From Nitrosococcus oceani ATCC 19707 (GTDB lineage: Bacteria; Pseudomonadota; Gammaproteobacteria; Nitrosococcales; Nitrosococcaceae), in assembly GCF_000012805.1 (NCBI RefSeq), contig NC_007484.1, forward strand, positions 1,560,001-1,592,000: 32,000 nt of DNA, in the 5' to 3' direction. The notes under the pieces were generated by a model. It had not been told where the DNA came from. It did not search any database and saw only the letters and a list, made by a program, of their open reading frames with translations. The translations under genes and the position numbers were made by a program. Each line of letters opens with the position of its first letter. The first letter of the stretch is position 1. Positions 1 to 32,000 of the stretch are shown piece by piece.

Positions 1-1461
1 ACCCTGCGTAAGCTGGTTTTGGATGTGGATATCTTCGCGCGGGCTAGCCCAGAACATAAGCTCCGTTTGGTCAAGGCTTTGCAGGCTCAAGGACGAGTCG
101 TGGCTATGACGGGTGATGGAGTCAACGATGCACCCGCCTTGAAACGGGCCGATGTGGGTATTGCCATGGGACAGAAGGGCACGGAGGTGGCTAAAGAGGC
201 CGCCGAAGCCGTGCTTACCGACGATGATTTTGCTTCCATTGCCCAAGCGGTAAAGGAAGGACGTACCGTTTATGACAATCTAAAGAAATCCATACTTTTT
301 ATTTTGCCCACCAATGGGGGCGAAGCGATGACCTTGTTGGTTGCCATTTTGCTTGGCTATATGCTCCCCATTACCCCGGTGCAGATTCTATGGATTAACA
401 TGATCACGGCGGTTACCCTGGCCTTGGCGCTGGCTTTTGAGCCTCCAGAAGGGAATGTCATGCGCCGTCCTCCCCGTGATCCGGGGGAACCGGTACTATC
501 CGGGTTTTTAATTTGGCGTATTGTTTTCGTCTCGGCTATTTTGGTAGCCGGTACTTTTGGGCTCTTTCTTTGGTACCGGGAACAAGGCGCATCTATTGAA
601 TATGCTCGGACTATTGCCGTGAATACCATGGTAATGTTTGAGATATTCTACCTTTTCAGTACCCGCTATATAACTCGTTCAGCCTTATCCCGAGAGGGTC
701 TACTGGGTAACCGCTACGTTTTGATAGCTATTACCATCGTGACGGTTTTCCAATTGCTGTTTACCTATAGCGCACCGATGCAGCAGCTTTTTACCACCGT
801 GGCTTTAGGGCTCAGGGATTGGGGTTGGATTATACTCGTTACTTCTTCTGTATTTGTGTTAGTGGAACTGGAAAAACTATTTTTGAGGCAAAGGGAAGAA
901 AAAGCCCCGCCCCTAGTGACTAAACCAACTGTGGCGGCACTTGAGCGGTTTAAGCCCCGGGGAGTCTGGCTAGCAGCGCTTGTTCTTCTGCTGCTTGGCG
1001 TCGGGGTAGGCCGTTGGGTATGGGTTCAGTTCGATAGGGAGGGAGAAGAAGTCCTGGTCGTGACAGAAGCAGAAAAACAGGCGCCTCAACCTGCCGAGCC
1101 TCTGTTAGACACTCAGACTCCGAAGGTAAAAACGCCTCCTGGCAGGGAGCCGGCGTCTGCCTCTCAGCAGCCTGAAGTGGCGGCGATACCGTTGCTGGAG
1201 GAAAGCAAGGAAGAACCGGAAAGGCCCAAAATGGCCTCTAAGCCTCCCACCCAGGAAGAATTGGAACAGGCCAAAGTGCCCCCGGCGGCAAAAACAGCGA
1301 TTGTCCAGCCAGGCGATAGCTTATCCCTGATCGCTGCACGAACCTACGGCGATCCCCAGCAATGGCTGCTTATCTATAAAGCCAATCGGGGCAAGATCAA
1401 GGACCCTAACATCATCGTTCCAGGCATGGAGTTGATTCTCCCCCCAGTGCCTAAAAATTAG
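1..1461 (+). CDS. Cation-transporting P-type ATPase (type II, SERCA/PMCA-like), C-terminal part. The 5' end lies outside the window. It has an atypical C-terminal extension (extra TM + Pro/Glu-rich linker + LysM).
   Basis: The frame is open from nt 1 ([24 protein letters not shown]...). The hinge motif [22 protein letters not shown] is present, followed by several hydrophobic TM segments (TM5-10-like). Stop is TAG at 1459-1461. Confidence 0.9.
1300..1440 (+). other. LysM peptidoglycan-binding domain at the extreme C-terminus of the P-type ATPase ORF
   Basis: [48 protein letters not shown] matches the LysM pattern (Y/IxVxxGDSLxxIA...W..I...N...I.DPN.I.PG..L.IP). It is preceded by a hydrophobic helix ([21 protein letters not shown], about nt 961-1026) and a Pro/Glu/Lys-rich linker. 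Confidence 0.75.
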
Positions 1462-2029
1462 AATTTTTCAAAATTTTATCCGTCCGAGAAATTCGCTTTT
1501 CTCAGCGGTTCTCGTCCTCGGCGCGTCGCTTCACTTCGCGACTTCGCTAGGAGGCTTTCAGCATCCTTGGAGAACTTCAATGAGGTTGGCATAGTCTATA
1601 AAAAAGCAAGCAAGTGGTGTTGTTACCATGACCGATTTGTTACAGGTTATTTGTAGGTATTGGGGAGATGCCATATTAGGACATCTGGCCACGCAGGTGG
1701 GGCCAAACACTTAAATTAACTAGTTACTCAAGGGTAATTTTACCAAATAGCGCGTAAAGCATTGCCCAATGCGGGCGGTGATATAAGCGCCTTGCAGAAC
1801 CATGGGCATCATTGTTAAATCCATCTTACACCGCCGGACGGGCGGGGTTAGCCTGTGGAGCGACCGGAACGGGGGCAGCGGCCAGCGCCGCTGTCTAGGG
1901 AAGGCACGTTGAAGCAGGAAAGTTCCTGGGGCGACCCAAGAACCTCTGCCCCATCGGGCGGAGAGTGTCAGTAGGCTTAAATTTAATAGAAGCAGTTTGA
2001 GTTTATCTTCCGAGAGCAGAGAAGAAGCG

Positions 2030-2680
2030 ATGAAGTCAAAACAAGAGACGGATTCTGGAACCGGGGCAAGGCAAGTAGAAACCCCGGCAGTAGAGGAGCT
2101 AGAAGAGCACGAGGTCAGGGAAGAAGAAAACGCGGGCATGGAAATGGCGGCAAGGGCCTATCCCCGGAAGAGGCTTACCTTGGATGAGATGGTATTTTAT
2201 GGCTTGATCATCCTTTCGGTGATAGGCGTTGGAATTACTCAGGCTTCTGTCATTGTGGGCCGCACCTATTGGCTAGCCATGATACCGATTATTGCGGCCA
2301 CCACCCTTTATATAGAGTGGGAAAGGGACCGTGGAAAGGAGATCAGATGGCGAACGCTACTGCGAACCCAGCTTTTCCACTGGGCAGCGCTTTTGGTTTC
2401 CGTAGAGTTAGTGTACATGCTTTTCAATTTTGGCCGGCTCAGTAATGAAGGTGTGAGCCTAATGATTCTCCTGTTAGTGGCGCAGACGACGTTTCTGGTA
2501 GGGGTATATGTGGATTGGCGGTTTTCCATAGTGGCCTTGTTCCAGGTGTTGTGCCTCATCGTGCTGGCTTATTTGAAAGCTTATATATGGATAATGCTAT
2601 TAATTGCTACCGGGATTATTGCCTTGGGGATTTATTTCCATAGAAAATTTCCAGGAAAAATTCCTTCTTCCCGCCGCTAA
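2030..2680 (+). CDS. Hypothetical integral membrane protein (acidic N-terminal tail, about 5 TM helices)
   Basis: The ORF 1997-2680 begins at TTG, so I prefer the in-frame ATG at 2030 (MKSKQETDSG...). The Glu-rich N-terminus is followed by long hydrophobic segments. I recognise no family. Confidence 0.55.
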   Translation: MKSKQETDSGTGARQVETPAVEELEEHEVREEENAGMEMAARAYPRKRLTLDEMVFYGLIILSVIGVGITQASVIVGRTYWLAMIPIIAATTLYIEWERDRGKEIRWRTLLRTQLFHWAALLVSVELVYMLFNFGRLSNEGVSLMILLLVAQTTFLVGVYVDWRFSIVALFQVLCLIVLAYLKAYIWIMLLIATGIIALGIYFHRKFPGKIPSSRR

Positions 2681-2930
2681 TCGTGCTTAGCGGCGCTGCT
2701 TTTAGCTGTTCTAAAAACGTCCCGGCATGTAAAAATAGGCACTTAACCTATGGGAAATTGCCAGATAAAATTTTATGTTTTACAGGGTACTCGCTCGGTC
2801 TGCCCCACGAGAGCTAGAGGCATAATGGTTGGTGTTCCCAGTGGTGGGCATCTTGCCGCCATGCTCACCTTCTACTTATGACCCAGCCGTTGCACCGTTA
2901 ACGGCAGTTGTGTAACCCCCATTTTCTAAT

Positions 2931-4049
2931 ATGCCTCTTATTCGCGATTGGTTTCAGCGCTATTTTGCCGATCCTCAGGTAACTGGCCTGGCTATTTTAC
3001 TGGCTGTTGGTTTTGCCACTGTTGTCTTTATGGGCCACGTATTGGCGCCGGTGCTTGCAAGCCTGGTGATCGCCTATCTGCTCGAGGGAATCGTGGGATA
3101 TCTGGAGCGCCGAGGTTGCCCTCGCTGGATAGCCGTAATTTTGGTGTTTGTGGTGTTCATGGTTGCTCTTTTTGGGGACATCTTTGGATTGATACCCTTG
3201 CTTTCGCAACAGGTTACCCAGTTTTTCCAGCTTTTGCCTAAAATGATTGCCCAGGGGCAGCAGCTTCTGCTAAGCCTGCCTGAGTATTATCCAAATCTGT
3301 TCTCCCAGGACCAGGTCAATAATCTGGTGAGTGCCCTCCATGTTGAGGTGGCCCAATTGGGGCAAGAGATGCTTTCCTGGTCCCTGGCGTCAGTGACGAG
3401 CCTCATTATGCTGGGGATGTACCTTGTGCTGGTGCCGCTACTGGTATTTTTCTTCCTCAAGGACAAAAATCGCCTGGTTGGATGGTGTAAATCTTATCTT
3501 CCCCAGGAGCGAAAATTAATCGTTCAAGTCTGGCGTGAGGTGGATTTTCAGATTGCCAACTATATTCGTGGTAAATGTATCGAGATCCTAATTGTCTGGG
3601 CAGTAAGTTTTATTACCTTTTATCTTTTGGGTTTGCAGTTTTCTATGCTGCTGAGTGTGCTCATGGGATTGTCGGTGATTATTCCCTATATTGGGGCGAT
3701 GGCGATCACTTTGCTGGTAGCTTTTGTGGCTTACTTCCAATGGGGGTTGAGTGCTGAACTTGCTGAAGCATTCGGTGTTTGTGTGATCATCCAGTTCTTG
3801 GACGGCAATGTGTTGGCTCCTTTATTATTCGCCGAAGTGGTGGACTTGCACCCCGTGGCGGTGATTGTGGCCATTGTGGTTTTTGGTGGGGTGTGGGGAT
3901 TCTGGGGGCTCTTCTTTGCGATTCCGCTTGCCACTCTCATACAGGCGGTACTTAAAGCCTGGCCCAAGCTCCCCCCTGCAAAAGAGCCGCTTCCGCTGTT
4001 AAAACGTTGGGGTATTCGCTTCTTGCCGGGACGACAACGGTCGCGGTGA
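2931..4049 (+). CDS. AI-2E family transporter (PerM/UPF0118-like permease), paralog 1
   Basis: 372 aa polytopic membrane protein. The N-terminus MPLIRDWFQRYFADPQV...LAPVLASLVIAYLLEGIVGYLERRGCPRWIAV and the C-terminal IIQFLDGNVLAPLLFAEVVDLHPVAVIVAIVVFGGVWGFWGLFFAIPLA are typical of the family. Confidence 0.85.
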   Translation: MPLIRDWFQRYFADPQVTGLAILLAVGFATVVFMGHVLAPVLASLVIAYLLEGIVGYLERRGCPRWIAVILVFVVFMVALFGDIFGLIPLLSQQVTQFFQLLPKMIAQGQQLLLSLPEYYPNLFSQDQVNNLVSALHVEVAQLGQEMLSWSLASVTSLIMLGMYLVLVPLLVFFFLKDKNRLVGWCKSYLPQERKLIVQVWREVDFQIANYIRGKCIEILIVWAVSFITFYLLGLQFSMLLSVLMGLSVIIPYIGAMAITLLVAFVAYFQWGLSAELAEAFGVCVIIQFLDGNVLAPLLFAEVVDLHPVAVIVAIVVFGGVWGFWGLFFAIPLATLIQAVLKAWPKLPPAKEPLPLLKRWGIRFLPGRQRSR

Positions 4050-4200
4050 GGCAAGGTATCGTATATGCAGCAGCCGTACCCATGGGCCGCTTATCCATAA
4101 CGCTCGGGGCAAGAGTAATGGCCCTCATGTAGGGGAGACGACAGCACGAAGAAGGCGGCAGGTGCTTGATCTATCTCGATTGCAAGTTAAGGCATTGCCA

Positions 4201-4659
4201 TCAGTGAATGATCGTCACTGGCCCGCTAGCGTGGCGTACGACTTTTTCGCTCACGCTGCCTAGTAACAGGGCTTCAAAGCGTGAGAGACCGCGCCGCCCT
4301 ATTACTGTTATTGTGTTAGGGCGTTTCTCAAGGTAATGGATAATTTCCGTTGCTGGGTCGCCTGTGAGGATCTCTTCTTTAATTTCTTGGTCCTGGTCAC
4401 CAATAATCCGCCGGGCTTCGTCAAAAACCTTACGGGCTGTTTCTTTTTTGAGCTGTTCGTTATCTTCCTCCTCTGGATGGGTGATGCTCAAAAAATCAAA
4501 ATCGCTCGTGGCTCTCGTTGGAAATACGTAGAGCAAAGTCATTTTGTTTTTCGTCGTTTTAGCCAAGCGGGCAGCAAAGCGTGCTGCCCGCTTGGCATTT
4601 TCAGAGCCGTCTACCGTTACAATGATGTCTTCAATAATGTCATTGAATTGAGCATTCAT
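4201..4659 (-). CDS. Universal stress protein (UspA family)
   Basis: IIVTVDGSENAKRAARFAARLA...LLYVF...VIGRRGLSRFEALLLGSVSEKVVRHASGPVTIIH carries the Usp ATP-binding G-x2-G-x9-G(S/T) region. Start chosen at the ATG at 4659, which sits 8 nt after AAGGAG, rather than the ORF-track start at 4680. Confidence 0.85.
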   Translation of the reverse strand: MNAQFNDIIEDIIVTVDGSENAKRAARFAARLAKTTKNKMTLLYVFPTRATSDFDFLSITHPEEEDNEQLKKETARKVFDEARRIIGDQDQEIKEEILTGDPATEIIHYLEKRPNTITVIGRRGLSRFEALLLGSVSEKVVRHASGPVTIIH

Positions 4660-4775
4660 GATAATCGCTCCTTCATTCATATCCTAAGAAAGTCAGGTAT
4701 TCATTTACATTTATAGATATAGTCGCTCTCCTTAGCTTGCGCCAATAGAAATTTACGGTGCGGGTTAATCTTTTT

Positions 4776-5975
4776 TTAGCCTGGTCGTCCGTCTACCCTG
4801 GGCCGCCATAAGATAGAGGTATAGTGAAATAGGAAAACCCCAAAAGCCCCTATCCAGAGTCCACCCGAAAGCAGCCAAACAGCTACTATGTGAGTGGGCA
4901 GCAGCAGCGGGCCAGCGACTCGGACAATAACACCTAGCGTAATCAATCCATAAGCTAACATCATTCTTTCAGGCAATACCATGCGTCGTCCCGTATGGCC
5001 AAGGGAAACCCGCGAGATCATGCCCAGGATGAGCGTACCCATGGCTCCCACCGTCAACAGGTGGATTGCAATGCTATGGTAGTCTCCCGCTAGGTAGGCG
5101 TCCAAGCCCTTGGTGATAAGCCCGGCGCAAATCCATACATATCCTAGATGCAGCACCCATAGAAGCGGTTGGGATAAAGTTTTATACCCGCCCCAGCCAA
5201 GCAGACGGATTAGGTTAAATATTCCCGCCGCAAGGGCGATGGCGCCGGTGAGGGCGTTTATCCCACTGATGGCTTCTAACATCAAAAGCACGGCGACGGA
5301 GCCAATAGCCAGGCGCTCGAGCCAGACAGATTGGTGGATAGGGATTTGGAGGGTATTGCGGGTGAAGGAAGGAATTACCCGGCCGCCAAGGATCACCATT
5401 AAGAGAGTAATGACATTGACCGTGGCATGCAGGGCCGGTGCTGTTGCCGTGGGAAGATAACCTGCCCCGCCCAGGTGAACCAGCAGATTGCAACTTGCTA
5501 GAACCCCTAATATCACTACCAGGGCGATACTGCGGGTATGGCGCGCAGCCACGATAGGCCGGGCAACGAAAAATAATAGGCAGGGAATAAAGGCCATATC
5601 AACCGTAATGACAAGGAAAACAGGTAGGATATCTCCCCCTAGCATGACGGCTCGTCCAGCCATCCATAATAGAACGAGAAGAAGCAGGGAAGGGCCGGCC
5701 GCCGTAATACGCCCAGTCCAATTCTGGGCTGCGGTCAAAAGAAATCCCGCAATGATGGCGGCAACAAAGCCGAACAGCATCTCGTGGGCGTGCCAGTAAG
5801 GCAGGGGGAGGTGCGAATTGAGGCTCAATTGCCCGCTTAATAGCAATAGCCATAAGAGCATCCAGACGCTGCTCATCAAGGTTCCAAGCCAGAAAAAGGG
5901 CCGGAAACCCGTACCCAGGAAAGTCCAGCGGCGGTGCTGCAACACAGCGTTTGAAAAGGGGGTAGAGGAAGACAT
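4776..5975 (-). CDS. nnrS: NnrS family protein (haem/copper membrane protein linked to NO stress response)
   Basis: 399 aa with about 12 TM. GFRPFFWLG...WHAHEMLFGFVAAIIAGFLLTAAQNWTG is the characteristic NnrS N-terminal signature with conserved His residues. Confidence 0.85.
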   Translation of the reverse strand: MSSSTPFSNAVLQHRRWTFLGTGFRPFFWLGTLMSSVWMLLWLLLLSGQLSLNSHLPLPYWHAHEMLFGFVAAIIAGFLLTAAQNWTGRITAAGPSLLLLVLLWMAGRAVMLGGDILPVFLVITVDMAFIPCLLFFVARPIVAARHTRSIALVVILGVLASCNLLVHLGGAGYLPTATAPALHATVNVITLLMVILGGRVIPSFTRNTLQIPIHQSVWLERLAIGSVAVLLMLEAISGINALTGAIALAAGIFNLIRLLGWGGYKTLSQPLLWVLHLGYVWICAGLITKGLDAYLAGDYHSIAIHLLTVGAMGTLILGMISRVSLGHTGRRMVLPERMMLAYGLITLGVIVRVAGPLLLPTHIVAVWLLSGGLWIGAFGVFLFHYTSILWRPRVDGRPG

Positions 5976-6055
5976 AGACCTTAGGCTCCTGCAAACAACA
6001 CGGGAAATAATAACTATTCTTTTTTGTATTTAACTTGTTGTAATAAATAGAAAAA

Positions 6056-6084
6056 TTGACAATTCTTTAGTGCTTCGCTAAAGT
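6056..6084 (+). promoter_or_regulatory. Candidate sigma70 promoter of bacterioferritin gene
   Basis: TTGACA (6056-6061), a 17 nt spacer, then TAAAGT (6079-6084), about 40 nt upstream of the bfr ATG. Confidence 0.45.
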
Positions 6085-6125
6085 ATTTTTAAACCATCAT
6101 ACAATAACAGCAAGGAGTGTGCACC

Positions 6126-6590
6126 ATGAAGGGCGATAAAAAGATAATCAGCTACCTTAATAAAGCGCTGACCAATGAATTGACGGCTATCAACCAGTAT
6201 TTCCTCCATGCCCGTATGTATAAGAATTGGGGCTTTGAAAAGCTGAATAAATATGAGTACGATGCCTCCATTGACGAGATGAAGCATGCGGATCAGCTTA
6301 TTGAACGAATTTTATTCCTGGAAGGACTGCCCAACCTTCAGGATATGGGTAAGCTTTTAATTGGTGAAACTCCCAAGGAAATGCTGGAGTGTGATCTCAA
6401 GCTGGAACAGGATAATTTACCCGTGCTAAGAGAAGCGATTGCCCATTGCGAGAAGCAAAGCGACTATGTTTCCCGGGAGTTGTTTGAAGGAATTCTGGAC
6501 AGTGAGGAAGAACATATCGATTGGTTAGAAACTCAGTTAGAGCTTATTAAGCAGGTAGGCGAGCAAAACTATCTTCAATCTCACATGTAA
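6126..6590 (+). CDS. bfr: Bacterioferritin
   Basis: [37 protein letters not shown]...[15 protein letters not shown] shows the classic Bfr ferroxidase-centre residues and the haem-ligand Met context. AAGGAG (6112-6117) lies 8 nt before the ATG at 6126. Confidence 0.95.
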
Positions 6591-6613
6591 GATCAGCTCG
6601 AACGTTTTCGCGG

Positions 6614-6651
6614 GGCCATCCTTCTGGTAACAACAAGTAGGATGGCCTTTT
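6614..6651 (+). terminator. Rho-independent terminator downstream of bfr
   Basis: GGCCATCC (6614-6621) pairs with GGATGGCC (6640-6647) and is followed by TTTT (6648-6651). Confidence 0.6.
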
Positions 6652-6846
6652 GGGGTGCAGATAGCCTGTTTCCAATGCAGGGGGGTACGTTGTGTCCAGG
6701 ATCTCGGCCCCTTAGGTTTCTTTATGAAAGTGTTTGAGGCATTGGAGGAGAAGGAGGTAGTTCCCTTTTTTTAGAGTCCTTACTCAGGGACGTCCCTCCT
6801 TTAATATTTATCAGCGTTATCTATATAAAACCCATGCTAGACTCTG

Positions 6847-7497
6847 TCAGCTCTCTAAGGTTTTAATAAATTCATTGGCCTCATCGATTGCAGCTTCCAT
6901 TTCTTGAACTAGCCGGTTGACATCCGTCTCTATAGTGCTGAGCTCCCCTTGTAAGGACGCAATGGCGCGGGCATTAAGATTATGCTTCAGGAACAGCACC
7001 TGATCATGGAAGGTGGTGAGTACCGGCTCTATTTTTGCTTCGGCGCGTTTCATGGCCCGGATCAGCTTGTCATAGCGGGTACGGGTTTGGGTAAGTTGCT
7101 GTTGGCTGCTGCGTCGTAGTGAGGGGTTATCGTACTGGTCCAGTTCTTCTTCCCATTCTTGGAACAAAGCTCCAGCAACGTTTTCAACAGAGGCGATACG
7201 GTCATGCACGGCTTCCGCCTTTTTCTGGCTGGCTTGATACTCGCCATTGAGCTCTTCATAAAGATCTTCTAGGTCGCCCCCATCGTAGTTCACAACGGAA
7301 GAAAATTGCTCTAGCGCGGACTGAAATTGTTCCTTCGCTTCAATTTGGGTATCCCGTACTTCTTCGACCCGATCTGCCAAAATATCCCTTTTGTGATACC
7401 CAAATTCCTCCATGGTTTTGTAATAGGCAGCTTGACAGCCGGTAAGTAGCAATAAAAAGAGGCTGGTTAGAAAGGCTCGAAGGGTTATGTTTAGCAT
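6847..7497 (-). CDS. DUF2959 family lipoprotein (coiled-coil rich)
   Basis: Lipobox LLLTGC is followed by QAAYYKTMEEFGYHKRDILADRVEEVRDTQIEAKEQFQSALEQF, which matches my memory of the DUF2959 N-terminus. The rest is helical and charged. Confidence 0.75.
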   Translation of the reverse strand: MLNITLRAFLTSLFLLLLTGCQAAYYKTMEEFGYHKRDILADRVEEVRDTQIEAKEQFQSALEQFSSVVNYDGGDLEDLYEELNGEYQASQKKAEAVHDRIASVENVAGALFQEWEEELDQYDNPSLRRSSQQQLTQTRTRYDKLIRAMKRAEAKIEPVLTTFHDQVLFLKHNLNARAIASLQGELSTIETDVNRLVQEMEAAIDEANEFIKTLES

Positions 7498-7611
7498 GGG
7501 AAAAGCTTCCGTTTTTAGACTAAAATTAAAAATAATAACAGAATTCTGAATAGAGAAAGCGGAGATGGGATGGGGACCTGAGACGTCGTTGTTTGTGTGG
7601 GTTTTTCAGCC

Positions 7612-8727
7612 ATGCAAAAACTAGCTGGAGTCCTGCAAAATTTCTTTAATCAGGCCCACGCTAAAGGCCGGTTACGCCGTGAGTGCTTTGGTAATCTGAT
7701 TTATTATCGACTTATTGATGATAGCCAACCCTTCAGGAGAGGGACGGTTATTTTTGAGGAGGGGACGCTGATTCCGGGGTATCCTCAGATTGGTCGGATG
7801 ATACGCCTTGATAAAGGACTTAAGGAACAATTTACTAAACCTTTTTGGGCGGAAGAGAAAGTCGATGGCTATAACGTACGTATTTTTCTGCTGGGAGAAC
7901 GTTTGCTAGGAGTAACGCGAGGTGGGTTTCTGTGTCCATTTACGGTAGATAGGCTTCCGGATCTGATAGATGAACGGATATTTTCTGACCACCCAGACTT
8001 TATTCTCTGCGGAGAGATAGCGGGTCCTGAAAACCCTTATCTCATCGGCTCTCCCCCTTTTATTAAGGAAGATATTCAGCTTTTCATCTTTGATTGCCAG
8101 CGTAAGGGCGAGTTCGACTATTTATCCCAAGCAGAAAAGCATCAGCTGATGGAGCATTATTCCCTCCCCTCGGTGCGTAATTTCGGCCTCTTTAAAGCTG
8201 AAGATATTCTCGCTATCAAACAGTTGATGATGACCCTGGATACGGAGGGTTGCGAGGGGTTGGTTTTTAAGGAGGATGTTCCCAGGGGCAAGCGGTCAAA
8301 GTACGTGACCAGCGATGCTAGTCTGAGCGATATTCAGGCCATGGCGCGTTACCTGCCAGATTTCCCGCCTGAATACTTCATAGGCCGCATTCTGCGGTCA
8401 GTCATTTTTCTGGATGAAGAGGGCATCAGCAGTACCCATGAACTCAAGGCCCAGCTAGGAAGCGCTTTTATAGATGGCCTGCTCAAGGCCATCAAGCAAT
8501 GCCAGCGCGAGCATCGGGTCTATCATCGTTTTCGTTGTCGCCTGCATGACCGTGCTAATGCAAGGCAGCTTTTAGCCCATTTGGCAAGGGGCGATGGTCA
8601 CATCCAAATCGTCAAGCATCGTCTGGTACGAGAAGGAGAGTTTTATATATTTGAATTTGATAAGGTTTTTCAGCGTACTACGGGGTTACTCGGTGAGTTG
8701 CTTTCAGGAGAGATGGTTTATGACTGA
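7612..8727 (+). CDS. ATP-dependent RNA ligase, Pab1020/Rnl3 (archaeal homodimeric) family
   Basis: Nucleotidyltransferase motifs I EEKVDGYNVR, III FILCGEIAG, IV CEGLVFKE and V GKRSKYVTS are present. The N-terminal RRGTVIFEEGTLIPGYPQIGRMIRLDKGLKEQFTKPFWAEEK is collinear with Pab1020 as I recall it. ATG at 7612 preferred over GTG at 7597. Confidence 0.85.
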   Translation: MQKLAGVLQNFFNQAHAKGRLRRECFGNLIYYRLIDDSQPFRRGTVIFEEGTLIPGYPQIGRMIRLDKGLKEQFTKPFWAEEKVDGYNVRIFLLGERLLGVTRGGFLCPFTVDRLPDLIDERIFSDHPDFILCGEIAGPENPYLIGSPPFIKEDIQLFIFDCQRKGEFDYLSQAEKHQLMEHYSLPSVRNFGLFKAEDILAIKQLMMTLDTEGCEGLVFKEDVPRGKRSKYVTSDASLSDIQAMARYLPDFPPEYFIGRILRSVIFLDEEGISSTHELKAQLGSAFIDGLLKAIKQCQREHRVYHRFRCRLHDRANARQLLAHLARGDGHIQIVKHRLVREGEFYIFEFDKVFQRTTGLLGELLSGEMVYD

Positions 8728-8749
8728 TATATTTTTCCCCTTGAGTGGC

Positions 8750-9346
8750 TTATTTTTGGGGCCGACTACAGGAGGTTAGGTTTTCTAACACTCGCCGTAG
8801 ATGTTGGGGGAGGATGATCTTAACCCCAACTTTATCCGCCCATTTACGCAGCCCCTCGTCTGCTGAGAGCAGCACCCCATCCAGCTCATAGGCAAGCAGC
8901 AAAACGTCGATATCTTCCCTGCTGTCGACAATGCCTCTGCGCAAGGTTTCTCGATAGCGTTCCCGCAGGCGGGTAATTAAGGCCCCTTGATCGGCAACGG
9001 TACCCGGTTGGGCGGCCATGCGGGCATGCTCCTCAGCAATGCGCAGGCCCCGGTCAATGCGGTGGCGGACCTCATGGATAAGCTCATAGAGAAACTCGCT
9101 TGGAATAGTCAGGCTGTATCGTCTTGGGGAGCGGATCTTGACTACGCTTTCAAAGTCGCCGCCAAGGGAAGCAAGGTCTTTCATGAGTCGGAACTCTTCA
9201 TAGACGGAACCTGGGATAAAAAACTCCGCGTCTGCTCGTCTAGCGAGTTGTAGAAATATCCGTGTTGCTTCCACCGCATCGCGGGCAAATTGGTTGAAGG
9301 TATCTGGATTAGTGAACACGCTGGTATCAAGAATGAAGCGTTCCAT
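8750..9346 (-). CDS. PIN-like 'RNA ligase partner' protein (MJ_0950 family)
   Basis: [15 protein letters not shown] (first PIN Asp) ... [30 protein letters not shown] (C-terminal PIN acidic residues). About 198 aa, convergent with the ligase with 22 nt between stop codons. Start placed at the ATG at 9346, not the ORF-track 9442. Confidence 0.8.
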
Positions 9347-9431
9347 ATGAATGCCGCTGGCGTATTTGCAAGGTTGGTGAGGAAGGGATCTTATCTTGGC
9401 TTGATTCTCCAAGACCTTCGAGGAAAAAGCA

Positions 9432-9887
9432 ATGAAAATCAAACAACGTTCCGCGGGTGTTGTCGTGATTAGAAAAACAGTTAATTACTGCCAGTACTTA
9501 TTATTACGAGCCTACCATTACTGGGATTTTCCCAAGGGATTGGTACAGCCAGGCGAAGATCCGGTAATGGCCGCTTGCCGGGAAGTGGAAGAGGAGACGG
9601 GCCTTACCCAACTCCAGTTTCGTTGGGGGTACCAATGCCGTGAAACTCCGCCCTACGGCCGTGGTAAAGTAGCCATTTATTATCTCGCCCTGGCATCCAG
9701 AAGCGAAGTGCATCTCCCTGTTAGCCTCGAACTTGGCCGGCCTGAACACCATGAGTTTCGTTGGGTGACCTACCGGGAAGGACATCAACTTCTAGGTGGC
9801 CGGTTGCGGGAGGTGCTTAATTGGGCTCAACGGATCAGCGATTGTAAGGCAGGGTGCGGGAGTACCCCTTTTAATCCGTCTTATTGA
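9432..9887 (+). CDS. Nudix hydrolase (Ap4A-hydrolase/RppH-like architecture)
   Basis: The Nudix box is perfect: [23 protein letters not shown] (Gx5Ex7REVxEExGL). The N-terminal SAGVVVIR...[14 protein letters not shown] resembles small Ap4A-type Nudix enzymes. Confidence 0.85.
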
Positions 9888-10860
9888 CTATACAGCCACT
9901 GAATTCAGGGAACGGGAATTGGTCAATGTCAGTGAGTGCCAACCCTATCTCCAGGCTCCCGGCAATACTTGGATTCATGTTCAAGGCCATGCCGAAGTTG
10001 CCATTCTGCGCCAGCTTAGGGAACTGTTTAATCTTCATCCTTTGGCGATGGAGGATGTCCTCAATACAGGGCAACGTCCCAAGGTGGAAAGCTACGATGA
10101 GCAGCTGTTTGTCATTTTAAGTCTGGCTGTCATTAATGACTCAACCATAAAGACAAGGCAAATCAGCTTGTTTTTAGGCGAACACTATATCGTAAGTTTC
10201 TGCAACGGTTATAGCGATCCCTTTGAGCCGGTTAGAAAAAGGCTGCGAAAAAACGGTAAACGTTTCCAATCCCGCTCCATAGATTATCTATTTTACATTT
10301 TGATTGATTTGGTTGTTGATGAAGGGTTTCCGGTATTAGAGCGCTTTGGTGAGCAGCTTGAAGATCTTGAGATGGAGCTTTTGCGCTGCCCAACGCAGGA
10401 TACCTTGGCCTGGATTCACCAGATTAAACGGGAACTCTTATTGCTGCGCCGGATATTTTGGCCCCAGCGGGAAGTCATCCATGGACTACTGCGAGAGGAT
10501 TACAATCTTATTGCCGAAGGGACCAAAATCTATTTGCGGGACTGCTATGATCACAGTACTCAGATCATGGAGTTACTAGAAACCTATCGGGAGATGAGCA
10601 GTAGCATGTTGGATGTTTATCTTTCCAGTGTCAGTCATCATACCAATGAAATTATGCGGATATTGACCATTATCGCCACTATTTTCATCCCTCTGACCTT
10701 TATCGCGGGTGTTTACGGCATGAATTTCGGTAATGATTCTAATAGCCCCTGGGCAATGCCAGAGCTTCACTGGTATTACGGTTATCCCTTGATATGGTTG
10801 GTGATGATTGCAGTGGCCGTTTTACTGCTCATCTTCTTCAAACACCGGGGGTGGTTTTGA
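9796..10860 (+). CDS. corA: Magnesium/cobalt transporter CorA
   Basis: Contains the GVYGMNF motif, two C-terminal TM helices, and HPLAMEDVLNTGQRPKVE in the N-terminal domain. The only canonical in-frame start is GTG at 9796, which overlaps the Nudix gene by 92 nt, so the start is uncertain. Confidence 0.88.
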   Translation: MAGCGRCLIGLNGSAIVRQGAGVPLLIRLIDYTATEFRERELVNVSECQPYLQAPGNTWIHVQGHAEVAILRQLRELFNLHPLAMEDVLNTGQRPKVESYDEQLFVILSLAVINDSTIKTRQISLFLGEHYIVSFCNGYSDPFEPVRKRLRKNGKRFQSRSIDYLFYILIDLVVDEGFPVLERFGEQLEDLEMELLRCPTQDTLAWIHQIKRELLLLRRIFWPQREVIHGLLREDYNLIAEGTKIYLRDCYDHSTQIMELLETYREMSSSMLDVYLSSVSHHTNEIMRILTIIATIFIPLTFIAGVYGMNFGNDSNSPWAMPELHWYYGYPLIWLVMIAVAVLLLIFFKHRGWF

Positions 10861-10887
10861 TTCGCCGGATAGATTTTAATTTTTGAT

Positions 10888-11523
10888 ATGCTGCATTGGG
10901 AGTATGGGATAACGCTGCTGGCCTTTACGCTGTTAGGTGGCTATCATTTTTATTTGTTCTGGCGAATACGCAGGCGGCCGTTATCCACGGCGGTGGGCCT
11001 GTCCCGGCGCATCCGTAAGCTATGGGTCAAGAGGATCATACAAGAAGGACGGGATATTCTAGCCGTCCAAACCTTACGTAACTGGACCATGGCAGCGACG
11101 CTTCTTGCCTCCACTGCAATTTTGCTGGGCCTTGGTCTGCTGAATGTGGCTTTTACCACGGAGCAACAACCCCAGCTGTCCAAGCTGCTGAATTACTTGG
11201 GCTACGATAGCGAGTTAGCGTGGCTATTGAAGCTGGTGATATTGAGCGGGGATTTCTTTTTTGCTTTTTTTAATTTTACCCTGGCGATTCGCTACTACAA
11301 TCATACGGGCTTTATGATTAATGTCCCTGCGTGCCAGGAAGCCGGCGTGAGCGCTAAAACAGTCACGGAAATACTGCAGCGGGGCGCTAACCACTATACG
11401 TTAGGGATGCGGGGCTATTATTTGGCTATCCCTTTGTCTCTATGGCTATTCGGTTCTGTATGGCTGCTGGGTGGAACATTACTATTGCTAGTAGTGCTCT
11501 ATCGGCTAGATCGGTTTGTGTGA
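10888..11523 (+). CDS. DUF599 family membrane protein
   Basis: 211 aa with 4 TM. YHFYLFWRIRRRP...IRKLWVKRIIQEGRDILAVQTLRNWTMAATLLASTAI fits my recollection of DUF599. Its 3' end overlaps the convergent czcA by 25 nt. Confidence 0.65.
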   Translation: MLHWEYGITLLAFTLLGGYHFYLFWRIRRRPLSTAVGLSRRIRKLWVKRIIQEGRDILAVQTLRNWTMAATLLASTAILLGLGLLNVAFTTEQQPQLSKLLNYLGYDSELAWLLKLVILSGDFFFAFFNFTLAIRYYNHTGFMINVPACQEAGVSAKTVTEILQRGANHYTLGMRGYYLAIPLSLWLFGSVWLLGGTLLLLVVLYRLDRFV

Positions 11524-14500
11524 ACCCATTCATAGAGGGCAGGCAGAACCAGCAGGGTGAGAAGCGTAGAAGAAAGGATGCCCCCAATGACCACGGTAGC
11601 CAGGGGGCGTTGCACTTCTGCTCCAGTGCTAGTGGCCAGGGCCATGGGGATAAAGCCCAGGGCGGCCACCAAGGCTGTCATTAGCACCGGGCGCAGGCGG
11701 GTCAGGGCCCCTTGCCGAACGGCCTCCTCCAGGGGTAAACCCTCCTCGCGCAGTTTTTTAATAAAGGCGATCATGACCAAGCCATTGAGCACCGCCACGC
11801 CGGAAAGGGCGATAAAGCCTACGCCTGCAGAGATGGAAAGGGGAATATCCCGCAGCCAAAGAAATACTATCCCGCCGGTCAAGGCGAAGGGGACGCCGGT
11901 AAAGACTAGCAGGCCATCCTTAAGGGTGCCAAAGGTCCTATAGAGGAGGATAAAAATAAGGAGGAGGGTGATGGGGACGACAATCTCGAGGCGCTTAGCG
12001 GCGGCGATCATTTGTTCAAACTGGCCGCCCCAGGTGCTCCAGTAGCCTGGGGGGATCTTAACTTGCGCCTGGATTTTGCTCCGAGCTTCCGCCACAAAGG
12101 AGCCTAGGTCGCGGCCGCGAACATTAGTGGTGACAGCCAGCCGGCGTTTGCCATTCTCCCGGCTAATTTGATTGGGTCCGGGAGTGATTTCCAAAGTCGC
12201 CACGGTACTGAGGGGAATATAGCTGGGGCGAAGAGGTACCCCTGCCGCGCCCTGCAAGGGGAATTGCTGTGATGCCGATCCCCTGGAGGGAAGGGGGAGC
12301 GGGAGACGCTTTAAGGTCTTAAGATTACTACGCAAGTCCTCGGGAAGGCGAACCACCAGGGGAAAATGGCGATCCCCTTCATAGATCATCCCCGTACTAT
12401 CCCCCCCGGCAGCGGTTTTTCCTCCCAGCGCGACGGTAATGACTGCTTGGACGTCAGCCACATTGAACCCATAGCGGGCCATCTTTTCCCGTTTCATCCG
12501 CACGGTAACCACGGGCAAACCCGTTATCGGTTCCACCCGGACATCCGCCGCTCCAGGGACGGTTTTCAGCACTGCTGCAATGCGCTCACCCGTGTTAAGC
12601 AAGGTAGCCATATCATCGCCGAAAACTTTGACTGCAATATCCGCCCGCACGCCGGAAATAAGCTCATTGAAACGCAGCTCGATGGGCTGAGTAAACTCGT
12701 ATTTGTTACCGGGAAGTTGAGTGATGCTGGCTTCCATCGCCTGGAGTAAGTCGGTTTTTGGGCGCTCCGGGTTCGGCCATTCCGCCCTCGGTTTGAGCAT
12801 GATCAGGGTATCGGCGACATTGGGAGGCATGGGATCATTGGCAATTTCCGCGGTTCCAATCCGGGCAACGACGGTTTTTACCTCGGGAAATGCCATGATC
12901 TTTTCCTCCAGCGCGCGTTGCATCTCCACCGACTGGGAGAGGCTGGTTCCGGTAGCCCGAATGGCTTGTACCGCCATGTCCCCTTCATCTAGGGTAGGCA
13001 CAAATTCAGCGCCCATGCGGGTTGTCAGTAGCCCACTGAGCACCACTATTATCGCCGCGAGGGTGATGACTACTATTTTGTTGTTGAGGGTAAAATGCAG
13101 TGCTGGCCGATAAGCTTTTTTAGCTAGCGCCAGGGCGGGATTTTCTTTTTCGGCGATAGGCCCATTGACGAAAATGGCTACCGCCGCAGGGACAAAGGTG
13201 ACCGAGAGGATCATGGCCCCGAACAGGGCGGCCACAACCGTGAAGGCCATAGGATGGAACATCTTCCCCTCCACCCCGGTTAGGGTAAAGAGGGGGAGAT
13301 ATACGGCCATGATAATGGTTTGTCCATAGAGAATCGCCCGGCGGGCTTCCTCGGAGGAATGGAATACCACCTCCAACCGTTCTGATAGCGATAGGGTATG
13401 TCCTCGGCGCTGTTGTGCCTCCGCCAAATGCCGGATGCTATTCTCGACGATGACCACGGCCCCGTCCACAATAATGCCAAAATCCAGCGCCCCCAGGCTC
13501 ATGAGATTGGCGCTGACCTTTTCGGTGACCATGCCGGTGATGGTGAACAGCATGGACAGGGGGATCACCATGGCGGTGATTAGAGCAGCGCGGAAATTTC
13601 CCAAAAAGAGGAAGAGCACGGCAATCACTAGCGCTGCCCCCTCCAGCAAGTTATTTCTCACCGTGGCAATGGTTTTATCTACCAGAATGGTGCGATCATA
13701 AGCGCTTTTTGCCTCCACGCCCTCGGGCAGGGTGCGGTTAATTTCCGCCAACCGCTCCGCGACCGCACGGGCCACCGTCCGGCTATTTTCCCCCATGAGC
13801 AGGAAGGCGGTCCCTAGCACGGTTTCTTCCCCTTCCCGGGTGGCTGCGCCGGTACGCAATTCTTTTCCGAGCAGCACATCGGCCACATCCTTGACGTATA
13901 CCGGAACGCCCTGATGGGCGCCCACGATGATATGGCTTATTTCCTCTAAGTTTTGTACTTGCCCTGGAGCCCGAATCAGATACTGCTCGCCATGGTGCTC
14001 AATATAGCCTGCGCCTACATTGGCATTATTGCGGGCCAGGGCGGTGAGTAAATCCCGGAAGGAGAGACCATAGGCGATAAGTTTTTTCGGGTAGGGGGTG
14101 ACGTGATACTGCTTAATATACCCTCCCAGGCTGTTGATCTCGGTTACCCCTGGGACGGTGATCAATTGGGGTTTGATCACCCAATCCTGGATAGTTCTCA
14201 AGCTGGTGAAAGTATAAGGGGCGCCATCTGGCTTGCGGGCGCCAGGTTCCGCTTCCACCGTCCAGAGAAAAATTTCGCCCAGTCCCGTGGCGATAGGACC
14301 CATCTTAGGCTCGATGCCTGGCGGAAGGTTGCCCTTAGCTTCCTGGATGCGTTGATTCACCAACTGACGGGCAAAATAGATATCGGTGCCGTCCTCAAAA
14401 ATAACGGTCACCTGGGAAAGCCCATAACGGGAGAGGGAACGGGTCTCCTCTAGCTGGGGAAGCCCTTGCAGGGTAATCTCAAGGGGAAAAGTAATGCGCT

Positions 14501-14687
14501 GCTCCGTCTCAAGGGGCGAATAGCCTGGCGCTTCGGTGTTGATCTGAACTTGCACATTGGTGATATCGGGGACAGCGTCGATGGGTAGGCGCTGGTAATT
14601 ATAAATCCCCAGCACGGCTACCCCGAAGGTGGCTAATAACACTAGCCAACGCTGCTGAACAGAAAATTTTAGAATACGGGTAAACAC
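11499..14687 (-). CDS. czcA: Heavy-metal efflux RND pump, CzcA/CusA family
   Basis: More than 1060 aa with 12 TM and two large periplasmic loops. The N-terminus ...FTRILKFSVQQRWLVLLATFGVAVLGIYNYQRLPIDAVPDITNVQVQI is typical of the HME-RND family. I prefer GTG at 14687 (28 nt after the czcB stop) to the ORF-track ATG at 14777, whose extra 30 aa are Pro/Ser-rich and overlap czcB. Confidence 0.9.
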   Translation of the reverse strand: MFTRILKFSVQQRWLVLLATFGVAVLGIYNYQRLPIDAVPDITNVQVQINTEAPGYSPLETEQRITFPLEITLQGLPQLEETRSLSRYGLSQVTVIFEDGTDIYFARQLVNQRIQEAKGNLPPGIEPKMGPIATGLGEIFLWTVEAEPGARKPDGAPYTFTSLRTIQDWVIKPQLITVPGVTEINSLGGYIKQYHVTPYPKKLIAYGLSFRDLLTALARNNANVGAGYIEHHGEQYLIRAPGQVQNLEEISHIIVGAHQGVPVYVKDVADVLLGKELRTGAATREGEETVLGTAFLLMGENSRTVARAVAERLAEINRTLPEGVEAKSAYDRTILVDKTIATVRNNLLEGAALVIAVLFLFLGNFRAALITAMVIPLSMLFTITGMVTEKVSANLMSLGALDFGIIVDGAVVIVENSIRHLAEAQQRRGHTLSLSERLEVVFHSSEEARRAILYGQTIIMAVYLPLFTLTGVEGKMFHPMAFTVVAALFGAMILSVTFVPAAVAIFVNGPIAEKENPALALAKKAYRPALHFTLNNKIVVITLAAIIVVLSGLLTTRMGAEFVPTLDEGDMAVQAIRATGTSLSQSVEMQRALEEKIMAFPEVKTVVARIGTAEIANDPMPPNVADTLIMLKPRAEWPNPERPKTDLLQAMEASITQLPGNKYEFTQPIELRFNELISGVRADIAVKVFGDDMATLLNTGERIAAVLKTVPGAADVRVEPITGLPVVTVRMKREKMARYGFNVADVQAVITVALGGKTAAGGDSTGMIYEGDRHFPLVVRLPEDLRSNLKTLKRLPLPLPSRGSASQQFPLQGAAGVPLRPSYIPLSTVATLEITPGPNQISRENGKRRLAVTTNVRGRDLGSFVAEARSKIQAQVKIPPGYWSTWGGQFEQMIAAAKRLEIVVPITLLLIFILLYRTFGTLKDGLLVFTGVPFALTGGIVFLWLRDIPLSISAGVGFIALSGVAVLNGLVMIAFIKKLREEGLPLEEAVRQGALTRLRPVLMTALVAALGFIPMALATSTGAEVQRPLATVVIGGILSSTLLTLLVLPALYEWVHTNRSSR

Positions 14688-14715
14688 GATTTTTCTAGTG
14701 ATGAAGGAATTGAGG

Positions 14716-15918
14716 TTACGGGGGGGCCATGGCTTCGCCGAGCTCGGATTTGAGCACAAAGCTGTTGTCGGCGGCATAGCGTTCCCCGGCAGAGAGACCG
14801 GTCACCACTTCTATCCACTGTCCACTGCGGCGTCCCAGGGTGATGGGCCGGGCCTTAAAGCCATTTCGGTGTTGGACGAACACCACCGGCTGGCTTCGGT
14901 AGGTTTGGATGGCTTCGGCAGCGACCGCTACCGGAACAGAGATTTTCTTTTCCGCTACCTCCACCGTCACGAAAAGACCAGGACGCCAGCGTTCCTCAGA
15001 ATTGGGAATATCCACATGAGCCTGGGTGGAACGAGTTTGGGCGTCAATTAGGTACCCCAAATAAAAAATAGTGCCGGTCGCTTCCAAGCCTAGTTCTTCG
15101 GATTTTACCGTGACTTTCTGGCCCAAATGAATTTGCTTGAGATCCTCTGTGTAGACAGTAATAGTTCCCCAAACCGTGGATAAGTCGGCAATCATAAAAA
15201 GTTCGGCGTCCGCCTTGACGGCCTCGCCACGGACCACATGTTTGCGCACCACTCGGCCATTAAAAGGAGCCCGGATAGGATAACGGCTCAGGTTTGACTG
15301 GCCTTCTTTGGGAATAGTGTCCAAGGATTCCTGGGTAAGTCCTAAAGCAAGGAGGCGTTGCGCGGCGGCGGTGACGGTGATATCAGCTTCAGCCAAGGCT
15401 GTTTTTGCTGCTAAGTAGTCTTGCTCGGCGGAGACCCTCTCCCGCCATAAGCGCGCTTCCCGAGCAAAAGTGATCTGGGCCAGTTCCCGCTGCTTAATAG
15501 CGGTATAGTACTGACTTTTTAAATCCGCCAATTCCCGGCTTTCTAAAACGGCTATGAGCTCTCCCTTCTCGACAGGCGCGCCTAGGTGCTTGTAAGCTGC
15601 GGTGATAACGCCTTCTACCCGAGGGACCACATGGGCTACACGGTTTTCATTGAATTGTATCTCGCCAGGGAGTTCCAAGGTTGTTTTGATTTGTGCGGGT
15701 CCCGCCGCTCTGACCTTAATGCCCGCCTTTTGTTGGGCCTTGGGAGTGAGGACAATATATTTTTCTCCAGGAGAATTTGTCTTAGTTTGGGCTTGTTGGT
15801 TAGCGGAAGGGGTGCTTTTCTCATTCACGCTGGGGGTTTTCATTTGCAAAATGAACCAGCCCAGCAGGAGCCCCATCCCAATGATGCTCAGGACGGTGAG
15901 CAGGGTTTTGTTTTTCAT
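14716..15918 (-). CDS. czcB: Efflux RND periplasmic adaptor (membrane fusion protein), CzcB/CusB family
   Basis: Has an N-terminal TM/signal sequence, a coiled-coil hairpin (ELADLKSQYYTAIKQRELAQITFAREARLWRERVSAEQDYLAAKTALAEADI) and beta-barrel domains. It starts 3 nt after the czcC stop. Confidence 0.9.
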   Translation of the reverse strand: MKNKTLLTVLSIIGMGLLLGWFILQMKTPSVNEKSTPSANQQAQTKTNSPGEKYIVLTPKAQQKAGIKVRAAGPAQIKTTLELPGEIQFNENRVAHVVPRVEGVITAAYKHLGAPVEKGELIAVLESRELADLKSQYYTAIKQRELAQITFAREARLWRERVSAEQDYLAAKTALAEADITVTAAAQRLLALGLTQESLDTIPKEGQSNLSRYPIRAPFNGRVVRKHVVRGEAVKADAELFMIADLSTVWGTITVYTEDLKQIHLGQKVTVKSEELGLEATGTIFYLGYLIDAQTRSTQAHVDIPNSEERWRPGLFVTVEVAEKKISVPVAVAAEAIQTYRSQPVVFVQHRNGFKARPITLGRRSGQWIEVVTGLSAGERYAADNSFVLKSELGEAMAPP

Positions 15919-15921
15919 CCT

Positions 15922-17316
15922 TCATTCCCCCTTAGCGCGGGCTGTTTCAAGTGGTTCCCCAATGAGCCGTTCGACCTCGGTGGCGGCCTGGTGGTAATCC
16001 GTGAGGGCGCGTAGATATTGGGACTTGGAGTCAAAAAGAGTGCGTTGTGCGTCCAAAACGCTCAGAAAAGCGAATTTTCCCAGACGAAAACCTTTGTTCA
16101 CCGCATCAAAGGCGCTTTGCGCCCCTGGCAGAATTTGGGTTTTGAGAATCGTGGCTTCGGCATGGGCAGCAGCCAAGCGCTGATAGGCAGTACTCAAGGC
16201 CGTGGCTACCCGCACCTGGGCGGCCCGGCGCGCTTCCTCCGCTTTGGTGAGTTGATGCTCCGCTGTCAGGATATTGCCCTGGTTCCGATCAAACAGCATC
16301 AAAGGGATGGAAATGCCGGCCATAACGGCATAATCTCCGTTATTAGCATATTCGGTTCCGCCGAAGTTCACCGTAATATCGGGGATGGCTTTGCTTTTTT
16401 CTAACTTGATGAAAGCTTGGCGCTGGGCGATTTCGGTGGTCCAGCGGGCAAGATCAGGATTTTGGCTGATCAGTTGGGTCAATTGTTCCAAGGAGGGGAG
16501 AGAGGCAACATCGCCCATCTGGCCGGCCGCTTGCTGAAAGCGGGGTGTGGTACTTCCCCAGGTGGCCGCGAGTTGTTTCCTGGCGGTCGTAAGATTCCGC
16601 TCGGCGCGGGTAAGCTGAATGTGAACCGAAGACAGCGCTACCTGAGCCTTGGTTTCTTCCACGGGCGAGATTTTACCGGCCTGGACCCGCTTGGAAACCG
16701 TGGTTGCAACCTGCTGGGCGAGGCTTACAAGCTGTTGTACTAGGGCCAGCCTTCTCTGTGCGCTTAATACGGCAATGAAGGATTGAGCCACTTGGGTCAG
16801 CACATTAACCCGCTTGGTTTCATAATCCCAGCCAGCCAAGTCTTGGGTCAGCTGAGCAGCCTTGATTCGTTTCGCAATTTTTCCCCCCAGAAGAATAAGC
16901 TGACTAAGCTGGACCGTGGTCGAGGCGCCATCGGGGCCTTTGAGTGCGGCATTGCCCAGGTTTGAACCTTGCACACTTAGCCGGGGGTTAGGTAACAAGC
17001 CTGCTTGGAGCACCCTTGCTTCTTGCACCCGGATTTCCTGGGAGAAAGCAGCTAGAGTTGGGTTTTTGAGCAAGGCCAAAGCCGCCGCTTGTCGCAGTGT
17101 AAGATTTCCTTTCGGTTCGTCCTTTTTGGCCGGCGTGGAAAGGGAGGCTTCTTGAAACTTGCGAATCAATGGGGTTTGTGGTGGGGAGTGGGTTATCGGC
17201 GCCGGCTTTGATGAGAGAGAATTTGAACTCTCGGCCGGAGGGGAATAACCACGGCACCCCACTACTGATGTGAGCAGGCTTGCTAACAGCAGAATTGAAA
17301 AGTATTTGTAAAGCAT
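15922..17316 (-). CDS. czcC: Outer-membrane efflux protein (TolC/CzcC family), probable lipoprotein
   Basis: Two OEP repeats are present (LTLRQAAALALLKNPTLAAF...; LEQLTQLISQNPDLARW...). Lipobox LLTSVVGC follows the start MLYKYF at ATG 17316, which has AAGGA 12 nt upstream. The ORF-track start is 17349. Confidence 0.85.
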   Translation of the reverse strand: MLYKYFSILLLASLLTSVVGCRGYSPPAESSNSLSSKPAPITHSPPQTPLIRKFQEASLSTPAKKDEPKGNLTLRQAAALALLKNPTLAAFSQEIRVQEARVLQAGLLPNPRLSVQGSNLGNAALKGPDGASTTVQLSQLILLGGKIAKRIKAAQLTQDLAGWDYETKRVNVLTQVAQSFIAVLSAQRRLALVQQLVSLAQQVATTVSKRVQAGKISPVEETKAQVALSSVHIQLTRAERNLTTARKQLAATWGSTTPRFQQAAGQMGDVASLPSLEQLTQLISQNPDLARWTTEIAQRQAFIKLEKSKAIPDITVNFGGTEYANNGDYAVMAGISIPLMLFDRNQGNILTAEHQLTKAEEARRAAQVRVATALSTAYQRLAAAHAEATILKTQILPGAQSAFDAVNKGFRLGKFAFLSVLDAQRTLFDSKSQYLRALTDYHQAATEVERLIGEPLETARAKGE

Positions 17317-17440
17317 ATCCGGTTTTCCATCCTTTCCCATGAAGGACACGGCAGGTCGCCAAAATAATAATTATTAGGGGAAGGGAAATTGAAAGTTTCC
17401 CTGCAAGAGGGTTGAGGACTGGATGCAACCCTCTTGGGAC

Positions 17441-17944
17441 TTAGTTCAGCAGGACAGTGGTGCGGATATGTAGGGGTATTAAGAGGATATTATCCGGTGG
17501 CGGCTGACTTAAATAGAGCGGATGCATGAGTTCCGCCAAAGCGGGAAAGGGGGGAGCAGTTGCCAGAAAAGGGAAGGTAGGGGATAGTTTAGTTTTATTA
17601 TTTTCTGATTTTTTAGAGGCTGTGATGGTTGTCTGCTGATCTAATGGCAGGTGAATTATATGGTCGGAATAGTCATGGGCTGCCCGGTTGGATAAAGCCA
17701 ATAGCGTCTTATCAAGGAAGTCATGCTGGTAGGCTGCCAAAGGGGTCTTGGCAGTGGGTTCATGTTCGTCTATATAACCTGGATGATGGAGCGCGATCTG
17801 GATCTTATCGCCGTGGTAGGTCAAAAATATTTTATGGGCATGACCCACGCTTGCCAGCAGCAGGGGCATGGCCTGGGCGCTTCCTACCCAGGCCAGAAGA
17901 TAGATCAATAGGCAAAACCAACCCATAAACCGCCGTTTATTCAT
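17441..17944 (-). CDS. Hypothetical exported His-rich protein immediately upstream of czcCBA
   Basis: Signal peptide MNKRRFMGWFCLLIYLLAWVGSAQA. The mature part has many His in clusters (GHAHK, YHGD, LHHPGYIDEHE, YQHD, AHDYSDHIIH). It is on the same strand as czcC and about 125 nt upstream of it. Confidence 0.6.
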   Translation of the reverse strand: MNKRRFMGWFCLLIYLLAWVGSAQAMPLLLASVGHAHKIFLTYHGDKIQIALHHPGYIDEHEPTAKTPLAAYQHDFLDKTLLALSNRAAHDYSDHIIHLPLDQQTTITASKKSENNKTKLSPTFPFLATAPPFPALAELMHPLYLSQPPPDNILLIPLHIRTTVLLN

Positions 17945-18069
17945 GCCTTGCTAGTGTAGCTTAAGATAATGGTCATGGCAAGGCAGCCCATTTTACCCCG
18001 CCAATAAGGCGTGATTCGGTCTATCCTATTATTGATTTAACGGGCGGTGCAGCCATATTGCCAAGCACA

Positions 18070-18123
18070 GGAACCCCTCGGAGCAGCTTAGCACCTGGTA
18101 CCGAGGAGTCCCGATGTTTTTTT
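18070..18123. terminator. Imperfect 12-bp hairpin flanked by T7 (plus strand) / A7 (minus strand). Possible terminator of the 18132-18641 gene, or a plus-strand terminator.
   Basis: GGAACCCCTCGG (18070-18081) pairs with CCGAGGAGTCCC (18101-18112) at 10/12 positions, then GATG plus TTTTTTT (18117-18123). Confidence 0.35.
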
Positions 18124-18131
18124 AGGCGGGA

Positions 18132-18641
18132 TCACTGAGCGCACTTATCCAATGCGTGCTGCCGTGCCGTCATTTGGGCGTTAATGTGATCTTTCGAGGC
18201 TGTAATACACCACCTGTAATGATGAGTGTAGCCAGCACTCCAGGTAGGTCCTGATAAGCTACACTCAGCGGAGAGATTAGCTTTGTTCTGCCCAATAGCC
18301 ACGATGCTATATATATGACATCCTTTATCGGCGCCGGCAGGAAACTGGATTCCAGGGCATTTGGCCAATTGGCCTACGCGGGCGGTATTTTCATTTTTAG
18401 CCGCTTTATCTGTGGCATTCAGGCACCATTCAGTATGGTGGGCAGGATCAGAACTCCATCGAGGCATAACATCATAGCCACAGTCATTTTCAATATTTTG
18501 CTCATTTTGGGCGACAGCGGTTTGAGTATACATAGAACAGTACACTTTATTAGCGGCATAAGAGGATGAATGGGGCCCCATAAGGCCCAACATTAAGAGC
18601 GGTGATAACCATTGAATTTTTCTTTTAAGTGATATGTTCAT
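18132..18641 (-). CDS. Secreted protein made of two tandem ~60 aa four-cysteine domains (uncharacterised)
   Basis: A signal peptide (...LLMLGLMGPHSSSYA) is followed by two alignable repeats, aa 35-95 and 108-167, sharing C-x3-Y-x4-A-x2-QN-x2-N-x4-C...P-x-WS...HH-x2-WC...TAR...L-x-KC. Confidence 0.65.
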   Translation of the reverse strand: MNISLKRKIQWLSPLLMLGLMGPHSSSYAANKVYCSMYTQTAVAQNEQNIENDCGYDVMPRWSSDPAHHTEWCLNATDKAAKNENTARVGQLAKCPGIQFPAGADKGCHIYSIVAIGQNKANLSAECSLSGPTWSAGYTHHYRWCITASKDHINAQMTARQHALDKCAQ

Positions 18642-18724
18642 TGTTATTGATCTCTCCTAATATCTAAATGATTCTTTGTATAGCTGAGCAGCAATCTATA
18701 GGCGATAGCAATAGATTAGAGAAA

Positions 18725-18894
18725 GGATATAGCATACCCGCGACAATGAGGAATCCCTTGAATATTATATACAAGTATAAGATGCTTTTGGGCCTGCAAC
18801 GAAGTGTGCCCCTGGTGTTGAGATAGAAACGATTGGCTTTGAGCGTAATCGGATGCGCAGGGGTTATGATTATCCTTCAAAGTATGCTATATCC
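18725..18894. repeat. Perfect 13-bp inverted repeat arms separated by 144 nt in a long AT-rich intergenic region
   Basis: GGATATAGCATAC (18725-18737) is the exact reverse complement of GTATGCTATATCC (18882-18894). Confidence 0.6.
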
Positions 18895-19060
18895 AAGCTT
18901 ATGAGCTGGTTGAAAAGCTAATTGTTATGCAGAATACGTAAGACAAGAGAGATATGAAATTTGAAGGACATCAGGAGGGAGGTCAGCACTGTCAGGTGCT
19001 GTCATTGCTTGACTGTTAAAACAGGGGCAGTTGGGGTATCTAGAGGAAAGGAGATTCGAT

Positions 19061-19807
19061 ATGGTTCTGAATGAAAAGCAAAAGTCCCTTTGCAGGGGGC
19101 ATCGCTTCGATTTTTCCGGTCTGAGAGCTTTATTTCTTAATTGTACCCTCAAACCCACTGGAACTCTCTCCCATACAGAGGGATTGCTAGAGGTTTCTAA
19201 GGCCATCATGGCAGCCAATGGTATTACCGTGGAGGTTTTACGTCCAGCGGATTACGATCTGGCGCCCGGTGTTTACTCTGACATGACCGAGCATGGTTTT
19301 GCTCGGGATGAATGGCCTCAACTTTGGGAAAAGGTAAAGGCTGCTGATATTCTGGTGCTTGGTACTCCCATTTGGCTCGGTGAGGAAAGTTCGGTTTGCC
19401 GCCGGGTGATCGAGCGGCTTTATGGGGAGTCGGGCAAGCTGAATGAGAAGGGCCAATATTTCTACTATGGCCGGGTGGGCGGCTGTATCGTTACCGGTAA
19501 TGAAGATGGCATCAAGCATTGCGCTATGACAGTGCTCTACGCTTTACAACACCTGGGCTATACTATTCCCCCCCAGGCCGATGCGGGCTGGATCGGTGAG
19601 GCTGGCCCTGGCCCTTCCTACCGTGACAAAGGCTCCGGCGGGCCGGAAAATGATTTTACCCAGCGCAACACGACTTTCATGAGCTGGAACTTGATGCATA
19701 TGGCGCGTCTATTGAAAAAAGCGGGTGGTATTCCTGCCCATGGCAACCAACGGTCTGAATGGGAAGCGGGTTGCCGTTTTGACTATCCTAACCCGGATTA
19801 TCGGTAA
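19061..19807 (+). CDS. Flavodoxin-like NAD(P)H-dependent FMN reductase family protein
   Basis: RALFLNCTLKPTGTLSHTEGL...ADILVLGTPIWLGEESSVCRRVIERL...GGCIVTGNEDG is typical of flavodoxin-fold NADPH-dependent FMN reductases. AGGAAAGGAG lies upstream of the ATG at 19061; the ORF-track start is TTG at 19031. Confidence 0.8.
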   Translation: MVLNEKQKSLCRGHRFDFSGLRALFLNCTLKPTGTLSHTEGLLEVSKAIMAANGITVEVLRPADYDLAPGVYSDMTEHGFARDEWPQLWEKVKAADILVLGTPIWLGEESSVCRRVIERLYGESGKLNEKGQYFYYGRVGGCIVTGNEDGIKHCAMTVLYALQHLGYTIPPQADAGWIGEAGPGPSYRDKGSGGPENDFTQRNTTFMSWNLMHMARLLKKAGGIPAHGNQRSEWEAGCRFDYPNPDYR

Positions 19808-19843
19808 GAGAACACCGGTTCTGAGAACACCAGCCGGGGGAGG

Positions 19844-20434
19844 TTAGGCATTAAAGGTGAATTTAGAAGGGTTAAGATACCACAGCAGGATGCCGCCCTG
19901 GGCTGCGCCAACAATGCTCCAGCCAATAGCCCAACTTAGCGGATCGCCCATGGCTCCTGCAACAGCTCCACCCATGGTCCAGCCAAGGGCAATGCCAAGG
20001 GCCGTCACGGGTATTTGCTTCTTTTGAAGGTGAAGCGGCTCCAATGTTAACGCATAGCCAGTCACCCATCCACCTATAGCGCCAACTGTTGCCCATCCTA
20101 AGGGCCAACTCAGAGCAATACTCAAGGCATCGCCGATAGCGCCCACAATGGCCTCAAAAAAGGCCAAATTAATAGCCCAGCCCAAGGCCAGCACAACTAC
20201 TTGCTTGCTTTGAATGGAAGGGTTGACTATGGTTAAGGCATACCCTGTCGCTAGACCGCCAATGGCTCCACCAATAACCCATCCCATAGCATCACCGATG
20301 ATATCATCGCCAAAAGCCCAGCTGAGAACAATGCCAATCGCCCCAACCATGACCCAGGCACTGATCATCAGCACCATAAATTTTTCCCGGTTAGGTGTAA
20401 ACTCAGCGGGGTTGGCAGAGGGTAGCAGTCCCAT
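19844..20434 (-). CDS. Hypothetical glycine-zipper membrane protein built from three ~60 aa internal repeats
   Basis: Repeat unit: ALGWAI..A..AIVGAIGD.LS.A.SW.LGWA.VGAIGG..TGYALT..P...QKKQ. The three copies begin at MISAWVMVGAIG..., LALGWAINLAFF... and TALGIALGWTMG.... Confidence 0.6.
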   Translation of the reverse strand: MGLLPSANPAEFTPNREKFMVLMISAWVMVGAIGIVLSWAFGDDIIGDAMGWVIGGAIGGLATGYALTIVNPSIQSKQVVVLALGWAINLAFFEAIVGAIGDALSIALSWPLGWATVGAIGGWVTGYALTLEPLHLQKKQIPVTALGIALGWTMGGAVAGAMGDPLSWAIGWSIVGAAQGGILLWYLNPSKFTFNA

Positions 20435-20664
20435 GAAATTCCCTTTGTTGTTGCCTGGTAATGACTAATATTATAAGCGTTTCTAAATACCAAAAATAAC
20501 CACGAATTACATAACCATTTAGAAAATATCGGTATCTTGTTTCATACAAATAATAAACTTTTAAGCCGTTGCCGCTCGCGTTTCTAGAAGAATATTGATT
20601 CTATTATGGTTTGCCTAACGGCTAAAGAAAAGATAACAGCATAATAGCTAGTGAGGAGAATGCT

Positions 20665-21216
20665 ATGGTGAAGATGTGCAGGAACATTGTGCTTATATGG
20701 ATAGGATTCATAGTGTCTGCCTGCGGAGCTATACCTATCACGGATGGGGCGCACTCCTCTCTTCCAGAAGCAGGTTCCGTCGTTATTGTATGGAGTAGTC
20801 ATCCCGTCGTGACTGATACTATGAGTATTTGGTTACATAAACAGGGACTCGTTCCCATCGAGCGAAATTGGCTTGAACAGATTTTAAAGGATCAGGACGT
20901 TATTTTGTCTAATTCTGATGATGATCAAGTGATTATCATTGAGTCTGCAAAAAAAATGCACATCGATCTTGTTGTTTTTGGGGATTTAGATCAAGAAATT
21001 CGAGCACCCATGGTTTCCATTCGAGGGTTTAATGTGGACTCTAACCGGGTTCTGTGGGAAGGAAGCGCCCATTATGACCAATACATTAAGGTGCCATTAA
21101 ATCATGCGCTAGTTGATTTGACCTGCCAGGCACTTGCTACTGCCTGGGGATTGCGGGAGAGAGGAAAAAGTTGGTTCCGGACATCAGGAGATATATGTCT
21201 AACTGACTCTAAATAG
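20665..21216 (+). CDS. Hypothetical lipoprotein with CsgG/LpoB/FlgO-like (TolB-N-like) sequence pattern
   Basis: Lipobox IVSAC. GLVPIERNWLEQILKDQDVIL...IDLVVFGDLDQE...MVSIRGFNVDSNRVLWEGSAHY resembles the ER..L..il.Eq.l / vv.G.l / r.vdv.tg.vlw pattern of that lipoprotein clan. GAGGAG lies 7 nt upstream of the ATG. The gene is AT-rich. Confidence 0.6.
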   Translation: MVKMCRNIVLIWIGFIVSACGAIPITDGAHSSLPEAGSVVIVWSSHPVVTDTMSIWLHKQGLVPIERNWLEQILKDQDVILSNSDDDQVIIIESAKKMHIDLVVFGDLDQEIRAPMVSIRGFNVDSNRVLWEGSAHYDQYIKVPLNHALVDLTCQALATAWGLRERGKSWFRTSGDICLTDSK

Positions 21217-21283
21217 AATAGTGATCAGAAACCCGGACTCTTAAACTTCAATCGCGCAGCAGGATTTAAAAATAGGCGATAAC

Positions 21284-21925
21284 ATGATTTCTCAAAGTTC
21301 CCCTAATTTAAAAACATACCATGTGCAAAGAGAATTATTTTTTACCTTAACAAAAATAGCGGTAATTTTTATTTATGGGCTTTTTATCTTATCTTTTATG
21401 GGATGTTCAGCAACGCGCTCGGTTACCGAGACAAAACGAACTTTTCTGGAACAAGTTCTGATTACGCAGTCGGTAAAAAGTAGTTTAAACCATGCAAAAA
21501 TACCCCTCCCGGACGGCGCCTCTGTCCAGGTGACCACTTCAGGCTTAACAGACGATCAATATTTCGCTATAAAAGTTTTTGAAGCATGGCTTGGCCAGCA
21601 GGGATATAAGGTGATTGAGGATAACGCGGACTATGTAATACGAGTAGTTTGGCATGGAATTGGCACTGGTTATAACGAGTTTTTATTTGGATTTCCTCCT
21701 ATTAGCAGCACGCTTATTCCCTTTTCGACTCCAGAGCTTAGTTTTTATAAGATGGTTGAACAAGATGCAAGGACGCGATTATCCATAAGCATTATCAAGA
21801 AAGAAGACGGTCAATTTGTTTCTGCGACGCCTGCTTATGAAGGTAAAGCCTACTATGCGGTAAAAACCTTCTTGTTTGGGTTTACTTTTGAGTCAACCAA
21901 TCTAGCGCCTCCTCCGCCAGAATAA
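21284..21925 (+). CDS. Hypothetical lipoprotein
   Basis: Long n-region, then LFILSFMGC lipobox. No family recognised. AT-rich like its upstream neighbour. Ends with PPPPE. Confidence 0.55.
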   Translation: MISQSSPNLKTYHVQRELFFTLTKIAVIFIYGLFILSFMGCSATRSVTETKRTFLEQVLITQSVKSSLNHAKIPLPDGASVQVTTSGLTDDQYFAIKVFEAWLGQQGYKVIEDNADYVIRVVWHGIGTGYNEFLFGFPPISSTLIPFSTPELSFYKMVEQDARTRLSISIIKKEDGQFVSATPAYEGKAYYAVKTFLFGFTFESTNLAPPPPE

Positions 21926-21969
21926 GGCGGCGTATGGGCTACACAGAAACAGTTAAGGGGAAGAAGGGT

Positions 21970-22629
21970 TTAAGCGCCAACTTTATAGGCGTTTTCCGCC
22001 GCACGACGGCGATGAAAGTGGCCATAAATCAATACACTCACAATGGCGGCATAGAGGCACCACAACGAAGTAAATGCCTCTGCTTTGAAATACATGACCT
22101 CCAATATGCCTAGCAGGTTGGCGACCCCTAGGCCAATCAAGTAACTGTAGCCGGAAAGAAACAACGGGCCGCAGGTGGCGATGACATAGACCACAGCCAC
22201 TGTCGTATAGTTGGTGCCCTCGTTAAGGTAAACGATACTGTTTTCACTCTGGAAAATACGAGTATCGAATGCCGTTAAGGCCCACAGAATGTAGAGCGCC
22301 AGCGCTATGCCGATCACCATAAATGGTAAGATTCGTTGGCGCTGGTTCTGGCCAGGCTCGATGAGCCATACTGACAATGGCATCAGGATTGGCAGCAATC
22401 CCTGCGCATAGAGCATAAAAGCTGCTCCCATGCCATTGAGAACTGCCGGTGACAATTTACCATCCAGACCTAGCCAAACAAAGCCTTCGATGATCTGATG
22501 GAGGGCAAATAGTAGTGGGAGGGCAGCGAAAAGTACTTCGTTAGTATGCTTTACACGCAGCAAGGTTGCTATACCTACGGTGGCAATGACCGCACCTCCC
22601 GCGAAATTGGCAGTAGCTGAAAAGCACAT
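21970..22629 (-). CDS. Hypothetical 6-7 TM membrane protein (possibly DUF6629-like)
   Basis: MCFSATANFAGGAVIATVGIATLLRVKH... The sequence is uniformly hydrophobic with short loops. The family name is from memory only. Confidence 0.55.
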   Translation of the reverse strand: MCFSATANFAGGAVIATVGIATLLRVKHTNEVLFAALPLLFALHQIIEGFVWLGLDGKLSPAVLNGMGAAFMLYAQGLLPILMPLSVWLIEPGQNQRQRILPFMVIGIALALYILWALTAFDTRIFQSENSIVYLNEGTNYTTVAVVYVIATCGPLFLSGYSYLIGLGVANLLGILEVMYFKAEAFTSLWCLYAAIVSVLIYGHFHRRRAAENAYKVGA

Positions 22630-22896
22630 ATGATAAGAATCTCTTGCTTGGTGTTATTGGTTGCTATAGCCGATCATGGCAGAACTCCAATGAAAATAAT
22701 AGAAAGCGGTTAATCCATGAGCATCTCACAAGCCCTCAGTTATCTTTTTTCTTGGTGATTTTGGGAGAATTGCAGCCCTCTAGCAAGCTTATGCCCTATT
22801 ATAAGTATGCTCTGAGAGAAAAGACTTTTCCAGTTGCTAGGCTCAATGCTATTCCTCACAGTTTAAGGTATTAAGAGCAATTTTGGAGAATATATT

Positions 22897-24540
22897 ATGA
22901 GCGCGAGGCGTCAGCTTAGATTTTGGTTGATTGGGTTTTTGCTCTTTCTCATCTCGGTTTACCTACTGCGGGAAATTTTGTTGCCATTTGTGGCGGGCAT
23001 GGTGGTAGCCTATTTGATTGATCCCCTCTGTGATTGGCTTGAGCGGAAGGGATGCTCGCGCACGGCGGCGACGAGCCTAGTGACTGCAGGATTCATCCTG
23101 GTCGTTAGCATGGTCTTGCTGTTACTTGTTCCGCTATTGCGGAGTGAAATTGTGCATTTGATAGAAACACTGCCTTCCTTGATCGCTCGGGCTCAGGATT
23201 CAACCTGGCCCTGGTTGCAGTTACTTCAAGAGCGTTGGTCCATTGATATGTCCCAGATCCAGAATGCCGCCAAGGATCAGGCAGGCATATTGATTAAGTG
23301 GATAGGCAAGACCGTGGGGACGATTCTGAGTAGCGGTTTAGCATTAGCTAATCTTTTGTCGCTCGTTTTTATTATGCCAGTAGTAGCGTTCTATCTGCTA
23401 CGGGATTGGGACAAACTGATAGCCCAGATCGATAGTCTGCTGCCGCGAAAACACGCCCCTGTCATCCGGGAACAAGTCAAGCTAATCGATACGGTTTTAT
23501 CGGGTTTTATACGTGGTCAAGTCAGCGTATGTTTGCTGCTTGGCACTTTCTATGCTGTGGGGTTGGCGTTGATTGGGTTGGACTTCGGATTGATGGTGGG
23601 CATGCTTGCAGGGTTGCTCTCATTTATTCCTTATGTGGGCACTATCGTAGGTTTTATTGCAGGGATTGGATTGGCCTTTGTGCAGTTCTCCGAGTGGACC
23701 CCCATCTTTCTGGTGGCGGGAGTTTTCGTGATAGGGCAGGTTGTCGAAGGTAATGTACTAACGCCCCGTCTGGTAGGGAATCGTGTGGGATTGCATCCGG
23801 TCATGGTCATTTTTGCCCTTCTAGCTGGGGGGGGATTGTTTGGCTTTTTGGGTATCTTGCTTGCTGTTCCGGTAGCTGCGGTGGTGGGGGTGTTAACCCG
23901 GTTTGCAATTAAACAGTATGTGACGAGCCGTTATTATTTGGATCTTAGCCCAGCGGCAGATTCACCGACCCAATTAACCCATGATCATATTTCGGAAGGG
24001 AAGACATTAACAGAGGGCGGGGATCGACGAGAACATAAGGTATTACAACAAAGTCCCCCGATAGGGGTAACCCAATATTCGTTGGTTACAACCTGGCGTA
24101 TAGAGGCACCGATCGCCGCTGTCTGGAATGCTATTTCCAATGCCGAGAGCTGGCCAACGTGGTGGAATTATGTGGAACGGGTAGTTAAATTGAAGACAGG
24201 CGATAAAAATGGTTTGGGTTCCCGTTATGGTCTCCTATGGCGAACTCGTTTGCCCTATAAGATTTCACTCGAGTCCAAAGTGACCCGTATTGAGGCCCCT
24301 GTTTTTGCTGAAGTAATAGTGAGTGGTGATGTGGAAGGATGGGGGCGATGGCGTCTTGCTAGCAAGGGGAGCATCACGGAAGTGCGCTATGACTGGCATG
24401 TGCGTGTCACCAAGTTTTGGATGAATTGGCTAACTCCGTTGCTTAAGCCTGTTTTTAAATGGAACCATAGTGTGGTTATGAAGCAAGGTGGTAAGGGGTT
24501 AGCCCGTTATCTTGATGCTCGTTTTATTGGCATGGAGTGA
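22897..24540 (+). CDS. AI-2E family transporter (paralog 2) fused to a C-terminal SRPBCC (START/polyketide-cyclase-like) domain
   Basis: The N-terminal ~345 aa are an AI-2E permease (LLPFVAGMVVAYLIDPLCDWLERKGCSRTAATSLV...GQVVEGNVLTPRLVGNRVGLHPVMVIFALLAGGGLFGFLGILLAVPVAA). A hydrophilic linker of about 48 aa follows, then a ~150 aa SRPBCC-like domain. Confidence 0.85.
   Translation: MSARRQLRFWLIGFLLFLISVYLLREILLPFVAGMVVAYLIDPLCDWLERKGCSRTAATSLVTAGFILVVSMVLLLLVPLLRSEIVHLIETLPSLIARAQDSTWPWLQLLQERWSIDMSQIQNAAKDQAGILIKWIGKTVGTILSSGLALANLLSLVFIMPVVAFYLLRDWDKLIAQIDSLLPRKHAPVIREQVKLIDTVLSGFIRGQVSVCLLLGTFYAVGLALIGLDFGLMVGMLAGLLSFIPYVGTIVGFIAGIGLAFVQFSEWTPIFLVAGVFVIGQVVEGNVLTPRLVGNRVGLHPVMVIFALLAGGGLFGFLGILLAVPVAAVVGVLTRFAIKQYVTSRYYLDLSPAADSPTQLTHDHISEGKTLTEGGDRREHKVLQQSPPIGVTQYSLVTTWRIEAPIAAVWNAISNAESWPTWWNYVERVVKLKTGDKNGLGSRYGLLWRTRLPYKISLESKVTRIEAPVFAEVIVSGDVEGWGRWRLASKGSITEVRYDWHVRVTKFWMNWLTPLLKPVFKWNHSVVMKQGGKGLARYLDARFIGME
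24076..24537 (+). other. SRPBCC-like ligand-binding domain portion of the 22897-24540 ORF
   Basis: YSLVTTWRIEAPIAAVWNAISNAESWPTWWNYVERV...GDVEGWGRWRLASKGSITEVRYDWHVRV...KWNHSVVMKQGGKGLARYL shows the W-rich pattern typical of stand-alone SRPBCC proteins. Confidence 0.7.
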
Positions 24541-24622
24541 TTGAAAGACTTGTTGGCCAATCCCAATGATTTCTTTCTTCTGAGCAGGGGAAAGGTGCAA
24601 TAAATTATTGCTTCGCTAGGTA

Positions 24623-24664
24623 TTGACATAAATAATATCTATTATGATAATAGTTCTCATTAGT
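24623..24664 (+). promoter_or_regulatory. Sigma70-like promoter with overlapping Fur box, upstream of the TonB-dependent receptor
   Basis: TTGACA (24623-24628), a 17 nt spacer, then GATAAT (24646-24651). GATAATAGTTCTCATTAGT (24646-24664) matches the 19-nt Fur consensus GATAATGATAATCATTATC at 13/19 positions. Further NATWAT-like hexamers extend to about 24690. Confidence 0.55.
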
Positions 24665-24932
24665 ATATATAATAATATTATAATGATTGGCCATGAAAGA
24701 TGGCGGCATCAGTAAAGCAGGTGGTTTTCTGCCTGAAAAAAAAGGGACAATCACTCTATTCCTGCCAGAAAATAAAGTTCGCCTACGCTTACATAGCGCC
24801 ACTTTATTTGCTTGCAGTCGTGAAGTAATTATTGAGCGTGAGGGGGGAAGAATACCGTCTTTATCTCACAAGCAAGGAAAAATTGATCCGGCCATGGTTT
24901 CTACCCAACATTTTTTTGGAAGGAATATTTAA

Positions 24933-27149
24933 ATGTGGCGGATTCAAGGTTGGTGTAGTGGGGGGTGTTTTCTTGGTTTGGCGATTATCTCACAGCCTGT
25001 TTTCCCCCAGCAAGTTGATTTAGAGCAAGCTGGAGCGGACGAATCCCCTACTGCCCGGTTAGAAGAAGTAGTGGTGACGGCAACCCGCAGTGCGGAGTCC
25101 ATCGCGGCGATTCCCGGCGCGGTAAGGGTGATAACCCGTCAACAGATCGAACAGCAGATGAATTTATCCCGAGATCTTGGCGATATGTTGGGTAAATTGA
25201 TTCCTGGTATGGGTGTTTCTAGCCAGACGGGAAGTAATGAAGCACAGACATTACGAGGACGTAAAGTTCTTGTGCTAATTGATGGCGTGCCTCAGAATAC
25301 TACCCGGGATGTATCCCGTAACCTTTCCACCATCCATCCTTCAGCTATTGAACGTATTGAAGTCGTTCCCGGCGCTACGGCTATTTATGGCCAGAGCGCG
25401 GCTGGCGGCGTTATTAATATCCTTACTAAGGTGCCTGGTAAGGGTCCTATGGAATTGACGACCGACACCAATTTTAACTTTTCCTTGAGTCATCCTGGCA
25501 GTAGTTATGGTGGCTTTGTTAATCAAGGGATTTCTGGTCAGAAGGGTGCCTTCGATTATTTACTCAATGGCACTTTTGAGCACGTCGGTGGTTTTTTTGA
25601 CGCCGAGGGTGACCGAATTCCTCCTGATCCCCATGGGCAACAGTCACTAGATGATTCTAATAATTATAATATTTTCGGAAAATTTGGTTTCAATTTCTAT
25701 CAGCAACGCTTGCAATTTGAAATTAATCACTTTAAAGAATCCCAGGATACTGATTTTATCTCAGATCCTGCGGTGAAGGCTTTTCCCCCGGGGACTAAGA
25801 AGGCTCGCGCTTTAAAAGGCTTGGTTTTAGATGATCAGCGGGGGACGGAGAATACGCTGCTTAGTTTAGATTATCACCATGCCGATTTATTTGGAAATCG
25901 CGTTCATGCTCAGTTTTACCACCAGGATTTCTTGACCCGTTTTGGTCCTTTTGGTCCCTTTGCAAGTATTGGCAACCAGATAGGGCAATCTCGGTTAGAG
26001 TCTGAAAGATTTGGCGCGCGCCTGGAAATTGAGACTTTTTTGCCTAAGCTGGCTTTTGTCACACCTACCCTGTTGTGGGGCGCAGATTATTTCGATGAAG
26101 AAACTTCCCAGCCTCTTGCTATCTTCGATCAGGAGACTGTTCAAGAAAGCAATGGGTTGGTTTTTGAAAAAATTGATGAGCAACTCTGGGTGCCTGCTCT
26201 TAAACCCCGTAATTTAGGTCTTTTTGCTCAATTGGAAGCAGATGTTACAGAACGTTTAATCCTGCGAGGGGGCGTGCGTTATCAACGAATTTGGTTCGAG
26301 GTTCCCACTTTTACTGTCCTTGCTGATGGTAGATCAATCCAAGGAGATACCCTAAATTTTGATGAAACCCTCTTTAATGCGGGGGCGGTATTTTATCTCA
26401 CCAATGCGCTCAATGTGTTTGCAAATTTTTCCCAAGGATTCTCCACAGCGGATATTGGTCTATTTTTACGTTTTCCGCCCCAGGAATTCACGACCTTAGA
26501 AGATCAACGCCTGGAAGCCCAAAAGGTGGATAACTATGAAGTTGGCCTGCGGGGGGATTGGCGCACTTTGCAGTTCAGTCTCACCGGTTTTTATAACGAG
26601 TCCGATTTGGGAACCCGTTCTGCGGGGTTTGGTTTGCCGGTAGTTCGGGCGCCAGAGCGCATTTACGGCTTTGATGCCACTGTGGATATCCAACCCATGG
26701 ATCGGCTGCGGTTAGGGGCGGCTGCCAGCTGGGTTGAAGGGGAGAGTAGGCAAGATACTGATGGTGACGGGGTAGGCGATGGCGCTTACCAGGCTCTTAA
26801 CGGCTTCCGGATTCCGCCGGTGAAAATTTTTGGCTATATCGAGTTTGATACGGTGCCAAGATGGCAGTGGCGGAACCGGGTTCAGGTACTATACTCTGGT
26901 GACCGGGAGCGGGCATTTGAAGATTTGGGCCCTATGGCGTTTGGCGGCAGGAAAGTAGAATCTTTTACCACGGTAGATTTGATCAGCACCCTGCAATTGG
27001 GACCAGGCACTTTAAAATTGGGGGTCGAGAATTTATTGAACAACCAATACTTCACACCGGTTTCCCAAATGCTACGAAACCGCAATAATACGAGCTATGC
27101 TGCTGCCCGGGGTGCTGTTTTTAACATTGGTTATTCCGTGGCTTACTAA
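24933..27149 (+). CDS. TonB-dependent outer-membrane receptor (siderophore/iron-complex type)
   Basis: The plug region is EEVVVTATRSAESIAAIPGAVRVITRQQIEQQ...LRGRKVLVLIDGVPQN...IERIEVVPGATAIYGQSAAGGVINILTK. The beta-barrel ends ...GAVFNIGYSVAY. Confidence 0.9.
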   Translation: MWRIQGWCSGGCFLGLAIISQPVFPQQVDLEQAGADESPTARLEEVVVTATRSAESIAAIPGAVRVITRQQIEQQMNLSRDLGDMLGKLIPGMGVSSQTGSNEAQTLRGRKVLVLIDGVPQNTTRDVSRNLSTIHPSAIERIEVVPGATAIYGQSAAGGVINILTKVPGKGPMELTTDTNFNFSLSHPGSSYGGFVNQGISGQKGAFDYLLNGTFEHVGGFFDAEGDRIPPDPHGQQSLDDSNNYNIFGKFGFNFYQQRLQFEINHFKESQDTDFISDPAVKAFPPGTKKARALKGLVLDDQRGTENTLLSLDYHHADLFGNRVHAQFYHQDFLTRFGPFGPFASIGNQIGQSRLESERFGARLEIETFLPKLAFVTPTLLWGADYFDEETSQPLAIFDQETVQESNGLVFEKIDEQLWVPALKPRNLGLFAQLEADVTERLILRGGVRYQRIWFEVPTFTVLADGRSIQGDTLNFDETLFNAGAVFYLTNALNVFANFSQGFSTADIGLFLRFPPQEFTTLEDQRLEAQKVDNYEVGLRGDWRTLQFSLTGFYNESDLGTRSAGFGLPVVRAPERIYGFDATVDIQPMDRLRLGAAASWVEGESRQDTDGDGVGDGAYQALNGFRIPPVKIFGYIEFDTVPRWQWRNRVQVLYSGDRERAFEDLGPMAFGGRKVESFTTVDLISTLQLGPGTLKLGVENLLNNQYFTPVSQMLRNRNNTSYAAARGAVFNIGYSVAY

Positions 27150-27391
27150 TCTAACATGGGTGCCCGATCAGGAAAATAACAGAATCATTTGGCTGCAAGC
27201 AAAACTCTTCTTCTATCTTTTCAGCCGGGAGCAAAATTAACATAGCTTGTGGTCTTGACTTGTTTGACTACTTTGTAGCTCTCTGGCCTTAAATCGACAT
27301 AACTTTGATTTATTAAAATCCCCATGTGAACAGCAATTCCAAGCATGGAATCTGGCTGCTTTTTACCTATTAGCTTACTTACTCGGATTGT

Positions 27392-27660
27392 TCATAGATT
27401 ATGAATAGCCGCCATGAGGAAGCGGACCGCTTCACCTCCTGTCACTGCCCGATGATCGAAGGTCAATGACAAGGGCAGGAGGCGTGTATTTCCAGTTTAC
27501 CCTGGATAGGCACTACCCCGCCCCCTGAGTGCGGCCAGTACCGAGGATGGCGACAGTGGGCGGAACCAGCACGGGATTAGCATAGCGCCCGCCAAAGGGG
27601 CCAAAGTTGGAAAGCGTAAAGGTATAGCCCCGTAATTCTTCCGGCGGGAGCTTGCGTTCA
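27392..27660 (-). pseudogene. Decayed fragment of a 2-oxoacid dehydrogenase E2 (acyltransferase) 3' end, with its own stop codon
   Basis: Nt 27408-27659 align to 29183-29433 inside the intact E2 gene, with about 14 differences by my manual alignment. The fragment reads NERKLPPEELRGYTFTLSNFGPFGGRYANPVLVPPTVAILGTGRT, then an indel region creating TAG, then VVPIQGKLEIH, then a 1-nt deletion, then LLPLSLTFDHRAVTGGEAVRFLMAAIHNL*. Its C-terminus differs from the intact copy (...FLMVAIEDLEKTS*). Confidence 0.8.
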
Positions 27661-28259
27661 TTGCTTTGTTAGGGGTCTCGCTCGGTAGTACTACCCCATG
27701 GGTATAACTGGGGAGATATAGCGTCAACGCTGTAGCGAAGACAATTGCTATGACGGTGCCGGCAATGAATAATGTCCAATCTGTCGGCTTGATAGTGCCA
27801 AACGCGACTATCAAAAATAAAATAGGTAGGTCGAGAAAATGAGTAAATATTGGAATGCCTTGTCCTCGAACGTTCTCCAGCTCTGGCGTGATCCTGCCCT
27901 TCTGCAACGCATCCTTAATGACTCGCCGCAGTCGCATAAAATACAGACGAGTTATTGTGTTACCCTCAATAAACTCAAAGGCGAAAAGTAATATCATTCT
28001 GAGTAACCAGGGAATTTCGACAAACTTCCAACCACCAGAGAATTTAATGGTCATCCACGTTCCTGAAGCCAACAAAAGCAGGGTTCCTGGCACAATGGCA
28101 CCATCGTAGAATACCGCGATATTTCGCGACGGCTTCAGAAAATGCGTTAAGTTCCCGAAGCTGGCGTGACCTTAGATCGGCTACCCATACTCCGATGAGA
28201 CCGGCCCCGATTATAATCGCGCCCAAAATGTGTGCGAATTTAAGTAGGGTGTAGATCAT
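27661..28259 (-). pseudogene. DUF2269-family membrane protein gene, frameshifted and 3'-fused to the E2 fragment
   Basis: The N-terminus MIYTLLKFAHILGAIIIGAGLIGVWVADLRSRQ... (ORF 28044-28259) continues in another frame as ...IAVFYDGAIVPGTLLLLASGTWMTIKF...LDLPILFLIVAFGTIKPTDWTLFIAGTVIAIVFATALTLYLP (ORF 27497-28093). The frame change is near 28100-28130. The second ORF reads on out of frame into the E2 fragment. Confidence 0.6.
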
Positions 28260-28652
28260 TTTCTTTGCTGTGTCCTAATGTATACGCAATCAGCGTACCG
28301 CTTTTGGCGCGCCTCGCTTATTCCTCTCATCCCCGCCGCCTTCGCCACCGGTTGAATGCGCGATAACTTGACCCATCGGCGCGCTGGTGCCATCAAGCCG
28401 GGTATCACGCCAGAAATGGTTGCGTAGTTCCCGGACTCATCAACTGCAGACCAGATGATTCTATCCATCTTATTCTATAGTCATATTGTCCTATCTTTAA
28501 CGCAAACACACTATAATGTGCGGTCCATTGGGGTAGGCGTCGAGCCTGGTTTCCCAATGGAGGTACTATTGCTGGTTCAACGGTGTTGCTTGCGTCAAGG
28601 TAACTAAGAGAAAGGCTGGAGAGGTTAAGCATCAGGCTGCGCAGCGCCCATA

Positions 28653-28868
28653 TTAGGCTTTCCACTTGATTTGAAATTCGATCTCCTCGGCGCCACCCTC
28701 ACGCTCATGCTCAATGTTATAGGTAGCGCCCACCGGCACATAGATTCTCTCACCCGCAATCTGAATCTCGAATTGCTTTCCAGTTTCCAGGCAATCAGCC
28801 AAGCGGCGTAGCTTTGCAATAAAATCTTTGGTGGGGTAGGTCTTTTCTAGGTCTCTATCTGGTTTCAT
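28653..28868 (-). CDS. Amphi-Trp domain-containing small protein (uncharacterised family)
   Basis: 71 aa. ...FIAKLRRLADCLETGKQFEIQIAGERIYVPVGATYNIEHEREGGAEEIEFQIKWKA fits my recollection of the amphi-Trp domain (RRLAD.LE.G...V...EhE.E.....EhEhEhKW). A strong AAGGAG lies 8 nt upstream of the ATG. Confidence 0.65.
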   Translation of the reverse strand: MKPDRDLEKTYPTKDFIAKLRRLADCLETGKQFEIQIAGERIYVPVGATYNIEHEREGGAEEIEFQIKWKA

Positions 28869-29154
28869 GAATCCGGCTCCTTTGTGTATTTGACGCCTAG
28901 CGCCTTACATTGTTTGTTTATTTGAAGCATTTTCATATTGAAAGGTTATAAAAATTTTGACAAGCACATAATTTTACAGTATTTACGCTTCTGCTTAGGA
29001 AGCTAAGAAATTTTTTGCAATATTCCTTATCTAGAGAGGAAATCAACAAAGAGAGTTGTTTCTTGGAGGGAAATAAGGACTTCCCCAGTTTTTTAGCACT
29101 CGGGATGTGCCCCCGCGTAGGCAGCAATTTTTAGCCATGGTGTCTCAATTGTCT

Positions 29155-30279
29155 TTAACTGGTTTTTTCTAAATCCTCAATGGCCACCATGAGAAAGCGG
29201 GCCGCTTCACCTCCTGTCACTGCCCGATGATCGAAGGTCAATGACAAGGGCAGGAGGCGGTGTATTTCCAGTTTACCCTGGATAGGCACTACTGCCTCCC
29301 GGGTGCGGCCAGCACCGAGGATGGCGACAGTGGGGGGGACCACCACGGGATTAGCATAGCGCCCGCCAAAGGGGCCAAAGTTGGAAAGCGTAAAGGTATA
29401 GCCCCGTAATTCTTCCGGCGGGAGCTTGCGTTCCCTGACTCCTTGTTTAATGGCATTAAGCCCTTGGCGGAGATCGTGGGGATCACGGCTGCCCGCATCC
29501 CGCAGAACTGGCACGAAAAGCCCGTCGGAGGTATCCACCGCGATACCGAGATCAATTTTCTTGAGCACCCGCCGCCCAATAGCATGACTGTCATACCAGG
29601 CATTCAGGGCAGGTTCCGCTTGGCAAGCAGTAACGATAGCGCGGATGAGGCGCAGGGTAATGTCTTCTTCCGGGCGCCAAGCCTGTATATCCGCATCGTC
29701 GTTGACGGTGACCGGGACGACTTCCCCATGGGCGCTGGCCATGGTTCGGGCCATGGCCCGGCGAACGCCGCGCAAGGGTTCCAGCGGACCCACCTCGGCC
29801 AATATTTTCGCGACCCGCTGGATGTCCGCGGCCGTAATCATGCTATCAGCACCGGTGGGTGTAACAATGGAGAGGTCTACGTCCAGGCGGTGAGCGAGGG
29901 CGCGCACGGCGGGAGTGGCTTTAATCCCCGCGGGTGCTTGTCCTACCCGGGTGGCGGTTTCCCTGACTATCTCTTTGCCAGCCTCTACCTTACCTACCAC
30001 GGTGCCCGTATCCTCCCGTCTTTCAGGTGGGGGCTGAGCGCCTTTGGTTTCGAATTCCACCAACGGATCGTCCACCTGGATGAAATCGCCAGTTTCTCCA
30101 TACAATTTGCCGATACGGCCTTGATGAGGACTGGGAATGTCCACAATGGCCTTGGCGGTTTCAACCGCCACTAAGGGCTGGTCCACTTGGATTTCATCGC
30201 CGATTTTTACATGCCATTCGACAATTTCGGCCTCGGTTAATCCTTCTCCCAAATCGGGAAGCTTAAAGATACGGTTCAT
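29155..30279 (-). CDS. Dihydrolipoamide acyltransferase, E2 component of a 2-oxoacid (pyruvate/acetoin/branched-chain) dehydrogenase complex
   Basis: A single lipoyl domain (LPDLGEGLTEAEIVEWHVKIGD...VAVETAKAIVDIPSP), an E3/E1-binding domain (IKATPAVRALAHRLDVDL) and a catalytic domain with LSLTFDHRAVTGGEAARFL. Its ATG overlaps the E1beta stop (ATGA). Confidence 0.9.
   Translation of the reverse strand: MNRIFKLPDLGEGLTEAEIVEWHVKIGDEIQVDQPLVAVETAKAIVDIPSPHQGRIGKLYGETGDFIQVDDPLVEFETKGAQPPPERREDTGTVVGKVEAGKEIVRETATRVGQAPAGIKATPAVRALAHRLDVDLSIVTPTGADSMITAADIQRVAKILAEVGPLEPLRGVRRAMARTMASAHGEVVPVTVNDDADIQAWRPEEDITLRLIRAIVTACQAEPALNAWYDSHAIGRRVLKKIDLGIAVDTSDGLFVPVLRDAGSRDPHDLRQGLNAIKQGVRERKLPPEELRGYTFTLSNFGPFGGRYANPVVVPPTVAILGAGRTREAVVPIQGKLEIHRLLPLSLTFDHRAVTGGEAARFLMVAIEDLEKTS
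29183..29433. repeat. Segment of the intact E2 gene that is duplicated (direct repeat) at 27408-27659
   Basis: Manual alignment. The last ~110 nt of the two copies are identical. Homology stops abruptly at 27659/27660 and 29433/29434. Confidence 0.8.
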
Positions 30280-31256
30280 GCGAACTCCAGGGTTTTTTTA
30301 GCTGCTGCCACGATAGTGTCGGTATCGGGTAAGTACTGCTTCTCCAGCCGGAACAGGGGCATGATAGTGTCATAGCCGGTGACCCGCTGGACCGGCGCCA
30401 GCAGATTAAGCAGGCCCTGTTCGGCTAGCTGGGCGGCGATTTCGGCGCCGACACCACAAGCCCGCGCCGCTTCGTGGACAATCACACAGCGGCCGGTTTT
30501 GGTCACCGATTCTAAAATCGTCTCCATATCGAGGGGTTTTAGGGTGGCTACATCAATGACTTCAGCGCTGATCTCCTCCTGGGCCAGCTTTTCAGCGGCG
30601 GCGAGGGTTTCATGTAGCATGGCTCCCCAGGCCACGAGAGTGACATCCGTGCCATCCCGTAGGACAAAACACACATCCAGGGGCAGGGCCTCTCCATCGT
30701 CGGCCACCTCCTGCTTGACCAGCCGGTAAATCCGCTTAGGCTCCAAAAAAACCACCGGATCGGGATCGCGAATAGCGGCCAGAAGCAGGCCGTAGGCGCG
30801 GGCTGGAGAGGAGGGGATGACCACCCGCAGCCCGGGAATATGGGCAAACAGGGCTTCCGTGCTCTCGGAGTGGTGTTCCGGGGCATGGATACCTCCGCCA
30901 TAGGGGGCACGGAGGACCATGGGACAGGTCAAGCGGCCGCGGGTGCGGTTGCGGAGCCGGGAGGCATGGCTGATGAGCTGATCGATGACAGGATAGATAA
31001 ACCCCATGAATTGGATTTCGGCCACGGGTTTGAGCCCCTGGGTTGCAAGACCGATGGACATTCCCGCAATAAGACCTTCAGCCAAGGGCGTATCGAACAC
31101 CCGCTCTTCGCCAAAGCGGGCCTGAAGACCTGCCGTGGCGCGGAATACACCACCATTGATTCCCACATCTTCCCCAAGGACTAGGACGCGTTCATCGGTG
31201 TTCATTTCATGGGCCAAGGACAGGTTGACCGCCTCCACTAAGGTGATTTCAGGCAT
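30276..31256 (-). CDS. 2-oxoacid dehydrogenase E1 component, beta subunit
   Basis: MPEITLVEAVNLSLAHEM...VLVLGEDVGINGGVFRAT.GL...FGEERVFDTPLAEGLIAGMSIG... is the typical transketolase-like pyrimidine-binding and C-terminal domain pattern. The start at ATG 31256 overlaps the E1alpha stop by 8 nt. The ORF-track start is 31331. Confidence 0.9.
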   Translation of the reverse strand: MPEITLVEAVNLSLAHEMNTDERVLVLGEDVGINGGVFRATAGLQARFGEERVFDTPLAEGLIAGMSIGLATQGLKPVAEIQFMGFIYPVIDQLISHASRLRNRTRGRLTCPMVLRAPYGGGIHAPEHHSESTEALFAHIPGLRVVIPSSPARAYGLLLAAIRDPDPVVFLEPKRIYRLVKQEVADDGEALPLDVCFVLRDGTDVTLVAWGAMLHETLAAAEKLAQEEISAEVIDVATLKPLDMETILESVTKTGRCVIVHEAARACGVGAEIAAQLAEQGLLNLLAPVQRVTGYDTIMPLFRLEKQYLPDTDTIVAAAKKTLEFA

Positions 31257-32000
31257 GGGATTTCCCCCTGGCGATAGCTGTCTGACGCTGCTCCCGCGGG
31301 GCAGAGGGTAAGCTCTCGTAGAGATCATCAAACATGCTTTCCGGGGGTTGAGGGGGGGTGTCCAAATATTTTTGGACAGCTTCCTCTACCTGCTGGGTCA
31401 GTTCCGTTTGGAGGCTTTGTTCCTGTTCCTCGTCCCAGGCGCCGGCTTGCGTGAGATAAGTCCGCAGCCGTTGAATGGGATCGAGGCGCCAGCGGGCCTC
31501 CACCTCTGCCTGTTCCCGGTAGCGGCTGGCATCATCGGCGGTGGTGTGATCACAAAGGCGGTAAGTCAGCGCTTCAATGAGGCAGGGTCCCTCGCCACGG
31601 CGGGCTTTTTCGATGGCGTTTTCCATGCGCGTCCGCAAGGCGATGACATCATTGCCATCCACCTGCTCGCCGGGAATACCAGCGGCAATGGCTTTTTGGG
31701 CCAGGGTCTGGGTCCGGGTTTGGGCCGCCAAGGGGACCGAGATGGCCCAACCATTATTGTTAATGACAAATACGACCGGCAGCCGCCAGAGGCCAGCGGC
31801 ATTCATGGCTTCGTAGAAATCTCCTTTCGAGGTAGCCCCATCCCCTAGTACGCATACCGCCACCCGCGGCTCGCGCCGTAGTTTCATGGCATAGGCGACT
31901 CCCACCGCATGGGGCACTTGGCTTGCCACCGGAACGGAAATCGGGAAATCATGGCGGCAGTCCTGGTAGGCCATGCCCCGTTCATCGCCGCCCCAATAAA
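31249..32000 (-). CDS. 2-oxoacid dehydrogenase E1 component, alpha subunit (TPP-binding). The 5' end lies beyond the window.
   Basis: The TPP motif is VCVLGDGATSKGDFYEAMNAAGLWRLPVVFVINNNGWAISVP. The frame stays open to the window edge. Confidence 0.9.
   Translation of the reverse strand, partial: YWGGDERGMAYQDCRHDFPISVPVASQVPHAVGVAYAMKLRREPRVAVCVLGDGATSKGDFYEAMNAAGLWRLPVVFVINNNGWAISVPLAAQTRTQTLAQKAIAAGIPGEQVDGNDVIALRTRMENAIEKARRGEGPCLIEALTYRLCDHTTADDASRYREQAEVEARWRLDPIQRLRTYLTQAGAWDEEQEQSLQTELTQQVEEAVQKYLDTPPQPPESMFDDLYESLPSAPREQRQTAIARGKSHA

Follow-up and report, generated by a model that had tools for sequence, protein, structure and literature searches.

A published HARP–Rnl3 gene pair of Nitrosococcus oceani lies beside a predicted NUDT2-like Nudix hydrolase gene

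Results

The window analyzed here is a 32,000-nucleotide stretch of the N. oceani ATCC 19707 genome (NC_007484.1, positions 1,560,001 to 1,592,000). A preliminary description of it, made from the sequence, had pointed to a ligase gene, a convergent gene for a PIN-like partner, and a Nudix gene divergent from the latter. In our re-check of the open reading frames (ORFs), the three genes, their strands, and the 22-nt and 85-nt spacings proved exact (Table 1), the quoted ligase, PIN, and Nudix-box motifs were all located at residue level in the translations, and the profile check that had been proposed for the three proteins matched all of them to families far above chance. The ligase ORF begins with ATG at 7612 (or, alternatively, with GTG at 7597) and ends with TGA at 8725 to 8727. 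The spacer between the ligase and its partner is too short for separate terminators, while the one upstream of the Nudix gene is presumed to be a bidirectional promoter region. Scans for sigma-70 promoters and terminators returned no more sites than shuffled controls and matched neither spacer; that is, no terminator-like hairpin was found in the 22-nt spacer and no sigma-70 consensus in the 85-nt spacer. About 30 nt directly 5' of the Nudix ATG are conserved in Nitrosococcaceae only. Searches of the 32-kb window with Rfam and ARAGORN found no structured RNAs or tRNAs that could be candidate substrates.

Table 1. Features of the locus, in window coordinates
Feature	Position	Strand	Size and supporting matches
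Rnl3 (Pab1020/TIGR01209-family) ATP-dependent RNA ligase gene	7612..8727	+	371 aa; TIGR01209, PF09414, PF18330, PDB matches
Ligase-HARP intergenic spacer	8728..8749		22 nt between convergent stop codons
HARP (PIN_5) gene	8750..9346	-	198 aa; PF08745, NF003344, TIGR03875, 7og5, 8ssf
HARP-Nudix divergent spacer	9347..9431		85 nt, ATG to ATG
NUDT2-like Nudix hydrolase gene (predicted)	9432..9887	+	151 aa; PF00293, Ap4A hydrolase matches, AF2 model

The ligase matched TIGR01209 over residues 10 to 371 with 351 bits (cutoff, 137), as well as the Pfam families PF09414 and PF18330 (Lig_C; E = 1e-20). Among PDB entries, it aligned nearly full length with 3qwu (E = 3e-118) and with Pab1020 (2vug; E = 2e-71; query residues 7 to 368). 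Its motifs are EEKVDGYN (residues 81 to 88, with the motif I lysine at K83), TRGG (102 to 105), FILCGEIAG (130 to 138), EGLVFKE (215 to 221), and GKRSKYVT (226 to 233), and in the alignment, motifs I, Ia, III, IV, and V are identical or nearly identical to those of Pab1020 and 3qwu. The protein is collinear over ~360 residues with Pab1020, MthRnl, and Thermococcus kodakarensis Rnl3 and has these motifs and the Lig_C dimerization domain in common with them, but among solved structures, it is closer to the bacterial 3qwu, deposited as a "DNA ligase," than to Pab1020. As judged from its sequence, it is clearly an Rnl3/Pab1020-family RNA ligase, as had been proposed: the TIGR01209 score above cutoff, the PF18330 match, and the 2vug alignment all place it inside Rnl3. 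No relatives of the ligase were found in the phage collection. Characterized Rnl3 enzymes are ATP-dependent homodimeric ligases that adenylylate a 5'-phosphate RNA end and join it to a 3'-OH, typically circularizing single-stranded RNA. To our knowledge, the only Rnl3 substrates established in vivo are circular C/D-box sRNAs, which are absent from bacteria.

The convergent partner gave an E value of 4e-65 against PF08745 (PIN_5), 317 bits against NF003344 (cutoff, 241), and 230 bits against TIGR03875 (cutoff, 95), the last of which bears out its earlier assignment to the "RNA ligase partner" family. The accompanying statement that the function of this family had never been established was mistaken: TIGR03875, PF08745, and COG1458 are HARP, an RNA-free RNase P (PMC6380272), and the PDB entries matched, 7og5 (H. 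halophila HARP; E = 4e-72) and 8ssf (E = 6e-70), are both titled "RNA-free ribonuclease P." The partner is ~63% identical to the solved HARP structures, to which it aligns as far as residue 191 to 194, in the C-terminal helix region. It carries ILDTS at residues 5 to 9, SADEG at 161 to 165, and the spike-helix pattern R126-x-R128-x-R130-x-R132. The PIN active site is intact, in that D7, D141, D145, and D163 align with the corresponding aspartates of the H. halophila and H. thermophilus HARPs; all 22 HARP homologs compared have D141, D145, D163, R128, and R132, and 21 have D7, with Glu in the remaining one. Essential residues of Aq880 are D7, D138, D142, and D161 together with spike-helix R125 and R129 (PMC8266387), and their correspondence to the window residues (at an offset of +3 for the arginines) is read from motif spacing and not from a direct alignment. 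The aspartates, spike-helix arginines, and C-terminal helix region of HARP/Aq880 all have counterparts in the window protein, which by these alignments is a HARP with conserved catalytic Asp residues.

Characterized HARPs are PIN_5 endonucleases that form oligomers, depend on Mg, and have the chemistry of RNase P, cutting off a 5' leader so that the product carries a 5'-phosphate; the basic residues of their spike helix are needed for pre-tRNA binding, and their C-terminal helix is needed for oligomerization. HARP/Aq880 was reportedly described as a protein-only RNase P by Nickel et al. in 2017, and 7og5, 8ssf, 7f3e, and 7e8k are structures of its family. Aquifex has no ribonucleoprotein RNase P and relies on HARP, whereas gammaproteobacterial HARPs coexist with functional rnpA and rnpB. 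Both of these genes are kept in functional form in all five dual-RNase-P bacteria tested, and in four of them (three gammaproteobacterial), HARP shows little or no cleavage of pre-tRNA and is unable to replace Escherichia coli RNase P. H. halophila HARP, the closest characterized relative of the window protein, is unstable and requires high concentrations for activity.

The Nudix box, which had been called perfect, indeed fits the consensus GX5EX7REUXEEXGU (residues 36 to 58). The protein matched PF00293 (E = 2e-17), and no NCBIfam equivalog reached its cutoff. It had been described as RppH-like, and in terms of family this did not hold: RppH equivalog models scored 23 to 31 bits against cutoffs of 116 to 259, and E. 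coli RppH, although it has the Nudix fold in common with the window protein (TM, ~0.65), resembles it in sequence only across the Nudix box, at residues 22 to 64. Instead, the best PDB matches were Ap4A hydrolases (1kt9, E = 1e-12 over residues 6 to 115; 3u53, E = 1.7e-10), and a Foldseek search with the AF2 model (pLDDT, 90.5) returned 1ktg, 3u53, 3i7u, and 4mpo at the top, with TM values of 0.74 to 0.82 for Ap4A hydrolases. NUDT2 and the Ap4A hydrolases (1ktg, 3u53, Aquifex aq_158 [3i7u], and Chlamydia CT771) are thus the best matches in both sequence and fold and have the Nudix box and a Tyr at +17 in common with the window protein, but they are only 27 to 30% identical to it. The tyrosine in question, Y75, lies 17 residues after L58, the end of the Nudix box. 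All 33 family members compared have it, as does the Caenorhabditis elegans Ap4A hydrolase at the aligned position; a Tyr 16 to 18 residues past the box is said to be the Ap(n)A-hydrolase signature, following Dunn, Bessman, and coworkers in 1999. A 97%-identical homolog bears the NCBI name "bis(5'-nucleosyl)-tetraphosphatase [Nitrosococcus oceani]." Sequence and fold model together predict that the window Nudix protein is of the NUDT2-like, asymmetrical Ap4A hydrolase type. The conversion of triphosphate to monophosphate 5' ends that had been proposed for it may still apply, because NUDT2 itself converts PPP-RNA to P-RNA. Conversely, RppH also hydrolyzes Ap4A and Np4-capped RNA. We know of no characterized member of the bacterial clade to which the window Nudix belongs and of none tied to an RNA ligase or RNase P.

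Linkage of HARP to Rnl3 has been reported by Seshadri and Gopalan (mBio 2025; PMC12153264), with the ligase present in 89% of HARP genomes and co-localized in 80% of bacterial cases; Table S1 of that paper lists N. oceani AFC27 and AFC132 and N. halophilus Nc4 as having HARP and the ligase, co-localized and "Convergent." The families (PF08745/TIGR03875 and TIGR01209/PF18330), the convergent abutting layout, and the species are the same as in the window, and the locus is the known bacterial HARP–Rnl3 pair of N. oceani, already published for the species. In our own survey, 102 HARP loci gave 75 lineages after de-duplication, in 56 of which the ligase is adjacent and convergent to HARP. The junction is convergent in all 56, with a median stop-to-stop gap of −15 nt and overlapping coding regions in 37. 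The haloarchaeal pair is divergent, not convergent, and plasmid-borne HARP copies were found only on non-mobilizable haloarchaeal megaplasmids.

A Nudix gene of the window type lies within 1.5 kb of the HARP-ligase pair in 7 of the 56 lineages; among the 32 with enough flanking sequence, it is adjacent in 6 and missing in 26. These counts come from HMM and tblastn matches, as the crude gene caller took antisense ORFs in high-GC contigs; the Nudix-positive lineages range in GC content from 51% to 74%. In five tight cases, the Nudix gene is divergently transcribed at 77 to 105 nt from its neighbor. It occupies the HARP flank in Nitrosococcus and the ligase flank in the other positive lineages. 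Confinement of this synteny to the genus, which 19 GTDB species loci had suggested (no homolog of the window Nudix among them, the sole Nudix-box gene being unrelated and 3.3 kb off), was overturned by an 80-locus metagenome sweep. The recurrence that had been looked for in other genomes was found beyond the genus, contrary to the outcome that was to refute the proposal, but not in the 26 of 32 informative lineages noted above. None of five haloarchaeal loci has this Nudix gene beside the pair. The proposal of a three-gene module gains from this recurrence but was overstated, with ~80% of informative bacterial loci and all five archaeal loci devoid of the Nudix gene. The accompanying impression that the Nudix link was undescribed agrees with the HARP-Rnl3 literature searched, including PMC12153264 and its supplement, in which we found no mention of a Nudix gene. 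The Nudix association is a modest, apparently undescribed lead and, it appears, the sole new element of the locus.

The Nudix-positive loci are all confined to a single region of the HARP tree, and the nearest relative of each positive lineage is Nudix negative. The HARP-linked Nudix proteins form no clade and are scattered through the tree of their family, which is very widespread (>3,300 clusters) and mostly found in contexts without HARP. In Nitrosococcus, the neighborhood is syntenic as a whole (DUF2959, CorA, DUF599, and an RND pump). No other flanking gene is common to the Nudix-positive neighborhoods, and the genes past the Nudix gene are different in each case (APP1-type phosphatase, nitroreductase, DUF190, asparaginase, and dienelactone hydrolase). 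No other third gene recurs across deep branches of the HARP loci; two other neighbor families reach five lineages, both confined to one Methylothermaceae-like clade. The divergent intergenic regions yielded no operator or promoter motif shared across lineages. One ancestral juxtaposition, one inversion, and several losses could explain the Nudix-positive loci, which would count against a role for the Nudix protein. A mobile three-gene cassette was rejected, given the scatter of the linked Nudix proteins in their tree, a ligase with no phage homolog, and the non-mobilizable nature of the plasmids that carry HARP.

Discussion

We lean slightly toward the view that the known HARP–Rnl3 pair serves an accessory function in RNA end processing or repair, with the Nudix hydrolase as an optional add-on. 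HARP and Rnl3 would act on the same RNAs, HARP creating a 5'-phosphate end and Rnl3 sealing or circularizing the product; the function would be accessory and probably stress related, and tRNA 5' maturation would be left to the ribonucleoprotein RNase P. Given the tight tail-to-tail layout, the two mRNAs would overlap at the 3' end in the majority of lineages, and expression of the two genes could be coupled in this way. The Nudix protein would be a host NUDT2-like dinucleoside-polyphosphate hydrolase and no defining part of the HARP–Rnl3 system; in a minority of lineages, a divergent promoter region in common with the pair would have tied its gene to them. Its likeliest service to the ligase would be the housekeeping of 5' ends or adenylates, either by turning PPP- or Np4-capped RNA ends into ligatable 5'-P or by removing Ap4A or App-RNA formed as by-products of the ligase-AMP intermediate. 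Against a functional pair stand the usual arrangement of functionally coupled genes in co-directional operons, not convergent pairs, the absence from bacteria of the C/D-box sRNAs on which Rnl3 acts in vivo, and the fact that we know of no experiment that ties HARP to Rnl3 functionally in any organism. The mechanism put forward in PMC12153264, maturation and circularization of C/D-box sRNAs, is inapplicable to a bacterium. What HARP does beside a classical RNase P has been a question since 2017, and the Rnl3 ligase is the sole clue to come from the 2025 paper.

It is possible, though we doubt it, that only the HARP–Rnl3 pair is real and that the Nudix gene encodes an unrelated housekeeping Ap4A hydrolase whose adjacency is a historical accident. 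A single juxtaposition in a gammaproteobacterial ancestor would then have been followed by inversion of the symmetric pair in Nitrosococcus and by neutral retention elsewhere. The wide distribution of the Nudix family, mostly apart from HARP, its absence from ~80% of informative HARP-ligase loci and from the archaeal ones, Nudix proteins that follow their hosts instead of forming a cassette clade, and a Nitrosococcus neighborhood that is syntenic as a whole all fit such an accident. On the other hand, Nitrosococcus and the remaining five Nudix-positive lineages have no other neighbor in common, every positive lineage is most closely related to one that is Nudix negative, and the tight divergent junction of 77 to 105 nt occurs on either flank; moreover, chance adjacency would be expected at only ~0.1% per independent lineage, by a rough estimate for a single-copy gene among ~3,000. 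Should the adjacency be residual synteny only, the locus would be an ordinary, catalogued example of a known pair, and the analysis would be of use mainly in showing that the annotation "RNA ligase partner protein" is out of date and needs correction.

The pair itself could be read differently, with HARP as a back-up RNase P in harsh conditions and Rnl3 as an independent RNA repair enzyme, the two having no common substrates and co-occurring through joint retention or co-transfer in organisms of extreme habitats. Pre-tRNA 5' cleavage is indeed the sole proven activity of HARP, both genes are limited to organisms of extreme habitats, and the possibility was named by the authors who reported the linkage (PMC12153264). 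Nonetheless, we consider it unlikely: gammaproteobacterial HARPs are poor RNases P, and a common niche would not by itself account for a linkage that is very tight, with overlapping stop regions, and persists across 56 lineages whose other neighbors differ.

Quite unlikely, in our estimation, is a true pathway of RNA 5'-end remodeling and sealing formed by all three genes in some gammaproteobacteria, including Nitrosococcus. There, the Nudix protein would produce 5'-P from 5' ends that bear a triphosphate, an Np4 cap, or an adenylate left by abortive ligation, HARP would trim structured 5' leaders, and Rnl3 would circularize or repair specific bacterial RNAs. If true, this would amount to programmed RNA circularization or repair in bacteria and to a role for HARP beyond tRNA maturation. 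A third recurrent neighbor acting on 5'-5' polyphosphate or 5'-triphosphate ends would suggest RNA 5'-end chemistry as the common theme, with PPP-RNA, Np4-capped RNA, and App-RNA as candidate targets of the Nudix activity.

Finally, HARP and Rnl3 might be an antagonistic, toxin/antidote-like pair in which HARP cleaves RNAs under stress, the ligase undoes the damage, and the convergent overlap enforces reciprocal expression. PIN nucleases of the VapC group include HARP (PMC12153264 and PMC6380272), the idea of antagonism was raised in PMC12153264, and an arrangement that is always convergent in the 56 lineages, with 3' overlap in 37, would suit transcriptional interference or antisense control. 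However, deletion of the T. kodakarensis ligase causes no growth defect, and HARP knockouts in two archaea have no phenotype (PMC12153264), while E. coli tolerates HARP expression and can even be rescued by it from an RNase P defect. The haloarchaeal pair is divergent, PADLOC matched no known defense or toxin-antitoxin model, the phage collection is devoid of ligase relatives, and the plasmid-borne HARPs are limited to non-mobilizable haloarchaeal megaplasmids. Taken together, antagonism seems very unlikely. A VapBC-type toxin-antitoxin or anti-phage system was rejected, the neighbor being a convergent 371-residue ligase and not a small co-directional antitoxin, as was any known defense system, for which PADLOC gave sub-threshold generic matches only and the phage collection held no homolog. 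The near-universal tail-to-tail overlap of the coding regions (median, −15 nt), which was found here and is not reported in PMC12153264, suggests a so far undiscussed coupling of HARP and Rnl3 through antisense transcription or transcription interference.

Gene layout of the locus

The preliminary description had read this locus as an Rnl3 RNA ligase, a PIN partner, and a Nudix hydrolase that could form an RNA cut/trim-and-reseal module, and its three open reading frames, spacers, and motif positions were all found where it had placed them. The ligase and partner stop codons are separated by 22 nt, at 8728 to 8749, and the partner and Nudix start codons by 85 nt, and three NCBI assemblies showed the same gene order and identical proteins, with the ligase start called to give 364, 371, or 376 aa depending on the assembly. 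The GC content of the window is ~50%. No Rfam families or tRNAs were detected in the 32-kb window, and promoter and terminator scans of positions 7300 to 11000 returned no more sites than shuffled controls and none in either spacer. The surrounding genes are metal or stress related; this block is syntenic among Nitrosococcus species but is not common to other loci encoding the partner. The start of CorA is ambiguous: most database calls place it at TTG 9919 (313 aa), and one assembly has 346 aa. In Nitrosococcaceae, the partner-Nudix intergenic region has diverged apart from ~30 nt directly 5' of the Nudix ATG (ATTCTCCAAGACCTTCGAGGAAAAAGCA), which is kept in the equivalents of the surveyed loci L026, L027, and L112 and could be a 5' untranslated region or a regulatory element.

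Features of the window and of surveyed loci (L-numbers)
Feature	Locus	Position	Strand	Remarks
Rnl3 ligase	Window	7612-8727	+	ATG 7612, TGA 8725-8727; alternative GTG start 7597
HARP (partner)	Window	8750-9346	-	ORF, 198 aa
Nudix	Window	9432-9887	+	ORF, 151 aa
Segment before Nudix ATG	Window	9400-9431		Kept across Nitrosococcaceae
CorA	Window	9796-10860		Longest ORF, from GTG 9796; would overlap Nudix 3' end by 92 nt
NnrS, bacterioferritin, DUF2959 lipoprotein, CorA, DUF599, CzcA-type RND efflux pump	Window	4776-7497, 9919-14777		Genes flanking the trio
Ligase-HARP, divergent	L118	3766-5666		Haloarchaeal
Ligase-HARP, divergent	L119	3728-5666		Haloarchaeal
Ligase-HARP, divergent	L120	3739-5672		Haloarchaeal
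~90-aa protein	L014	2597-2869		Divergent from HARP
~90-aa protein	L016	5645-5917		Divergent from HARP
~90-aa protein	L019	5633-5929		Divergent from HARP
~90-aa protein	L020	5647-5916		Divergent from HARP
S30AE-cold-shock fusion	L026	8791-9357
S30AE-cold-shock fusion	L027	7897-8445
S30AE-cold-shock fusion	L112	6542-7108
TnpB/IS605-type remnant	L026	7428-8532		Right downstream of Nudix

Identities of the three proteins

The ligase scored 351 bits against TIGR01209 (cutoff, 137), matched PF09414 and PF18330 (the Pab1020 C-terminal domain), and aligned to Pab1020 (2vug) over nearly its full length (E = 2e-71). Its membership in Rnl3, as first proposed, is secure. Its best solved relative, 3qwu (E = 3e-118), is bacterial and much closer than Pab1020. 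The bacterial Rnl3 clade thus already has a solved structure, although the title under which it was deposited, "DNA ligase," is misleading.

The partner matched PF08745 (PIN_5) at an E value of 4e-65 and exceeded the cutoffs for TIGR03875 ("RNA ligase partner") and NF003344, and its PDB relatives (7og5 at 4e-72, followed by 8ssf, 7f3e, 8kd9, and 7e8k) are all titled "RNA-free ribonuclease P." Certain aspartates are indispensable in Aquifex HARP, where spike-helix arginines have also been identified (PMC8266387); their counterparts here are D7, D141, D145, and D163 and R128 and R132, which are identical in solved HARP homologs and invariant over 22 bacterial relatives, except that D7 is Glu in one. 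Judged from its sequence, the partner is thus HARP, an RNA-free RNase P. The view that its function had never been established is outdated, because PF08745, TIGR03875, and COG1458 define HARP (Daniels et al. 2019; PMC6380272) and the catalytic residues are present.

The Nudix protein matched only the generic profile PF00293. Its full-length matches were asymmetrical Ap4A hydrolases (Caenorhabditis elegans 1kt9, 1e-12; human NUDT2, 1.7e-10), and its AF2 model (pLDDT, 90.5) retrieved Ap4A hydrolases first and RppH next. The family comprises >3,300 clusters, with members named bis(5'-nucleosyl)-tetraphosphatase by NCBI. An RppH-like identity, as suggested earlier, was rejected: all NCBIfam equivalogs, including five RppH models, fell far under cutoff, and RppH alignments were limited to the Nudix box. 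Sequence and predicted structure thus indicate that the protein is NUDT2-like, not RppH. The associated chemistry, conversion of 5'-PPP to 5'-P, may still apply, as NUDT2 trims PPP-RNA to P-RNA (PMC8616924).

Conservation of the HARP-ligase pair

The two-gene core is a known, published system, of which this locus is a known member. Matelska et al. (2017) reported co-occurrence of PIN_5 with the TIGR01209 ligase, and Seshadri and Gopalan (mBio 2025; PMC12153264), mining >1 million genomes, found 751 with HARP, 89% of which had Rnl3, with co-localization in 80% of bacterial cases; their Table S1 gives the pair as co-localized and "Convergent" in two N. oceani strains, AFC27 and AFC132, and in N. 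halophilus Nc4.

Our survey combined 19 other-species loci (GTDB scan), 80 loci from a metagenome scan by HARP alignment, and three Nitrosococcus loci; grouping these 102 loci by 95% identity of HARP left 75 lineages. The HARPs were 55 to 69% identical to the query and essentially of gammaproteobacterial type, with Aquificae, Thermodesulfobacteria, and most archaea outside the sample. The ligase was adjacent and convergent to HARP in 56 of the 75 lineages, with a median stop-to-stop gap of -15 nt (range, -42 to +839 nt). The coding regions overlap tail to tail in 37 of these 56, and therefore the two mRNAs would be antisense at their 3' ends; only 4 gaps exceeded 60 nt. Whereas the published description is "convergent" only, the conserved overlap is added by the present survey and represents a modest new lead. 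In contrast to the bacterial pair, the haloarchaeal ligase, where adjacent, is divergent from HARP (spacing, ~100 to 120 nt); these HARPs reside on large non-mobilizable megaplasmids and continue to carry the annotation "RNA ligase partner protein."

Among members of a Methylothermaceae/Methylohalobius-like clade, HARP invariably has a divergent neighbor encoding a ~90-aa protein, which in one member matches a Zn ribbon weakly; a ~450-aa protein without a Pfam match comes next. This arrangement appears to be lineage-level synteny.

Recurrence of the Nudix gene

No homolog of the window Nudix was present in the 19 GTDB loci, and a Nudix-family HMM detected it at six metagenomic loci (E = 1e-58 to 1e-68). 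A member of the same family lay no more than 1.5 kb from the pair in 7/56 lineages (N. oceani, N. halophilus/N. wardiae, L078/L084, L052, L058, L082, and L044) and in 6/32 for which each flank extended 700 nt or more; L112, a separately found Nitrosococcus-like contig with the trio, is outside these counts. Thus, of the adjacencies proposed at first, that of HARP and ligase recurs (56 lineages), while that of Nudix does so in a minority only. Positive lineages span 51% to 74% GC. Nitrosococcus loci are arranged as ligase> <HARP Nudix> and the other positive loci as HARP> <ligase Nudix>, with Nudix divergent from its neighbor at 77 to 105 nt in five lineages. No other gene family recurred across deep branches of the surveyed HARP loci.

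An S30AE (ribosome-hibernation factor)-cold-shock domain fusion gene lies downstream of Nudix in N. halophilus, N. wardiae, and a related contig, before the next shared gene (CorA in L026/L027, DUF599 in L112); in the N. oceani window, which lacks it, CorA follows Nudix directly after 31 nt. The N. halophilus locus also carries a transposase remnant (Cas12f1-like_TNB, weak OrfB_IS605).

Interpretation of the locus

Published proposals for the pair are joint RNA processing and circularization, 5'-adenylylation, or a toxin-antitoxin relation (PMC12153264). Most likely, HARP would make 5'-P ends on structured RNAs, which Rnl3 would seal or circularize. This function would be accessory, the housekeeping RNase P of the host presumably being the RNP enzyme: HARPs of three gammaproteobacteria and a verrucomicrobium whose hosts also have RNP RNase P were weak or inactive on pre-tRNA and did not complement Escherichia coli.

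The pair is best regarded as having Nudix for an optional accessory. It is absent from most surveyed lineages, yet its recurrence is well beyond chance if the events were independent. The adjacency could equally be residual synteny, left by one ancestral juxtaposition and inversion of the symmetric pair. In neighbor-joining trees of short proteins, built without support values, the HARP-linked Nudix proteins are dispersed through their family, and all positive loci group within a single region of the HARP tree; moreover, neither HARP nor the ligase is encoded near close relatives of the Nudix outside Nitrosococcaceae, and Nudix is missing from five loci on haloarchaeal megaplasmids, all of which is consistent with residual synteny. 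Against it, the positive lineages share no flanking gene beyond Nudix, and in the ligase tree the nearest relative of each one lacks Nudix. A defense or toxin-antitoxin reading has little support, given the lack of a PADLOC system match, a ligase without phage-collection relatives, and published knockout data.

If the accessory Nudix is functional, its chemistry (Np(n)N and PPP-RNA hydrolysis) would suit two roles: supply of ligatable 5'-P ends, and clearance of the Ap4A or App-RNA that the ligase-AMP intermediate yields as by-products. A ligase-centered role is slightly favored because Nudix adjoins the ligase in five lineages. The observation first made is confirmed and its interpretation as a module partly supported, the pair being already published and the Nudix an optional extra. 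The Nudix link, then thought undescribed, is indeed absent from the mBio 2025 paper, its supplement, and the searchable literature, and the association is a modest new lead.
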